Below are positions 1 through 64,000 of a stretch of 64,000 bases of DNA, in pieces. The notes under the pieces were generated by a model. The model had not been told where the DNA came from, ran no database searches, and worked only from the letters and a program-made list of their open reading frames with translations. The translations under genes and the position numbers were made by a program. Position 1 is the first letter of the stretch; the number at the start of each line of letters is the position of its first letter. Source of the stretch: Gemmatimonadales bacterium (lineage in GTDB: Bacteria; Gemmatimonadota; Gemmatimonadetes; Gemmatimonadales; GWC2-71-9); NCBI GenBank assembly GCA_035526925.1, contig DATLBL010000100.1, positions 37,570-101,569 of the forward strand, given 5' to 3'.

Positions 1-1361
1 TCCTCCAGCGGCCAGAGCCGCTCCCACGTCCACGCCGTCTGCTCGCTCAGCCACATCGTGAAGTCGCCGTTCGCGCCCCAGGAGCCGGTCGGCATCCGGA
101 TGGCCGTCCGCGAGGGGTGCCGGGTGAGATGCTGCGAGCCGGTGATGGGACGGACCTCGGGCCGGCCCCGGAGCGAGCGGTAGACGGCGCCCAGGAAATC
201 CGGACCCTCGAACCACCAGTGACCGAACAACTCGGTGTCGAACGGCGCCACGATCACGCCGTCGCGGCGCGACGGCTCGGCCGAGACGATGCCGCCCAGC
301 AGACCGGCGAAGTGCCCGGCGTGCCCGCGCGCGCGATCGAGCGCGGCCGCCGGGTCGTACGGCTCCTTCGCGCCCAGGTCGACAGTGGGTCCGCTCACCC
401 GCCACAGCTTGAGTCCACCCGGCCACCGCATCTTGTGGAACTCGAGGTAGACGCCGTCACCCGGATAGCCCTCGAAGCGGCTCCACACCTGCATCGAGGC
501 GCGCGGGTCGCGGACGTAGGCGGAGACGTCTCCCGACCCGCGCGCGTGGGCAACACGATACGCCTGATAGGGTGACCGCAGCCCGGGCAGATCCACGGAC
601 TTGCCCGCAAGCTCGTGGACTTCGGGGTCGAGCGCGGCCGGGTCGCCCGACAGTCCGAGCGGGCGTCCCGCGGAGGCCAGGTGCGAGTCCACGAAGAAGA
701 AGCGAAAGCCCGCGTCGGCGAGATGCTCCTCGATGCCTCGCCGGACGCCGCTCTTCGGCGCCGTGGGCCAGGGCGCCCAGGGGCCGCGCGGGCGGTAGGC
801 GCACTCAGGCAGCCAGCAGCCGACCGGCGCGCGCCCGAAGAGCCGGCGGTGTTCCGCCGTGCCGACCGCGAGCTGGAAACGGATGCTCTCGTCGCGCGCG
901 AGCAGCGGGAGGAATCCGTGGGTGGCCGCCGAGCCGATGATCTCGAGTCGGCCGGACGCCTCGAGCGCGCGGAACGCCCCCACCAGGTTGCCGCCCACCT
1001 CGTGAAAGAGTCCACGCAGACGGCGCAGCCGCTCGCGCCAGAACGCGACGAGCGGCAGGAGGTGGCGCTCGCCCGTCTTGGCGAGCGAGGCGGGCGCCTC
1101 GTCGCAGGCGACGAGACGCTGGGCGAAGAACTCCTCCATCTCGCGGACGAACACCGGACTCGCGAGCTGATTGGCCAGCACGGGAGTGAATCCGATGGTC
1201 ACGGGCGCGGGCGTTTCTTCCGCACTGAGCTGCCGGAAGGTTTCCAGCAGGGGCAGGTACGTGTCGAACGCCGCTTCGCAGATCCAGTCGCTCCCGTGCG
1301 GCCACCGCCCGTGGTTCAGCACATAGGGGAGATGGCTGTGCAGCGTGAACACGAAATCCAT
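1..1361 (-). CDS. GH57-family 1,4-alpha-glucan branching enzyme (C-terminal end runs off the window)
   Basis: Absent from the ORF track because no stop lies in the window. My translation of the minus strand from ATG 1361..1359 gives MDFVFTLHSHLPYVLNHGRWPHGSDWICEAAFDTYLPLL..., an N-terminal signature of glycoside hydrolase family 57 branching enzymes. The frame stays open to position 1 and starts 11 nt after the glgA stop. Confidence 0.8.
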   Translation of the reverse strand, partial: MDFVFTLHSHLPYVLNHGRWPHGSDWICEAAFDTYLPLLETFRQLSAEETPAPVTIGFTPVLANQLASPVFVREMEEFFAQRLVACDEAPASLAKTGERHLLPLVAFWRERLRRLRGLFHEVGGNLVGAFRALEASGRLEIIGSAATHGFLPLLARDESIRFQLAVGTAEHRRLFGRAPVGCWLPECAYRPRGPWAPWPTAPKSGVRRGIEEHLADAGFRFFFVDSHLASAGRPLGLSGDPAALDPEVHELAGKSVDLPGLRSPYQAYRVAHARGSGDVSAYVRDPRASMQVWSRFEGYPGDGVYLEFHKMRWPGGLKLWRVSGPTVDLGAKEPYDPAAALDRARGHAGHFAGLLGGIVSAEPSRRDGVIVAPFDTELFGHWWFEGPDFLGAVYRSLRGRPEVRPITGSQHLTRHPSRTAIRMPTGSWGANGDFTMWLSEQTAWTWERLWPLE

Positions 1362-1372
1362 GCGCCCTCCGC

Positions 1373-2905
1373 TCACCGGGCTTCCGTTCTGGCCAGCGCG
1401 CGGCGATAGACATCCAGGTAGCTGGCGACCGACCGCTCCCAGCTGAAATCGTGGGCCATCCCGCGTCGGAGCATCGCCTGCCATCGGGCGGGGTCGGCAT
1501 AGCAGTCGAGCGCGCGAAAGGCGGTATCGGCGAACGCGTCCGACGTGTAGGGACCGAAGGTGAAGCCGTTCACGCCGTCCTCGACGGTGTCCTTGAGGCC
1601 GCCCACGTTCCGGACGATCGGCGGCGCCCCGTAGCGCTGCGAGCGCATCTGCGTGAGGCCGCACGGCTCGTACAGCGAGGGCATCAGGAAGATGTCGGCG
1701 CCCGCCATCAGCCGGTGCTCGAGGCGATCGCTGAAGTCGAGCTGCACGCCGATCCGATTGGGCGCGGAGAGTGCGAGCTCCACGAGCGCCTGTTCGTAGC
1801 GCTGCTCGCCGCTGCCCAGGAACACGAACTGCGCATCGGCCTCGAGCAGCTCCTGGGCACCGAGGATGAGGTCCAGTCCCTTCTGGGTGACCAGCCGGCC
1901 GGTCATGCCGAACAGCGGCGCCCTTCGCCGCTGCGGCAGTCCGAACGACCGTTGGAGCGCCGCCTTGCACCGGCGTTTGCCGTCCATGTCGTCGGCCGAG
2001 TACCGGGCGGTGATCTGGTCGTCGGTGGCCGGATCCCACTCACGCTGGTCGATGCCGTTGAGGATCCCCACCAGCCGCCCGCCCAGTTCCTGGAAGACGT
2101 CGTGGAGCCCGAAGCCACCGCCCGGTGTCCGGAGCTCGCCCGCCTGCGTGGGGCTCACGGTGGTAACGAAATCCGTGAAGACGAGCCCCCCCTTCAGGAA
2201 ATTTATTTTGCCGTACCACTCGAGCTGGTGCCAGTTGTAGATCTCCCACGGGAGCTCCACGTCGGGCATCGTCTCGGGCGGAAAGTGCCCCTGATACCCC
2301 GGATTGTGCACCGAAAGCACGGTCGTGGCGCCGGCCGGGAAGCGCTGCCCCACCGCGGTGGTGCGAAGGTAGACGGGAACCAGCGCCGTATGCCAGTCGT
2401 GCGCGTGCAGGAGCACGGGGCCGCTGACGAGGCGGGGCAGGGCGGTGAGCGCCGCGAGCGCGAAGAAGGCGAACCGGCGCGCGTTGTCGGGATAGTCCAC
2501 CGCGTTCTCGCCGTAGATCCCGGGCCGATTGAAATATTCCAGGTGCTCGATGAAGAACACCTGGGGGCCGGCACGCTGGGTGACCGGGCGGAAGACGCGC
2601 GCCTCCTCGGTGCGTCCGCCCATGCTGACGAGGAAGGGCGACCCGACCGGCTCCAGGTCGGGCTCCACGTCGCGGACGGTTCGGTAGAGAGGGAGGATCG
2701 CCAGCACGTTGAGTCCGGCCGCGTGCTGAAACGTCGCCAGCCCGTTCACGGCCTCGGCGAGGCCGCCGGTTCGAGCAAACGGAAACAGCTCGGCCGTCAC
2801 GTGCACGACCGAAATGGGCTCGCCGCCCGCGGTCGTCAGCGGCGGGGAGACCTTCGCGGAGGCGCGGGCCGGCTCATGTGCGGTGGCCATCGTACCACTC
2901 CTCAT
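1373..2905 (-). CDS. glgA: glycogen synthase
   Basis: 510-aa ORF with ...ISVVHVTAELFPFARTGGLAEAV... (the KTGGL-type motif region) and a typical GT5 C-terminal half. Its ATG overlaps the upstream phosphorylase stop (ATGA at 2902..2905). Confidence 0.9.
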   Translation of the reverse strand: MRSGTMATAHEPARASAKVSPPLTTAGGEPISVVHVTAELFPFARTGGLAEAVNGLATFQHAAGLNVLAILPLYRTVRDVEPDLEPVGSPFLVSMGGRTEEARVFRPVTQRAGPQVFFIEHLEYFNRPGIYGENAVDYPDNARRFAFFALAALTALPRLVSGPVLLHAHDWHTALVPVYLRTTAVGQRFPAGATTVLSVHNPGYQGHFPPETMPDVELPWEIYNWHQLEWYGKINFLKGGLVFTDFVTTVSPTQAGELRTPGGGFGLHDVFQELGGRLVGILNGIDQREWDPATDDQITARYSADDMDGKRRCKAALQRSFGLPQRRRAPLFGMTGRLVTQKGLDLILGAQELLEADAQFVFLGSGEQRYEQALVELALSAPNRIGVQLDFSDRLEHRLMAGADIFLMPSLYEPCGLTQMRSQRYGAPPIVRNVGGLKDTVEDGVNGFTFGPYTSDAFADTAFRALDCYADPARWQAMLRRGMAHDFSWERSVASYLDVYRRALARTEAR

Positions 2906-5055
2906 GCCGTCGGCGGGTCGTCACCGGACGCCTCGCCGCGGATCGCTGGAGCGTAGTGTTCCTGCACGTAGTCCTGGACCATGCGTCGCGCCGTGAACTT
3001 GGTGCCGGCGAGCCGGAGCGCGTGACGCATCTTCTCGACCCATCCCAGCGGCACCCCGGCGGCGTTGCGCGTGTAGTACAACGGAATGACCTGCTCCTCG
3101 AGCAGCCGGTAGAAGCGATCCGCGTCGGCCGCGTCGGCGTCTTCGCTTTCACCCGCCGGTGAGATGGCCCAGCCGCTCAGCCCATCGTAGCCCTCCTGCC
3201 ACCAGCCGTCGAGCGTGCTGAGCTGCGGAATCCCGTTGAGCGCCGCCTTCATCCCGCTGGTGCCGCTCGCCTCCAGCGGCACGCGCGGAAGGTTGAGCCA
3301 CAGGTCCACGCCCTGGACCAGGAGGTGCGCCAGGTGCATGTCGTAGTCTTCCAGGAACGCCACCCGACCCTCGAACTCGGGGTCGCGGGTGAACTGGTAG
3401 ACGCTCTGGAGCACTTCCTTGCCGGGGTTGTCCGCCGGGTGCGCCTTGCCGGCGAAGATGATCTGCACCGGGCGCCACGGGTCCACGAGCAGCCGCCGCA
3501 GGCGATCGAGATCGCGGAAGATCAGGTTGGCGCGCTTGTACGTGGCGAAGCGCCGCGCAAAGCCGATCGTGAGCGCGGTCGGGTCCAGCAGCGTGCCGGC
3601 GCCGACGACCTGGGCCGCCTCCTTCATCTGCTTCGCGAAACGCCGCCGGGCCTCTTCGCGGACGAAGTTGGCGAGAATCTGCTTGAGGCGGAGATGGGTT
3701 TCCCAGAAGCGCTGATGGTCCAGCGTCAGCACACGATCCCACATCTCGGGGTCGTCGAGGCGGCTGCCCCAGTCAGCGCCGAGATGCTCGTCGAGCAGTC
3801 CCATGACGGGACTCGCCATCCAGGTGGCCAGGTGGATGCCGTTGGTCACATGCCCGATCGGTACCGCTTCCCAGTGACGCCCCGGCCAGAGATCGCGCCA
3901 GATGTTTCGTGACACCTGACCGTGGCGCCGCGACACGCCGTTCACCCCGGCGGAGAGCCGCATGGCGGTGACCGTCATGTGAAATTGCCCCGGCAGGTCG
4001 GGATGCTCGCCGAGCCGGAAGAACGTGTCGCGGTCGATGCCCATCTCGTTCCACACCGGCCCGGCGACGCTTTCGAGCTGCTCGAAGGAGAACGCGTCGT
4101 GCCCCGCGGGCACCGGCGTGTGCGTGGTGAAGATGCTGCGGGCCCGTACCTCATGCACCGCATCCTCGAGCGAGCGCCCGCCGACGAGAGACTCCCGCAG
4201 CCGCTCGATCATCATGAACGCGGCGTGCCCTTCGTTCGCGTGCCACACGCCGGGCTCGATGCCCATCGCGCGCAGCACGCGAACGCCGCCCACGCCCAGA
4301 ATCCACTCCTGCCGGAGCCGCATGTCGGGCCCGCCGGCGTACAGCTTGTTCATGAGGGCGCGGTCGTCGGGGTGGTTCACCTCGAGGTTGGTGTCGAGCA
4401 GATAGAGCGGCACCCGGCCGACGGTGATCCGCCAGGCGCGGACGTGCACCGGCCGCCCCGAGGTCTCGATGATCGTGAGGAACGGCTCCTGCTTGGCTCC
4501 CGTGACCGACACCAGCGGGGTGAGGCTGACGTCGAACTCTTCGTCGCTGTCCTGCTGCCAGCCTTCGAGGTTGAGGCGCTGGTCGAAATAGCCCTTCATG
4601 TAGAAGAGGCCGACGCCGACCATCGGCACGCCCAGATCGCTGGACGCCTTGCAGTGGTCGCCCGCCAGCACGCCCAGGCCGCCCGAATAGATCGGCACCG
4701 AGTTGTGCAGACCGAATTCGGCACAGAAATAGGCGACCGGCCGGCCGTCGATCTCGGGATACCGGTGCGCGAACCAGGTGTCCGTGCTGGTGGTACCGAC
4801 GGCCATCAGCGCCATCACCTCGTCGTAGCGACGGAGAAAGTCGCTGTCGCTGGCGCAGGCGGCGACGCGCGCCGGGTCGACCCGGCAGAGCAGCTCGAGC
4901 GGATTGTGGCGCGTGAGGTGCCAGAGCGCTTCGTCGATCGACCGGAACAGGCCCCGCGCTTCGCGGCTCCAGCTCCACCAGAGATTCATGGCCAGGGCGC
5001 TGAGGCCCTCGATGCGCGCGGGAAGGTAGGGAATCCGACTATGCGGGCTGGTCAT
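2902..5055 (-). CDS. glgP: alpha-glucan (glycogen/maltodextrin) phosphorylase family protein
   Basis: Carries SGTSGMKAALNG (PLP-lysine region) and NLWWSWS near the N-terminus. I place the start at ATG 5055..5053 (MTSPHSRIPYLPARIEGL...) rather than the track start at 5151, because the extra 32 codons lie in a repeat-rich non-coding-looking stretch. Confidence 0.88.
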   Translation of the reverse strand: MTSPHSRIPYLPARIEGLSALAMNLWWSWSREARGLFRSIDEALWHLTRHNPLELLCRVDPARVAACASDSDFLRRYDEVMALMAVGTTSTDTWFAHRYPEIDGRPVAYFCAEFGLHNSVPIYSGGLGVLAGDHCKASSDLGVPMVGVGLFYMKGYFDQRLNLEGWQQDSDEEFDVSLTPLVSVTGAKQEPFLTIIETSGRPVHVRAWRITVGRVPLYLLDTNLEVNHPDDRALMNKLYAGGPDMRLRQEWILGVGGVRVLRAMGIEPGVWHANEGHAAFMMIERLRESLVGGRSLEDAVHEVRARSIFTTHTPVPAGHDAFSFEQLESVAGPVWNEMGIDRDTFFRLGEHPDLPGQFHMTVTAMRLSAGVNGVSRRHGQVSRNIWRDLWPGRHWEAVPIGHVTNGIHLATWMASPVMGLLDEHLGADWGSRLDDPEMWDRVLTLDHQRFWETHLRLKQILANFVREEARRRFAKQMKEAAQVVGAGTLLDPTALTIGFARRFATYKRANLIFRDLDRLRRLLVDPWRPVQIIFAGKAHPADNPGKEVLQSVYQFTRDPEFEGRVAFLEDYDMHLAHLLVQGVDLWLNLPRVPLEASGTSGMKAALNGIPQLSTLDGWWQEGYDGLSGWAISPAGESEDADAADADRFYRLLEEQVIPLYYTRNAAGVPLGWVEKMRHALRLAGTKFTARRMVQDYVQEHYAPAIRGEASGDDPPTA

Positions 5056-5092
5056 CGCCGTAGTATAGCGGAGGGCTCGCGGAGGTGCAGGC

Positions 5093-5146
5093 GGTGAGCG
5101 GTAACAGGTAAGCGGTAACCGGTAAGCGTGAGCGGTAAGCGTGAGC
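5093..5146. repeat. degenerate heptanucleotide tandem repeat (GGTGAGC/GGTAACA/GGTAAGC/GGTAACC/GGTAAGC/GTGAGC/GGTAAGC/GTGAGC)
   Basis: Read directly at 5093..5146. About eight head-to-tail units lie between the ettA stop and the glgP start. Confidence 0.8.
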
Positions 5147-5289
5147 AACACCCAGCCGGCCGTGGCCGGGGGCCCGCGGCGGTGTGAGGGTGATGTCGGA
5201 TCGAGATCGCTGCATCAACGGGGGGCGCTGCGGCCAGCGCGAGGTGGATCGTTGGGCACCCAACACCGCTCACTGCTCACCGCCCACCC

Positions 5290-6966
<1,677 letters not shown>

Positions 6967-6987
6967 AGGGCGGGAAACATAACAGAA

Positions 6988-7011
6988 AGGGCGTCCCAGC
7001 GGGGACGCCCT
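6988..7011 (-). terminator. intrinsic terminator-like hairpin downstream of the SWIB gene
   Basis: AGGGCGTCCC-agcg-GGGACGCCCT forms a 10-bp perfect stem. On the minus-strand RNA it is followed by UUCUGUUAUGUUU. Confidence 0.7.
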
Positions 7012-7036
7012 CCGTTCTGCGTACGCGCGCGAGCGA

Positions 7037-7399
7037 TCAGCTCACGTGCCTGTTCACCAGCTTGGTCATGTCGAACATGGTGACCTGCGACTTGCCTCCG
7101 AAGACGGGACGCAGCTTGTCGTCCGCATTGATGGCCCGACGGTTCTTCGCGTCCTGCAGGCCGTTCCGCTTGATGTACGCCCACAGCTTCTTGGTCAGCT
7201 CGGTCCGCGGCAGCGGGCTGCTGCCCACCACGGCGGAGAGCGCGTTGTCCGGAGTGACCGGCTTCATGAAGGCGGCGCTCGGCGTGCGCTTCTTGCCCGA
7301 GGACTTCTTGGCGGCCTTCTTGGTCGCCTTTTTCGCGGAGGACTTCTTGGCGGATTTCTTGGCGGACTTCTTTGCGGCAGTCTTTTTCTTGGTGGCCAT
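7037..7399 (-). CDS. SWIB/MDM2-domain protein with a lysine/alanine-rich histone-H1-like N-terminal tail
   Basis: This is the 3' part of the 671-aa shadow ORF. From ATG 7399 it reads [83 protein letters not shown]...[12 protein letters not shown], which contains a SWIB core motif ([12 protein letters not shown]). Confidence 0.8.
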
Positions 7400-7493
7400 C
7401 GCGTGTCTCCCAGTGAATGTGAGAACCCTGCGTGCCTCGCGTGCTGCGCAACTACCGTGACAAACAGTAAACAACCGCCGGAGATTTACAATA

Positions 7494-7604
7494 GGGAAAA
7501 GGCCGTTTTCCCTCGGAAAACGGCGGTTTGCGCCGGTTTTTCCCTCGGAACGCCCCATTTTCTCGCCATTTTCCCTCGGAAACGAGGAGATTCTCCCCGG
7601 AAAA
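7494..7604. promoter_or_regulatory. array of four TTTTCCC-N-GGAAA palindromic motifs (candidate operator array) in a divergent intergenic region
   Basis: Copies lie at 7506..7520 (TTTTCCCTCGGAAAA), 7537..7550, 7569..7582 and 7591..7604 (variant TTCTCCCCGGAAAA). An additional GGGAAAA at 7494..7500 pairs with 7506..7512. Centre-to-centre spacing is about 32, 31 and 21 bp. Confidence 0.6.
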
Positions 7605-7717
7605 TCGGCTCGGGGTCGCCCGAGCAGGACGGGCGCCCGGAGGCGCTGGGGTATCTTGCAGGCATGCCCCGTCGGCCCGCGCTCCCATTCCGGATGCTCT
7701 CTCCAGGGTGCCTCCAC

Positions 7718-8965
7718 ATGCGACTTTTTCCGCGCTTTTCGCTCTGCGCTGCAGCCCTGCTGGTCCTCGCGGCCGCGATGCGTGCGCCCGTCATCCGCAC
7801 GCTCCCCGCCGGCCCTTGCGTGCCGGACAACGGCGGCCTGCGCCTGCCGGATGGATTCTGCGCCTCGGTCTTCGCGAGCGACATCGGCGCGGTGCGGCAC
7901 ATCGCGATCGCACCCGACGGCGCGCTCTACGCCGCCGCCAGCGCCGGCTTTCTGCGCGGCGGGGTGACCGTCCTTCGCGACCGTGATGGCGACGGCACGC
8001 CGGACGAGCGCGCGAGCTTCGGGCCGCGTGGCGTGAACGACGTCGCCGTCCACGCGGGGTATCTCTACCTCGCCCTCGAGGATCGCGTCCTCCGCTATCG
8101 ATTGACCGCCGGTCGGCTCGAGCCCGAAGGCGACGCCGAGACGATGGTGTCGCACCTGCCTGCCGAGGGGGATCACGACCAGAAGACCTTGGCCTTCCCG
8201 GGTGAGGACGTGATGCTCGTCAAGATCGGTTCCGCCAGCAACAGCTGTCAGGAGGCCAACCGGCGCGAGCGCTCCCCGGGCCGCGACCCGTGCGTCGAGC
8301 TCCAGCGCCATGCGGGTCTGTGGCGGTTCGCCGCCGGCCGCCCCGGACAGCGGTTCGCGGACGGGCGCCGGTGGGCCACCGGCATGCGGAACGCCGAGGC
8401 CATCACGGTGCAGCCCGGCACCAATGCCGTGTGGGCCGCCGTGCACGGGCGCGATCAGCTCGGTGGCAACTGGGGCTATACCCCCGAGGACAACGCGGAG
8501 AACCCCGCCGAGGAGCTGGTGCAGGTGTCCGAGGGCGACGACATCGGGTGGCCGTACTGCTACCACAGCAACGAGGCCAGGAAGAAAGTGCTTGCGCCCG
8601 AATACGGCGGTGACGGTCGGACCGTCGGCCGGTGCGCCAAGGCGAAGAACGCGGCGGTCGCCTTTCCCGGACACTGGGCACCGATGTCGCTCGCCTTCTA
8701 CCCCGGCGCCCGGTTCGGGGCCGACTACGCGGGCGGGCTGTTCGTGACGTTCCACGGGAGCTGGAATCGCGCGCCGCTCCCGCAGGCCGGATATCGCGTG
8801 GTGTTCGTGCCGTTCATGGACGGGAAGCCATCCGGAGAGTATCGGACCTTCGCGACGCTCGAGGGCGCGCCGTTCCGGGCGGTGGGGCTGGCCGTGGGGA
8901 AGGATGGTGCGCTGTTCGTCTCGGCCGACGACAACCGCACGATCTGGCGGATCGTCAAGCGATGA
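7718..8965 (+). CDS. secreted PQQ-dependent sugar (sorbosone-type) dehydrogenase-like beta-propeller protein
   Basis: Start chosen at ATG 7718, which gives the signal peptide MRLFPRFSLCAAALLVLAAA. The rest resembles soluble glucose/sorbosone dehydrogenase family proteins (GMRNAEAITVQPGT..., WPYCY..., HGSWNR..., FVSADDNRTIWRI). An alternative ATG lies at 7664. Confidence 0.6.
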   Translation: MRLFPRFSLCAAALLVLAAAMRAPVIRTLPAGPCVPDNGGLRLPDGFCASVFASDIGAVRHIAIAPDGALYAAASAGFLRGGVTVLRDRDGDGTPDERASFGPRGVNDVAVHAGYLYLALEDRVLRYRLTAGRLEPEGDAETMVSHLPAEGDHDQKTLAFPGEDVMLVKIGSASNSCQEANRRERSPGRDPCVELQRHAGLWRFAAGRPGQRFADGRRWATGMRNAEAITVQPGTNAVWAAVHGRDQLGGNWGYTPEDNAENPAEELVQVSEGDDIGWPYCYHSNEARKKVLAPEYGGDGRTVGRCAKAKNAAVAFPGHWAPMSLAFYPGARFGADYAGGLFVTFHGSWNRAPLPQAGYRVVFVPFMDGKPSGEYRTFATLEGAPFRAVGLAVGKDGALFVSADDNRTIWRIVKR

Positions 8966-8984
8966 CGGTAGCCGCCGGCGGGAG

Positions 8985-10277
8985 CTACACCGTTGCGAGT
9001 ACCCGTTCGATGGCCCCGAGCTCCGGCTCGATCTCGATCGGCCGATTCGCACCGCGCGGCGGCGGATCGGTGTCGCGATGGTATGTGAGCAGGATGCCCG
9101 GATCCTTGAGGATGTGACCCGTCAGCACCGCGACCGCGTGCTGGTCCGGAGCCATCAGGCCGCGGCGCACGAGCTCCCGGACGCCGGCCACGCTCGCCGC
9201 GCTGGCCGGCTCGCAGCCGACACCCGACGCGTCGACCGCGGCCTTCGCCTCGAGGATGTCGTCGTCGGTGACGGCGAGGACGACCCCTTCCGTTTCGCGG
9301 ATCGAGTGCACGGCACGCGCGAACGACGCGGGATCGCCGATGCGGATCGCGGTGGCCACGGTCTCGGCGCGGACGGCATACCGCGTCTCGAAATCCTCCG
9401 CGAAGCTCCGGGCGAACGGCGCCGCGCCCGCGGCCTGCACCGCCGCGAGTCGCGGCAGCTGCGAGATGAGTCCCCATCGATGCGCTTCGAGCAGCGCCTT
9501 CCCGAATGCGGCGGTATTCCCGAGGTTGCCGGCGGGGAGTACGATCCAGTCCGGCGGCACCCAGCCGAGCTGTTGCAGCATCTCCAGCACGATCGTCTTC
9601 TGTCCCTCGAGCCGGAACGGGTTGATCGAGTTGAGGAGATAGACACCGAGCCGCCGGCTCGCCTCCTCCACCAGCCGCAGACAGTCGTCGAAGTCTCCCC
9701 GTACGAGAAGCGTCCGGGCGCCATAGGCGAGCGACTGCGCCAGCTTGCCCAGCGCGACCTGGTCGGCCGGTACGAGCACCAGTGCGGGAATACCCGCCTG
9801 CGCGGCGTATGCCGCAAGCGAGGCCGAAGTGTTGCCCGTGGACGCGCAGGCCACGGCGGTCGCGCCGATCCGCCGGGCCTGGGTGACGCCGACCGTCATG
9901 CCGCGGTCCTTGAACGAGCCGGTCGGGTTGTGGCCCTCGTGCTTGAGCAGCAGGTGCTGGGCGCCGGTCCAGCGGTCGAGCGCCGTGCGATGCAGGAGCG
10001 GCGTGTTGCCTTCGGGGTGCGAGATCAAATCCTCTGCCGAGGGCAGCACCACCTCGCGGAAGCGCCACACGCCCGACGCCGCGGCGCCATGCCGCCGATC
10101 GTCGCGCTCGGCCCACCTGGCGATCAGGTCCGTGCGTCCGAGCGTGGGCGGCCGATGGCGCACCTCGAGCAGGCCGCCGCACGAGGTGCACCGCGGGTGT
10201 GGGTCGAGCTCGGTCGTTTCCCGCCCGCAGGCGAGGCAGGCCTGCCAGCTCGGTGGGCGCTCCGTCCGGAACCTCAT
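8985..10277 (-). CDS. thrC: threonine synthase
   Basis: 430 aa with an N-terminal Cys-rich segment and a PLP-lysine region (HEGHNPTGSFKDRGM). Its ATG overlaps the thrB stop (ATGA at 10274..10277). Confidence 0.9.
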   Translation of the reverse strand: MRFRTERPPSWQACLACGRETTELDPHPRCTSCGGLLEVRHRPPTLGRTDLIARWAERDDRRHGAAASGVWRFREVVLPSAEDLISHPEGNTPLLHRTALDRWTGAQHLLLKHEGHNPTGSFKDRGMTVGVTQARRIGATAVACASTGNTSASLAAYAAQAGIPALVLVPADQVALGKLAQSLAYGARTLLVRGDFDDCLRLVEEASRRLGVYLLNSINPFRLEGQKTIVLEMLQQLGWVPPDWIVLPAGNLGNTAAFGKALLEAHRWGLISQLPRLAAVQAAGAAPFARSFAEDFETRYAVRAETVATAIRIGDPASFARAVHSIRETEGVVLAVTDDDILEAKAAVDASGVGCEPASAASVAGVRELVRRGLMAPDQHAVAVLTGHILKDPGILLTYHRDTDPPPRGANRPIEIEPELGAIERVLATV

Positions 10278-11236
10278 GATTCCGACTCTCCTTGCGAATC
10301 GATCAGCCGGGCGCCGACCCGGTCCACCGGGGCCACGCGCGCGGTGCTGCGCTGTCCGGCGTCCGCGTAGGCCGCCACCATCGCTGCGGCGACCCGCTCG
10401 CCCGATGCCCGTCCTCGCGTCAGTGCGAACGCCGTCGGCCCGCTCCCCGAGATGGAGCTGCCCAGTGCGCCGGCGGCGAGCGCGGCGGCCTTCGCCTCCG
10501 GAAACCCCGGCAGCAGTCCCGCTCGCGCGGGCTCGGCGACCCGGTCGTCGATGGCGCGGCCGAGCAGAGCGTAGTCGCCGATCGCCAGCGCAGCCACCAG
10601 CGCCCCCACCTGGGCGGCTTGATAGAGCGCCAGATCGCGCGGCAGGGCGGCCGGCAGCACGGCGCGGGCATCGATGGTGCGGAGCTGCTGCTCGGGCCGG
10701 ACCAGCACCACCATCAGCTCGTCGGGTACCGGGAGCGAGACGACGTCGGTGGGCTGCATGCAGCGGATGAGGACGATGCCGCCCATCAGCGACGGCGCGA
10801 TGTTGTCGAGGTGCCGTCCCGCCACGGTTTCCTCGGCGACGAGGCAGGCATTGAGCAGCGCCATCCGGTCCAGCGGCCCGCCCAGCAGCGCGTTCACGGC
10901 GACCGCGCCCGCCACCGCCGATGCGGCGCTCCCACCCTGGCCGCCCGAGAGCGGCAGCCCCTTCCGGACCGTGAGCGCGATGCCGCGCGCACTCGCGGGG
11001 GCCTCTTCAGCGGCTGCGAGCACCGCACGAGCGGCCAAGGCGGCGGTGTGGCGCGCGGGGTCGCGTGACAGACCCGGATGCCCGGGGTCGCGCACCTGGA
11101 TGCCGGGCTCATCCGACCATTCGGCGCGCACCGCGTCGCCCGCGCCCTCGACGGCCAGACCGAGGATGTCGAGGCCCGGACCGACGTTCCCGACGCCGCC
11201 GGGCGCAAAGGCGGTGACGGCCGCGGCCGCCCTCAT
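10274..11236 (-). CDS. thrB: homoserine kinase
   Basis: This is the 3' third of the 924-aa track ORF. From ATG 11236 it reads MRAAAAVTAFAPGGVGNVGPGLDILGLA...GLPLSGGQGGSAASAVAG, a GHMP kinase motif. Its ATG overlaps the thrA stop (ATGA). Confidence 0.85.
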   Translation of the reverse strand: MRAAAAVTAFAPGGVGNVGPGLDILGLAVEGAGDAVRAEWSDEPGIQVRDPGHPGLSRDPARHTAALAARAVLAAAEEAPASARGIALTVRKGLPLSGGQGGSAASAVAGAVAVNALLGGPLDRMALLNACLVAEETVAGRHLDNIAPSLMGGIVLIRCMQPTDVVSLPVPDELMVVLVRPEQQLRTIDARAVLPAALPRDLALYQAAQVGALVAALAIGDYALLGRAIDDRVAEPARAGLLPGFPEAKAAALAAGALGSSISGSGPTAFALTRGRASGERVAAAMVAAYADAGQRSTARVAPVDRVGARLIDSQGESES

Positions 11237-13749
11237 GCGCCCGCGAGGCGGAGAATGTCGTTGAGCACGCCCGCCGCGGTCACCTCGGCGCCCGCACCGG
11301 GACCGGTGATCACGAGCGGGTTCGACTTGTACCGCGCGGTCGTGAAGACGAGCTGGTTGTCCGATCCCTTGATCGACGCCAGCGGGCTCGACGTCGCCAC
11401 CGCGCGCAGCCCGACCGAGATCTTCGACGGCGTGACCGTGGCGACGTAGCGGAGGACGCTCCCGGCCGCCGCGGCTTCGTGGACGCGCCGCCGCCACCCG
11501 GCGTCGAGCTCGTCGAGCCGTTCGAGGAAATCCGGAAGCGAGAGCGTGCGAGCCCATTTGGGCACCAGCGACTCGACCGCGGTTCGCGAGAGCTCGCCTG
11601 GATAGCCCAGAAGGCGTGCGAGGATAAGCGCCTTCCGTCCCACGTCCATGCCGGACAGGTCCTCGCGCGGATCGGGCTCGGTGTACCCGCGGCTCATGGC
11701 CGAACGGACTGCGGCCGAGAACGCCGCCCCTGCCGACACCTCGCTCAGCACGAAGCCGAGGGTGCCCGAGAGCAGTCCCTCGATCCGCTCGACCTGGTCG
11801 CCGCTCCCGGTCAGCTTGTGAAACGTGTCGATGATCGGGAGCCCGGCTCCGACGGTGGCCTCGTGCAGGACGCGCCGTCCCCGCGCGCTCGCCGTCTGCC
11901 ACAGCGCATCGCTCACTCCCCGACGCCCGGCGAGCGGCCGCTTGTTCGCGAGCACGAGGTCCATGCCATGCGTCAGCGCCTGCTCCAGGGCCGGGGCGGT
12001 CTCGTCGGCGGTGAGATCCACCAGGACCGGGCGGGTCAGCGCGTAGCTCGCGATGTGCTCGATGGCCTCGGCCGCGGTGGCGGCCTGTCCGCGCGCCGCG
12101 TGCGCGAGCCGGGTGCCGTTGCGCTTGTCCTTGGCCAGCGCGGCCAGGCGTCGAGGGGAAAGTCCTTGCGGGTCGAAGACGAATCCCGAACGATCGATCA
12201 CCCCGGCCACCTTCAAGTCGAGCGCCGGCCGGCGTACCCGGCCGATCATCGCCGCCAGCGTGCGGCCGATCTGGCCGAAGCCGAGCAGAATGACCTCCAT
12301 CCGCTCGGGCTGGATCACGCCGCCGCCGGCGATCCGCGAGAGCTGGAATGCCGCGTGAATGCGCCGCTGCGCCTCCGCGGCCTCTCGCGCCTCGACCACC
12401 ACAGAGATGTTGAGCTCGGAGCTGCCCTGCGCGATCGCGACCACGTTGATCTTGGCCGCGGCCAGCGCCGTGAACACCGCCGCCGCGACGCCCGGAGTGC
12501 CGTGCATGCCGAGGCCGACCACCGCGACCGTCGCCATGCCGGGGCTGACCTCGACGCCGTCGATCTCGCCCCGCGCGATCTCGCCCGTGAATTCGCGTTC
12601 CAGGCTCTCGCGGGCCTCGGTGGCGAGGGTTTCGGGCACACTGAAGCAGATCGAGTGCTCGGACGACGCCTGGGAGATAAGCGACACCGAGATCTGGCGC
12701 TGGTGCAGCGCGTGGAAGGTGCGCGCGGCGATGCCGGGCACGCCGAGCATGCCGCTGCCGGTAACCGTGACGAGCGCTTGCCCGCCCGCGGCCGTCAGCG
12801 CCTTGACGGGAAACCGTGCCGGCGCCACCTGCTCCGACACTTCCGTTCCGGGAGAATCGGGGTCGCCGAACGGGCGGACGTAGACCGGGATGCGCCGCCC
12901 CGCCACCGGAATCAGGGCGCGCGGGTGAAGCACCTTGGCACCATAGTAGGCGAGCTCGGCCGCCTCGCGCGCGTGGAGCTGGGGGATGACCCGAGCGTCC
13001 GGCACCACGCGCGGGTCCGCCGTGAGCAGGCCGGGCACGTCCTTCCACAGCGAGACGCGCGCCGCGCCGAGCCCGCGGGCGAGCAGCGTGGCGGTGAGGT
13101 CGGACCCGCCGCGCCCGAGCGTGGCGACCTCGCCGTCAGGCGTACATCCGATGAAGCCCGGCACGATCGGAATGATGCGGCGCGCGAGCAGCGGCCCGAG
13201 CGTCCGCTGCACGGCGCGGTCGGTCCGCGCGAAGTCGGGCGCCGCCTGCCCGAAGGCGCCGTCGGTGTGGACGAGGTCGGCGGCATCGACGTACTTTGCC
13301 TTGGTCCCCGCGGCCTCCAGCGCCGCCGACACCAGCCGCGCGCTCAGCCGCTCGCCGCGAGAAGCCAAATAATCGGTGGTGCGGGGCGTGAGCTCGCGCA
13401 GCAGGCGAAGTCCCTGAGCCAGCGCCTCCAGCTCCTCGAACACGTCGCCGATGTAGGCGAGCACGTCGGCGCGCCCGCGGCCCGCCGGCAGAAGCGCTCG
13501 CGCCACCTCCGCGTGCCGCGAGCGCAGCCGGGCGATCAGCGACGCGACGGTGCGCGACTCGCCGGCTCCCGCCTGCTGGGCCACGCCAAGGAGCGCGTCG
13601 GTCGTCCCCGCCATGGCCGAGACGACCACGACGGTGGGCTCCGGGGCATGGCGGCGGATGATGTCGACGGCGTGACGGACGGCGGCGGAATCGGCCAGCG
13701 ACGCACCGCCGAACTTGTGCACTTGTGGTGCTCGGCGGGACCGTGGCAT
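11233..13749 (-). CDS. thrA: bifunctional aspartokinase / homoserine dehydrogenase
   Basis: VHKFGGASLADSAAV marks the aspartokinase N-terminus. ACT-like middle regions follow, then a C-terminal homoserine dehydrogenase domain (ILLGFGQIGRTLA...). The start is ATG 13749 (MPRSRRAPQVHKFGG) or ATG 13791. Confidence 0.9.
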   Translation of the reverse strand: MPRSRRAPQVHKFGGASLADSAAVRHAVDIIRRHAPEPTVVVVSAMAGTTDALLGVAQQAGAGESRTVASLIARLRSRHAEVARALLPAGRGRADVLAYIGDVFEELEALAQGLRLLRELTPRTTDYLASRGERLSARLVSAALEAAGTKAKYVDAADLVHTDGAFGQAAPDFARTDRAVQRTLGPLLARRIIPIVPGFIGCTPDGEVATLGRGGSDLTATLLARGLGAARVSLWKDVPGLLTADPRVVPDARVIPQLHAREAAELAYYGAKVLHPRALIPVAGRRIPVYVRPFGDPDSPGTEVSEQVAPARFPVKALTAAGGQALVTVTGSGMLGVPGIAARTFHALHQRQISVSLISQASSEHSICFSVPETLATEARESLEREFTGEIARGEIDGVEVSPGMATVAVVGLGMHGTPGVAAAVFTALAAAKINVVAIAQGSSELNISVVVEAREAAEAQRRIHAAFQLSRIAGGGVIQPERMEVILLGFGQIGRTLAAMIGRVRRPALDLKVAGVIDRSGFVFDPQGLSPRRLAALAKDKRNGTRLAHAARGQAATAAEAIEHIASYALTRPVLVDLTADETAPALEQALTHGMDLVLANKRPLAGRRGVSDALWQTASARGRRVLHEATVGAGLPIIDTFHKLTGSGDQVERIEGLLSGTLGFVLSEVSAGAAFSAAVRSAMSRGYTEPDPREDLSGMDVGRKALILARLLGYPGELSRTAVESLVPKWARTLSLPDFLERLDELDAGWRRRVHEAAAAGSVLRYVATVTPSKISVGLRAVATSSPLASIKGSDNQLVFTTARYKSNPLVITGPGAGAEVTAAGVLNDILRLAGA

Positions 13750-13814
13750 AAGCCGTGGAGGATATGCAGCGGCCGACCGAAAGTCCATCACTCTGACCGA
13801 GCTCTGCAGGGACC

Positions 13815-14333
13815 ATGTTCACCCTACTGAAACTCCTTCAGTCGATGATCAAGACGCTGCACTCGGAGGGGACGCCGGGGCAGGTGGCCGTCGGGATCGC
13901 ACTCGGCGCGTCTCTTGGCCTCTCGCCCCTCATGAACGTGCACAACCTCATCGTGTTCTCGCTGATCGTGCTGCTCAACGTCTCGTTCGGCGGGGGCATG
14001 CTCGGGTGGGCGCTGTTCGTGCCGCTCGGCTTCGTGCTCGACCCGCTGTTCCATCGGATCGGCTCCGCGCTGCTGCAGGCACCGTCGCTCCGGCCACTGT
14101 GGACTTCCTGGTACAACACACCGCTCGTCCCGTACACCAACTTCAACAACACCATCGTGCTCGGCAGCGTGGTCGCGTGGCTGGTCCTCCTGGTCCCGAT
14201 CTTCCTCGGCGCCAGGTACGGAGTCGCCCGGTATCGCGCCACGATCGGCGAGCGGGTGAAGCAGTCGAGGTTCTACAAGGCGATCACCGCCTCGCAGGCC
14301 TACAACTGGTACAAACTCTTCCGGCCGAGCTGA
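13815..14333 (+). CDS. small DUF2062/TIGR03546-like membrane protein
   Basis: 172 aa with GQVAVGIALGASLGLSPLMNVHNLIVFSLIVLLNVS and several hydrophobic helices. It lies immediately upstream (2 nt) of a large TIGR03545-like gene, which is the known pairing. Confidence 0.6.
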   Translation: MFTLLKLLQSMIKTLHSEGTPGQVAVGIALGASLGLSPLMNVHNLIVFSLIVLLNVSFGGGMLGWALFVPLGFVLDPLFHRIGSALLQAPSLRPLWTSWYNTPLVPYTNFNNTIVLGSVVAWLVLLVPIFLGARYGVARYRATIGERVKQSRFYKAITASQAYNWYKLFRPS

Positions 14334-14335
14334 GG

Positions 14336-16162
14336 ATGCGCATGAAGATCTTCCGCTGGAAGGCGATCGGCCCACTCCTGCTGTTCCTCGGCATCGTGGT
14401 CGTGCTGGCGGTGCTGTTCGCCGAGCCCGTGGCGCGCCAGACCACCGAAGAGGCGACCTCCGAGCTGCTCGGCACGCAGGTGGACGTCGGTCGGCTCGAT
14501 CTGCTGCCGAAACAGGCCTCCGTGGACCTCGGTGCCCTCCAGGTGGCCGACCCGTTCGAGCCCCGGCGGAACCTCATGGAGGCCGACCGCATCGTGCTCA
14601 AGCTCAACCCCGAGGCGCTCGCCGAGAAGAAGCTGGTGGTGGAGCGGTTCGCGCTGCAGGGAATGCGTTTCGGCACGACCCGAACGACGCCGGCGCGCCC
14701 GGTGACCGGCGACGGGTTCGCGCCACAGGCGCTGAAAGCCGTGCGCGCGTGGAGCCGGCAATTCGACGTTCCGCTGCTCCAGCTCACGCCGCTCGACACG
14801 ATCAGGTCCCTCGTGCTCAATCCCGCGCAGCTCGGCACGGTGCAGGCCGCCCAGGGCCTGGCGGCCCGGACCGACTCGACCCGCCGGGCGCTGGATCAGG
14901 GGTTCAAGGCGCTCGATGTGGCCGGTACGCTCGACACGGCGCGCGCGCTCGCCGATCGTCTGGCGGGCACCGATCCGCGGACACTCGGCCTCGATGGCAC
15001 CCGGCAGGCCATCCAGGCGGTTCAGCAGACGCTCAAGCAGCTCGAGCAGGCCAAGCAGCGCCTGAACGGCCTGCGGCAGAGCGTGAACCAGGGAGTGCGG
15101 CAGCTGGGCAGCGGAGTCCGAGGGCTCGACGACGCGCGCCGACGCGACTACGCCTTTGCACGATCGCTGCTCAAGCTGCCGACGTTCTCGGCTCCCGAGA
15201 TCGGCAACGCGTTTTTCGGCAAGGTCAGCGTCGACCGGTTTCAGCAGGCGCTCTACTGGGCCGAGTTGGCGAGGCACTACATGCCACCCGGCCTCCTGCC
15301 GCGCGAGGACACGGGCCCCAAGCGCCTGCGGGCCGCGGGCACGAACGTCCGCTTTCCGAAAGAACGCGAGTGGCCGACGTTTCTGGTGCAGCTGGGTCAG
15401 GTGGACTTCACCATCGCCGAGGGCCTGCTGAAAGGTGCCTACGCGGCGAGCGTTCAGGGGCTCACCTCGGCCCCCGCCCTCTATGGCAAGCCGATGATCG
15501 TGACGGCCAAGCGCAGCGCCGCGAGCTCGGCCGTCGCCGGCCTCGACGTCGGCGCGGTCATCGACCACCGCACGGCCAACGTGCGCGACTCGGTCGCGGC
15601 CAGGCTCCGCGGCGTCGAGCTGCCCGCGTTCGACATCCCAGGGCTGCCGTTTCGCCTGGCGCCGGGAACGGGCAACGCGAACCTCACCTTCGCGCTCCGG
15701 GGTGACCGGCTGCTCGGGCGCTGGGCACTCGGGGCGAACGACGTGGCGTGGACGCTCGACAGCGCCGGGCGCCGGCAGAACGAGCTGGAGCGGCTGGTGT
15801 GGCGGGTGGCTTCCGGCCTCAAACAGCTGAGCGTCAACGCACAGGTGAGCGGCACCATCCGGGCGCCCCGGCTGTCGGTCCGCAGCAATCTGGACGAGGC
15901 CATCGCCGAGCGCCTCAAAGCCGTGGTGGGCGAAGAGGTGGCCAAAGCGGAGGCGCTAGCGCGCGCCAAGGTGGACAGTATCGTTGCCGACAAGGTGCGG
16001 CCGGTACAGCAGCGGATCGCGGCAGTGCAGGCCGAGGCGACGACGCGGCTGGCCGACGAACAGTCGCGATTCGATCGGGTGGAGGCCGACCTGCAGGCCC
16101 AGCTCAAGCGGCTGACGGGCGGCCTGGCGCCGGACATCAAGCTGCCGAAGATCAAGCTGTAG
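14336..16162 (+). CDS. large N-terminally anchored TIGR03545-like (AsmA-like) protein
   Basis: Start at ATG 14336 (MRMKIFRWKAIGPLLLFLGIVVVLAVLF, one TM anchor). It has a long beta-rich body and a coiled-coil C-terminus. The upstream part of the track ORF is shadow sequence. Confidence 0.55.
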   Translation: MRMKIFRWKAIGPLLLFLGIVVVLAVLFAEPVARQTTEEATSELLGTQVDVGRLDLLPKQASVDLGALQVADPFEPRRNLMEADRIVLKLNPEALAEKKLVVERFALQGMRFGTTRTTPARPVTGDGFAPQALKAVRAWSRQFDVPLLQLTPLDTIRSLVLNPAQLGTVQAAQGLAARTDSTRRALDQGFKALDVAGTLDTARALADRLAGTDPRTLGLDGTRQAIQAVQQTLKQLEQAKQRLNGLRQSVNQGVRQLGSGVRGLDDARRRDYAFARSLLKLPTFSAPEIGNAFFGKVSVDRFQQALYWAELARHYMPPGLLPREDTGPKRLRAAGTNVRFPKEREWPTFLVQLGQVDFTIAEGLLKGAYAASVQGLTSAPALYGKPMIVTAKRSAASSAVAGLDVGAVIDHRTANVRDSVAARLRGVELPAFDIPGLPFRLAPGTGNANLTFALRGDRLLGRWALGANDVAWTLDSAGRRQNELERLVWRVASGLKQLSVNAQVSGTIRAPRLSVRSNLDEAIAERLKAVVGEEVAKAEALARAKVDSIVADKVRPVQQRIAAVQAEATTRLADEQSRFDRVEADLQAQLKRLTGGLAPDIKLPKIKL

Positions 16163-16254
16163 GTCCGACGGCGGCCGCGTGGCTCCGCTGCCGCCTCTGG
16201 CCGGTTCTACCGGCCGGGATAAGATTAGGACTTCCTTCCCGACGTGGAGTCCCG

Positions 16255-17406
16255 ATGCGCATCGGAGTTCCCAAGGAGACCGCCCCCGGCGAGCGGCGTG
16301 TGGCGCTGGTGCCCGAGTCCTGCAAGAAGCTCAGGCAGGCGGGGTACGAGATCGCCGTCGAGGCTGGCGCCGGCACGGCGGCCGGTTATGCCGACGATGC
16401 CTATCGAGAGCTGGGCGTAGCAGTCGAGTCCGATCCCGCCACGCTGCTCGGTGGCGCGGACGTCGTCCTCAAGGTGGGTCCGCCATCGGTCGACGGGACC
16501 CGGGATGAGGTGGCGTGGCTGCGGCCCGGCGCCATCTACCTCGGCTCGCTCATGCCGTTCAGGCACCTGCACGTGGTGCGGGCGCTCGCCGCACGCGGCG
16601 CCACCGCCTTCGCGACCGACACCATCCCGCGGACCACCCGCGCGCAGAGCATGGACACCCTTTCCTCCATGGCCAACATCACCGGCTACAAGGGCATCCT
16701 GCTCGCCGCCTCCGGGCTCAACAAATATTTTCCGATGTTCATGACGGCGGCCGGGATGGTGCCTCCGGCGAAGGTGTTCGTCATCGGTGCCGGTGTCGCC
16801 GGCCTCCAGGCCATCGCCACGGCCAAGCGGCTCGGCGCCAACGTCACGGCCACCGACGTCCGGCCCGAGGTGAAGGAGCAGATCGAGAGCGTCGGCGGCA
16901 AATACGTCGGCATCGAGCTGACCGAGAGCGCCGCGGCCGGCGGGGGCTACGCCAAGGAGCTGTCTGAGCAGGACCGAGCGCGTCAGCAGGAGATCCTCGC
17001 GGCGCAGATCGCGCAGTCGGACGTCGTGGTCACCACGGCCCTGATCGGCGGCGTGTTCGCGCCGAAGCTCGTGACCGCCGGCATGGTGCGCTCGATGAGG
17101 CCGGGCGCCGTCATCGTGGACCTCGGGGCCGACGGCGGCGGAAACTGCGAGCTCTCCCGACCGGGCCAGACCGTCGTGGAAGGAGGGGTCACCATCATGG
17201 CGCCGCTCAACGTGCCGGCGACCATGCCGCTCCACGCCAGCCTGCTGTTCTCGAGAAATCTCACCGCCTTCCTTCAGGCCTTCACCAAGGAAGGCGCCTT
17301 CGTGCTCGATCTGACGGACGACATCCAGCAGGGCGCGCTCATCACCCACGCCGGCGAGGTGCGACACGCGCGCACCCGCGAGGCGCTCGCCCGGGAGGGC
17401 GCATGA
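16255..17406 (+). CDS. pntAA: NAD(P) transhydrogenase subunit alpha part 1
   Basis: MRIGVPKETAPGERRVALVPES... and the Rossmann motif VFVIGAGVAGLQAIATAKRLGA. GGAG lies 5 nt upstream of ATG 16255. Confidence 0.92.
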   Translation: MRIGVPKETAPGERRVALVPESCKKLRQAGYEIAVEAGAGTAAGYADDAYRELGVAVESDPATLLGGADVVLKVGPPSVDGTRDEVAWLRPGAIYLGSLMPFRHLHVVRALAARGATAFATDTIPRTTRAQSMDTLSSMANITGYKGILLAASGLNKYFPMFMTAAGMVPPAKVFVIGAGVAGLQAIATAKRLGANVTATDVRPEVKEQIESVGGKYVGIELTESAAAGGGYAKELSEQDRARQQEILAAQIAQSDVVVTTALIGGVFAPKLVTAGMVRSMRPGAVIVDLGADGGGNCELSRPGQTVVEGGVTIMAPLNVPATMPLHASLLFSRNLTAFLQAFTKEGAFVLDLTDDIQQGALITHAGEVRHARTREALAREGA

Positions 17407-17737
17407 CTCCGACCGACGCAGCCGCGGCGGCGCCCGCCGCCGATTTCTGGGGGCAGCTCTTCGTCTTCGTGCTCGCCTCGTTCATCGGCCTGGGCGTGAT
17501 ACGCCGGGTCTCGCGGCTGCTGCACACGCCGCTGATGTCGATCACCAACGCCATCTCGGCCATCGCGGTGGTTGGCTCCATCATCGTGACCGGCGCCGAC
17601 TATCCACGCGAGATCCGGATCATGGGCGCCATCGCGCTGTTCGCCTCCATGACCAACATCGTCAGCGGCTTCCTGATCACGGACCGCATGCTGAAGATGT
17701 TCAAGACGGACACCCGGCCGGGCCAGGGCGGCCACTC

Positions 17738-17741
<4 letters not shown>
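17403..17741 (+). CDS. pntAB: NAD(P) transhydrogenase subunit alpha part 2 (membrane)
   Basis: 112 aa with hydrophobic stretches and LHTPLMSITNAISAIAVVG. It overlaps its neighbours by 4 nt on both sides. Confidence 0.9.
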
Positions 17742-19147
<1,406 letters not shown>

Positions 19148-19185
19148 CCCCGGTGACGCGGCCCCTCTCCCTCCGGAGCACGCCC

Positions 19186-19839
19186 ATGCGATCTAGACTG
19201 TTGTGGGTCGTCGCCACGTGCCTGATGCTGGCTCCGCCCGCACTCCGGGCGCAGGACGCCTGCGCCGACAATCTCACCTGGCCCGCCGTCGGGCGCTGGG
19301 CGGAGTACTCGGGTGTGTACAACAAGAAAACTCCGGTCACGAGCCGGTACGCCGTCGTCGGCACCGAGACCCGGGACGGCGTGGAATACAAGTGGATTGA
19401 GATGAAGATGCACGACGAGCAGAAGCAGCGAGACATGATCTATCAGATGCTCGTTCCCGGAGGGCCGCTCCAAATGGACCAGGTCGCAGAGATTGTCATG
19501 AAGATGGGGACCGACCCGGCCATGAAGATCAACGGCATGATGCTGGGCGCCATTCGGGGGCAGCTCGGGAAGAATTCGGCGTTCACCGACGCGTGCCGGG
19601 AAGCGACGCTCGTGGGCAAGGAAAAGGTGACTGTGCCCGCGGGTACCTTCCAGGCGCTCCACTACCAGAGCCCCAAGCACGAGAGCGACACCTGGGTCGA
19701 CCCGGCGCTGCCGTTCGCGATGTTGCGGTCGACAGGCAAGGCCCACACCTTCGAGTTGGTGGCAATGGGGAAGGGCGCAGAGAGTTCGATCACCGAGGAG
19801 CCGACAGAGATGCCCGGCCTGGGCAAGCCGGCGAAGTAG
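19186..19839 (+). CDS. hypothetical secreted protein
   Basis: ATG 19186 gives the signal peptide MRSRLLWVVATCLMLAPPALRAQ. The composition looks coding and I recognise no family. Confidence 0.55.
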   Translation: MRSRLLWVVATCLMLAPPALRAQDACADNLTWPAVGRWAEYSGVYNKKTPVTSRYAVVGTETRDGVEYKWIEMKMHDEQKQRDMIYQMLVPGGPLQMDQVAEIVMKMGTDPAMKINGMMLGAIRGQLGKNSAFTDACREATLVGKEKVTVPAGTFQALHYQSPKHESDTWVDPALPFAMLRSTGKAHTFELVAMGKGAESSITEEPTEMPGLGKPAK

Positions 19840-20027
19840 TACATCATACCTCCACCTGACGCGAGCCTGACTTCCGCCCGTTGGCGTTCGTGTTCAGCTG
19901 GACACACACCCTTCTGGGCCTGTCCGACTGCCAAACCTGCAGCCGATCGGCCATCCTGTGCCCACCTCACGCCCCACTCGGTTGCGCAGCCGCAACTATC
20001 AATGCTGTCACGTTTTAGCCTAAGGTG

Positions 20028-20056
20028 TTGATTTTAGGCATCTTAGGCAATATATT
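20028..20056 (+). promoter_or_regulatory. candidate promoter TTGATT-17 nt-TATATT upstream of the sigma factor gene
   Basis: Read directly: TTGATT at 20028..20033, an exact 17-nt spacer containing two TTAGGCA direct repeats, and TATATT at 20051..20056. It sits in an AT-rich island. Confidence 0.45.
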
Positions 20057-20144
20057 GGCCCGTCTTAAATTCAATCAGCCTCAAATCCCTTGGCTTTTAT
20101 ACTGTGCGGGGACGGGAGTCCTGGAGGAGGCGAACAGCGTGACG

Positions 20145-21032
20145 ATGAAGGCGCGTGGCAAGCGTCGCCCGGTGCGACCGGCGCAGATCGCTCGTGCAAT
20201 CGACGAAGGCCGTGAGAGCCTGGACCTGTACCTGGACGAGATCAGTAGGGTGCCCCTCCTCAATCGCGAGGAGGAAATGGAGCTTGCGCGCAAGGCCTTC
20301 AAGGGCAGCGTGGCGGCCCAAGAGAAGCTGGCGCGTCACAACGTGCGCTTCGTGGTCTCCGTAGCCAAGAAGTTCCAGAACCGCGGCGTGCCGCTCGTCG
20401 ACCTGATCGGCGAAGGCAACCTGGGCCTCATGACCGCCGCTCGAAAGTTCGATCCCGATCGGGGCGTCAAGTTCATCTCCTACGCTGTCTGGTGGATCCG
20501 CCAGGCCGTGCAGGCCGCCATCGCGCGTCACGGACGCCCGGTTCGCGTGCCGCTCAACCGGACGGCGGACCTGAGCCGGCTCGGCCGCACCACCACGCTC
20601 CTCAAGGACAAGCTGGGCCGCATGCCCACCACCGAGGAGCTCGCGCGCGCCACCGGGCTGACGGTCGAGGCCGTGCGCTCGCTCAGCGCGCTCAACTCCG
20701 AGGCCGTCCGCCTCGACCATCCCACCCGGGATGGGGAGGGCAACGAGCGGATCGAGCGGTTCACCAGCGGTGAGCAGGAAAGCACCGACATGAGCACCAT
20801 GGCCAACAGCCAGACCCGCGACATCGAGGCCGCGCTCGCCGCGCTCCCGCCGCGGGATGCCAAGGTGCTGCGGCTGTACTTTGGCCTCGACGATGGCAAC
20901 AGCCGCACGCTCGAGGAAATCGGCCGCATGATGGGCGTCACCCGCGAGCGGATTCGTCAGCTCCGCGATCGCGCGCTGCTCCGGCTTCGCGAAGGCGAGA
21001 CCGGCGACCGCCTGCGGGATCTCGTGGCCTGA
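20145..21032 (+). CDS. rpoD: RNA polymerase sigma-70 family factor, short RpoD/SigA-like form
   Basis: Regions 1.2 to 4 are present: DLYLDEISRVPLLNREEEMELA, GNLGLMTAARKFDPDRGVKFISYAVWWIRQAV, TLEEIGRMMGVTRERIRQL. The FISYAVWWIRQ variant is as I recall for Bacteroidetes-type primary sigma. The start is ATG 20145 or GTG 20139 (GGAGGAGG upstream). Confidence 0.8.
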   Translation: MKARGKRRPVRPAQIARAIDEGRESLDLYLDEISRVPLLNREEEMELARKAFKGSVAAQEKLARHNVRFVVSVAKKFQNRGVPLVDLIGEGNLGLMTAARKFDPDRGVKFISYAVWWIRQAVQAAIARHGRPVRVPLNRTADLSRLGRTTTLLKDKLGRMPTTEELARATGLTVEAVRSLSALNSEAVRLDHPTRDGEGNERIERFTSGEQESTDMSTMANSQTRDIEAALAALPPRDAKVLRLYFGLDDGNSRTLEEIGRMMGVTRERIRQLRDRALLRLREGETGDRLRDLVA

Positions 21033-21054
21033 CGCCGGCTGGTCCGGACACGAC

Positions 21055-21085
21055 GACGCCCCCCGAACGAGGTTCGGGGGGCGTC
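21055..21085. terminator. bidirectional terminator hairpin between the convergent sigma and acnA genes
   Basis: GACGCCCCCCGAAC-gag-GTTCGGGGGGCGTC forms a 14-bp perfect stem. Confidence 0.7.
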
Positions 21086-21110
21086 CTCGTATGGGCCCTG
21101 CCCGCCGGGA

Positions 21111-23945
<2,835 letters not shown>

Positions 23946-24009
23946 GATCCGTCATGGTTGAAGTCAGGCGCAATATACTATCCATTCACGTCCTGCCGCC
24001 GGAGCCGGA

Positions 24010-24336
24010 ATGCCGAATCCCATCCCCTACGCCATCACCCGCCGGGACGACGGTCTGCTCATCGAGTGGGAGCAGGGCCGTCACGCGGCGTTGTATCCGT
24101 CACGGGCGCTGCGGATCGCGTGCGGGTGCGCCGTGTGCGTCGAGGAAATGACCGGACGACCGCTGCTCGACCCTTCACGAGTCCCGACGGACATCCGGCC
24201 GCTGAGCGTGGCGCTGGTCGGCACCTACGGCCTCAGGATACAGTGGAGCGACGGACACGGTACGGGGATCTACACCTATGAACGTCTGCTCGCCTCGTGC
24301 CCGTGCGAGCAGTGCGCGGCCCGCCGCGTCGGGTGA
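24010..24336 (+). CDS. DUF971 (gamma-butyrobetaine hydroxylase-like N-terminal) domain protein
   Basis: 108 aa with [28 protein letters not shown]...[21 protein letters not shown] plus a C-terminal CPCEQC. Confidence 0.7.
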
Positions 24337-24392
24337 CCTCCGACACATCCCCGTGAGCCCGGCCGGACCCATGCTGGACGATCACGAAGGCA

Positions 24393-24962
24393 TTGGGGAT
24401 GACCGGATTCTGGGGGACTGCCATGCACGCGCAGGAGCATTCGACGTTTCGCGAGGGGCTCATCACCGGTGCGATCGGCGCGCTTATCGTCGCGGTGTGG
24501 TACTTCATCGTCGACACCGCCGGCGGGCAGCCGTTCCACACGCCGAACACCCTCGGGAAGATCTTCTTCCGCGGCGATCTGGCGCCCGGTGTCCGTCGGA
24601 TCATCCCCGAGGTGGTGCTCGGCTACACCGTCTTCCATCTCATGGTGTATGCGCTGATCGGCATGGGGCTCACGCTGCTGGTCCACCTGGCGACCCGCAA
24701 TCTGGCACTCCGCATGGGCGTGTGGATCGGGCTGGTGGTGGCGTTCGGCCTCTTCGCCGGCCTCACCTACATGCTGGGCACGGCGACGGGCGAGCGATTG
24801 TCGCCGTGGCCGGTGATCAGCGGCAGTCTGCTGGGCGTCTTGGGGATGGCCGGCTACCTCTGGCGCCGCCACCCCACGTTCGGCCGGTCCTTCGATGAGG
24901 CGGCACTCGGCGACGAGGTGAGCAGCCCGCCACATCCGCCGGACGGCTCCAGAGCCGCCTGA
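24393..24962 (+). CDS. uncharacterised polytopic membrane protein (paralog 1)
   Basis: It has about four hydrophobic helices and is homologous to the next gene (shared G.PF.TP..LG, IGMGL..LVH and AGYLWRRHP.F). The start may be the internal ATG at 24423. Confidence 0.6.
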   Translation: MGMTGFWGTAMHAQEHSTFREGLITGAIGALIVAVWYFIVDTAGGQPFHTPNTLGKIFFRGDLAPGVRRIIPEVVLGYTVFHLMVYALIGMGLTLLVHLATRNLALRMGVWIGLVVAFGLFAGLTYMLGTATGERLSPWPVISGSLLGVLGMAGYLWRRHPTFGRSFDEAALGDEVSSPPHPPDGSRAA

Positions 24963-25107
24963 CCCCGAACGCCTTGCGCGGCCGGGCCCCGCATCCCACT
25001 GTGAAGGAACGCCGTGACATCCCGGTGCCCGCGGATCCGGGCCTGCGGGCCGCGGTCTGGAAGGCCAGACTCGCGGAGACTCTGCCCGGAGTGAGCCGGA
25101 GGTTGCC

Positions 25108-25611
25108 ATGCCGGAGAGCCGTCACTCGGTCATCGGCGAAGGTACGGATGTCGGACTGATCGGCGGGATGGCCGTGGCCGTGTGGTTCCTGCTGCTCGAC
25201 TCCCTCGCCGGGCACCCGTTCCAGACCCCGAGCCTGCTCGGCCAGACCGTGCTCCTCGGCGACCGTGCGCCGGAAACCGGCCAGATCGCCTTCGGTGCCA
25301 TCCTGATCTACACCGCGTTCCACTTCATCGTGTTCGCGCTGGTCGGCATGGGGCTCGTGGCGCTGGTCCACTGGGCGATCGAGAATCCCGTCGTGCGGTA
25401 CGCGCTACTGCCCGTGTTCCTCGTCTTCGAAGTGATGTTTTACGGCTTTCTCTCGATCTTCTCGGAACGGACCCACGAGCTGTTTCCGTTCTGGGCCGTC
25501 GTGTCCGCCAACACCCTCGCGGCCGTCTGCATGGCCGCCTACCTCTGGCGCCGCCACCCGGCCTTTCGCCAGTCGATTCACGACACTCCTCTCGGAGCGG
25601 CACCGTCCTGA
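25108..25611 (+). CDS. uncharacterised polytopic membrane protein (paralog 2)
   Basis: 167 aa with GGAGG 5 nt upstream of the ATG. It aligns by eye with paralog 1 along its whole length. Confidence 0.6.
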   Translation: MPESRHSVIGEGTDVGLIGGMAVAVWFLLLDSLAGHPFQTPSLLGQTVLLGDRAPETGQIAFGAILIYTAFHFIVFALVGMGLVALVHWAIENPVVRYALLPVFLVFEVMFYGFLSIFSERTHELFPFWAVVSANTLAAVCMAAYLWRRHPAFRQSIHDTPLGAAPS

Positions 25612-25726
25612 CGGGCCGCGCCCTCGCGTCATGAGGAGGGCGGGGTAGGGCGTTCGGCCCGCTCCGCCTTCTCCGCCTTCTTTACCCTGTATACCTTCCT
25701 GCCTCACCACTTTCGGCTGGGGGTCC

Positions 25727-28210
25727 GTGCGCCGCCCGCTTTCCCTCGCGATCACCCTTCTCCTTCTCCTAGTTCCCGTCGCGCCGCTTTCGGCACAGCT
25801 CGAGCCGCCGTCCACCGGCGGCGTCGTCGCGCTCGACCGCGAGCTTCGGATGCTCGGGCACGAGAAGCGGGTGCTGATGATCGGCGCGCATCCGGACGAC
25901 GAGGACACCGAGCTGCTGACCCTGCTGGTGCGCGGCGCGGGCGCGGAGGCGGCCTATCTGTCCCTCAACCGGGGAGAAGGTGGCCAGAACCTCATCGGGC
26001 CCGAGCTCGGCGAGGCGCTGGGCATCCTGCGGACCGAGGAGCTGCTCGCCGCGCGGCGGCTGGACGGCGCGCGGCAGTTCTTCACCCGCGCCTACGACTT
26101 CGGCTATTCGAAGACTCTCGAGGACACGTGGGGTCACTGGCCGCAGGACTCGATCCTGAAGGATGTCGTCCGGATCGTCCGACGGTTTCGCCCGCAGATC
26201 GTCGTCGCGGTCTTCAGCGGCACGCCGAAGGACGGACATGGCCAGCATCAGGCCGCGGGCTGGGTGGCGCAGGCGGCCTTTCGGGCCGCGGGCGACTCTG
26301 CGCGCTTTCCGGAGTTGTCACGGGAGGAGAAACTCGGACCCTGGACGCCCACGAAGCTCTATCGCAGCACGCGCTACGACACCACGGCGACGACCGTCAC
26401 CTTGGAGGGCGGGGCGCTCGATCGGGCGGCGGGACTGTCCTATCACCAGATCGCCATGGCCGGCCGGAGCCTGCATCGGTCGCAGGACATGGGCAGGATC
26501 CAGAGTCTCGGCCCGTCGCGGATCCGGCTCGCCCTGCTCGAGGATCGGACGGGGCGGGCCGCCGGCGAGCTGTTCGCGGGGGTGGACACCACGTCGCGCG
26601 CATCCGGCGCGGCGGCGCGCGCGAGTGATGCCGATCCCGACACGCTGCTGGCGCTCCGCCGGAGGTGGGCGCAAGCCGGCGTCTCCGCCGATCAGCTCGC
26701 CCATCTCGACCGGGCCGCCGTGCAGGCCGCAGGGCTCGTGTGTGACGCACGGAGCGACGACGATCGCGTGGTGTCCGGCCAGCGCGTCGAAGTCACGCTC
26801 GAGTGTTGGAACACCGGCGCGAGACCGAGGCGGGTAGTGGCGTCGCTCCACGGCGCGCGCGGCATGCGCGTCGAAGGCGATACCGCCATGGCGTTCAGCC
26901 TCGGCCCGGGCGAGCTGTCGGCCAGGCAGGTTGGCGTGCGGGTCGGAGCCGACGCGCCGCTCAGCAGCCCCTATTTCCGGCTGACCACCGCGGAGGCGGG
27001 GTTGTACGATTGGGCCGGGGCAGCGCCCGAGGTACGGGGCGTGCCGTTCGCCGGGGCCGAGCTGACCGGATCGTTCGTGCTCGATGATGTGGCCGGGTAT
27101 GATCGGGAGGTGACGCTTCGGGTGAACGATCAGGCCCGGGGCGAGGTGCGCCGACCGGTGAGCATCGTGCCACGGGTCGACGTGGCGGTCGAGCCGGCGA
27201 CCGAGCTCTGGCCGGCCGACGCGCGGGCGCCACGACGGTTTACCGTCACGCTGGTGCATGGTGCGCGCGACACGACCGCGGGGACCGTCACGCTCGAGGT
27301 ACCGCCCGGCTGGCCCGCGGTCCGTGCCCAATCCTTCCGCTTCGCGCGTGAGGACGAGCGCGAGACGTTCGCGTTCGATCTTCGCGCGCCGGCGTCGGCG
27401 CGCGGAACCATCCGGGTTCGGGCGGTGGCGCGCGACCTGGCCGGCCGGCGATACGACGTGGGGGTAGCCTCGATCGACTACTCCCACATCCGCCCCCGCA
27501 GCTACCTGCGGCCGGCGATCGCCACCTTGCGGGTGTCCCCGTTGGCGCTCCCGGCGCTCCGCCGCATCGGGTACGTGCGCGGGGCCGCCGACCGCGTCCC
27601 CGAGGCGCTGCAGGGCGCCGGCCTCCCCGTGACGGTGCTCGATGCGGTGAGCCTCGAGAGCGGCGATCTCGCGAAGTTCGATGTCATCGTCGTGGGTCCG
27701 CGTGCGTACGAGACCGAGCCCGCGCTCGTCGCCGCCAATGGCCGGCTGCTCGGCTTCGTCCGGCGCGGCGGGCTGGTCGTCGTGCAGTACCAGCAGCAGC
27801 GCTTTTTCGAAGAGCGGTATGCGCCGTATCCGCTCACGGTCGGCGGACCCTCCACGCGGCCGGGACTGCAGCCCGTGAGTCATGACCGCGTCACGGAGGA
27901 GACGGCGCCCGTGCGGCTGCTCGCCCCGGCGGATCCCGCGTTTCGAACGCCGAACCGGCTGGGGGACGCGGACTGGGAGGGCTGGGTGCAGGAGCGCGGG
28001 CTCTACTTCGCCCGGAGCTGGGATCGAGCGTATCGTCCGCTGCTCGAGATGCACGACGCGGGCGAGGGGCGGCTCGAGGGCGGGTTGCTCGTCGCCCGGG
28101 TGGGCCGGGGCACGTACGTGTACACCGGCGTGAGCTTCTTCCGTCAGCTTCCGGCCGGCGTGCCGGGCGCATTCCGGCTGTTCGCGAACCTGCTCGCGCT
28201 CAAGCCATGA
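25727..28210 (+). CDS. secreted large PIG-L/LmbE-family deacetylase with a C-terminal extension
   Basis: Signal peptide MRRPLSLAITLLLLLVPVAPLSAQ. PIG-L motifs are VLMIGAHPDDEDTELL and HGQHQAAG. The 827-aa architecture is as seen in FCB-group PIG-L proteins. GTG start. Confidence 0.78.
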   Translation: MRRPLSLAITLLLLLVPVAPLSAQLEPPSTGGVVALDRELRMLGHEKRVLMIGAHPDDEDTELLTLLVRGAGAEAAYLSLNRGEGGQNLIGPELGEALGILRTEELLAARRLDGARQFFTRAYDFGYSKTLEDTWGHWPQDSILKDVVRIVRRFRPQIVVAVFSGTPKDGHGQHQAAGWVAQAAFRAAGDSARFPELSREEKLGPWTPTKLYRSTRYDTTATTVTLEGGALDRAAGLSYHQIAMAGRSLHRSQDMGRIQSLGPSRIRLALLEDRTGRAAGELFAGVDTTSRASGAAARASDADPDTLLALRRRWAQAGVSADQLAHLDRAAVQAAGLVCDARSDDDRVVSGQRVEVTLECWNTGARPRRVVASLHGARGMRVEGDTAMAFSLGPGELSARQVGVRVGADAPLSSPYFRLTTAEAGLYDWAGAAPEVRGVPFAGAELTGSFVLDDVAGYDREVTLRVNDQARGEVRRPVSIVPRVDVAVEPATELWPADARAPRRFTVTLVHGARDTTAGTVTLEVPPGWPAVRAQSFRFAREDERETFAFDLRAPASARGTIRVRAVARDLAGRRYDVGVASIDYSHIRPRSYLRPAIATLRVSPLALPALRRIGYVRGAADRVPEALQGAGLPVTVLDAVSLESGDLAKFDVIVVGPRAYETEPALVAANGRLLGFVRRGGLVVVQYQQQRFFEERYAPYPLTVGGPSTRPGLQPVSHDRVTEETAPVRLLAPADPAFRTPNRLGDADWEGWVQERGLYFARSWDRAYRPLLEMHDAGEGRLEGGLLVARVGRGTYVYTGVSFFRQLPAGVPGAFRLFANLLALKP

Positions 28211-29255
28211 GGCGCCGCAGGGCGTCGCGCCTGCTCATCGTCGGCCTCGCCGGCATGGCGGCCCTCGTGTCGTGCGGCGACGGCCGGACCCCGGTCGTGG
28301 TCTACTCTCCGCACGGCCGTGACCAGCTCACCCTGCTCGAGCATGCGTTCGAGAGGCTGCGTCCGGATGTGGACGTGCGGTGGCTCGACATGGGCTCGCA
28401 GGAGATCCTCGACCGGCTGCGGTTCGAGCGGGTGAATCCGCAGGCGGACGTCTGGTTCGGCGGGCCGACCACGATCTTCGACCGCGGGGCGCGAGACTCG
28501 CTGCTGGCGCCCTACCGGCCGGCCTGGGCACACCGGGTCGGGCCGCGGGGAGTCGGCGCGGGCGACCGCTACTATCCGGCCTACCGTACGCCGGCGGTGA
28601 TCGCGTTCAACAGCCGCCTCGTTCCTCGCGACGAAGCGCCGCGCGACTGGGATGCGGTGCTCGAGCCGCGCTGGTTCGACAAGGTCCTCATCCGCGACCC
28701 GATGGCGAGCGGCACGATGCGCGCCATCTGGGGGCTCGTGATCGAGCGCAGCCTGCGCACGACCGGCGACACCGCCCGTGGCATGGCGTGGCTCCGGCGG
28801 CTGGACGGCCAAACCAAGGCGTACGCGCTCAATCCCGCCATCCTCGATGCCCGGCTCGCGCGGGGCGAGGGCCTGGTCACGCTGTGGGACCTGCCGGATA
28901 TCCTGATCAGTCGGGCCAAGGGGATGCCGTTCGACTACGTCTTTCCGCGGAGCGGCACAGTGGTCATCGACGACGCCATCGGGCTCGTGCGCGGGTCGCG
29001 CCATGGAGAGGCGGCGCGCGCCTTCATCGACTACGTCGGCAGCGTGGAGGGCCAGCTGCTCGCGGCCGAGAAGGTGTTCCGCCTGCCCTCGCGCCACGAT
29101 CTCCCGGTCGAGCGCGTGCCGGCGTGGGTGGCTGGCGTGGAGCGCGAGATGATCGTCTCCGACGTCGACTGGGAGCGGCTCGCACGTGACGGGCCGTCGT
29201 GGATGGGCTACTGGGACCGGCATGTCCGGGGCACCGGTCGGCGTGGGCCACGCCC

Positions 29256-29259
<4 letters not shown>
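28207..29259 (+). CDS. ABC transporter substrate-binding lipoprotein (Fe3+/thiamine/polyamine-type family 1 SBP)
   Basis: Lipobox ALVSCGDG. VVVYSPHGRDQ...NPQADVWFGG is typical of AfuA/FbpA-like SBPs. Its ATG overlaps the PIG-L stop (ATGA). Confidence 0.75.
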
Positions 29260-30325
<1,066 letters not shown>

Positions 30326-30329
<4 letters not shown>

Positions 30330-31987
30330 AAATCGCCTCGGTCCGGGTGCGCGCACCCGCCGCCATCCTCCTCGCGGGGCTCGTCTGGCTGGTGGCGTAC
30401 CCGCTGGTGCTGGTGCTGCTCGAAGGCGTGCGCGAGCCGTCCGGGTGGACGCTCGACTATGCGCGCCTGTTCTTCGCGCGGCCCACCGAATGGCGCGCGC
30501 TGTGGGGCAGCCTCTGGATCTCGGTAGCCAGCGTAGGGCTGGCGGCCCTCATCGGCATTCCGCTCGCATTCCTGTTCGCCCGCTACGACCTTCCCGGGGG
30601 CCGCATCCTCGGTGGGCTCGTCGCCCTGCCTGCGGTGCTGCCGCCGCTGGTGGGCGTGCTCGCGTTTCTCTTTCTCTATGGGGAGACCGGCTTCGTCTCA
30701 CTGCTGATCCAGCGCCTGTTCGGGCTCGTCGACCCGCCATGGCGGCTGCAGGGCGCCGGGGCCATCCTGCTCGTGCACGCCTATTCGATGTACGTGTACT
30801 TCTACCTCTTCGTGCGCGCGGCGCTGCAATCGCTCGACGCCTCGCTCTACGAGGCGGCCGCCAGTCTGGGGGCGGGCCGCTGGCGGACGCTCCGGCTCGT
30901 GGTGCTGCCGCAGCTCTATCCCGCGCTCGGTGGCGCGGCCCTCCTCACCTTCATGACCGCGCTCGCCTCGTTCAGTGCCCCCTACATTTTCGGTGGCGGG
31001 TTCCGTGTCATGCCCACGCAGATCGTCGCCACCCGCCTTAACGGTGATGACCGGCTCGCGATGGTGGAAACAATTTCGCTTACGATCCTGGCGCTGGCGG
31101 CGCTCTGGCTGTTTCGGGGGGCCCGGGCGGTGGACACCGCGGCGGGCGGACGGAAGGGTGCCGCGCCGGCGCGCATCCCGGTCCGGCGGCGCTCGGTGCG
31201 GCTGCTGCTGGCGGTCATCGGCTGGGCGCTCGCCGCGGTGCTCCTGCTGCCGCACCTCACACTGCTCCTGGTGTCGTTCGTGCCGCTCGGGACCTGGACG
31301 ACGGAGCCATTTCCACCCGCCTATACGCTTCGGAATTACGTGACGCTGGTGCAGGATCCCGTGCGCGCCCGGCCCTTGCTCAACAGCCTCTGGCTCGCCA
31401 CGCTGGCGACCACGGCGGCAGTGGTCATCGCCCTGGCCGGCGCGATCCTGAGCGTGCGGCGGCGGGTCCGGGGGGGCCGGGCCATCGAGCTTCTCCTGGC
31501 GCTGCCGTGGGCGGTCCCGGGCACCGTCTTTGCCATCGCGCTGGCCACCGCGTTCAGCGTGCAATCTCCCTGGACCGGGCGGTTCGTGCTCGTCGGCACG
31601 CTCTGGATCCTTCCGCTCGCATATCTCGTACGGAATCTACCGATCACCAGCCGGGCCCTCCTGTCCGGCGTACGCGCGCTCGATCCATCGCTGGACGAGG
31701 CGGCCGCCACGCTTGGCGCCGGGCGCGGGCGCACGCTCCGCCGAATCACTCTGCCGCTCCTTCGGCCGGCCCTGCTGGCGGGGGCGAGCCTCGCATTCGT
31801 GACCGCCTTCGGGGATTTCGTCACGTCGATCATGCTCTACACCTACGACACGCGTCCGATCTCGCTCGAGATCCTGTCGAGCCTGCGCCAGTCCGACGTG
31901 GGCGTCGCCGCGGCGTACGGCGTGGTGCTGATGCTGGTCAGCGCCGCCGTGTTCGCGCTCGGGGCGGACCGCGGCGGCGCGGGATGA
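30326..31987 (+). CDS. fused two-domain ABC transporter permease (FbpB/ThiP-like)
   Basis: The ATG at 30326 overlaps the ATPase stop (ATGA). At about 553 aa it has two repeats of the EAA-loop region (LYEAAASLGAGRWRTLRLVVLP and LDEAAATLGAGRGRTLRRITLP). Confidence 0.85.
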
Positions 31988-33180
31988 CAGGATCGGACGC
32001 CACCAACCGGACAGGGTTCCGGCGCCTCGCGGTTCTCATTTTCGTCTGTTTCGTCGATGCCATCGGTTTCATGATCATCCTGCCGCTGCTGCCGTTCTAT
32101 GCGACGCGGCTGCAGGCGACGCCCGAGGTCGTCGGCTGGCTCATCGCCGCGTTCGCCGTCGCTCAGCTGCTGTCGGCGCCGGTCTGGGGGCAGGTGTCCG
32201 ACCGGTACGGGCGCCGGCCGGCGCTGATGAGTGGACTCGCCGCGTCGGCGGTGGCCTACGCCGTGTTCGGCTTCGCGGACGCGGTCTGGCTGCTGTTCGC
32301 GTCGCGCGTCGTGCAGGGAGCCGGCGGAGGCACGACCGGCGTGGCCCAGGCCTACGTGGCCGACACGGTGGAGCCCAAGGACCGGGCTCGCGCCCTGGGC
32401 TGGCTCTCGTCCGCGACGGCCGCCGGGGTGATCCTCGGCCCGGCCATCGGATCCTTTACCGCGACGCTCGGGCCCACGGCCCCCGGCCTCGTGGCATCGG
32501 CGCTGTGCGTGGTGAACCTTGCCTTCGCGTGGCGCTGGCTGGCGGAGTCACGCCCGGGACAGCGCCGCGACGGTTCGGCGCCCCGGAAACCGATCTGGCA
32601 CCCCGCCTGGCTCGTCGTGCGCCATCCGACCCAGCTGGTGCCCCGTCTGATCTGGATCTACGGCGTCGGCATGATCGCCTTCTCGGCGATGACGTCGGTG
32701 CTGGCGCTCTACCTGCAGGCCAGGTTCGGACTCACCGAAAAGACCATCGGGCCAATCTTCACGTACGTCGGCGTGCTCTCCCTGGTCATGCGGAGCGTGC
32801 TCCTCGGTCCCATCGTCGACCGCCTCGGCGAGCGCTGGACCATGCGGCTCGGTACCCTGCTTCTCGCCGCGGGGCTTCTGCTGTATCCTATTCCCCATAC
32901 CCTCTGGGCTCTCGCGGCCGTCATTCCCCTCGTGCCGATCGGCACGGCGCTCCTGTTCCCGGCGACGACTTCGCTGATGTCGCGCTACACCGACGCGCGC
33001 GAGCTGGGGACGACGATGGGTGTGGCCCAGACGTTCGCGGGGCTGGCGAGAGTCGTCGCGCCGTTGGTGGCGACCACGATATTCCAGCGGGTCGGGCATG
33101 GATGGCCGTTCTACGTCGCCGGCGGGGTCGTGGCACTCGCGGGCGTGCTCACCTTGCAGGTTCCCCACGAACCAGGCTGA
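31984..33180 (+). CDS. MFS transporter (DHA/TetA-like)
   Basis: The ATG at 31984 overlaps the permease stop (ATGA). It carries the motif GQVSDRYGRRPALM and about 12 hydrophobic helices. Confidence 0.85.
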   Translation: MTGSDATNRTGFRRLAVLIFVCFVDAIGFMIILPLLPFYATRLQATPEVVGWLIAAFAVAQLLSAPVWGQVSDRYGRRPALMSGLAASAVAYAVFGFADAVWLLFASRVVQGAGGGTTGVAQAYVADTVEPKDRARALGWLSSATAAGVILGPAIGSFTATLGPTAPGLVASALCVVNLAFAWRWLAESRPGQRRDGSAPRKPIWHPAWLVVRHPTQLVPRLIWIYGVGMIAFSAMTSVLALYLQARFGLTEKTIGPIFTYVGVLSLVMRSVLLGPIVDRLGERWTMRLGTLLLAAGLLLYPIPHTLWALAAVIPLVPIGTALLFPATTSLMSRYTDARELGTTMGVAQTFAGLARVVAPLVATTIFQRVGHGWPFYVAGGVVALAGVLTLQVPHEPG

Positions 33181-33222
33181 TCGCTCGAGCGTGGAGGAGG
33201 CCGGCGCAATGAGAGTCTTCTC

Positions 33223-35181
33223 GTGAGTACCGATGACCGCCTCGAGCGACTCGAACACCGTATGGCGGTGCTCGAGACGCTCGTCCGCCAGATTGCGGCG
33301 GGGAGCGTCGCGCGAGGCGCCGGTCCCGCGCCGGCGGCTCCGGTGCCGGCCGAGGTTCCGGTTCGAGCGGTCGATGCCGCCGCGGCACCGGCATCGCCGG
33401 GAGCCGCAACCCCTCCGGTCGTGAAGGCTCAATCTCCGGGCGTGGGTCCGTTGCCGCCCGCGCCAAGCGCTACGATCTCCGGCCCTCGCGCGGCTTCCAT
33501 CGACTCCGAGCGCTGGATCGGCCAGCGGGTATTTCTCGGCATCGGCGTGGTGGCCCTGCTGCTCGCCGCCGGCTACCTGCTGAAGCTGTCGTTCGACCGC
33601 AACTGGATCTCGCCGGCCATGCGTTGTCTGGGCGGCGTGCTCGCGGGTGTGGCCGTGGGAGCGCTGGGGTGGCGACTCGAGCCGCGATATCGAACGTATG
33701 GGGCTTCGCTGATCGGTGCCGGGGCCGGGATCATCTACCTGAGCATCTGGGCCGCCTCGAAGCTGTATGGGGTGCTCCCGTCCGCGAGCGGCATCGTGGG
33801 CCTGGCGCTCGTCTCGATCGCTCTCGCGATGATCGCGTACGCCATCAACGTCGAGGCCCTCGGCGTCACCGCGGCGCTCGGCGCGTTCTTCGCCCCGGTG
33901 CTGCTGGGCCAGGATCGCAACAATGCCGACCTGCTGCTGCTGTACCTCGCGAGCATGGCGGCCGGACTCGGGCTCGTGGCGGCGCGCCGGCGCTGGCGCC
34001 TGGCGGCATTCGTCGTGGCCGCCAGCTACTTCGGCGTCGGCACCGTGGGCGCCGCCGACCAGGCGCACCCCTGGGGTGTGCTGCTGTTCGGCCTGCTCGG
34101 TGGAACCGCAGGACTCTACGTCGGACTGCGGGAGCGCTGGTGGGAGACGCGGCTTCTCACTTTCTCGGGTGGATGGACACTGCTGGCCGCGGCGGGCCAG
34201 CGCATCCCCGAACACTGGGCGGTGCTCGTGGCGGGCCTCATCCTCTCGATACCGATCTGGTGGCATGGTCTCAAACGGCCGACGGTCCTACCGATCCAGC
34301 TCGTCTCGCAAGCCGGTACCACAGGCTGGTCCGCCGGGGAGGCGCTCTACTTCTTCGTCACCCCTCTCCTGCTCGGCTGGGCGGTGCACGGGCTCGACCC
34401 GGGCGGGTTCGATGCCGAGCCTTGGCAGGTCCCGCTGATCATCGCGGTGCCATATCTGTTGGCGGGATATGCCGGTGTCCGCCCGGCGTTCGCGGCTGTC
34501 GGCGCAGCAGCATTGGGCGTGGCCGCCGTGCAGCGCTGGGGCGGGGTCGGTCAGGTCTGGGCTCTCCTGGCGCTCGCGCTGCTGTGGCCGGCGCTCGACC
34601 TGCGCCTGGGCCGTTCCGATGGCCGGTGGTATGGCCTGCTCACGTTGGCTGCCGCGCTGCAGCAGCTCTTCGATGGCGCGGCCGGCACACGGGGCGCCGC
34701 CGACGACGCCTTTGTCGGTCCGTGGGCGCTGGCGCTGTGGGGCGGAGTGCTGGTGACGGCCGCGTACGCCGCCCGGCTCTGGCGGGTGGATGGTGCGCGC
34801 GAAGACATGCGGCTCATCCGCGCCGGGCTATGGATAGTGGCGGGCGGCATGGCGCTCTTCGGCGTCACGGGCGAGCTGCGGCGCTACTTCGAGCTTCGGA
34901 GCCTCGATGCCCAGACGGCGAGCTTGGCCTCGGGTCTCGCGGTCAGCGCGTGGTGGCTCCTCTTTGCGGCCGGACTGGTGACGCTCGGCTTCCGTCTTTC
35001 CCTGCAGCAGGCGCGAGTCGCGGGCCTTGCCGTGGCCGGCCTAGCCGTCACCAAGGTCGTGGTGTTCGACCTGTCCACGCTCGACGCGCTGTATCGGGTC
35101 GGGTCGGTGTTCCTCCTCGCGCTCGTCGCGCTCTCGCTCGCTTACCTCTACTATCGCCACGATCGGAGCGAGCAGGCGTGA
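33223..35181 (+). CDS. DUF2339-like polytopic membrane protein
   Basis: 652 aa with an N-terminal coiled-coil (DRLERLEHRMAVLETLVRQI), a Pro/Ala-rich linker and many TM helices. Confidence 0.6.
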   Translation: MSTDDRLERLEHRMAVLETLVRQIAAGSVARGAGPAPAAPVPAEVPVRAVDAAAAPASPGAATPPVVKAQSPGVGPLPPAPSATISGPRAASIDSERWIGQRVFLGIGVVALLLAAGYLLKLSFDRNWISPAMRCLGGVLAGVAVGALGWRLEPRYRTYGASLIGAGAGIIYLSIWAASKLYGVLPSASGIVGLALVSIALAMIAYAINVEALGVTAALGAFFAPVLLGQDRNNADLLLLYLASMAAGLGLVAARRRWRLAAFVVAASYFGVGTVGAADQAHPWGVLLFGLLGGTAGLYVGLRERWWETRLLTFSGGWTLLAAAGQRIPEHWAVLVAGLILSIPIWWHGLKRPTVLPIQLVSQAGTTGWSAGEALYFFVTPLLLGWAVHGLDPGGFDAEPWQVPLIIAVPYLLAGYAGVRPAFAAVGAAALGVAAVQRWGGVGQVWALLALALLWPALDLRLGRSDGRWYGLLTLAAALQQLFDGAAGTRGAADDAFVGPWALALWGGVLVTAAYAARLWRVDGAREDMRLIRAGLWIVAGGMALFGVTGELRRYFELRSLDAQTASLASGLAVSAWWLLFAAGLVTLGFRLSLQQARVAGLAVAGLAVTKVVVFDLSTLDALYRVGSVFLLALVALSLAYLYYRHDRSEQA

Positions 35182-35407
35182 GCCGGCGATCGATCGGGCG
35201 CTACCGGCGGTCGGCACGATCGACCCCGCGCTCCGCCGCCGAGCTGGCCACGATCGTCCGGCGGCAGGCCGGGACTCGACCGCGCGAGAGTACTCCGGCG
35301 CGCTTGGCCGGACAGCCCATTCCTAGATCCCTCGGGTTCTAACCGGCGCGACCTTCTTCCCGCCAACTCTCGTTCCAAGCGCAGCGAGCCATCGGCCCGG
35401 CCGTAGG

Positions 35408-36874
35408 ATGCCGGGGTCTCGTTCCGCTTTCGCGGTGGACCGCGGGCGAACGGCGGGTACGGCCGAGGTTCATTCTGTGCCCGACATTGCATTTCTCACC
35501 ATCCCCGAGCTTGGGCGCCTGCTCCGGATGCGGCGCGTCTCAGCGGTCGAGATGGCCGGCGAATTCCTCGGCCGGCTGGAGCGGCTCGGTTCGAGGTACA
35601 ACGCAGTCGTTCGGGTGCTCCGCGAGTCCGCACTGGCCGAGGCGGGCGAGCGCGACGCCGAGCTGGCGCGCGGTAAGGATCGCGGACCCCTGCACGGCAT
35701 TCCCTATGGGGTGAAGGATCTGATCTCGGTGGCGGGCGCGCCGACGGTTACGGGCCCTTCCGGCTACCGAAACCAGCTCCATCAGGGTGACGCCACCCTA
35801 GTTCGGCGGTTGCGCAGGGCAGGAGCCGTGCTCTGCGCCAAGTTGGCCATGGTCGAGCTGGCCGGCGGCATGGGGTACCGTCAGGCATTCGCGACATGCT
35901 TGGGACCAGGGCGCTCACCATGGGATCCGAGTCGCTGGTCGGGCGGATCGTCGAGCGGGCCGGGTGCCGCTGTCGCGGCCGGGCTCGTGCCGTTCGCGAT
36001 CGGCTCGGAAACCTGGGGCTCCATCCAGTACCCGGCGGCGTTCTGCGGGATCACCGGTCTGCGCCCGACCTACGGCAGGGTGAGCCGGCATGGCTCGATG
36101 ACCCTCAGCGCCACCATGGACAAGCTCGGACCCATGGCACGGACCGCGGAGGATTGCGCGCTGGTGCTGGGGGCAATGGCGGGCTCGGATCCCGAGGATC
36201 CGACGGCCCTGGCGCGGAGGTTTACGCCACCGTCGGGGCCGGGCACGCGTCGCTACCGAATCGGGGTGCTCCGCGGAACGCTCGAGTGCACCCAACCCGA
36301 GGTGCGCCGGAACTTCCTGACGTCGCTCGAGCTGCTGGGCGGGTTTGCCGATGTCAGGGACGATCTGGAGTTGCCGGACTTTCCCTACGATGCCATGGCA
36401 GGCCTCGTGCTCGACGCGGAGGCGGCCGACGCCTTCGAACCGCTTTTCCAGAGCGGCCCGATCACTCGCCTCACCGCGCCCGAGGATCGTGTGGGCGGAT
36501 ATCCGGGACAGGTGGTCCTGGCCGGGGACTACCTTCGGGCCATTCGCCTCCGCAGGCCGGCGGCCGCCGCGCTCGACCGGCTGCTGGCTACGGTGGACGC
36601 CATCGCGGCGCCGTCGCTGCCGACCGTCGCCTGGCCCGTGGAGACGCCGCTCGAGCAGGTCTACCCCGAATACCCGGGTGGAACCAGCATCGCGGGTGCG
36701 GCCAACCTCTGTGGCGTCCCCGCGCTGTTCCTGATGAACGGGCAGGGCGAAGCGGGCCTGCCCACGAGTCTTCAGCTTACCGGACGTGCCCAGGCCGAGG
36801 CTACGCTCCTGGAGATCGGCATGCAGGTGCAGCAACGCACGAATTTTCACCGGCAGCATCCGCCGGGATTGTGA
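35408..36874 (+). CDS. amidase (amidase-signature family)
   Basis: LHGIPYGVKDLISVAGAPTVTG and GGSSSGPGAAVAAG are present. The start is uncertain; GTG 35477 (VPDIAFLTIPELGRLL) has GAGG upstream. Confidence 0.85.
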   Translation: MPGSRSAFAVDRGRTAGTAEVHSVPDIAFLTIPELGRLLRMRRVSAVEMAGEFLGRLERLGSRYNAVVRVLRESALAEAGERDAELARGKDRGPLHGIPYGVKDLISVAGAPTVTGPSGYRNQLHQGDATLVRRLRRAGAVLCAKLAMVELAGGMGYRQAFATCLGPGRSPWDPSRWSGGSSSGPGAAVAAGLVPFAIGSETWGSIQYPAAFCGITGLRPTYGRVSRHGSMTLSATMDKLGPMARTAEDCALVLGAMAGSDPEDPTALARRFTPPSGPGTRRYRIGVLRGTLECTQPEVRRNFLTSLELLGGFADVRDDLELPDFPYDAMAGLVLDAEAADAFEPLFQSGPITRLTAPEDRVGGYPGQVVLAGDYLRAIRLRRPAAAALDRLLATVDAIAAPSLPTVAWPVETPLEQVYPEYPGGTSIAGAANLCGVPALFLMNGQGEAGLPTSLQLTGRAQAEATLLEIGMQVQQRTNFHRQHPPGL

Positions 36875-36937
36875 CCCGCGCGCGACCGTCGTTATATCTC
36901 GGCGACATTCCCTTGCCTACTTCGCGCAGGAGCTTTC

Positions 36938-38656
36938 GTGACCACATCCGCCCTCCCCGCATCGCCGGCCGCGCTCGCCAAGGCCACCTGGGACGACGTC
37001 GTTCCGTACTACGATGACCTGGTCGAGCGGCCGCTCGATGCATCGACGGTGGAGGACTGGCTGCGGGCGTGGTCTCGGCTGGAGGAGCTGATCACCGAGG
37101 CGGCGGCGCAGGCCATGATCGCCTACACCATCGACACCTCCGATCCGGACAAGGAGAAGGCCCACCTTCGTTTCTCCACCGACATCCTGCCGAAGGCGGA
37201 GGAACGGAGCGTCGAGCTGGCGCGTCGTTTCGTCGCGCTGGGCCACGAGACGCCCGAGCTCGCCACCACCCTCGCCCGGTTCCGGACCTCGATCGAGATC
37301 TTCCGCGAGTCCAACGTGCCGATCTTCTCGGAGCTCGAGGAGCTGAGCGCGCGATATCAGCGGATCACCGGCTCGATGACCGCGGAGTGGGAAGGCGTCG
37401 AGCGCCCGTTGCCCCAACTCCAGCCGTTTCTCAAGAGCGCCGATCGCCAAGTCCGGGAGCGCGCCTTCCGCGCGGCTACACAGCCGTACATCGAGGAGCG
37501 CGGCGCGCTGGCTGGACTGTTCGACCGCATGTTCGAGCTTCGGCAGCGTGCCGCGCGCAACGCGGGCTTCGCCAATTATCGCGATTACATCTTCCCGGCC
37601 AAGTACCGGTTCGACTATACGCCGGCCGACTGCGAGCGCTTCCACGAGGCGGTCGAGCGCTCGGTCACGCCGGCGGCGGCGCGGGTGCTGGAAAGCCGGC
37701 GCCAGCGGCTCGGGCTCGAGGTGCTGCGGCCGTGGGATCTGGCGGTGGATCCCGATCGCGCCTCCCCGCTCCGCCCATTCGAGAGCGCCGACGAGCTCGT
37801 GACCAAGGCCCGCCGGGTGTTCGACCGCGTGGATCCCGCGCTCGGCGCCCAGTTCCAGACGATGATAGACGAGCGGCTCCTCGATCTCGACAGCCGCAAG
37901 GGCAAGGCTCCGGGTGGCTACTGTGAGACGCTCCACTTTCGCGGGCGCCCGTTCATCTTCATGAACGCCGTCGGCCTGGTGGACGACGTCATGACGCTGC
38001 TGCACGAGGCCGGGCACGCCTTCCATGCCTTCGCTTCGCATCGGCAGCCACTGATCTGGCAGCGTCACCCGGGCTCCGAAGCCGCCGAGCTGGCGTCGAT
38101 GTCGATGGAGCTGCTTGCGGCGCCGCACCTCGTGCAGCCGACCGGATACTTCACTCCCGAGGACCATCGAGGGGCATGGCTCGAGCACCTCGAGGACGTG
38201 CTGCTCAGCCTGGTCCACATCGCCTCCGTGGACGCTTTTCAAACCTGGATCTATACCAGCCCCGAAGGTGGTGACGCTGCGGCGAGGGACGATGCCTGGC
38301 TCCGGATCCGAAGCCGCTTCGAGCGGGGCGTCGACTGGAGCGGGCTCGAGCGGGAGCGGGTGGCCCGCTGGTATCGGCAGCTCCACATATTCATGTATCC
38401 GTTCTATTACATCGAGTACGGCATCGCGCAGGTCGGCGCGCTCCAGATCTGGCGCAACAGCCTCGAGGACTCCGTCGGGGCGGTTGCCCGGTACAGGGAA
38501 GCGCTGGCGCTCGGCGCCGTCCACAGCCTGCCCGAGATGTACCGCGCCGCGGGCGCGAAGCTCTCCTTTGACGCCACCCTCATCGGCGAGCTCGTGCAAT
38601 TGGTGGAGAACCAGATCGACCAGATCCGCGACCTGGCCCCCGGCGCCCGGAAGTAG
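36938..38656 (+). CDS. M3-family oligoendopeptidase (PepF-like)
   Basis: 572 aa with the zinc motif HEAGHAFH and M3B-like length. GTG start. Confidence 0.85.
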   Translation: MTTSALPASPAALAKATWDDVVPYYDDLVERPLDASTVEDWLRAWSRLEELITEAAAQAMIAYTIDTSDPDKEKAHLRFSTDILPKAEERSVELARRFVALGHETPELATTLARFRTSIEIFRESNVPIFSELEELSARYQRITGSMTAEWEGVERPLPQLQPFLKSADRQVRERAFRAATQPYIEERGALAGLFDRMFELRQRAARNAGFANYRDYIFPAKYRFDYTPADCERFHEAVERSVTPAAARVLESRRQRLGLEVLRPWDLAVDPDRASPLRPFESADELVTKARRVFDRVDPALGAQFQTMIDERLLDLDSRKGKAPGGYCETLHFRGRPFIFMNAVGLVDDVMTLLHEAGHAFHAFASHRQPLIWQRHPGSEAAELASMSMELLAAPHLVQPTGYFTPEDHRGAWLEHLEDVLLSLVHIASVDAFQTWIYTSPEGGDAAARDDAWLRIRSRFERGVDWSGLERERVARWYRQLHIFMYPFYYIEYGIAQVGALQIWRNSLEDSVGAVARYREALALGAVHSLPEMYRAAGAKLSFDATLIGELVQLVENQIDQIRDLAPGARK

Positions 38657-38767
38657 CGCTCAGGCCACTCCCGAGTTGCTTCCCGGACCCCGCCGCGCAA
38701 GATTCCACCCCCGAGACACCCCGGCGCCGCGGCGCCGACGTTCCGTCCCCGTGTATGGAGGGCCTGG

Positions 38768-38986
38768 ATGGCCAAGGAAGAAGGGATCGAGATGGAGGGG
38801 GTCGTGACCGAGGTGCTGCCCGACCGAAATTATCGGGTCATGCTCGAGAACGGCCACGAGATCCTGGCATACGCCGCCGGGAAGATGAGCAAGTTCAAGA
38901 TCCGCGTACTGGAAGGCGACCGCGTCAGTGTCGTCCTCTCTCCCTACGATCTCACCCGGGGCCGAGTCATCTACCGCCACAAGTGA
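38768..38986 (+). CDS. infA: translation initiation factor IF-1
   Basis: 72 aa: [72 protein letters not shown]. Confidence 0.96.
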
Positions 38987-39057
38987 AGCCGTGCGAAACC
39001 CGTGCTCACCCTGTTGACGAAGGGTCTCGAGCGCGTTCACGACTCTCCTACGACAAC

Positions 39058-39079
39058 GGGCCGCTCTCTCGAGCGGCCC
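39058..39079. terminator. bidirectional terminator hairpin between convergent infA and csp
   Basis: GGGCCGCTC-tctc-GAGCGGCCC forms a 9-bp perfect stem. Confidence 0.65.
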
Positions 39080-39102
39080 GTCGCGTATCGCTGGCGTCGA
39101 CC

Positions 39103-39315
39103 TTACTTCACCTTGGTGACGTTTTCAGCGGCAGGCCCCTTCGCACCCTGCACGATGTCGAATTCCACCCGGTCACCCTCGGCGAGGCTGCGGAAGCCCT
39201 CGGCCTTGATGGCGGTGTGGTGGACAAAGCAATCCTTGTCCCCGTTCTCTGGAGTGATGAAACCAAAGCCCTTCGCGTCGTTGAACCACTTCACCGTGCC
39301 TAGGGTGCGAGCCAT
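39103..39315 (-). CDS. cspA: cold-shock protein (CspA family)
   Basis: 70 aa: [31 protein letters not shown] (RNP1/RNP2 motifs). Confidence 0.95.
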
Positions 39316-39372
39316 TGCTCCTACTCCGTGTTTATTTGACTGCGTCGGCGCCCGGGCGTGCCGCTCGCCGAG

Positions 39373-39409
39373 TTTTTATGAGCGCAGGCCCATCCTGCGT
39401 CATAAAAAG
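39373..39409 (-). promoter_or_regulatory. long hairpin in the csp 5' leader
   Basis: The minus-strand RNA UUUUUAUGACGCAGG-auggg-CCUGCGCUCAUAAAAA forms a 15-bp stem with one bulged G. It is preceded by a GGCUGAC-UUCG-GUCGGCC tetraloop hairpin. Confidence 0.55.
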
Positions 39410-39494
39410 CGTGTGGCCGACCGAAGTCAGCCGTAACCGTTCGAATGTGAGATTGATGTTGGTCAGGCGCGGTAAATGTGCAGCCGGGCTGCGT

Positions 39495-41249
39495 TTAGTC
39501 AAGAGGGGATCCGCGGAGCCACCGGGCGGCCGCCCGGGCCCAGTCGGCCACCGGCTCGCGACCCTCGGTGTCCGCCGCTCGATTGAGCGCCTGCAGGAAC
39601 TCCGCCGCCGAAGGGAACCGGCTCTCCACGTCGGCGCTCAGCGCGCGATTCAACACCCGCTCGAGCGCCTCGCTGACGTCCTCGCGGCGGTCGGCGGCCG
39701 TCGGAAGCTGATTGGTGGTCTGCCTCGCGAGCACCTGTTCGGTGGTAGCCCCAGGGAAGGGCGGGGTGCCGAGCAGCGCGTAGTAGACGACGGCCGCGAG
39801 GCTGTAGAGATCGGAGCGCTGGTCCACCCGTTCGCCCAACAACTGTTCGGGGCTCGCGAACTGCGGCGTGCCGCTCTGGCTGGTCGCGCCGCCGTACTTG
39901 CCCCGCAAGGCCAGCGCGAGGCCGAAGTCCGTGATCTGCACGCTCCCGGTGGGATCGATCAGGATGTTCTCCGGCTTGATGTCCCGGTGGACGAGCCCGG
40001 AGCCATGCGCGTGCGCGAGCGCCGAGAGCGCCTCGCGCAGCAGTCGGAGCACCTGGTCGAGCGTCAACGGACCATCCCGCTCCACCAGCTGCGCCAGGCT
40101 GGGGCCGTCGATCAGCTCCATGGTGTACCAGATGAGGCCGAACCGCCCCGCGATATCGTAGATGTTCACGATGTTCGGATGGCTCAGCCGGGCGGCGAGC
40201 TGCGCCTCTCGCCGAAACCGTTCCACCACCTCGGGATCTTCGGTCAGCGCCGGGTGCAGCACCTTGAGCGCCACGAGGCGCTCGAGATGAAGGTCTCGCA
40301 CCCGGTACACACGGCCGAATCCGCCTGTGCCGAGCAGGACGAGCAGCTCGTAATCGTCGCCGAGCGCGCGGCGGAGCCACTTCTCCCATCGCGTCCGGTC
40401 TTCGGTCCCCGTCAGTGGGCCGTGCACCACGCCCGCGGCGCGGGTCTCGAACGTCCCGGCATCGGTCGCGAAATCCTCGAGCATCTCCGCCGCCGTGAGA
40501 TACCGGGATTCGGGCGCCGGCGTGAGCGCCCGGAGCACGATGCGCTCGATCGCGCGTGGACACGTCGGTCGCAGCTCGGTCGGCCGTCGTAGATCCCGCG
40601 GATCGAGCGGCGGCGCCTGGCCGGTCACCGCGTAGTAGATCAGCGCCCCGGCGGTATAGACGTCGCACGCCGGGTCGCCCACCGCGCCGTCCCGGATCTC
40701 CGGTGCCATGAACATCGTCATGTCGGGTGTGGCGCCGGTCGGCACCGCCGGAAGCGTGTAGCTGCTGTAGCGCAGGTCGGTGATGGTGCCGCGTCCGCTC
40801 GACCCGACGAGTACCGACGCCGGCACGATCCGCCGGACGACGACGCCCTGCAGGTGGGCATGCTCGAGCGCCCCCAGCAGGTCACGCGCCAGCGCCAGGA
40901 CCGCGGGGATGATCCGCGGGCCGCGCTCGATCGCGTCCGCCAGTCCTTCGCCCTCGATCCAGTTGCCGATCCGGAAGGCCAGGTCACCCACCACGCCGAC
41001 GTCGTACACGTGCCGGATGGCCGGATGGTCGAGTTGGCCCAGCGCCTCGGCCTCGCGCAGAAACCAGGCGCGGGTGGCGTCGTCCCCGTAGAAGTTGATC
41101 CGGACGCTGACCCGGCGCTTGAGCGTCTCGTCGTGCGCCTCGAACAGCACGCGATCCGCGTTCGAGGCGGCGATCCGCTCCAGCCGGTAGCGGCCGCCGA
41201 GCGCCGCGCGGGTCCGTTCGAAGGCCTCGACCGGATCGGGACCGCTCAC
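39495..41249 (-). CDS. soluble tandem pseudokinase / Ser-Thr protein kinase
   Basis: The C-terminal domain is canonical (GTGGFGRVY, VALKVL, HRDIKPENIL, DFG, SPE). The N-terminal domain is kinase-like but lacks the catalytic motifs. I set the start at GTG 41249, which overlaps the CGNR gene stop (GTGA); the track start at 41474 lies inside the upstream gene. Confidence 0.85.
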   Translation of the reverse strand: MSGPDPVEAFERTRAALGGRYRLERIAASNADRVLFEAHDETLKRRVSVRINFYGDDATRAWFLREAEALGQLDHPAIRHVYDVGVVGDLAFRIGNWIEGEGLADAIERGPRIIPAVLALARDLLGALEHAHLQGVVVRRIVPASVLVGSSGRGTITDLRYSSYTLPAVPTGATPDMTMFMAPEIRDGAVGDPACDVYTAGALIYYAVTGQAPPLDPRDLRRPTELRPTCPRAIERIVLRALTPAPESRYLTAAEMLEDFATDAGTFETRAAGVVHGPLTGTEDRTRWEKWLRRALGDDYELLVLLGTGGFGRVYRVRDLHLERLVALKVLHPALTEDPEVVERFRREAQLAARLSHPNIVNIYDIAGRFGLIWYTMELIDGPSLAQLVERDGPLTLDQVLRLLREALSALAHAHGSGLVHRDIKPENILIDPTGSVQITDFGLALALRGKYGGATSQSGTPQFASPEQLLGERVDQRSDLYSLAAVVYYALLGTPPFPGATTEQVLARQTTNQLPTAADRREDVSEALERVLNRALSADVESRFPSAAEFLQALNRAADTEGREPVADWARAAARWLRGSPLD

Positions 41250-41791
41250 CGGCGGTTGCCCCGACGCCGCTCCACGACGGCGGTGCCGCCGCAGAGCGTC
41301 GGGTCGCACCAGCGACGACTGCCTGTGGGAGACGGATCGGCGATGAACAGCGAGCAGCTCTCGCCGGCGCAGCGTCGCACGGCGGTGCGGGTCTCGGCGA
41401 GGGTGGCCGCCGCGGACCGGGCGATGGCTTCCAAGGCGCCGGGCGGCCGGGTCGGGGCGAAGCGAAGGCGCCACTCGCCCCCCACCCGGGTGAGCTGGTG
41501 GGTGCCGGCACTCCTGGCCAGCAGCTCGTTCAGTGAGGCGATGGCCCCGGCAGGCGTGCGACCGCCGTCGTGCATCGCCTGCGCGAGCTCGGTGAGCCGG
41601 TCACGGAACTCGACGATGAGTGCGAAGCTCGCCCCCTCGGCGGGGGGCTCGAGGTGCTGGAGCTCGCACCAGCGCGCGAAGGCGGTCGAATCGGGGAGGA
41701 GATCGGGCGAGAACGCGGTGCGCCCGCGGGCGCTGTTGATGAAGTCCAGCCACAGTGCGTCGCCGAGCAGCGTGAACCCGTCGTTGGCCAT
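41246..41791 (-). CDS. ABATE-domain / CGNR-type zinc-finger protein
   Basis: From ATG 41791 it reads MANDGFTLLGDALWLDFINS. The C-terminus is C..C.LFIADPSPTGSRRWCDPTLCGG, a zf-CGNR pattern with CGGT in place of CGNR. Confidence 0.72.
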   Translation of the reverse strand: MANDGFTLLGDALWLDFINSARGRTAFSPDLLPDSTAFARWCELQHLEPPAEGASFALIVEFRDRLTELAQAMHDGGRTPAGAIASLNELLARSAGTHQLTRVGGEWRLRFAPTRPPGALEAIARSAAATLAETRTAVRRCAGESCSLFIADPSPTGSRRWCDPTLCGGTAVVERRRGNRR

Positions 41792-41798
41792 GTCGGGA

Positions 41799-43133
41799 CT
41801 AGTCGTCCGCGACCTCGACGGTGTTGCGGCCGCCACGCTTGGCCTTGTAGAGAGCGGTATCGGCCGCGGCCAGCAGGCTGCTGACCGTCGTCCCATGTTT
41901 CGGGGATTCCGCCACCCCCATGCTGAGAGTGCAGGCGCCGAACTCGGGGCTCTGCTGCTCCATCTCGCGGAGGCTTCCCTGCACGCGGCCCACGAACACC
42001 TGCGCTTCGCTGGGCTTGGTCATCGGCAGGATGACCAGGAACTCGTCGCCGCCGAGCCGCCCCACCACGTCGAGCGCCCGGCACTGCTGCCGGAGGATCT
42101 TGGCCACCTGGATCAGCAGCCGGTCGCCGGCGGCGTGGCCCATGGTGTCGTTGATCATCTTGAAGCGATCGAGGTCGATCAGCAGAACGCTGGTGTGGAG
42201 CTGATGGCGCAGGCTGCGCGAGATCTCGGCGGCCAGCCGTTCCTCGAGCGCGCGCCGGTTGTACAACCCGGTGAGCTCGTCGGTCGTGGCCGCGCTGTGG
42301 AGCTGCTCGACCAGCTCGGAGTTCTTGAGGGCGATGGCCGCCGCGAAGGACAGCGTGCCTGCCAGCTCCAGCTCGGCCCGCCCGTACAGCTTGTCGCTGA
42401 TGCGCGAGCCGAGCACCAGGACCGCCATCCGCTCCGCGCCGGCATCCAGCGGCACCACCAGTTCGGCGCCCGGCCCGATCAGTGCCGCCACCGCGACGTC
42501 GTCGGCGCCGGTCGCGGCGCTCCCCGGCGGCAGCGCCCGGTCGAGCGCGCCCCGGTCGATCGGCGCGGGCCGCAACCGGTCGTTGAGCGAGCGGAACACC
42601 TTGGGGGCGTAGCTCTCACCCTCCGGACGGTACAGGCACGCCCACCAGGCGAAGAAGACCTCGGCCATGAAGTCGAGGATGAGCTGCTCGGTATCCTCGA
42701 TGGAATGCACGGATGAAAGCAGCCGGGCCACCTGCCGGAGTGCCCGAAGCTGAAAGACCGCGTCGTCGAGGGCCCCTTGCCGCTCCAGCAGAATACTGCG
42801 GAGCTCCAGCACCACGCTCAGGCCGAGCGCCAGCGGCATCGCCACGGCCCGCATCTCACCGGCCACCGACGGATCGGCGTGGATCACCACCTCGGTCTCT
42901 CCGCTCCCCAGCCGGGCGACTTCCTGGGCAGCCTCGAAGCCCTTGGCCGGTCCAACCCGGGGCATGCTCTCGGTCGGGGAGTCGAGCGTCAGCCAGATGA
43001 GCTCGCTCTGGAAGCGCCGCACGAGCGCCACCCGGCAACGCTCGAACAGCTCACCCTCGGTACGGGAGAGGCGGCAGGCGGCTGCAAAGGCACTCGGGAG
43101 TGTGGCTAAAGCGGCAGAAGGCAGGGAAGCCAT
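41799..43133 (-). CDS. diguanylate cyclase (GGDEF) with an N-terminal GAF-like sensory region
   Basis: DELTGLYNRRALE...IDLDRFKMINDTMGHAAGD...RALDVVGRLGGDEFLVIL...ALYKAKRGGRN. I chose the start at ATG 43133 (MASLPSAALA). Confidence 0.88.
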   Translation of the reverse strand: MASLPSAALATLPSAFAAACRLSRTEGELFERCRVALVRRFQSELIWLTLDSPTESMPRVGPAKGFEAAQEVARLGSGETEVVIHADPSVAGEMRAVAMPLALGLSVVLELRSILLERQGALDDAVFQLRALRQVARLLSSVHSIEDTEQLILDFMAEVFFAWWACLYRPEGESYAPKVFRSLNDRLRPAPIDRGALDRALPPGSAATGADDVAVAALIGPGAELVVPLDAGAERMAVLVLGSRISDKLYGRAELELAGTLSFAAAIALKNSELVEQLHSAATTDELTGLYNRRALEERLAAEISRSLRHQLHTSVLLIDLDRFKMINDTMGHAAGDRLLIQVAKILRQQCRALDVVGRLGGDEFLVILPMTKPSEAQVFVGRVQGSLREMEQQSPEFGACTLSMGVAESPKHGTTVSSLLAAADTALYKAKRGGRNTVEVADD

Positions 43134-43398
43134 GTTCAAGTATACCCGTAGGCGCCGAAGGTCGGGAGCGGCACCGGACCCACCCGGCAGGCTCACGCCC
43201 GTCCAGCGGCCTGCCGATACCCGGGAGCATGAAAGTTGATCGCCTGTAACGTTGTGTAACAACGACTTGCGTGAGGCCCGGGGACGGGCTACACTTCTCG
43301 CAGACAATTAGAGCATAGCCCTTCGGGGCCCCAGGGATTTCGGCTTTGCGACCTGGGTGACCAAAATCGCTAAGGCTACCGGTCCCGGCGAGCCATGC

Positions 43399-44931
43399 TC
43401 AGCCGGGATTTGCGTTTCCTGCCCGGACGATCCGGCCGGTCGCCGGAGCCGCCACTTCTCCACGCAAGGAATCCGCTACGTACTTCGTCAGCAGGTCCGC
43501 CGCGCGCGGTGCGCTGTCCCGCACGGCGCAGGCGGACTGCGCCTCGGGAATCTGGTAACCGTCGCCGCCTTCGCATGCCGGATAGACCGGGATGGCCACC
43601 TTGAGCGTGTCTCCGGCGCCGATCGTGGGGCCCGCCCTGCGACGCAGCTCTCCCTGAATCCGGGCGCCGGAAGGTTTGGCCGGATCGTAGGTGTAGGACA
43701 CGCCTGAAACCTGCAGGAAACCGCCCTTGCCGAGCGAGCCGTCGGCGACTCCGTGTTCCAGGAGATCCCGAAGCCGGGCGCCGGTCAGCGGGACGGTGAG
43801 CACGCGGGTTTCGTCGGGGAACAGGAAGATCGACTCAAGCTGGTAGCTGCTGATCGGACCGGGCCGGATCACGTCATCCAGGCGGAGCGTTCCGGCGTTG
43901 AGCAAGGCCACGTCGGTGCCGGTGCCCCAACGCATCGCGTCGGTCACCAGGTCGCCCAGCATCGACTCCTGCCGTCGGCCCAGCTCGTCCCTCGCGTCGA
44001 TCGGCACGGAGGTGCGGCCGGCGGGCCGCTCGGGTCCGAGCCGCGCTCGGAGACTGTCCTCCCATCGTTCCACGATCAGGCTGACCGACGTGTCGGCGGG
44101 GAGGCGGTTGTCGATCTTCACTAAACCGACCGCCTGCCGCCAGGCGCCCTTGCCGCCCCAGAGCGTCACGAACTGGGCGGAGCGGGAGTTGGCATCGGCC
44201 TTGACGACGTGGCGGCCGGACACGATCGAATCCTGCGCCTCGTGCTCGTGGCCGCCGAGGATCAGGTCCAGCCGCGGCTCGCGGCCCAGGAGGTCGCGGT
44301 CGGCCTGGATGGTCTGGTGGGTGAGTCCCACGACCAGCTCGGCACCCTGGGCGACCAGCGTGTCGATCGCCTGATGGGCGGCGCTGTCCGGGTCGCTGCA
44401 GCGATAGGCTTTCCGGTACGCGCCCTGGAGCGTGACGGCGAACAGGCCGACCTTCTGGCCGGAGACCCGGACCGTGTCCCACGGGATCACCTTGGCGAAC
44501 GGCGTGCCGTCGGCGCGGGTGCAGTTGCTGGACATCCATTTGAAGGCGGATTCGGCGATCCGGGCCTCGAGCGTGTCGAGCGGAAGCTCGAACTCGTGGT
44601 TGCCGAACGTGGCGTAGTCGAGCTTGGCCGCATTGAACGCCTCGACCATCTGGCGGCCGGAGTAGTACTTGCTCAGCAGGCTCGGACTCAGGACATCGCC
44701 GGCCAGCACGAACAGGACCGGACCCTGGTCGGCGAGTCGCTGACGGACGGTAGCCACCCGCGCCAGGCCGCCCTTCCCGTCGGCCATCGTATCCGCTACG
44801 TACACGTCGTTGACGAGCCGGAAGCGTACCGGGTTGAGCGGTTCGGGCTTGCCGGCGCCGCCGGCACACGCGGCGGCCCCCAGGCAGGCCGCGACCGCGA
44901 CCAGTCCTTTCACTCCAGCACGTACCCTCAC
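43399..44931 (-). CDS. bifunctional metallophosphatase / 5'-nucleotidase lipoprotein
   Basis: LVAVAACLGAAAC is lipobox-like. Calcineurin-like motifs are GDVLSP, GNHEFE and GGHEHE, and there is a C-terminal 5'-nucleotidase domain. The GTG at 44931 overlaps the HD gene stop (GTGA); an alternative GTG lies at 44913. Confidence 0.78.
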   Translation of the reverse strand: MRVRAGVKGLVAVAACLGAAACAGGAGKPEPLNPVRFRLVNDVYVADTMADGKGGLARVATVRQRLADQGPVLFVLAGDVLSPSLLSKYYSGRQMVEAFNAAKLDYATFGNHEFELPLDTLEARIAESAFKWMSSNCTRADGTPFAKVIPWDTVRVSGQKVGLFAVTLQGAYRKAYRCSDPDSAAHQAIDTLVAQGAELVVGLTHQTIQADRDLLGREPRLDLILGGHEHEAQDSIVSGRHVVKADANSRSAQFVTLWGGKGAWRQAVGLVKIDNRLPADTSVSLIVERWEDSLRARLGPERPAGRTSVPIDARDELGRRQESMLGDLVTDAMRWGTGTDVALLNAGTLRLDDVIRPGPISSYQLESIFLFPDETRVLTVPLTGARLRDLLEHGVADGSLGKGGFLQVSGVSYTYDPAKPSGARIQGELRRRAGPTIGAGDTLKVAIPVYPACEGGDGYQIPEAQSACAVRDSAPRAADLLTKYVADSLRGEVAAPATGRIVRAGNANPG

Positions 44932-45545
44932 AGCCCCTCCTCGCTTTGCCGTAGACTCCGCACCATGTCCGCGCTCATCAGCCGTAGCTCCGACAGCATC
45001 TCCCGCCGCGGCCAGTCGCTCCGGGCGGCCAGGATCTCCAGCAGCGATCGATACCACCAGATGGTTTGCTCGGAGCCGGCGCGCGACACCGTCCGGAGAT
45101 ACTCCACGCCCAGCCGGCGCAGGGCCGTCATGGTCGAACCGCAGGCGTGGAGCTCGTCGGCCACGATGATGTCCAGCGCGCGCGGCTCGGCGATGGCGAG
45201 CTGCGAGAGGTATTCCTGCTTGCAGGCCTGCCACGGGCGCTCGTCCCCGCGCCGGGTGAATTTGGGCTCGAGCGCATCCCGCGCCACCGCGAGCGCCACC
45301 GGCCCGAATTTCTCCGAGATCTTCTGCTCGAGGGCCGGCCACTGCTCGGGTGAGCTCTCCTCCAACACGTGGTGGAGGATGCCGGCCACGATCGTCACCT
45401 GCTCGCAGCCGTAGCGCGCGAGAATGATCGCGACGTTGGCGGGGTGGGCCAGGTAATCCATGCCCGCGCCCACCGGGGCGAGCGCATTGTAATACTTAGC
45501 CGCGAATGCGAACGCGTGATTGATGCGGTCGGAATAGCCGTGCAT
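44928..45545 (-). CDS. HD-superfamily-like protein with a non-canonical motif
   Basis: From ATG 45545 it reads MHGYSDRINHAFAFAAKYY...YLAHPANVAIILARYG...AGILHHVLEE. This resembles SpoT/RelA-type HD hydrolase domains, but the HD dyad reads HH. Confidence 0.55.
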   Translation of the reverse strand: MHGYSDRINHAFAFAAKYYNALAPVGAGMDYLAHPANVAIILARYGCEQVTIVAGILHHVLEESSPEQWPALEQKISEKFGPVALAVARDALEPKFTRRGDERPWQACKQEYLSQLAIAEPRALDIIVADELHACGSTMTALRRLGVEYLRTVSRAGSEQTIWWYRSLLEILAARSDWPRREMLSELRLMSADMVRSLRQSEEGL

Positions 45546-45717
45546 GCGGGGTGGGTTGAGGTACGAACCTTGGCTGCGCGAAAACGCCGTCCATCCTGCC
45601 GGGCGACGCAAGGGACCCGCGCGGCTGCGGGTTGACCCCGGTCCGGCAAGGTCCCTTGAATCGCTCGTTATGACGGGGCGGCCCGAAGGTTCAAGGACGC
45701 GCCGATCCCTAATGCCG

Positions 45718-46356
45718 TCACGGAATGCCGAGAAGCTTATGCGTCTGGAGGCTCAGTCGCCAGCGCGGATGGGTCAGGCAGTACTGCAGCGCCGCCCGAG
45801 TATTCGCCTCGCGCGCGGGACCATCCATGGGCTGCAGAAAGAAGTGTCGAAATTCCAGCCCGGCAAACCGCTCCGGTTCGGCGCCCGTCTGCGGGTACAC
45901 CAGCTTCAACTCGTCGCCGCGGGCGACGATCAGCGGGGCGTCGGCCTTGGGGCTTACACACAGCCAATCGATGCCGGGCGGCGGCTCGATTGTGCCGTTC
46001 GTCTCGACCGCCACCTCGAACCCCGCGGAGTGAAGCGCCTCCACCAGCGGCGCATCCAGCTGGAGCAGCGGCTCGCCGCCGGTGCAGACCACCAGTGGGC
46101 GGGCGAGTGGATCACCCGCGGGCCACGCGGATGCGACGGCCGCCGCCAGCTCCGCCGGAGTCCGAAACTTCCCCCCGCCCGCACCGTCGGTGCCTACGAA
46201 GTCGGTGTCGCAGAACCTGCAGACGGCATCGGCCCGGTCCTCCTCGCGGCCAGTCCACAGATTGCAGCCCGCGAACCGGCAGAACACTGCGGGGCGTCCG
46301 GCGTTCGCCCCCTCGCCCTGCAGCGTGTAAAAAATCTCCTTGACCGCGTACGTCAC
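45718..46356 (-). CDS. queE: 7-carboxy-7-deazaguanine synthase (radical SAM)
   Basis: [49 protein letters not shown] contains a CX14CX2C cluster motif. The GTG at 46356 overlaps the queC stop (GTGA). Confidence 0.85.
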
Positions 46357-47051
46357 GCGTGGGCGGCCTGATACCGCGCGGGATCCGGCACGCCGGCCTC
46401 CTCGAAACCCTTGAGCCGGAGGGCGCACGCCTCGCATCGTCCGCACGCGGCACCATCGGAGGCCGGATCGTAGCAGGTGCTCGTGATTCCGAAGTCGAGG
46501 CCGAGAGACAGACCTCGGGCGACGATCTGCGCCTTGGTGAGCATGAGGAGCGGCGCATGAATGGTGAGGCGTGCGCCCTCCACACCCGCGCGCGTCGCCA
46601 GATCCGCCATCCTCGCGTACGCGTCGAGGTACTCGGGGCGGCAGTCGGGATAGCCGCTGTAGTCGAGCGCGTTGGCGCCGAGAAAAATGTCGCGGGCGCC
46701 GAGCGTTTCGGCCCAGGCGAGGGCGAGCGACAGAAAGATCGTATTGCGGGCCGGCACGTAGGTCGACGGGATGCGCGCCCCGATCTCCTCCGGCGGAGTG
46801 TTCTTCGGCACCGGCATGTCGGACGTGAGCGCGGAGCCGCCGAACGCCCGCAGATCGAGGTCGATCACGACGTGCCGCTCGATCCCGAGCCGATGGGCCA
46901 CGCGTCGCGCGGCGTTCAGCTCGATGGCGTGGCGCTGCCCGTAGCGGACGCTGAGCGCGTGCACATCGTATCCGTCGCGCTGGGCAATCGCCGCGGTCGT
47001 GGCCGAATCCATGCCGCCGCTCAGGAGGACGACGGCTTTCCGAGGGATCAT
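46353..47051 (-). CDS. queC: 7-cyano-7-deazaguanine synthase
   Basis: From ATG 47051 it reads [21 protein letters not shown] (PP-loop SGGMDS). The C-terminal zinc cysteines are CYDP...CGRCEAC. Confidence 0.9.
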
Positions 47052-47128
47052 GCGGGTAAGGTAATGCGGTGGGATCGCCCCGTCGTGGCGAAGGTCCGCC
47101 CCGTGCCCCGGGCGGAGCTCACGTCCGA

Positions 47129-48526
47129 TCACATGGCGCGACGAGGACGCCCGAGCAGGAACCGGAGGGCGGCCTCCAGCTCCGGGTAGCGGAAGGAGTA
47201 TCCCGACTCGAGCAGCCGGGCCGGCAGGACGCGCGCACTCGACAACAGGGCCACATCGGCCATCTCGCCGAACGCCAGGCGGAGCGCCGCCGCGGGCACG
47301 GGCACGACGGCCGGGCGGCCCAGCACCCGCCCCAGGGTGGCGGCGAACTCGGCCGAGGTCACGGGCGTGGGGGCGGTGACGTTGACCGGACCCGTGATCG
47401 TATCCGACATGAGGGCGTGGTAGATGGCGCAGACCAGATCGTCGATGGCGATCCAGCTCACATACTGTCGCCCGCTTCCGAGCGGTCCGCCCAGCCCGAG
47501 GCGGAACGGCGGCAGCTGCCGCCCGAGCGCTCCGCCCGCCGGCGTCAGGACGATGCCGAATCGAGCCAATACCGTGCGGATTCCGGAGTCGGCGGCCGGG
47601 CCCGTGGCGCTCTCCCATTCGCGTGCGACGTCGGTCAAGAAGTCGGGAGGCGCCCCGGCCGTCGGGCTCGTCTCGGTCAGCGTCTCGTCACCGCGATTGC
47701 CATAGATGCCGATGGCCGAGGCCGAGACGAAGACGCGCGGCGGCCGGTCCAGGTAGGCGATCGTCTCGGCCAGAAATCGCGTGCCGATTTCGCGGCTCTC
47801 CCGGATGCGGCGCCGGCGGTCGGTGGTCCAGCGCGCCGCGATGTTTTCGCCGGCCAGGTGCACGATCGCATCCAGGCCTTCGAGCTTGGCACGCTCCACG
47901 CGCCCATGGTTGTAGTTCCAGGCGACCTCTCCGGCATCAGCGTGTCCCCGCACCAGCCGGATCACGGTGTGGCCGCCGGTGGTCAGGAACGGCACCAGCG
48001 CTCGGCCGACGAGACCGCTGGCGCCGGTGACCGCGATACGAAGCCGCGGAAGGTGTGCGTAGCGGGCGTGCGCTTCGAGATCGCGTCCGAGCAGCTCGTG
48101 GCGATAGCTCAGCATCCGCTCGAGACGCGGCCGAATCAGCAGCGGCTCGCCCGCGGCGCCCGCGGCGCCAAGCGGCGCCGCATACTCGATCCGGTCGGTC
48201 ATCACGCACGCGGATGCGCCGTCCGGCTCGAACCGGTGCAGATGCCGCCAGCGAGCGAATGGCCCTTCCACCTGCTCATCGGCGAACTGCCGATCGCGCT
48301 CGTAGTCGAGGTGACGGGCGACCCACCGCAGTCCGATCGGCGTCCCGATCCGAAGCACGACACGACCTCCGTCCTCAATCCCACCGGTTCGCTCGAGCAC
48401 CCTGGCGTGCTCCCACGGCGGTGTGAGGCGCTCGAACGCGCCCGGCTGCTCGTGCCATCCGAACACCGTGCTGGTGGGAAACGGAAGTCTGCTGGACCGT
48501 TCGACCACCGCGGGAGAATGTGGCAT
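47129..48526 (-). CDS. SRPBCC-domain / TIGR01777 (YfcH-like atypical SDR epimerase) fusion protein
   Basis: An N-terminal lipid-binding-fold-like region of about 150 aa is followed by [14 protein letters not shown] Rossmann and a DUF1731-like C-terminus ([25 protein letters not shown]). Confidence 0.72.
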
Positions 48527-48557
48527 CGTCGCTGGGTTTTCCTATAATTGCTGGATC

Positions 48558-49001
48558 GTGACCATCGCGCGCTTCGGTCGACTCGCGCTCTCCACCCTCC
48601 GGCTTGGCTCGTGTGCCGCCGGCCGGCACCGCCGAACGCTCCGCCGGACTGCATCGTCGACCGGGTCGTGCACGGCGACACCTTCTACTGCCGCGATCGG
48701 CGAAAGGTTCGCCTCATCGGCGTCGACGGCCCCAAGGGGGCAGGGCTCGGCGGGCCGCCAGGCGCGAGCGGCGCTGGCACGGCCGGCACCCGTCGGACGC
48801 GGGGTCCGTGTCGAGGGCGACGTGAGCGCGACGGACGGCTATGACCGCGTCCTCGCGTGGGTGTGGGCCGACCGAACGCTCGTCAATGAAGCGATGGTGC
48901 GCGACGGCTGGGCCCTGCTGTACACCGTTCCACCCGACGTAAAGTATGCCGATCGGGTCGAGCGGGTGCAAAACGAGGCGCGCGCCCGCAGCGCGCCGTA
49001 A
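48558..49001 (+). pseudogene. thermonuclease (SNase)-family lipoprotein gene whose homology switches frame twice
   Basis: The frame of ORF 48423..49001 gives a lipoprotein-like leader (VTIARFGRLALSTLRLGSC) and the SNase C-terminus (DGYDRVLAWVWADRTLVNEAMVRDGWALLYTVPPDVKYA). The SNase N-terminal motif (CIVDRVVHGDTFYC..KVRLIGVDGP) is in the frame of ORF 48548..48844. The second switch sits at a G5 run at 48736..48740. Confidence 0.5.
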
Positions 49002-49031
49002 GTTGTCGCAACCCACTCCCATGGAGCCCGC

Positions 49032-50954
49032 ATGATCGGTCGACTCACAGGCGTGATCCTTCTCGGTCTCGGAATCGCGGGGCGAGCGCATGCACAAACC
49101 GCCGACTCGGCCGGATCGCCGTTCCGCCCGCTCGTGCTTCCGGCGCCGAACGACGTGCGTACGGGCGCGGGACGCCCGGGCCGGGGCTACTGGCAGCAGC
49201 GTGCGGATTACCGCATCCAAGCTACGCTCGATCCCTCGCGCCACGAGCTTCGCGGGCGGGAGACGATCCACTACCTGAACCGCAGTCCCGACGCGCTTCC
49301 GTACCTCTGGATCTTCCTCGAGCAGAACATCTGCGCCCCGGGCAGTGTCACGAGTCAGCTGGACCAGCCGCCGCTGGTCTTTCTGGGGTCCACCTTCGAC
49401 TTCTCCTGCAAGGGGTTCCAGGGCGGCATCACGCTGGAGCACGTGCGCGTAGGGACCCGTGCCGCCACGACGACGCTCACTGGAACCACCATGCGGGTGG
49501 ACTTGCCGCGGCCGCTCGCGCCCGGCGCATTCCTGGACCTCGATATCGGCTGGCGGTTCACCGTTCCCGACTACGGGGCCGGCCGGATGGGACGTGACGG
49601 CACGCTGTACGAGATGGGCCAGTGGTACCCGCGGGTCGCGGTGTACGACGACGTGCGCGGCTGGAACCACGAGCCCTACATCGGCGGTGGGGAGTTCTAT
49701 CTCGAGTATGGCCGGTTCGATGTCGCGCTCACGGTGCCGGCGGACTACGTCGTCGGAGCCACGGGCGTGCTGCTCAATCCCGAGCAGGTGCTCACCCCGA
49801 CCCAGCGCAGCCGATTGGCCCGTGCGCGAATGTCGGCGGCGCCCGTCGCGATCATCACAGCCGAGGAGGCGGGAAACTCCGCCCGTACGCGACCGGCCGC
49901 CTCCGGCACGCTCGTCTGGCGTTTCTCGGCCGACAGTGTCCGCGACTTCGCGTTCGGGGCGGCCCCCGATTTTCGGTGGGACGCCAGCGCCTACCGCGCC
50001 ACGCTCGTGCACACGCTCTACCGGGCGACCGCCCCCGAATGGGAGGAGGCCAACCGGATGGTGCGGGACGCGGTCGAGTACTACAGCGAGCAGTGGTACC
50101 CGTATCCCTACCCGCACATCACGAGCATCGAGGGTCCGATCGAGGGCATGGAGTATCCGATGATCACCTTCGACCCGCGCGCGCCCAGCCGCGAGGAGCG
50201 CCAGTGGGTGCTGGCGCACGAGCTCGGTCATCAGTGGGTGCCGATGATCGTGGGATCCAACGAGCGGCTGTATCCGTGGATGGACGAGGGATTCAACACG
50301 TTCATCGACCTGGCCAATGCCGCGCGCTATTTCAAGGGTACGCCCTACGGTGACAGCATCGAGGTGCATCCGCTGCATCTCTACCCCGATCACGCCGATC
50401 CCAGGCGCGAAGAGGCGCTCATCCGCCGGCCGGTGGAGTCGCGCGACCTGTTCTGGACCGGGTACCAGAAGCCGGCGCTGATGATGCAGACGCTGCGGTA
50501 CGAGGTTCTCGGTCGCGAGCGGTTCGACCACGCGTTTCGCGCGTATCTCCGCGCGTGGGCCTACAAGCATCCCACCCCGGCCGATTTCTTCCGACTCATG
50601 CGGGACGCCTCAGGGATGGATCTGGATTTCTTCTGGCGGGATTGGATCTATACCACTGCGCGGCTCGACCAGGCCGTGGATTCCGTCGCGACCGTCGGCG
50701 GGGAACAGAAGGTGTTCGTGTCGAGCCGCGGCACGATGACGCTCCCACTCGAGATGGAGCTCACGTACGCGGACGGCGCCAGCGAGCGGGTGGGCCTGCC
50801 GGTGGAGATGTGGAATTTGGGGTCGCGCTTCGCGTATCGGGTACGAGGTGAGAAGCGGGTGAAGGACGTGGTCATCGATCCGCGAGGCGTGCTGCCGGAT
50901 GTCGATCGGGGCAACAACCGCCTCGGAGCCGGTCCAGGCGCGGCCGCCCGCTGA
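49032..50954 (+). CDS. secreted M1-family metallopeptidase
   Basis: Signal peptide MIGRLTGVILLGLGIAGRAHAQ. The zinc motif is HELGHQW followed by WMDEGF. Confidence 0.85.
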   Translation: MIGRLTGVILLGLGIAGRAHAQTADSAGSPFRPLVLPAPNDVRTGAGRPGRGYWQQRADYRIQATLDPSRHELRGRETIHYLNRSPDALPYLWIFLEQNICAPGSVTSQLDQPPLVFLGSTFDFSCKGFQGGITLEHVRVGTRAATTTLTGTTMRVDLPRPLAPGAFLDLDIGWRFTVPDYGAGRMGRDGTLYEMGQWYPRVAVYDDVRGWNHEPYIGGGEFYLEYGRFDVALTVPADYVVGATGVLLNPEQVLTPTQRSRLARARMSAAPVAIITAEEAGNSARTRPAASGTLVWRFSADSVRDFAFGAAPDFRWDASAYRATLVHTLYRATAPEWEEANRMVRDAVEYYSEQWYPYPYPHITSIEGPIEGMEYPMITFDPRAPSREERQWVLAHELGHQWVPMIVGSNERLYPWMDEGFNTFIDLANAARYFKGTPYGDSIEVHPLHLYPDHADPRREEALIRRPVESRDLFWTGYQKPALMMQTLRYEVLGRERFDHAFRAYLRAWAYKHPTPADFFRLMRDASGMDLDFFWRDWIYTTARLDQAVDSVATVGGEQKVFVSSRGTMTLPLEMELTYADGASERVGLPVEMWNLGSRFAYRVRGEKRVKDVVIDPRGVLPDVDRGNNRLGAGPGAAAR

Positions 50955-50976
50955 GCTCGCTCCGCGACGGTGTCGA

Positions 50977-52056
50977 CTAGCCCCGGGCGCGCCTGACCAG
51001 CAGCAGGTCGGTGATGTTGTCCATCGTGAGCATGCCCACCAGCACCCCGCCGGCATCCACGACCGGTAGCGCCGGCAGTCCGCTTGACCGCAGCCGGTCG
51101 AGCGCCTCGTGAAAACCGAGCGTCGGCGATACCGGTGGTGCCGCCGACGTCATCGCGTCGGCCACGACGGCGTTCGGGCCACTCCGGCTCAGGCCACGGA
51201 TAAGATTGTCGCGGGTGAGAATGCCCTCGGTTCGGCCGAGGTTGTCCACTACCGGGAACTCACGCTGTTCGCCGGCCAGGAGCAGATCCACGGCCTGCGA
51301 CAGCGTGGCATGCACCGGGATCGTCTGGAACTGGGTCACCATCATCTGCGAAACCCTCAGGCCCTGGCCCGCCACGCGGGTGGCCACCGCACTGGCCTCG
51401 CTGCCGGCGCCCAGGAAGATGAAGAACGCGACGAGCATGGTGAGCGGCGCGTCCGCGACGACGCCAAGGATGCCGAGCGCGACGGCGAAGATCTGACCCA
51501 CCACGCCCGCGATGCGGGTGGCGCGAGCCAGGCCGAGCCGGCGTGCGAGCAGCGCGCGCAGCACCCGCCCTCCGTCGAGCGGAAACGCCGGGAGCAAATT
51601 GAACGCGAGCACGAAAACGTTGGAGATCAGCAGGCGTACGACGAAAGGCATGTCGGGGACGAACGGGTCGCGGAGCACGAGCCCCTGGCCGGACGCGAGC
51701 GAGAGCGCGAAGAGGGCCACGACGATCGCGAACGTCACCGCCGGCCCGGCGAGCGCGATCAGCAGCTCCTGTCGGGGCTCATCCGGGATCCGCTCGAGCC
51801 GCGCTACTCCGCCGATGGGGAGCAGGATGACGTCGGGGGTCCGGACGCCGAACCGGCGCGCCATCGTGATGTGGCCGAATTCGTGGAGGAGCACGCAGAG
51901 AAAGAAGACCACGAGGAAGAGCGTGTCCGTGACGGCAGCAGCCGCACCCGACTCGCGGTAGGCGGTGTACCCGAACCAGGCGAGGAGCAGGAGGAAGGTC
52001 ACGTGCACCTTGACCTCCGTGCCCCCGAATCGTCCGATCGTGTAGGACCACCGCAT
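50977..52056 (-). CDS. M50 site-2 protease family protein with a C-terminal CBS pair
   Basis: HEFGH lies in TM1 (LLHEFGHITMA), followed by NLLPAFPLDGG. The C-terminus has two CBS-like repeats. GGAGGAGGAG precedes the ATG. Confidence 0.85.
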   Translation of the reverse strand: MRWSYTIGRFGGTEVKVHVTFLLLLAWFGYTAYRESGAAAAVTDTLFLVVFFLCVLLHEFGHITMARRFGVRTPDVILLPIGGVARLERIPDEPRQELLIALAGPAVTFAIVVALFALSLASGQGLVLRDPFVPDMPFVVRLLISNVFVLAFNLLPAFPLDGGRVLRALLARRLGLARATRIAGVVGQIFAVALGILGVVADAPLTMLVAFFIFLGAGSEASAVATRVAGQGLRVSQMMVTQFQTIPVHATLSQAVDLLLAGEQREFPVVDNLGRTEGILTRDNLIRGLSRSGPNAVVADAMTSAAPPVSPTLGFHEALDRLRSSGLPALPVVDAGGVLVGMLTMDNITDLLLVRRARG

Positions 52057-52188
52057 GACCGCTCCTCCTCCGAACCGCGCCGGGCGCGGGCTGGAGGAAA
52101 GATATACCGGGCGGTATGCGGGTTTGCTGCACCATCACTGCGCCGGCGGGCACGTAGGGGCGGGACGGCCGCGGCCGTCCCTTGAAGA

Positions 52189-52854
52189 TCACCCCACCAC
52201 TCGAAGGCTCAACGGAGCCCGTGACGCGAACAGCACCGGTGCCGCGCAGACCATCCGCCCGTCTCCGAACGGCTCCCGCACCGGATGACGTTCGGCCCAC
52301 GCGGCCAGCGTCCGTCGAAAGATGATCTGCGCCTCGACCGACGGCAGGTTGAAATGGCGGACGTAGTGCATGATGGCGTCGTCGGGTCCCGCCTCGTCCT
52401 TAAGTAGCGCGACCGTTTCCAGCGCCATCGCCACATGGGTGGCCGCGATCGCTTCGTCCGACAGACTTGCCGCCATGCGGCAGTCCAGGCTGGTCTCGTC
52501 CTGCGCTTGCGCATGCCGGCGCACCGTCTCGAACAACTGGTCGGGACGGAGCTGCAGCCAGGCGCCGAACGCACGCGTCTCCGGTGCGCGATAGGCGCCG
52601 GCCGTGGGTGCGAGGGCGATGAGCGCTCGCGAGCGTACCGTTTCGCTCATCGGGTGCGGTACTCCCACCTCCCGGAAGTATCGATCCAGAGCTTCCTCGA
52701 CCCCGAGGCGTCCGCGAAGGCGATGTACGAAGTCCACCGCCTGAGTGCGATACGTATCGGCGAGCGACTCGAACGCCTTGGCAAATAAAACCTGCAGGCG
52801 GAGGCGCAGCGGGTGCGAGAACCGGCGGCTGGCAATCAGGCTGGGCGCGGCCAT
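52189..52854 (-). CDS. hypothetical protein
   Basis: From ATG 52854 (MAAPSLIASRRFSHPL...) the third codon positions are GC-rich in this frame, and GAGAGGGG lies upstream. I recognise no family. Confidence 0.5.
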   Translation of the reverse strand: MAAPSLIASRRFSHPLRLRLQVLFAKAFESLADTYRTQAVDFVHRLRGRLGVEEALDRYFREVGVPHPMSETVRSRALIALAPTAGAYRAPETRAFGAWLQLRPDQLFETVRRHAQAQDETSLDCRMAASLSDEAIAATHVAMALETVALLKDEAGPDDAIMHYVRHFNLPSVEAQIIFRRTLAAWAERHPVREPFGDGRMVCAAPVLFASRAPLSLRVVG

Positions 52855-53057
52855 GGTGCCCCTCTCTTCATTGAGACGGTGCAAGATCTGAGTCGTCCAG
52901 GTGTCGAATGGAACGACGGCTAAAAATGCGAGGATCGTGCCCGCTGGAGACCGCGAGGAACGTCGAGCGGTGTCGCGTAAGCTGTTGTTGAAGCTACTGT
53001 TGCGGTATGTGCGAGCGGCTGCAGGAGTGGGCGTTTTTGCCCGGTGTGGCGGGCGCG

Positions 53058-54338
53058 CTACTGGTGCGGGACGGCAGCCGTGGCCGTCGCCGACTCTGCG
53101 AGCAGCTCCATGGCTGCTCGTCGTCCCGCGGCGAGTGCCCCCTGGATCGAGGCGTGTTCCACATGGTCGCCCGCAAGAAAGAGCCCTGGCGCGAGCCGCG
53201 CCGTTCGCGCACTCGGCGGCATGGTCGGCGGCGTCTGATCGGGCTGGGCCCAGCGAATCCGGTACGATCGAAGCAATGTCCACTCGGACGTCTGGTCGCC
53301 GAACCAGTCGCGAAGCTGCATCAGAACTTCACGCACCAACCGGGAGTCGTCGGCGGTGGGGTTGCCGAGTACCGTCGCGCTCACGAGCGATCGCCCGGCA
53401 GGGGCGTACTCCGGCGCGACTTCCGACATGACAGCGACGTTGTTGGCCGGACCGCGGGACTCGCCGTCGAGGATCAGGTACGGACCCTCGTAGGGCGGCC
53501 GTGGTGCCGCAAAATAGAGGTTGGTCACGGACCGGAAGACCGCCGGCGCGTTTCCACCGGTGAGGGCCGCGGCCACGTCACCCTCGGTCGCCACGACGAC
53601 GGCGGAGGCACCGACCCGACTCCCGTCGTCGAGCACGACTCCCGCGCGGTCCACTGCCGCCACGCGGACGCCGGTCCGCACGGCACCGGCGGGAAGCACG
53701 GCCGCCATCTGCGCCGGAATGGCCCCCATCCCCTGGGAGGGCACAGCGGTGTCTCCCTCGCCGAACATGCGAATCACGAACTCGAGCATGCGACTGGTCG
53801 TGGAGAGCTCGCGGCCGAGGAAGATGCCGCCGAGGAACGGCTGGAAGAAGCGCTCGATCAGTGCGTTCGAAAAATCCATGCGGGTGAGGGCCTGCATCGT
53901 GCTCGTCTCCGGTCGATCGAACAGCTGGTCGAGCGATCCGGCGCCGGCGCGCCGGCGCAGGGCGAGGACGCGCAGCTTGTCGGCCGGCGAGCCGATCGGG
54001 TTGACCAGCGAGCGCAGCGCGTCCGCGGGACGCCGGAACGGATCGGAGATCCGGTGGAAGCGGCCGCCGAAGCGAACGACGGCGCCGGGATAGAACGGCC
54101 GGAGGCGTAGCGCGGGATAGTCCAACTGCGCCTTGGCCTCCGGATAGGCGGTCAGGAGCACCTGGAAGCCGCGGTCGAGCAGGAAACCCTCGACCTCGTC
54201 GGTGCGGACCCGTCCGCCGACGCCGTCGGACGCTTCGAGCACCTCGACGTGTCTGCCGGCTCGGGCCAGCTCGCGCGCGCAGGCGAGGCCGGCGAGCCCG
54301 GCGCCGACAACGATGACGGGAGCGGTGGAGTCGGTCAT
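53058..54338 (-). CDS. NAD(P)/FAD-dependent oxidoreductase (amine oxidase / phytoene desaturase-like)
   Basis: The N-terminal dinucleotide fold is VIVVGAGLAGLACARELARAGRHVEVLEASDGVGGR. Length is 426 aa. Confidence 0.75.
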   Translation of the reverse strand: MTDSTAPVIVVGAGLAGLACARELARAGRHVEVLEASDGVGGRVRTDEVEGFLLDRGFQVLLTAYPEAKAQLDYPALRLRPFYPGAVVRFGGRFHRISDPFRRPADALRSLVNPIGSPADKLRVLALRRRAGAGSLDQLFDRPETSTMQALTRMDFSNALIERFFQPFLGGIFLGRELSTTSRMLEFVIRMFGEGDTAVPSQGMGAIPAQMAAVLPAGAVRTGVRVAAVDRAGVVLDDGSRVGASAVVVATEGDVAAALTGGNAPAVFRSVTNLYFAAPRPPYEGPYLILDGESRGPANNVAVMSEVAPEYAPAGRSLVSATVLGNPTADDSRLVREVLMQLRDWFGDQTSEWTLLRSYRIRWAQPDQTPPTMPPSARTARLAPGLFLAGDHVEHASIQGALAAGRRAAMELLAESATATAAVPHQ

Positions 54339-54466
54339 GGCAGATTATTATACCCCACATCCCGAGAGTATTTCCGCCCGCCCTTTCCTGTAGGAGCCGC
54401 GCCATCGCCACCACCGCTGCCGCGCCGCCGGCCTGGTCCCTGAAAGACGCCGAAAAGCTCTATAAC

Positions 54467-56326
54467 ATGAGCGGCTGGGGGCTGGGGTATTTCCGGATCA
54501 ACCCCGAGGGTCATGTCACCGTGCATCCGGACGCCAACCGGAAGCGCGGGCTCGATCTCTACCAGCTGGCCATGGACCTCAACGCCCAGGGGGTCGGGCT
54601 TCCGCTTCTGCTGCGCTTTTCCGACATCCTCCGATCGCGCATCCAGTCCCTGGCGTCCGAGTTCGCGAGCGCGATCAAGGAATTCGGCTACGAGGGAAGC
54701 TATACCACGGTCTATCCGGTGAAGGTCAACCAGCAGCGGCACGTGGTGCAGGAAATCGTGGAGTTCGGTGCGCCGCACGGCGTCGGCCTGGAATGCGGCA
54801 GCAAGCCCGAGCTGCAGGCCATCCTCGGTCTCAACGAGAGCACCAACCACCTCATCGTCTGCAACGGCTACAAGGACGAGGAGTTCATGCGCCTGGCGCT
54901 CATGGGGCAGAAGCTCGGCCACACGGTCATGATCGTGCTCGAGCAGTTGAACGAACTCGAAGTGCTGCTCAAGGTGGCCGACGAGATGGGCGTACGGCCG
55001 ACGGCGGGCGTGCGGGTCAAGCTCGCCACCGAAGGGTCGGGGCGGTGGGCCAAGAGTGGCGGCGAGCGCTCCAAGTTCGGGCTGGGCGCGGTCGAGCTGA
55101 TGCGGCTGCTCGACGAACTCGACCGTCGCGGCCGGAAGGACATTCTCAAACTGGTCCACTTCCACCTCGGCAGCCAGATCACCGACATCCGCTACGTCAA
55201 AGCGGGGCTCGAGGAGATCGCCCGGTACTACGCGGAGCTGCGGGGGATGGGGTTCGACCTGACGCACGTCGACGTGGGCGGCGGACTCGGCGTGGACTAC
55301 GACGGGTCGCGGTCCACGCGACCGGCGAGCATGAACTACTCGATGCGCGAGTACGCCAACGACGTCGTCTACACGGTCGGCGGTGTTTGCCGGACCGAAG
55401 GGCTGCCGATGCCGCATCTGATCTCCGAGTCCGGCCGGGCGATCACGGCGCACCATTCGCTGCTGCTGATCAACGTCATCGACGTCGAGTCGCAGATCGA
55501 GCCCAAACCCCCCGCGCTCGAGAAGGACGCGCACCCGTTGCTGGTGGAGATGGCCGAGAACCTCGAAGGGCTTGGCGCGGACCGTGTGGAGGAGGTGTTC
55601 CACGACGCCGTGTTCGCGAAGGAGCGGGCGCAGGAGTATTTCGCGAGCGGAGTGTTCTCGCTTCGCGACAAGGCCAACGCGGACCAGCTCTACCTGGTCA
55701 CGCTCAACACGATTCAGCACACGATGGGCGAGGACCGAGCGGCGTACCCCGAGATCGCGGCGCACATCGATGCCGAGCTGGTGGACCGATACTTCTGCAA
55801 CTTCTCGGTGTTCCAGTCGCTCCCGGACAACTGGGCCATCGACCAGCTGTTCCCCATCATGCCGATCCACCGGCTGACCGAGGCGCCGAGGCGGCGGGGC
55901 ACGCTGCAGGACGTCACCTGCGACTCGGACGGTGTCATCGATCGCTTTACCGGCGGACGGAAGGGCAAGCCGTCGCTGGAGCTGCACCCGGTGCGCGAGG
56001 GTGAGCCGTACATCCTCGGCATCTTCCTGACCGGCGCCTACCAGGAGATCCTGGGCGACCTCCACAATCTGTTCGGCGATACCAACGCGGTGCACGTCCG
56101 GCTCACCGAGCAGGGGTACGAGATCACCGATCTGGTGCACGGAGACACGGTGACCGAGGTGCTCAACTACGTCCAGTTCACCGCCTCCGACCTGCTCGCC
56201 ACCTTCCGCCGCAAGGTCAGCACCGCCAAGGACCTGAGCCGCCAGGAGGCGAACTCGTTTATTGCCGACTTCGTCGCGGGGCTCGAGGGGTACACCTACT
56301 TGGAAGGCGATGTGCCGGTAGGCTAG
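54467..56326 (+). CDS. speA: biosynthetic arginine decarboxylase
   Basis: YPVKVNQQRHVV (PLP lysine), GLECGSKPEL, HFHLGSQ, DVGGGLGVDY and CDSDG are present. Coordinates run from the first canonical ATG; see the finding on the N-terminus. Confidence 0.9.
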   Translation: MSGWGLGYFRINPEGHVTVHPDANRKRGLDLYQLAMDLNAQGVGLPLLLRFSDILRSRIQSLASEFASAIKEFGYEGSYTTVYPVKVNQQRHVVQEIVEFGAPHGVGLECGSKPELQAILGLNESTNHLIVCNGYKDEEFMRLALMGQKLGHTVMIVLEQLNELEVLLKVADEMGVRPTAGVRVKLATEGSGRWAKSGGERSKFGLGAVELMRLLDELDRRGRKDILKLVHFHLGSQITDIRYVKAGLEEIARYYAELRGMGFDLTHVDVGGGLGVDYDGSRSTRPASMNYSMREYANDVVYTVGGVCRTEGLPMPHLISESGRAITAHHSLLLINVIDVESQIEPKPPALEKDAHPLLVEMAENLEGLGADRVEEVFHDAVFAKERAQEYFASGVFSLRDKANADQLYLVTLNTIQHTMGEDRAAYPEIAAHIDAELVDRYFCNFSVFQSLPDNWAIDQLFPIMPIHRLTEAPRRRGTLQDVTCDSDGVIDRFTGGRKGKPSLELHPVREGEPYILGIFLTGAYQEILGDLHNLFGDTNAVHVRLTEQGYEITDLVHGDTVTEVLNYVQFTASDLLATFRRKVSTAKDLSRQEANSFIADFVAGLEGYTYLEGDVPVG

Positions 56327-56469
56327 CTCGGCCTCGGACATCGCGGCTGGCGTGCCGGTGCACCTTGTGATGCTGAGGCGGGACGAGGGGGCTGGCTGGA
56401 GCGCCACAAAAGGACGCAGTGTCGCCCCGGCGAGCCCCCCTCGTCCCGCCGGCCACCGTCAGCCCGACG

Positions 56470-58425
56470 CTACGCCTCCTGCGATTCGTACATGTCCTTG
56501 AGCTTGCTGACGACGGCCGGATCAGCGAGCGTCGTCGTGTCGCCCAGCGCGCGGCCTTCGGCGATGTCCTTCAGGAGCCGCCGCATGATCTTCCCGCTCC
56601 GAGTCTTGGGCAGGTCGGCGGAGAAGAAGATGTCGTCGGGCTTGGCAATCGAGCCGATCTTCTGGGCCACGTGCGCTTTGAGGTCGTCCTTGAGCCCGGC
56701 GCTCGCCTGGTGGCTGTCCTTCAAGGTGACGAAGGCGGCGAGGGCCTGACCCTTGAGGTCGTGCGCCTTGCCGACCACGGCGGCCTCAGCCACGGCCGGA
56801 TGCTCCACGAGGGCGCTCTCCACTTCCATCGTGCCGATCCGGTGGCCCGCCACATTGAGCACGTCGTCTACCCGCCCGAGAATCCACCAGTAGCCGTCTT
56901 CGTCCAGCTTGGCGCCGTCGCCCGCGAAGTAGCGGCCCGGGAAGCGGGACCAGTAGGTATCCTGGTAGCGTTGATCGTCGCCGTAGATCGTGCGGAGCAT
57001 GCCGGGCCACGGCTCGGCGAGCGTGAGATATCCGCCGCCCTGCGGCAGCACCTTGCCGGTGTTGTCGACGAGCTCGGCCACCACGCCGGGGAACGCGGTG
57101 GTCGCGGAGCCTGGCTTGGTGGTGGTGACGCCCGGCAGCGGCGAGATCATGATCCCGCCGGTCTCGGTCTGCCACCAGGTGTCCACGATCGGGCAGCGGC
57201 CGCCCCCGATGTTGGTATGGTACCAGATCCATGCCTCGGGATTGATCGGCTCGCCGACGCTGCCAAGGAGCCGGAGCGTGGACAGGTCGTGGCGACCCGG
57301 GTGTGCGGTGCCCCATTTCATGAACGCGCGGATGGCCGTCGGGGCGGTGTAGAGGATGGTAACGCCGTAGTTTTCGACGAGCGCCCAGAACCGGTCGCGC
57401 TCCGGCCAGTCGGGCGCCCCCTCGTACATCAGGATGGTGGCGCCGTTGGCGAGCGGACCGTAGACCACATATGAATGGCCCGTCACCCAGCCGATGTCCG
57501 CCGTGCACCAGAACACGTCGTTCGGCTTCAGATCGAAGACGTGCCTCGTGGTGGCGGCCACCTGCGTCAAGTAGCCGCCCGTCGTGTGCACGATGCCCTT
57601 GGGCTTACCCGTCGTGCCCGACGTGTAGAGGATGAACAGCAGGTCTTCGGCGTTCATCGGCTCCGGCGGGCAGTCGCTCGACGCGGTATCGAGCAGCCGG
57701 TGCCACCAGTGGTCCCGACCCTCCTGCATCGTGGCGAAGGACTCGTCGCCCTGGCCCCCGGCGCGCCGCTGCACGACGATGCAATGCTCGATCGACGGCG
57801 ACTCGGCCATCGCCTGATCGGCCATTCGCTTGAGCGGAACGATCTGCCCGCGGCGGTAGCCGCCGTCGGCCGTGATGAGCACGCGCGCCTTCGCGTCGTT
57901 GACCCGGTCCCGGACGGACTCCGCGGAGAAGCCGCCGAAGATCACCGAATGCACGGCGCCGATGCGCGCGCACGCCAGCATGGCGATGGCCGATTCGGGG
58001 ACCATCGGAAGGTAGATGGCGACACGGTCGCCCTTCCGAACCCCGAGGCCTTTGAGCGCGTTGGCGGCCCGCCGCACCTCGCGCGCCAGATCCCAGTACG
58101 TGAGCACCCGACGGTCGCCGGGCTCGCCCTCCCAGATGATCGCGGCGGTGTTGCGGAGCGGGCCGGTCAGGTGCCGGTCCAGGCAGTTGGCCGCGACGTT
58201 CAGCCGGCCGCCGACGAACCACCGGGCGTGGGGTGGTGTCCAGTCGAGCACGCGATCCCATGGACGAATCCAATCGAGGCTGCGCGCCTGCTCCGCCCAG
58301 AAGCCCTCGCGGTCCCGCCCGGCCGACTCGTACAGGGCGGCGGTCGCATTCGCCTGCTCGGCGAACGCGTTCGGGGGCGGGAACCGGCGCTGCTCGGAGA
58401 GCAGCGTGTCGAGCTGGTCGGACAT
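56470..58425 (-). CDS. acs: acetyl-CoA synthetase
   Basis: 651 aa with [11 protein letters not shown] and the C-terminal SGKIMRR lysine motif. AcsA-like throughout. Confidence 0.95.
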
Positions 58426-58431
58426 GGATCC

Positions 58432-59742
<1,311 letters not shown>

Positions 59743-59814
59743 CAGGGTGGGAAGCACTGAGATTCCGAGTATAACTTGAGCCGGGTCCGCTCCGCCACCC
59801 GATTTTGACCGGAG

Positions 59815-60651
59815 TTGCATTTGACGAAGCCCGTACCATCCCTGGCCATGCGGGCCGCGGGAACGCTCGTGGGCCTCGCGGCTGGCCGGGCTCTCGCGCT
59901 CGGCGAGCGGCCCGACGGCAGCCTAGCGCTGACCCGGATATTGGCCGAGGATCTCGCCGCTGGCCGCCGAGATCTTCGAGCCCTCGCGCAGCGATGGGTC
60001 GAGCGCCACCGGGTCGAGCCGGCGGACATCGATCCGGAAACGGGGGCCGCCTTGTCGCACCTGGGGCGCCATGACGCACCGCCATCGCACGCGGCCGGGA
60101 GCGGAAGTGACGCACTCGTGCGTGTCGTTCCAGTGGCGCTGGCGGCGTTCGATGCTCCGCGGACCATGGTCAGCGCGACGTATCACATCGCGGCGCTCAC
60201 CCATCCGGATCCGGTGGTCACGTGGGCGGCGGTGGCGGTCAACGTCGCGCTCGCACGATTTCTCCAGGGTAAGCGTGACTTCGTCCCCGACGTCGTCGAG
60301 GCACTCCGCAACAACGAGGTGCCGGCGGCGCTGCTCGCGGCCGTACGACGGGTGCCGCTGCCTCCGCGCTCTGGCAGTCCGGCGGCGCTGGGGGGGGCGC
60401 TCGACGACGCGGAGGCGGCGCTCCGGCTCGCGTACCACGAGCCGCTGCTCGAGCGGGGTCTCGAGGCCACTGCGCGACCGGGTAGCCACGCCGCCGGTCG
60501 CGCCGGGCTCGCCGGAGCGCTGCTCGGGGCAAGGGACGGCGTGGGCGCCATTCCCCGCATCTGGACCTCGCGCGTGGAGGCGAGCATCTTGGAGGCCCAC
60601 GCCGCGCGACTGGTGCGCGTGGAGCCAGCCGTCGCCCGGAACGCGACCTGA
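59815..60651 (+). CDS. ADP-ribosylglycohydrolase-family-like protein (possibly degenerate)
   Basis: GTLVGLAAGRALALG near the N-terminus, ALTHPDP in the middle and GLAGALLGARDGVGAIP near the C-terminus resemble the ARH/DraG fold motifs. The start may be ATG 59848. Confidence 0.5.
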   Translation: MHLTKPVPSLAMRAAGTLVGLAAGRALALGERPDGSLALTRILAEDLAAGRRDLRALAQRWVERHRVEPADIDPETGAALSHLGRHDAPPSHAAGSGSDALVRVVPVALAAFDAPRTMVSATYHIAALTHPDPVVTWAAVAVNVALARFLQGKRDFVPDVVEALRNNEVPAALLAAVRRVPLPPRSGSPAALGGALDDAEAALRLAYHEPLLERGLEATARPGSHAAGRAGLAGALLGARDGVGAIPRIWTSRVEASILEAHAARLVRVEPAVARNAT

Positions 60652-60707
60652 CACCGCGATCCCAATCCTGCCGACCTGCTACCCGACTCCGACTGGAAGT
60701 TCCTTTC

Positions 60708-62225
60708 ATGCTCCGACGCCTGCTCCCGTACGCACTGCTGTACGCCGCTCCCGCGGCCGTCCAAGCCCAGGCCGCCGTGGATACCGCCGGTGCCGGCACA
60801 CTCGTGGCGCAGGCGATGGACCGCTCCGAGGTCATGGCCAACCTGCGGCACCTGAGCGACATCATCGGGCCGAGGCTGTCGGGCTCGGCGGCCATGCGCC
60901 GGGCCAACGACTGGACGGCCGAACGGTTCCGGGCCTATGGCCTCGCCGCCTCGCTCGAGCCGTACACCTTCGGTGTGACGTGGGAGCGTGGCCCCGCCGC
61001 GGTTCGCCTGATCGCGCCGTTCTCGCGAAGCATCACGGCGCACAGCTGGGCGTGGACGGTCGGCACCGGGGGCAGGGCGGTGAGCGGGCCGGTCGTGCTG
61101 GCGGACTTGAGCACGCCCGATAGCCTCGCCGCGTACAAGGGAAAGCTCCGCGGCGCGTGGGTGCTTCCCCGCTCGGCGTTCCCGCTGTGGAATCCGGATG
61201 GCCCCGAAAAAACTCCGGAGGACTCCACCCGGCTCGCCGAGACGCTGCGGCTTCGGAGCCTCGCCACCTCGGATACCTCGCCCGCGGCCGTGCTCGCGCG
61301 TCGTCAATACGGGCTGGATCTGCCGTACGTCCTCAAAGCCGCCGGGGCGCTCGGCACGCTGGTCGACGGCGCCAAGGAACATGCATTGCTGACCATGAGC
61401 GGGTCGCCCACCCGGGTGGCTCCGCTGCCGAATCTGGTGGTTTCACACGAGGATTACGCTATGCTCGAGCGCCAGGTGATCGCGGGCGCGAGCCCGCGGC
61501 TGGAGGCGCGGGTCGAGAATGGCCTCGGGCGAGTGCCGGTCCAGCAGTGGAACACCGTTGCCGAAATCCGGGGTACCGAGCATCCGGGCCAAGTCGTCAT
61601 TCTCGGTGCGCATCTGGATAGCTGGGACCTGGGGACCGGCGTGACGGACAACGGCACGGGGTCGATGGTCGTCCTGGAGGCCGCGCGCGCCATCGCGCAG
61701 TCGGGTCTCAGGCCGAAGCGGACCATCCGCTTCATCCTCTTCAGCGGGGAGGAGCAGGGGCTGCTCGGGTCGCGGGCGTACGCCGCGGCACATGCACCCG
61801 AGGCCGACAGCATTCAGGCAGTGCTGGTCCTGGACAATGGAACGGGCGCCATCCGCGGTCAGGCGCTGCAGGGCCGGCCCGAGCTCGAAGGGCTGTGGCG
61901 CGCACTGCTGGCGCCGGTGGCCGGCCTTGGCGCCGACTCCGTCCGCGACGCCAGCAAGTCCGGCACCGACCACCTCAGCTTTCTGGCCTACGGTGTGCCT
62001 GGCTTCAACTTCGACCAGCTGCCACGGGGCTACAACCACACCCACCACTCGCAGAGCGACACCTACGACAAGGCGGTGCCCGGGGACCTCAAACAGGCCG
62101 CCGCGGTCATGGCGGTCACGGCGTACGAGCTGGCCAACCTGGCCGAGCTGCTGCCGCGCGGTCCACGGCGACAGCCCGATCCGATCCCCACCAAGCCGTC
62201 GGCCGGGGTGGTCACGACGCATTGA
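60708..62225 (+). CDS. secreted M28-family aminopeptidase
   Basis: It has a signal peptide. Motifs are VILGAHLDSWDLGTGVTDNGTG and LFSGEEQGLLGS. Confidence 0.85.
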   Translation: MLRRLLPYALLYAAPAAVQAQAAVDTAGAGTLVAQAMDRSEVMANLRHLSDIIGPRLSGSAAMRRANDWTAERFRAYGLAASLEPYTFGVTWERGPAAVRLIAPFSRSITAHSWAWTVGTGGRAVSGPVVLADLSTPDSLAAYKGKLRGAWVLPRSAFPLWNPDGPEKTPEDSTRLAETLRLRSLATSDTSPAAVLARRQYGLDLPYVLKAAGALGTLVDGAKEHALLTMSGSPTRVAPLPNLVVSHEDYAMLERQVIAGASPRLEARVENGLGRVPVQQWNTVAEIRGTEHPGQVVILGAHLDSWDLGTGVTDNGTGSMVVLEAARAIAQSGLRPKRTIRFILFSGEEQGLLGSRAYAAAHAPEADSIQAVLVLDNGTGAIRGQALQGRPELEGLWRALLAPVAGLGADSVRDASKSGTDHLSFLAYGVPGFNFDQLPRGYNHTHHSQSDTYDKAVPGDLKQAAAVMAVTAYELANLAELLPRGPRRQPDPIPTKPSAGVVTTH

Positions 62226-62260
62226 GTGCGGACTCGCGCCTCTCCTCACCCGGACGCGGC

Positions 62261-62292
62261 GAAGGGGACATGACGCGAGTCATGTCCCCTTC
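62261..62292. terminator. bidirectional terminator hairpin between the convergent M28 and queF genes
   Basis: GAAGGGGACATGAC-gcga-GTCATGTCCCCTTC forms a 14-bp perfect stem. Confidence 0.7.
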
Positions 62293-62323
62293 GAGGCACT
62301 CGGATGGCGGACCGCGCGCGGGC

Positions 62324-62716
62324 TCAGCCGGTGCCGGGCAGTGTCACCGTGCAGGTAGTGTCGAATCCGCCGCGCGTATTGTAGACCGTGATAACCATCA
62401 GCCGCTGCGGGCCGAGCACGCCGAACAGATCCTCCGCGATCTTGGCCGTGGCGTGTTCCTGGAAGATCCCGACGCTTCGATAGCTGGTGATATAGTACTT
62501 GAGGCTCTTGAGCTCGATGCATCGATCGCGAGGCACGTAGACGATGCGGAGCGTGGCGAAGTCAGGAAGTCCGCTGTAGGGACACACGGGGCTGAACTCC
62601 CGCGTCTCAGTCACGATCTCCTGATCGGGCCCGGCGTACTCGAAGGTCTCGAGCACCGCCACGTCCACCGCCTCGGGTCCGGTGAAGGGAATCGTCCTGC
62701 CTTCTGCGATCGCCAT
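62324..62716 (-). CDS. queF: NADPH-dependent 7-cyano-7-deazaguanine reductase (unimodular type)
   Basis: 130 aa with EFSPVCPYSGLPDFATLRIVYVP (catalytic Cys) and the QueF motif region ELKSLKYYITSYR. Confidence 0.9.
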   Translation of the reverse strand: MAIAEGRTIPFTGPEAVDVAVLETFEYAGPDQEIVTETREFSPVCPYSGLPDFATLRIVYVPRDRCIELKSLKYYITSYRSVGIFQEHATAKIAEDLFGVLGPQRLMVITVYNTRGGFDTTCTVTLPGTG

Positions 62717-62755
62717 CGGTCGTCCTCGTTAATGTCACAGCCAAGGTGATGAAGT

Positions 62756-64000
62756 CTAGCGCTCGTCCGCCAGGTGGACCATGCCCTGCTCGAGCCAGGT
62801 ATGCTCGTTCCGAATCACCCGCTGCGCGACCGCGTATGCCGCGAGGTCATCGTTGTCGAACACCGCCGCGAACCGCTCCTCGACCCGCCGGCGGGCCTGC
62901 CGGCTGAACAGGTCGGCGAGCTCGACCGGGCCCCGGTTCGTCGGATCCTTCCGCACCATGGTCTGGGCCCGGCTGCATGCCGCGGTGATCGCCAGCAGCT
63001 CGGCGCCGATCTCCACCAGGCGGCCGAGCACGGCTTGCCGCTTCTCGAGCTTCGGTCCGAACCGCACCATGCAGTGAAAGAGCGTCCGCGCCAGCTTGCG
63101 GCTCGCGCGATCGACGAACCGTACGTGCGCCGCGAGCGGCCCGAACTCACCGTACCCCAGCCGGCCCCGGAGTCCGAACCAGAGGCGCGGGTACCAGGTG
63201 GCGTAGAACACCGAGGAGCGCAGCAAGGCCGACAGCTTCTGCGACGTCGTGCTCTTCGGATCGATGAGGGCCCCCGCGACTTTGAGGTGGGTGTCCACCG
63301 CCTCGCGGGCGATGAACAGCCGCATGATCTCGCTCGAGCCCTCGAAGATCAGGTTGATCCGGAAGTCGCGCATCATTCGCTCGACCGGGTCGGGGCGCTC
63401 ACCTCGGCTCCGAAGGCTGTCGGCGGTCTCGTAGCCGCGCCCACCCTTGATCTGCAGCGTATCGTCCACGATCCGCCAGCCGACCTCGGTATTCCACATC
63501 TTGGCCATCGCGGCCTCGAGGCGGATGTCAGTGCTGCCGCGATCGGCCATCAGCGAGGCCAGGTCGGCCACCGCCTCCATCGCGAAAATCTCGGCCGTCA
63601 TCCGACCGATCTTCTGAGCGATCGCGTCGTGCTTGCCGATGGCCTGCCCCCACTGCACGCGCTCGGCCCCCCAGCGGCGCACGATTTCGAGCGCCCGCTT
63701 GGCGCCCGCCACGGCCGAGGCGGGCAAGGTCAGGCGTCCGGTATTGAGCGTCACGAGCGCGAGCTTCAGACCCTTTCCCTCGCCCCAGAGGACGTTCTCG
63801 ACCGGCACCTTCACGTCGGTAAAGCGGATGATGCCGTTTTCGATCGCTTTCAGGCCCATGAAATGGAGGCGCTGCACCACCTCGACCCCCGGCCAGTCGG
63901 TCTCAACGATGAACGCCGTGATCTTCTTGGTGCCGGTCCGCGCCATCACCACCATCAGCTCGGCCACGGTGCCGTTGGTGCACCAGAGCTTCTCGCCGTT
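62756..64000 (-). CDS. acyl-CoA dehydrogenase family protein (N-terminal part off the window)
   Basis: The frame stays open to the window end (..[22 protein letters not shown]). Acyl-CoA dehydrogenase middle and C-terminal motifs are present ([21 protein letters not shown]), with a long C-terminal extension. Confidence 0.8.

Follow-up and report, generated by a model that had tools for sequence, protein, structure and literature searches.

An ABATE/zf-CGNR protein encoded between a diguanylate cyclase and a tandem pseudokinase/kinase in a conserved operon of Gemmatimonadota

Introduction

Can a diguanylate cyclase, a small zinc-ribbon protein and a Ser/Thr kinase that are encoded back to back be parts of one signaling module, and what would the zinc-ribbon protein do in it? 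The question is raised by a locus in a 64,000-nucleotide stretch of DNA from a Gemmatimonadales bacterium (contig DATLBL010000100.1), here called the window. The middle protein belongs to the ABATE/zf-CGNR family, which is very large (5521 representative clusters at 50% identity, E<=0.001). The founding structure of the family, Jann_2411 (PDB 3H0N), dates from 2009 and was described as a putative ligand-sensing nucleic-acid-binding regulator (PMC2954205). Our literature search on ABATE/CGNR returned only this structure paper and no tested function. The reported genomic context of the family consists of regulators and transporters and does not include kinases or cyclases.

Organization of the operon

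The three genes are located on the minus strand of the window, in this order of transcription:

41799..43133, minus strand: diguanylate cyclase gene, 444 aa; N-terminal GAF-like module, GAF, long helical linker and GGDEF
41246..41791, minus strand: ABATE/zf-CGNR family gene (Pfam), 181 aa; divergent subfamily
39495..41249, minus strand: gene for a soluble tandem pseudokinase/Hanks Ser/Thr kinase, 584 aa from GTG

The initial annotation had described these genes as tightly packed, with a spacer of 7 nt and a GTGA overlap, and reading of the sequence confirmed this in every detail. The cyclase gene starts with the ATG at 43133 and ends with the TAG at 41801-41799, which is followed by 7 nt (TCCCGAC) and the CGNR ATG at 41791. 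The CGNR stop codon (TGA, 41248-41246) overlaps the GTG of the kinase gene (41249-41247) in the sequence GTGA, and the kinase gene ends with the TAA at 39497-39495. The window's own CGNR protein had no record on exact look-up, and the record of a relative was used for gene calls. These independent calls gave GGDEF, ABATE plus zf-CGNR, two Pkinase matches and CSD, in this order.

The compact layout was found to be conserved. The spacer between the cyclase and CGNR genes is 3-13 nt in nearly all orthologous loci, and the CGNR stop and the kinase start overlap or are separated by at most 42 nt. Short spacers and stop/start overlaps persist across 38-70% CGNR identity. Translational coupling through GTGA had also been proposed. 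The GTGA is present in the window, but it is not universal, as the CGNR/kinase junction reads CTGA instead of RTGA in about half of the orthologues (63/132). We infer that the CGNR and kinase genes are each translated by coupling to the gene ahead.

The kinase reading frame is open upstream as far as 41474, and the GTG at 41249 is an assignment and not a certainty. It is backed by the length of 584 aa, the commonest among database orthologues. Two GTGs further upstream, at -64 and -49, were rejected as starts. Both arise from the zinc-finger codons for the invariant Trp-Cys and x-Cys pairs, and their presence is therefore no evidence for a start. All three products are presumed to be cytoplasmic; no membrane-associated domain family matched, and the sequences were read by eye. 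By Pfam content, neither a phosphatase nor an FHA domain is present in the operon. The three genes are probably transcribed as one unit and serve a common function.

Conservation of the gene order

The sample comprised at least 139 distinct Gemmatimonadota loci from species-level genomes from soil. The order cyclase-CGNR-kinase was unbroken in all 113 Gemmatimonadota loci with room on both sides, and the trio was also intact in a divergent clade without the upstream 5'-nucleotidase gene. The co-occurrence of CGNR, Pkinase and GGDEF genes that had been suggested as a check thus holds in every relative examined. An unconserved gene order and failing domain models would both have spoken against the initial annotation; neither was found, and all domains scored above the Pfam thresholds. 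The operon is single-copy, vertically inherited and specific to Gemmatimonadota. Among sequencing runs, only DNA runs of soil metagenomes contained the locus.

The flanking genes are syntenic as well, and most loci keep a common order of queC, queE, HD_4, the 5'-nucleotidase gene, csp and pepF. The conserved order could therefore partly reflect a slowly rearranging core region and, as only one phylum is involved, it represents one evolutionary event and not a repeated independent association. At canonical CGNR loci of other phyla, linkage to a kinase was seen in 1/80 and linkage to a GGDEF gene in 2/80; canonical CGNR genes have no general association with either. The locus might hence be an operon of convenience, in which three independent signaling proteins are co-transcribed and co-inherited in a stable core region without any direct biochemical link. 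The synteny of the flanks, the single origin, the scarcity of such linkage elsewhere and the unequal evolutionary rates of the three genes (below) are all consistent with this. However, the trio was never split while the 5'-nucleotidase gene comes and goes and csp is sometimes displaced, the short spacers and overlaps have been retained despite the divergence of the CGNR protein, and this CGNR subfamily occurs in the cyclase-kinase context only. We therefore consider an operon of convenience unlikely.

The diguanylate cyclase

The following elements were found in the cyclase gene, whose 444 codons correspond to the most frequent length among cyclase orthologues in the database:

42321..42701, minus strand: GAF domain, aa 145-271 (PF13492, GAF_3; 27.5 bits, cutoff 27)
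41823..42290, minus strand: GGDEF catalytic domain, aa 282-437 (Pfam match)
42069-42080, minus strand: I-site RALD, within the GGDEF domain
42039-42053, minus strand: GGDEF motif, within the GGDEF domain

The cyclase scored 162.4 bits with PF00990 (Pfam threshold 23.8) and 171.9 with the NCBIfam GGDEF model TIGR00254 (threshold 37.4). The I-site (R352-A-L-D355) is followed after five residues by the GGDEF motif (G361GDEF365), as had been noticed from the letters of the window, and both motifs were invariant in 71 orthologues. Active site and I-site are intact, and the protein is predicted to synthesize c-di-GMP from GTP.

A GAF domain is also found in the precomputed annotation of many cyclase orthologues. 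Residues 1-141 had no Pfam match, and the AF2 model of the cyclase (pLDDT 68.7) suggests a GAF-like helix/sheet module for them. A fold search with the model was dominated by the GGDEF domain, with phytochrome-GGDEF and GAF-GGDEF Dcsbis structures as the top matches. The best of these, Dcsbis (4ZMU) and IsPadC (5LLW), likewise have a sensor module that a long helical linker connects to an I-site-bearing GGDEF domain, although TM-scores were low (0.27) and the cyclase model is only moderately confident.

The tandem pseudokinase/kinase

The full-length kinase contains two Pkinase stretches (Pfam):

40395..41192, minus strand: N-terminal pseudokinase domain, approximately aa 20-285 (Pkinase, 41 bits alone, threshold 31.7)
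39582..40355, minus strand: C-terminal PknB-like kinase domain, approximately aa 299-556, predicted active from its motifs

This agrees with the tandem arrangement of the initial annotation, the N-terminal half passing the Pfam threshold by itself. The N-terminal domain lacks the glycine loop, and the VAIK lysine is replaced by Arg50, HRD by V138-R-R140 and DFG by D158-L-R160. It keeps conserved residues of its own (R139, D158 and R160) and is, judged by these residues, a conserved pseudokinase. In the C-terminal domain GxGxxG (GTGGFG), VALK, HRDIKPEN, DFG and SPE were all invariant, and its top PDB match was PknB (E 3e-55). A degenerate kinase domain N-terminal to an active one is also found in JAK (JH2-JH1) and in plant tandem kinase proteins, where the pseudokinase regulates the kinase. 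These are eukaryotic proteins, whereas the protein encoded here is a soluble PknB-like bacterial kinase, and no homology beyond the kinase fold is implied.

The kinase domain also matched PADLOC models of PD-T4-6 (E 4e-118) and mad6, and there were NCBIfam matches to MAD6 and PglW below the cutoff. Such matches could indicate an anti-phage defence module built on a Ser/Thr kinase of the PD-T4-6, MADS or BREX PglW type. However, they span the generic Hanks kinase domain only, and the NCBIfam scores were far from the cutoffs (250 versus 460 for MAD6, 130 versus 990 for PglW). Neither the cyclase nor the CGNR protein had a PADLOC match, and the locus is single-copy and vertically inherited amid housekeeping genes, with no mobile or defence-island gene among the annotated neighbours in a relative or among the conserved flanking open reading frames. 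We rejected a role in defence as extremely improbable.

The ABATE/zf-CGNR protein

Two domains cover most of the middle protein:

41393..41758, minus strand: ABATE domain, aa 12-133 (PF07336; E 4.6e-17, 63.3 versus 24.4)
41261..41380, minus strand: zinc ribbon, aa 138-177 (PF11706, zf-CGNR; E 3.8e-10, 39.8 versus 24)

The zinc ribbon has the pattern C141-x4-C146-x15-C162-x4-C167 followed by an E-R-R-R(-G) tail, and the four cysteines and residues E174-R177 were invariant across alignments of the subfamily. The C-terminus of the subfamily reads [VI]-[ED]-R-R-R-G, and RRW motifs are also present. The zf-CGNR assignment stands in that both Pfam models scored above the gathering score, but the N-R of the name-giving motif is lost: the CGNR signature is absent from the window protein, which reads C-G-G-T. 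N-R-x-K is absent throughout this subfamily, yet invariant in the nearest canonical CGNR members. Only 19/5521 family representatives matched the protein at E<1e-30. Jann_2411 shares with it the two Pfam families, a length of approximately 180 aa and the four-Cys treble-clef zinc site, but is distant in sequence (profile match to 3H0N, E 3.6e-4) and differs from the subfamily in the N-R-x-K motif. On these sequence features the protein combines ABATE with a zinc ribbon and falls into a divergent subfamily of its own.

The AF2 model of the CGNR protein (pLDDT 52.5), made from a shallow alignment, was too weak for a fold search; its secondary structure fits a helix-hairpin-helix pattern. Three apparent fusion proteins from the search of representatives (P0144, P0147 and P0131) turned out to be frameshifted gene calls and not true fusions.

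The CGNR protein had a median identity of 55%, while the cyclase reached 85% and the kinase 75%. Divergence so much faster than that of its neighbours is not the simplest expectation for a tightly co-evolving obligate complex. Nor did any Ser or Thr hold throughout the CGNR subfamily, its divergent members having V or I in place of T101. These points, like the absence of a phosphatase and of an FHA domain from the operon, weigh against the mechanism proposed below.

Comparison with known systems and a possible mechanism

The initial annotation had stated that no described module joins a cyclase, a CGNR protein and a kinase. Our literature search found none either, but phosphorylation has been coupled to cyclase output before. 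In SiaABCD of Pseudomonas aeruginosa, Thr phosphorylation of a partner protein decides the activation of the cyclase (PMC8457831, PMC7647112); a small partner that shares its operon with a protein kinase and a GGDEF cyclase is also what we find here. The best NCBIfam match of our cyclase was the SiaD model, through the GGDEF domain only; the score of 173 falls short of the cutoff (290), and our protein is no SiaD orthologue. Moreover, SiaB is not Hanks-type, SiaC is not an ABATE/zinc-ribbon protein, the Sia system includes the PP2C phosphatase SiaA for which the present operon has no counterpart, and the cyclase here bears GAF-type sensor modules. The operon would thus be a functional analogue of SiaABCD only, made of unrelated protein families. 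Ser/Thr phosphorylation is likewise coupled to cyclase output in the FHA-GGDEF protein DgcB of Bdellovibrio, which a phospho-peptide activates (PMC6733907); there, the phosphorylated residue is recognized by an FHA domain fused to the cyclase.

The explanation that we favor, and find fairly probable, is that of a vertically inherited Gemmatimonadota operon encoding a c-di-GMP module under kinase control, in which the CGNR protein would be an adaptor or an effector. The cyclase, through its GAF modules, and the kinase, regulated by its pseudokinase domain, would each sense an intracellular cue, and the kinase would phosphorylate the cyclase, the CGNR protein or both. Two roles are then conceivable for the CGNR protein. 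It could bind the cyclase in a phosphorylation-dependent manner and so determine how much c-di-GMP is made, in the way SiaC acts on SiaD, or it could bind nucleic acids at promoters close by and there constitute the output of the module. Any one specific wiring is doubtful when taken by itself. This includes, with a still somewhat smaller chance, the CGNR protein as the link of a new c-di-GMP switch, which would be phosphorylated by the pseudokinase-gated Hanks kinase and, depending on phosphorylation or c-di-GMP, would activate the GAF-GGDEF cyclase and/or control neighbouring promoters including that of a divergent small RNA (below).

In this operon, one subfamily of a very large family is firmly enclosed by genes for a c-di-GMP cyclase and for a Ser/Thr kinase, which provides a lead on the role of CGNR proteins as kinase substrate, cyclase partner or c-di-GMP effector. 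If true, the new switch would be the first biochemical function for the ABATE/CGNR family, and would add a Hanks-kinase route into c-di-GMP control as well as a bacterial pseudokinase-kinase tandem. The significance is bounded by the single evolutionary origin and by carriers that are mostly uncultured, in a phylum that is abundant in soil.

Upstream region and neighbouring genes

Upstream and downstream of the operon the following features were found:

43139..43144, minus strand: -10-like hexamer TATACT, separated from the cyclase ATG by 5 nt
43164..43169, minus strand: conserved GCTC[CG]C box, with a spacing of exactly 19 nt to the -10-like hexamer downstream of it
43311..43390, plus strand: candidate small RNA with covariation, in divergent orientation to the operon
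39103..39315, minus strand: cspA-like cold-shock gene with its own Shine-Dalgarno, 179 nt downstream (CSD, E 7.7e-31)

A TAnnnT hexamer is located 5-11 nt ahead of the cyclase ATG in 121/124 loci. The commonest hexamer at the position of the upstream box, with the same spacing, was GCTCCC (59 of 121 loci), and GCTCGC was found in 15 of the 121. Either a regulator binds at this box or it serves as an unusual -35 element. As the putative promoter abuts the cyclase ATG, the operon mRNA may be leaderless or nearly so. A sigma-70-type scan of 38900..43700 returned no promoter-like site, the TATACT box included; its consensus is that of E. coli, from which the promoters of this organism differ. One terminator-like site was found in the same interval, on the opposite strand. 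A c-di-GMP riboswitch upstream of the cyclase gene, suspected from the motif GCAAAGCC, was discarded for want of an Rfam match, and neither a tRNA nor a tmRNA was found there.

Conserved non-coding boxes are found in the 178 nt that separate the operon from the divergent RNA. They would fit a CGNR protein acting as a local c-di-GMP effector, whose ABATE domain would bind c-di-GMP from the cyclase encoded just ahead and whose zinc ribbon would in response alter DNA or RNA binding at its own operon, the small RNA or csp, the kinase being a separate input into the cyclase. It has been proposed that ABATE senses a ligand and is linked to a treble-clef finger that binds DNA (PMC2954205), and the invariant Arg-rich tail and the RRW motifs of the CGNR protein point in the same direction. 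Against this, the ABATE/CGNR family has no established c-di-GMP-binding motif, the direct repeat TGTAAC-N4-TGTAAC is kept only in the closest relatives, and the CGNR model is too poor for inspection of a pocket. A local effector of this kind seems improbable compared to the kinase-controlled module in its general form.

Downstream, csp adjoins the operon in 98/101 loci and is displaced in a few. The match to the cspA thermoregulator near csp was weak and below threshold. The cspA-like gene is a conserved neighbour and probably has a separate transcript.

The triad and its domain content

Three closely packed minus-strand genes had been proposed in the initial annotation, and all three were read from the sequence at those positions:

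43133..41799, minus strand: cyclase gene (ATG at 43133, TAG at 41801-41799)
41791..41246, minus strand: CGNR gene (ATG at 41791, TGA at 41248-41246)
41249..39495, minus strand: kinase gene (GTG at 41249-41247, TAA at 39497-39495)

The junctions were also as described, with the CGNR ATG seven bases past the cyclase TAG and the kinase GTG sharing bases with the CGNR TGA. The cyclase contains GAF_3 and GGDEF domains and the middle protein contains ABATE (E 4.6e-17) and zf-CGNR (E 3.8e-10) domains. All scored above the curated Pfam thresholds, which confirms the CGNR and GGDEF assignments by HMM search. GGDEF was found at residues 361-365 and RALD, five residues upstream as claimed, at 352-355; the protein is predicted to be an intact cyclase with a product-inhibition site. 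By its sequence the middle protein is a zinc-ribbon protein with an Arg-rich tail.

The third protein carries two Pkinase stretches, and its N-terminal half alone clears the Pkinase threshold. In the N-terminal kinase-like domain Arg50 replaces the VAIK lysine, V-R-R stands for HRD and D-L-R for DFG, and motif reading found no glycine loop. The C-terminal domain, which resembles PknB (E 3e-55), has kept all catalytic motifs. The description of a tandem pseudokinase/kinase thus holds, and the kinase is predicted to be active and paired with a conserved pseudokinase.

In the cyclase as modelled by AF2 (pLDDT 68.7), helix 12-43 is followed by a four-stranded sheet; a long helix (88-140) then precedes the GAF domain, which a helical linker joins to the GGDEF domain. 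The closest structural matches of this model were phytochrome-linked and GAF-linked cyclases. The corresponding model of the CGNR protein was of too low quality for structural interpretation. Since a domain-family search matched none of the three proteins to a membrane-associated family, we presume that all are cytoplasmic. PADLOC matched neither the cyclase nor the CGNR protein; its matches to the kinase were generic.

Conservation of the triad in Gemmatimonadota

The window belongs to a Gemmatimonadales bacterium. Three scans of a species-representative genome collection yielded 139 distinct loci, and the relatives retrieved were all metagenome-assembled genomes. All loci were labelled Gemmatimonadota except for two bins with other labels and the same synteny, which we take to be mis-binned. 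Co-occurrence of the three genes in related genomes had been suggested as a check, and the order cyclase-CGNR-kinase was found unbroken in all 113 loci having room on both sides. The compact same-strand triad is conserved, with 3-13 nt between the cyclase stop and the CGNR start in nearly all loci. Apparent cyclase-CGNR and CGNR-kinase fusions among proteins from the representative search (P0131, P0144, and P0147) were rejected as frameshifted calls on metagenome contigs.

Identity to the window proteins was 61-95% (median 85) for the cyclase, 62-88% (median 75) for the kinase and 38-70% (median 55) for the CGNR protein. The CGNR gene evolves much faster than both adjoining genes.

Upstream of the triad the window contains a further conserved stretch:

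43399..47618, minus strand: queC, queE (radical SAM), HD_4-domain gene and lipoprotein-like 5'-nucleotidase/metallophosphoesterase gene, in conserved synteny

The flanking genes were syntenic too (HD gene in 126 loci, queE in 119, queC in 111, and pepF in 101), and the triad arrangement is therefore a single vertically inherited event. Gene calls made independently in one relative ran QueC, radical-SAM (QueE), HD_4, Metallophos/5'-nucleotidase, GGDEF (444 aa), ABATE plus zf-CGNR, two Pkinase domains, CSD, IF-1, and peptidase M3. The 5'-nucleotidase gene was missing between the HD gene and the cyclase in a divergent clade. The cspA-like cold-shock gene csp came directly after the triad in 98 of 101 loci and was displaced in a few, and the triad was never interrupted.

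In the window csp lies 179 nt downstream of the kinase gene on the minus strand (region 39103..39494). Its match to the cspA thermoregulator was weak (40.6 bits compared to a gathering score of 78) and fell chiefly over coding sequence. A small hairpin, GCAGC-CCG-GCTGC, is located just past the kinase stop (39480..39492), without a clear T-run.

A distinct CGNR subfamily

Searching 1.84 billion representatives with a profile gave 5,521 CGNR relatives, of which 19 matched at E<1e-30, followed by a sharp fall; the window protein therefore belongs to a distinct subfamily. Whereas C-G-N-R-x-K is invariant in the nearest canonical members, the subfamily is without the family-naming N-R-x-K, and its C-terminal end reads [VI]-[ED]-R-R-R-G. 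Of 80 canonical CGNR loci drawn from many phyla, one had a kinase and two had a GGDEF domain at a distance of up to 5 kb. The linkage to a cyclase and a kinase is specific to this subfamily. The ABATE/CGNR family was proposed to be a ligand-sensing DNA-binding regulator, and neither a kinase nor a cyclase was reported among its neighbours (PMC2954205).

Transcription and translation signals

Two conserved elements precede the cyclase gene:

43144-43139, minus strand: -10-like hexamer TATACT, 5 nt before the cyclase ATG
43169-43164, minus strand: conserved GCTCCC box

In 121 of 124 loci a TAnnnT hexamer was present 5-11 nt ahead of the cyclase ATG, which fits a promoter yielding a leaderless or near-leaderless mRNA. 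The box, GCTC[CG]C among orthologous loci (GCTCCC in 59 and GCTCGC in 15 of 121), lies exactly 19 nt upstream of the hexamer, which suggests a -35 element of unusual type or the site of a regulator.

Because no Shine-Dalgarno sequence was evident in the 7-nt spacer before the CGNR start, while csp has GGAG, the arrangement is consistent with coupled translation of the CGNR gene. At the CGNR/kinase junction NTGA was found in 124 of 132 orthologous junctions (CTGA in 63, GTGA in 29, ATGA in 22, and TTGA in 10). The way in which the two genes overlap is conserved, but the presence of a canonical start codon there is not, as about half of the kinase genes read CTG instead of ATG, GTG or TTG. For these genes, either a non-canonical CTG start or re-initiation is indicated, or else a start at another place. 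In-frame GTGs 49 and 64 nt upstream were considered as kinase starts and rejected as by-products of invariant zinc-finger codons.

Possible mechanism and precedents

The three genes probably form one transcript with coupled translation, and the kinase would act on the CGNR protein, on the cyclase or on both. The CGNR protein could then be a phosphorylation-dependent partner of the cyclase or a nucleic-acid-binding output, possibly responsive to c-di-GMP.

The initial annotation knew of no described module of this kind. Comparative evidence supports the operon reading, but control of a cyclase by Ser/Thr phosphorylation has precedent. In SiaABCD, the closest functional one, whether the cyclase SiaD is activated depends on the phosphorylation of the small protein SiaC (PMC8457831, PMC7647112). 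Bdellovibrio DgcB links phospho-Thr to a cyclase by another route (PMC6733907). The triad belongs to neither system, since its protein families differ from those of both and it lacks the phosphatase of SiaABCD and the FHA domain of DgcB. Its chief value is as a way into the ABATE/CGNR family.

A divergent small RNA candidate

In the interval from the 5'-nucleotidase stop to the cyclase promoter lies a strongly conserved element that runs divergently to the cyclase operon and convergently to the 5'-nucleotidase gene:

43311-43390 (probably about 43302..43428), plus strand: structured small RNA candidate, from covariation

Of the ten pairs in its 10-bp helix, which has one bulge, eight vary on both sides, and pairing holds in 95% of cells. 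A tetraloop hairpin, GCCC-loop-GGGC, has UUCG, UACG or GNRA in most of its loops on the plus strand, and an H-type pseudoknot would result from an invariant CCCAGG/CCUGGG pair. Many G-U pairs are possible in the plus orientation only, which fixes the strand. No match was found in Rfam 15. The covariance model found one copy in the window and matched 93 of the searched locus records, of which a few repeat the same contig; almost all matches lie upstream of the cyclase gene in antisense orientation. The candidate is present in roughly two thirds of related loci, with one copy per locus.

Read by eye, the sequence has a plausible plus-strand promoter (TTGCGT, 17 nt, TACACT) and a hairpin with a U-rich run after it, which points to an RNA of about 125 nt. 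Small RNAs divergent from a regulator gene are known for several sRNA/regulator pairs, and a link between this RNA and an operon with a putative nucleic-acid-binding regulator is speculation. Immediately ahead of the small RNA promoter's putative -35, on its upstream side, lies a direct repeat, GTTACA-N4-GTTACA (TGTAAC-N4-TGTAAC on the plus strand; 43245..43260), which is unique in the window and conserved in the closest relatives only. It looks like a candidate site for a direct-repeat-binding regulator.

Follow-up and report, generated by a model that had tools for sequence, protein, structure and literature searches.

A gene in the window examined here, a stretch of 64,000 nucleotides from a Gemmatimonadales bacterium (GenBank assembly GCA_035526925.1, contig DATLBL010000100.1), raises the question of what a kinase fold with degenerate catalytic motifs does when it lies directly in front of an apparently intact kinase in the same protein. 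An earlier note had described this arrangement as a JAK-like fusion of a pseudokinase to a Hanks-type kinase and as rarely described in bacteria. The gene and its parts are as follows.

39495 to 41249, minus strand: psiK-K gene, complete, encoding 584 aa and ending in a stop codon, with a GTG start and a 4-nt overlap with the upstream TGA
40464 to 41201, minus strand: pseudokinase domain at the N terminus (aa 17-262), with the complete two-lobed kinase fold and a shortened alphaG region
40365 to 40463, minus strand: inter-domain linker (aa 263-295), dN/dS 0.47
39558 to 40364, minus strand: canonical Ser/Thr kinase domain of the Hanks type at the C terminus (aa 296-564), Pfam 173 bits
39498 to 39557, minus strand: C-terminal tail (aa 565-584), a predicted helix that is poorly conserved, dN/dS 0.53

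An ORF check placed the stop codon at 39495-39497 on the minus strand. The maximal ORF reaches 41474 (659 aa), and the start at 41249, a GTG that shares bases with the TGA ending the upstream gene (cgccgGTGAgcggt), yields 584 aa, a length that most of the >120 orthologue clusters share. The claim of two kinase folds in one protein was borne out, as Pfam Pkinase (PF00069; gathering cutoff 31.7 bits) produced two significant matches on separate stretches, namely the N-half alone (aa 1-300) at 40.8 bits (E 2.2e-10) and the C-half at 173 bits over profile positions 5-259 of 263. Some database entries do present short "stand-alone" N-domain proteins on long contigs, as might be expected if an assembly or frameshift error had fused two neighboring kinase genes, but we judge such an artefact to be next to impossible. 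The source soil run has an independent assembly in Logan, where one gapless unitig covers 40281-41828 and no indels are reported in 39300-41900; moreover, the fusion ORF is uninterrupted in 70 species-level Gemmatimonadota genomes, and the >120 clusters are ~584 aa long. The unnoticed frameshift or stop that the earlier note had allowed for was thus not found. The "stand-alone" pseudokinase genes (296-400 aa, among entries of up to ~507 aa, apparently through a length filter) were rejected as fragments of indel-prone long-read assemblies in which the adjoining genes are fragmented too.

The C-terminal domain is predicted from its complete motifs to be a working Ser/Thr kinase. Every catalytic motif is present, as had been proposed, and each is >95% conserved: GTGGFGRV, VALK (K329), the glutamate E348, HRDIKPEN (D423, N428), DFG (D441), and SPE. 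The activation-loop residues S457 and S459 are invariant and occupy the positions of PknB T171/T173. Both domains find their best sequence and fold matches in PknB/PknA (M. tuberculosis; S. aureus Stk1), with Foldseek TMt values of 0.8-0.88 for the C-terminal domain. With PknB, the C-terminal domain shares all catalytic motifs and the activation-loop phospho-acceptor positions, and the N-lobe interface residues are conserved; in contrast to PknB/PknA, psiK-K has no transmembrane (TM) helix and no PASTA repeats, and a further, dead kinase domain precedes the canonical one. In the usual description, a bacterial Hanks kinase consists of a kinase domain and a transmembrane sensor (Atlas preprint). 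The earlier observation that a TM segment and a sensor domain are absent held for the whole protein, in which the highest Kyte-Doolittle 19-residue window was 1.29 and Pfam matched Pkinase-type domains only. Membership in the PASTA kinases was rejected, given the lack of a TM segment and a score under the cutoff for NCBIfam PknB_PASTA_kin (NF033483; 393 bits vs. 450, with profile positions 3-272 of 563 aligned, i.e., the kinase part only).

The N-terminal domain was mapped residue by residue against PknA/PknB. Its sequence (query 12-254) aligns to M. tuberculosis PknA (chain 5-266) over the whole kinase domain with E 1.4e-21, which is far beyond chance, and AlphaFold2 (AF2) models it with kinase-like secondary structure at a pLDDT of ~86-97. 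Four catalytic elements are replaced within this fold.

41148 to 41171, minus strand: degenerate Gly-rich loop AASNADRV (aa 27-34) in place of ATGGMGQV, with zero glycines
41097 to 41111, minus strand: beta3 strand VSVRI (aa 47-51), in which the VAIK Lys is Arg50 (VAVK in PknA/PknB)
40815 to 40838, minus strand: degenerate catalytic loop VRRIVPAS (aa 138-145) in place of HRDVKPGN
40770 to 40778, minus strand: DLR for DFG (aa 158-160), with the metal-binding Asp158 kept and Gly changed to Arg160

In the catalytic loop, the HRD His is changed to Val, the Asp to Arg140, the Lys to Val, and the Asn to Ser145. The mapping agrees with the replacements listed in the earlier note, and all motif strings quoted there occur in the translation. 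Retained in the domain are the alphaC Glu, the DFG Asp, and the APE motif. A pseudokinase is taken here as a kinase fold that lacks at least one of the VAIK-Lys, HRD-Asp, and DFG-Asp; the N-terminal domain has the fold, has lost the first two residues, and retains the third. Judging from these residues, it is predicted to be unable to transfer phosphate. Collectively, the core description, a degenerate N-terminal kinase fold joined to a canonical Hanks-type kinase, held in every test run.

The substituted residues of the N-terminal domain are nearly invariant over 240 family sequences and 71 orthologues: Arg50 is an arginine in 197/212 family sequences and in all 71 orthologues; in the Gly-loop, the pair formed by an acidic residue at 32 and Arg33 is conserved, with R33 in 208/210; in the catalytic loop, R139 (234/234), R140 (229/234), and P143 (235/235) are maintained; and DLR is kept as D in 233/236, L in 218, and R in 231 of the same 236. 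The exact pocket pattern ERRERRDR occurs in 55 of the 71 orthologues, and the alphaC block (0.87) is among the best-conserved parts of the domain. Across the orthologue ORFs, dN/dS was 0.33 for the N-terminal domain and 0.20 for the C-terminal domain, as compared with 0.47 and 0.53 for the linker and tail; hence, the N-terminal domain is under purifying selection. The two domains are 32% identical and have a pre-beta1 helix motif in common, and the tandem may have arisen by internal duplication or by fusion of paralogues.

Taken together, the conserved residues E/D32, R33, R50, E66, R139, R140, D158, and R160 appear to form a salt-bridge network that fills the former ATP pocket. The same residues could be read differently, with the Arg-lined pocket binding a nucleotide without metal and relaying its occupancy to the kinase; candidate ligands would be ATP/ADP or a second messenger, e.g., c-di-GMP from the adjacent cyclase described below. 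Consistent with such a sensor are the five conserved arginines (R33, R50, R139, R140, and R160), the retained alphaC Glu and DFG Asp, the GAF-GGDEF gene lying immediately upstream in 43/57 loci, and the precedents for Arg-mediated nucleotide binding in DLHK/ULK4 and ActPs2 (PMC12599244). Nevertheless, we regard it as improbable: every Gly-loop glycine is gone, the Gly-loop E/D32, one of three acids in total, could merely neutralize the arginines, and the pocket is unchanged in a divergent subgroup that has no GGDEF linkage. The narrower proposal that the pocket is the receptor of a second-messenger nucleotide, c-di-GMP from the cyclase encoded two genes upstream in the packed cluster being the most attractive candidate, is a long shot. 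If true, it would tie Ser/Thr phosphorylation directly to c-di-GMP levels, and we know of no previous description of c-di-GMP coupling to a Hanks-type kinase.

We consider it highly improbable that the N-terminal domain is a non-canonical enzyme, such as a SelO-like AMPylase, a SidJ-like glutamylase, or a WNK-like kinase with relocated residues. Its altered pocket is strongly conserved with DFG Asp and alphaC Glu in place, and some "pseudokinases" are enzymes according to references that PMC13519141 cites. However, neither the catalytic base Asp nor the metal-binding Asn remains, the Gly loop is gone, and the nearest relatives are ordinary PknA/PknB rather than the SelO or SidJ families.

Bacterial pseudokinases have been described as seven families, none of them joined to an active kinase (PMC12599244). 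When compared by these published descriptions rather than by the authors' profiles, none of the seven (ActPs1, ActPs2, ActPs3, GLW, CP1, DYD, and DLHK) fits the psiK-K N-terminal domain. The latter resembles ActPs2 and DYD in its beta3 Lys to Arg change and DLHK in its Arg-rich pocket. However, ActPs2 has the HRD Asp changed to Asn, a deleted DFG, large insertions, and a TM region; DYD lacks the alphaC Glu and is membrane-associated; and DLHK retains the HRD Asp and occurs in helicase/DNA2 fusions. All three lack an active kinase in tandem, and all come from outside Gemmatimonadota. ActPs3 is actinobacterial and has all three catalytic motifs degraded, an activation-loop deletion, and a TM region, whereas in psiK-K the domain is fused to a kinase, its activation segment is complete, and the alphaC Glu and DFG Asp are both in place. 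The psiK-K domain would be a candidate eighth family, set apart from the seven by their descriptions.

In the mechanism that we infer, as regards which interface is used, which way regulation runs, and what the substrates are, psiK-K would be one soluble cytoplasmic signaling protein with the bacterial Hanks-kinase unit present in two copies. Its C-terminal kinase would probably be turned on through phosphorylation of Ser457/Ser459 in the activation loop, and the dead N-terminal copy would have been retained by selection as a non-catalytic control module. Pairing would occur through the "back-to-back" N-lobe interface, the one that activates PknB-type kinases, and the pseudokinase would thereby supply in cis the dimerization or allosteric input that typical bacterial Ser/Thr kinases obtain from a transmembrane sensor. 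The reading that we tentatively prefer, at a little below an even chance, is that the N-lobe/alphaC face of the pseudokinase mediates dimerization, pairing with the N-lobe of the adjoining kinase, or both. Back-to-back dimers are documented for bacterial kinases and for the MviN pseudokinase (PMC12599244).

Several observations favor this dimerization reading: the presence of both kinase folds in a single intact ORF, the conserved interface residues, the invariant Ser457/Ser459, and the lack of a TM segment or sensor; the near-invariant replacements, purifying selection, and conserved alphaC block; and the tight gene packing and GGDEF synteny presented below. The N-terminal equivalents of the PknB interface residues R10, L33, and D76 are R20 (63/71 orthologues), L43 (68/71), and D/E83 (63/71). 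In the C-terminal domain, the PknB Arg10 position carries Asp (D299, 71/71), a charge reversal, and with R20 in one domain and D299 in the other, the two are not equivalent at the interface face. The like charges of D299 and D83 would leave a simple PknB-like N:C heterodimer half satisfied. In the single clade without them, R20 and D83 are lost jointly (8/8 sequences), which counts for dimerization, although the argument is weakened by this being a single clade-level event. Against it, the R/L/D residues may simply be ancestral to the kinase lineage. The full-length AF2 model is ambiguous on domain arrangement (pTM 0.58), and linker residues 264-282 are disordered (pLDDT 33-43) and variable, with indels; the inter-domain interface is accordingly conjectural.

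The junction is also where an alternative based on JAK comes in. In JAK and GCN2, the pseudokinase regulates the adjoining kinase. By analogy, the psiK-K pseudokinase could hold the attached kinase off by clamping its N-lobe or hinge until a signal frees it, with linker phosphorylation or partner binding as the possible release. The order of the two domains in a single chain, the flexible ~30-aa linker, and the invariant pre-beta1 helix that follows its variable part (W288-E-x-R-L-R-R-A-L-G-D-D-Y300, at the domain junction) are compatible with cis-autoinhibition, and an otherwise complete kinase in a sensor-less protein would need restraint. We consider this clamp possible but doubtful, as the pTM of the full-length model is only 0.58, no JAK structure was matched over two domains in Foldseek, and homology to JAK stops at the generic kinase fold. 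In addition, JH2 retains the beta3 Lys and uses it to bind ATP; the psiK-K domain has Arg at this position and has lost the Gly loop.

The label "JAK-like" can be kept for domain order (aa 17-262, then 296-564), in which a non-catalytic kinase fold lies directly N-terminal to an active kinase in one chain, but not for homology, as both domains are closest to PknA/PknB. By analogy of domain order, GCN2 serves equally well. Beyond the shared ePK fold, psiK-K has no homology to either; its kinase is Ser/Thr-type rather than Tyr-type, and it has neither the FERM-SH2 domains of JAK nor the RWD/HisRS-like domains of GCN2. We rejected membership in the JAK family (no FERM-SH2, and the protein starts 16 aa before the first kinase fold) as well as a JH1-like Tyr kinase (HRDIKPEN is of Ser/Thr type, and PK_Tyr_Ser-Thr scores below Pkinase). 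A Foldseek search of the PDB for a two-domain structural analogue returned single-domain matches only (TMq ~0.4). Regulation of TYK2 by its pseudokinase is the subject of a reference cited in PMC12599244.

The surrounding genes offer candidate partners. Gene order was compared at orthologous loci among the best 80, and the immediate neighbors in the window are as follows.

41799 to 43307, minus strand: GAF-GGDEF diguanylate cyclase gene (Pfam GGDEF 162 bits plus GAF_3), leading a three-gene cluster
41246 to 41791, minus strand: ABATE plus zf-CGNR gene, a putative stress-induced regulator (ABATE 62.8 bits, zf-CGNR 39.4 bits)
39103 to 39315, minus strand: cold-shock-domain protein gene (Pfam CSD 106 bits), ~180 nt downstream of the kinase

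The GAF-GGDEF product has an intact GGDEF motif and an RxxD I-site, and in 43/57 loci, including 17/17 at ≥70% identity, its gene is found upstream of the kinase in the same orientation. The ABATE/zf-CGNR gene (probable start ATG 41791, 7 nt past the GGDEF stop) is found upstream of the kinase in 34/57 loci, and its stop overlaps the kinase start; the cluster is thus packed with a 7-nt gap and a 4-nt overlap. In the window's clade, the kinase is very probably co-transcribed with the cyclase and the regulator. A scan of the cluster for sigma-70 promoters and intrinsic terminators gave no minus-strand signals, such a scan being uninformative for this phylum, and a search for RNA runs containing the gene found none. 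The cold-shock gene, which probably has its own transcription start, is downstream in 43/58 loci. The wider neighbors (GGDEF, ABATE, Csp, IF-1, PepM3, and metabolic genes) constitute a housekeeping context, and the kinase gene occupies one conserved chromosomal position across the order. The divergent subgroup lacks the GGDEF/ABATE neighborhood (2/12 loci) and has YdjM/ABC-2 neighbors instead; the neighborhood thus cannot define the function of the family. We therefore rejected partner genes common to the whole family, the GGDEF/ABATE pair being clade-specific. At one locus of the divergent subgroup, an FHA-FHA-trypsin gene lies near the kinase.

Under the dimerization reading, the cyclase and the ABATE/zf-CGNR regulator would be candidate partners or substrates of the kinase. 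They also figure, together with FHA proteins, as example recruits in a scaffold model, in which the dead domain, as a phosphorylation target of the kinase next to it, gathers substrates or adaptors while catalysis itself goes unregulated. The precedent is MviN (Rv3910)/ActPs3, a Hanks-derived pseudokinase fused to a functional module, which forms back-to-back dimers and is non-catalytic (PMC12599244). The activation segment of the N-terminal domain does offer S163/T165 as candidate acceptors, and the packed neighbors in the window's clade and the FHA-FHA-trypsin gene would suit such a role. We nonetheless find the scaffold model unlikely, since S163 and T165 are moderately conserved and not invariant, the alphaG docking region is shortened, FHA or PP2C genes are absent within ~15 kb of the kinase in the window, and neighbors vary between subgroups.

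The housekeeping context likewise bears on a possible role in anti-phage defense, either as a kinase with an integrated decoy, comparable to plant tandem kinases, or as a member of MADS, BREX, or PD-T4-6. PglW has two kinase motifs. Indeed, the PADLOC PD-T4-6 and mad6 profiles and the NCBIfam MAD6 and PglW profiles match psiK-K, and some MAD6 and PglW matches cover both domains. However, the NCBIfam scores are far under the curated cutoffs (MAD6 250 vs. 460; PglW 130 vs. 990), the PADLOC alignments fall on the generic kinase domain (best stretch aa 294-569), and no methyltransferase, BREX, or other defense genes are nearby. The conserved chromosomal position is also unlike that of patchy defense islands, and we hold a defense function to be very improbable. 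Plant tandem kinases (such as WTK1/Yr15, Sr62, and Pm24) combine a kinase with a pseudokinase, are cytoplasmic, and have no receptor domain (PMC6170490, PMC8761531). Theirs is usually the order kinase then pseudokinase, they are of plant kinase descent, and they act as pathogen-effector sensors, whereas psiK-K lies at a conserved housekeeping locus and has bacterial proteins as its closest matches.

The fusion is conserved across Gemmatimonadales and provides, by analogy, a counterpart in bacteria to the domain order of JAK and GCN2. It indicates that bacteria reached the pseudokinase-then-kinase arrangement independently of JAK/GCN2 and that it has been selected across an order of abundant soil bacteria; at 584 aa, soluble, and with two domains, psiK-K may provide a small system for control of a live kinase by a dead one. 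As for how rare the arrangement is, the earlier note was right about the literature, in the searchable part of which we found plant and JAK cases only and no bacterial tandem of a Hanks pseudokinase and kinase, but not about sequence space. Among the 150 best representatives from an exhaustive search, nearly all have 2-6 kinase-fold domains, which makes the class under-described rather than rare among metagenomic proteins. These other proteins belong to different families (≤42% identity), and mostly either both of their domains are canonical or the active domain comes first. Within the representative library, the signature VSVR / xRRIVP / DLR is confined to the psiK-K family. Proteins of this multi-kinase-fold kind, in which up to six domains occur and degenerate copies are numerous, may represent a largely uncharted layer of bacterial signaling, and their abundance may matter as much as the psiK-K family itself. 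The domain strings among the 150 include 89 KK, 14 Kpp, 6 Kp, and 5 pK, with strings such as pKKK and ppppKK also present in the library, and the two multi-kinase examples from named organisms are both bacterial (Deltaproteobacteria and Thermoanaerobaculia).

Pfam Pkinase matches two stretches of the protein encoded by psiK-K (window 39495-41249, minus strand; 584 aa). Against a cutoff of 31.7 bits, the N-half scanned alone scored 40.8 bits (E 2.2e-10) and the C-half 173 bits, and among PDB sequences the N-half aligned with M. tuberculosis PknA over its entire kinase domain (E 1.4e-21), and likewise with PknB. An AlphaFold2 model built from a 65-sequence alignment (mean pLDDT 83.4, pTM 0.58) contains two confident bilobal domains (block pLDDT mostly 85-97) connected by a disordered segment (264-282), and Foldseek against the PDB returned PknB, PknA, and Stk1 (TMt 0.8-0.88) as single-domain matches only. 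The two kinase folds proposed in the earlier note are thus borne out; all of the motif strings quoted there occur in the translation, and, as it had stated, no TM helix or sensor domain was found in the protein. The two domains share 32% identity (E 3e-28), and their alignment opens in the helix preceding beta1 of both (RAALGGRYRLERI versus RRALGDDYELLVL), which suggests that the gene may have arisen by duplication of an entire kinase unit or by fusion of two paralogues.

The N-domain was mapped residue by residue onto PknA and PknB. The numbering of the PknB sequence used here reproduces R10, L33, D76, K40, D138, and D156, and the PknB-based mapping agrees with the database alignment of the N-half. 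It confirmed that the N-terminal catalytic motifs are replaced: the Gly loop ATGGMGQV reads AASNADRV, with zero glycines left; the beta3 Lys is Arg50; and HRDVKPGN reads VRRIVPAS, in which His becomes Val, the catalytic Asp Arg140, Lys Val, and Asn Ser145. DFG reads DLR with its Asp retained, as are alphaC Glu66 and APE. Under the standard definition, loss of any of the VAIK-Lys, HRD-Asp, or DFG-Asp marks a pseudokinase (PMC12599244); the N-domain has lost the first two and is therefore a pseudokinase, which we infer from these replacements to be catalytically inactive. The C-domain carries every canonical motif, as previously claimed, each >95% conserved, and its invariant Ser457 and Ser459 align with the phospho-threonines in the activation loop of PknB. 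In addition, the alphaG region of the N-domain (aa ~210-232, window ~40554-40622) is shorter by ~11 residues than in the C-domain and PknB. This helix is the usual substrate-docking element, and the deletions recall ActPs1 pseudokinases, which reportedly have lost the G-helix.

Across the family, the replacement residues are nearly invariant.

Conservation of N-domain residues, counted in 240 family sequences
R33: 208/210
R50: 197/212
R139: 234/234
R140: 229/234
P143: 235/235
D158: 233/236
R160: 231/236
APE: invariant

Pocket residues 32/33/50/66/139/140/158/160 read ERRERRDR in 55 of 71 full-length orthologues, and the others differ at one or two positions. By analogy with DLHK/ULK4, this Arg-lined pocket might sense nucleotides; a scaffold or phospho-acceptor role, for which MviN would be the precedent, is another alternative. 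Measured against the window, the C-domain had the lowest median dN/dS (0.20), followed by the N-domain (0.33), the linker (0.47), and the tail (0.53). The dead N-domain is under selection, not decaying.

Bacterial receptor STKs usually dimerise and are activated via their TM/sensor part, a route that psiK-K lacks since it has neither element. The N-domain equivalents of the PknB back-to-back residues Arg10/Leu33/Asp76 are largely kept (R20, 63/71; L43, 68/71; D/E83, 63/71), and at the same positions the C-domain keeps Leu322 and D/E365 and replaces the Arg with an invariant Asp299. All eight sequences lacking either R20 or D83 lack both; they form one clade, so this co-loss represents a single evolutionary event. 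The alphaC block of the N-domain (conservation 0.87) is among the best conserved in the domain, and helix W288-Y300, leading into the C-domain, is essentially invariant. Together, the missing TM/sensor part, the conserved interface residues, alphaC, and W288-Y300 favour a model in which the pseudokinase would act as a dimerisation/allosteric module for the attached kinase. It would pair N-lobes, either N:N or N:C, leaving catalysis to the C-domain, which would trans-autophosphorylate Ser457/Ser459. Autoinhibition of the kinase by the pseudokinase, as in JAK, is a rival to this dimerisation/allosteric role; the "JAK-like" label of the earlier note holds for domain order, as an analogy only.

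The gene itself is intact. An ORF scan of the window (GC ~70%) placed 39495-41249 within one minus-strand ORF whose maximal extent opens at 41474. The start at 41249 is a GTG within cgccgGTGAgcggt, so that psiK-K and the upstream gene, which ends in TGA, share 4 nt, and the resulting length of 584 aa recurs in most of >120 orthologue clusters (full-length query). The window's own protein is P0121, on a contig of 174,506 bp. In 70 species-representative genomes, the entire protein is a single ORF free of internal stops. Soil metagenome run X1 contains 96% of sampled words from 39300-41900; in its independent Logan contigs, one gapless unitig (40281-41828) spans the gene start, N-domain, and junction, and no indels were reported across 39300-41900. 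The claim of a single gene, with no frameshift or stop, therefore stands. At 39909-39995 (the HRDIKPEN/DFG coding region), word depth in Logan contigs from the source soil run rose to ~3200x, and one contig links 39994 to 41039; both most likely reflect k-mers common to many metagenome kinase genes, and a real deletion is disfavoured.

Some database proteins of ~300-400 aa on long contigs resemble free-standing pseudokinases. The one case inspected sits in an assembly where frameshifts break up psiK-K and the genes next to it, and broken loci in a tblastn survey were contig ends or similar long-read assemblies. Apparent frameshifts in MFD long-read MAGs (L001/L071, L012, L051, and L065) split the kinase gene and neighbours such as Peptidase_M3, and thereby generate spurious stand-alone entries.

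Genes surrounding psiK-K in the window
Upstream, same strand: 5'-nucleotidase
41799-43307, upstream, same strand: GAF-GGDEF cyclase with intact GGDEF and RxxD I-site
Upstream, same strand: ABATE/zf-CGNR, stop overlapping the kinase start
Downstream, same strand: cold-shock protein (Csp)
Downstream, opposite strand: IF-1 and M3 oligoendopeptidase (PepM3)

With its inhibitory site at canonical spacing (RALD-x5-GGDEF), the GAF-GGDEF protein probably works as a diguanylate cyclase that is subject to product inhibition. With the listed start (41896), the ABATE/zf-CGNR ORF shares ~98 nt with the end of the GGDEF gene; its probable start is ATG 41791, 7 nt past the GGDEF stop, which puts the beginning of the ABATE domain near residue 12. 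PP2C, FHA, and defence genes are absent from the window within ~15 kb of psiK-K, and a scan of the cluster found no sigma-70 promoter or terminator signals.

Synteny in orthologous loci with sufficient flank
GGDEF upstream, same strand: 43/57 overall (>=70% identity, 17/17; 63-70%, 24/28; <63%, 2/12)
ABATE: 34/57
Csp: 43/58
IF-1: 47/58
PepM3: 47/58

In a divergent subgroup (57-59% identical to the window; L073/L074/L077/L078 flanks), GGDEF/ABATE give way to a YdjM-family membrane protein on the upstream side and an ABC-2 permease on the downstream side, so the c-di-GMP/ABATE link belongs to the clade of the window and not to the family. One of these loci, L073, encodes an FHA-FHA-trypsin-like protease protein (4628-6574) 1.4 kb upstream of the kinase.

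A pattern scan of GTDB species genomes with the N-domain alignment uncovered at least 515 stretches encoding a relative, and the best 80 were all from Gemmatimonadales/Gemmatimonadota MAGs bar one. That exception, L067 (CAXMUQ010000196.1, labelled uncultured Acidimicrobiia), shows 63% identity and GGDEF-ABATE-kinase-IF-1-PepM3 synteny, and its contig is probably mis-binned. When 1.84 billion representatives were searched exhaustively, the family proper fell into just a few 50%-identity clusters (P0001, P0241, P0250, P0251, and some fragments) and is therefore lineage-specific, though abundant in soils.

Bacterial STKs are sorted into 35 canonical families and seven of pseudokinases (ActPs1-3, GLW, CP1, DYD, and DLHK) by their 2025 Atlas and its accompanying review, which name a kinase with a C-terminal TM as the most frequent architecture and mention neither tandem kinases nor Gemmatimonadota. 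Judged against the published descriptions of these seven, the N-domain matches none, and a further literature search on tandem kinases found only those of plants and JAK. The evidence supports well a family of bacterial pseudokinases that is order-wide, previously unclassified, and joined to its own kinase, predicted to be active. Each component is an ordinary Hanks domain, and metagenomes commonly encode tandem kinases; the pseudokinase-kinase arrangement is under-described in bacteria and experimentally tractable.

Multi-kinase proteins ranked top in the exhaustive search, as expected for a two-domain query. An HMM built from C-domain matches served to score each kinase domain for Lys/Asp/Asp (K, canonical; p, degenerate; N to C). 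The top 150 include 89 KK, 14 Kpp, 6 Kp, 5 KpK, 5 pK, 3 pKKK, and 2 ppppKK, so tandem kinase-fold proteins are not rare in sequence space; "rarely described", as the earlier note put it for such bacterial tandems, holds for the literature searched and not for sequence databases. Ten multi-kinase representatives were checked; two of them carry an organism name, in both cases a bacterial one (Deltaproteobacteria; Thermoanaerobaculia). Among those scored, the signature ANR|R|E|VRRVS|DLR is restricted to the family. The best stretches of the NCBIfam profiles MADS MAD6 (query 61-405) and BREX PglW (query 118-445) span both psiK-K domains, all scoring far below cutoffs, a hint that these defence kinases may also have tandem kinase-like regions. 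Giant, presumably bacterial proteins with three to six Hanks kinase-fold domains also occur (P0242, 2573 aa; P0245, 2592 aa; P0253, 2510 aa; P0246/P0248, ~1550 aa; 14 Kpp clusters, ~850-1150 aa), with architectures such as ppppKK (four degenerate, two canonical), pKKK, and a recurrent active-dead-dead triple.
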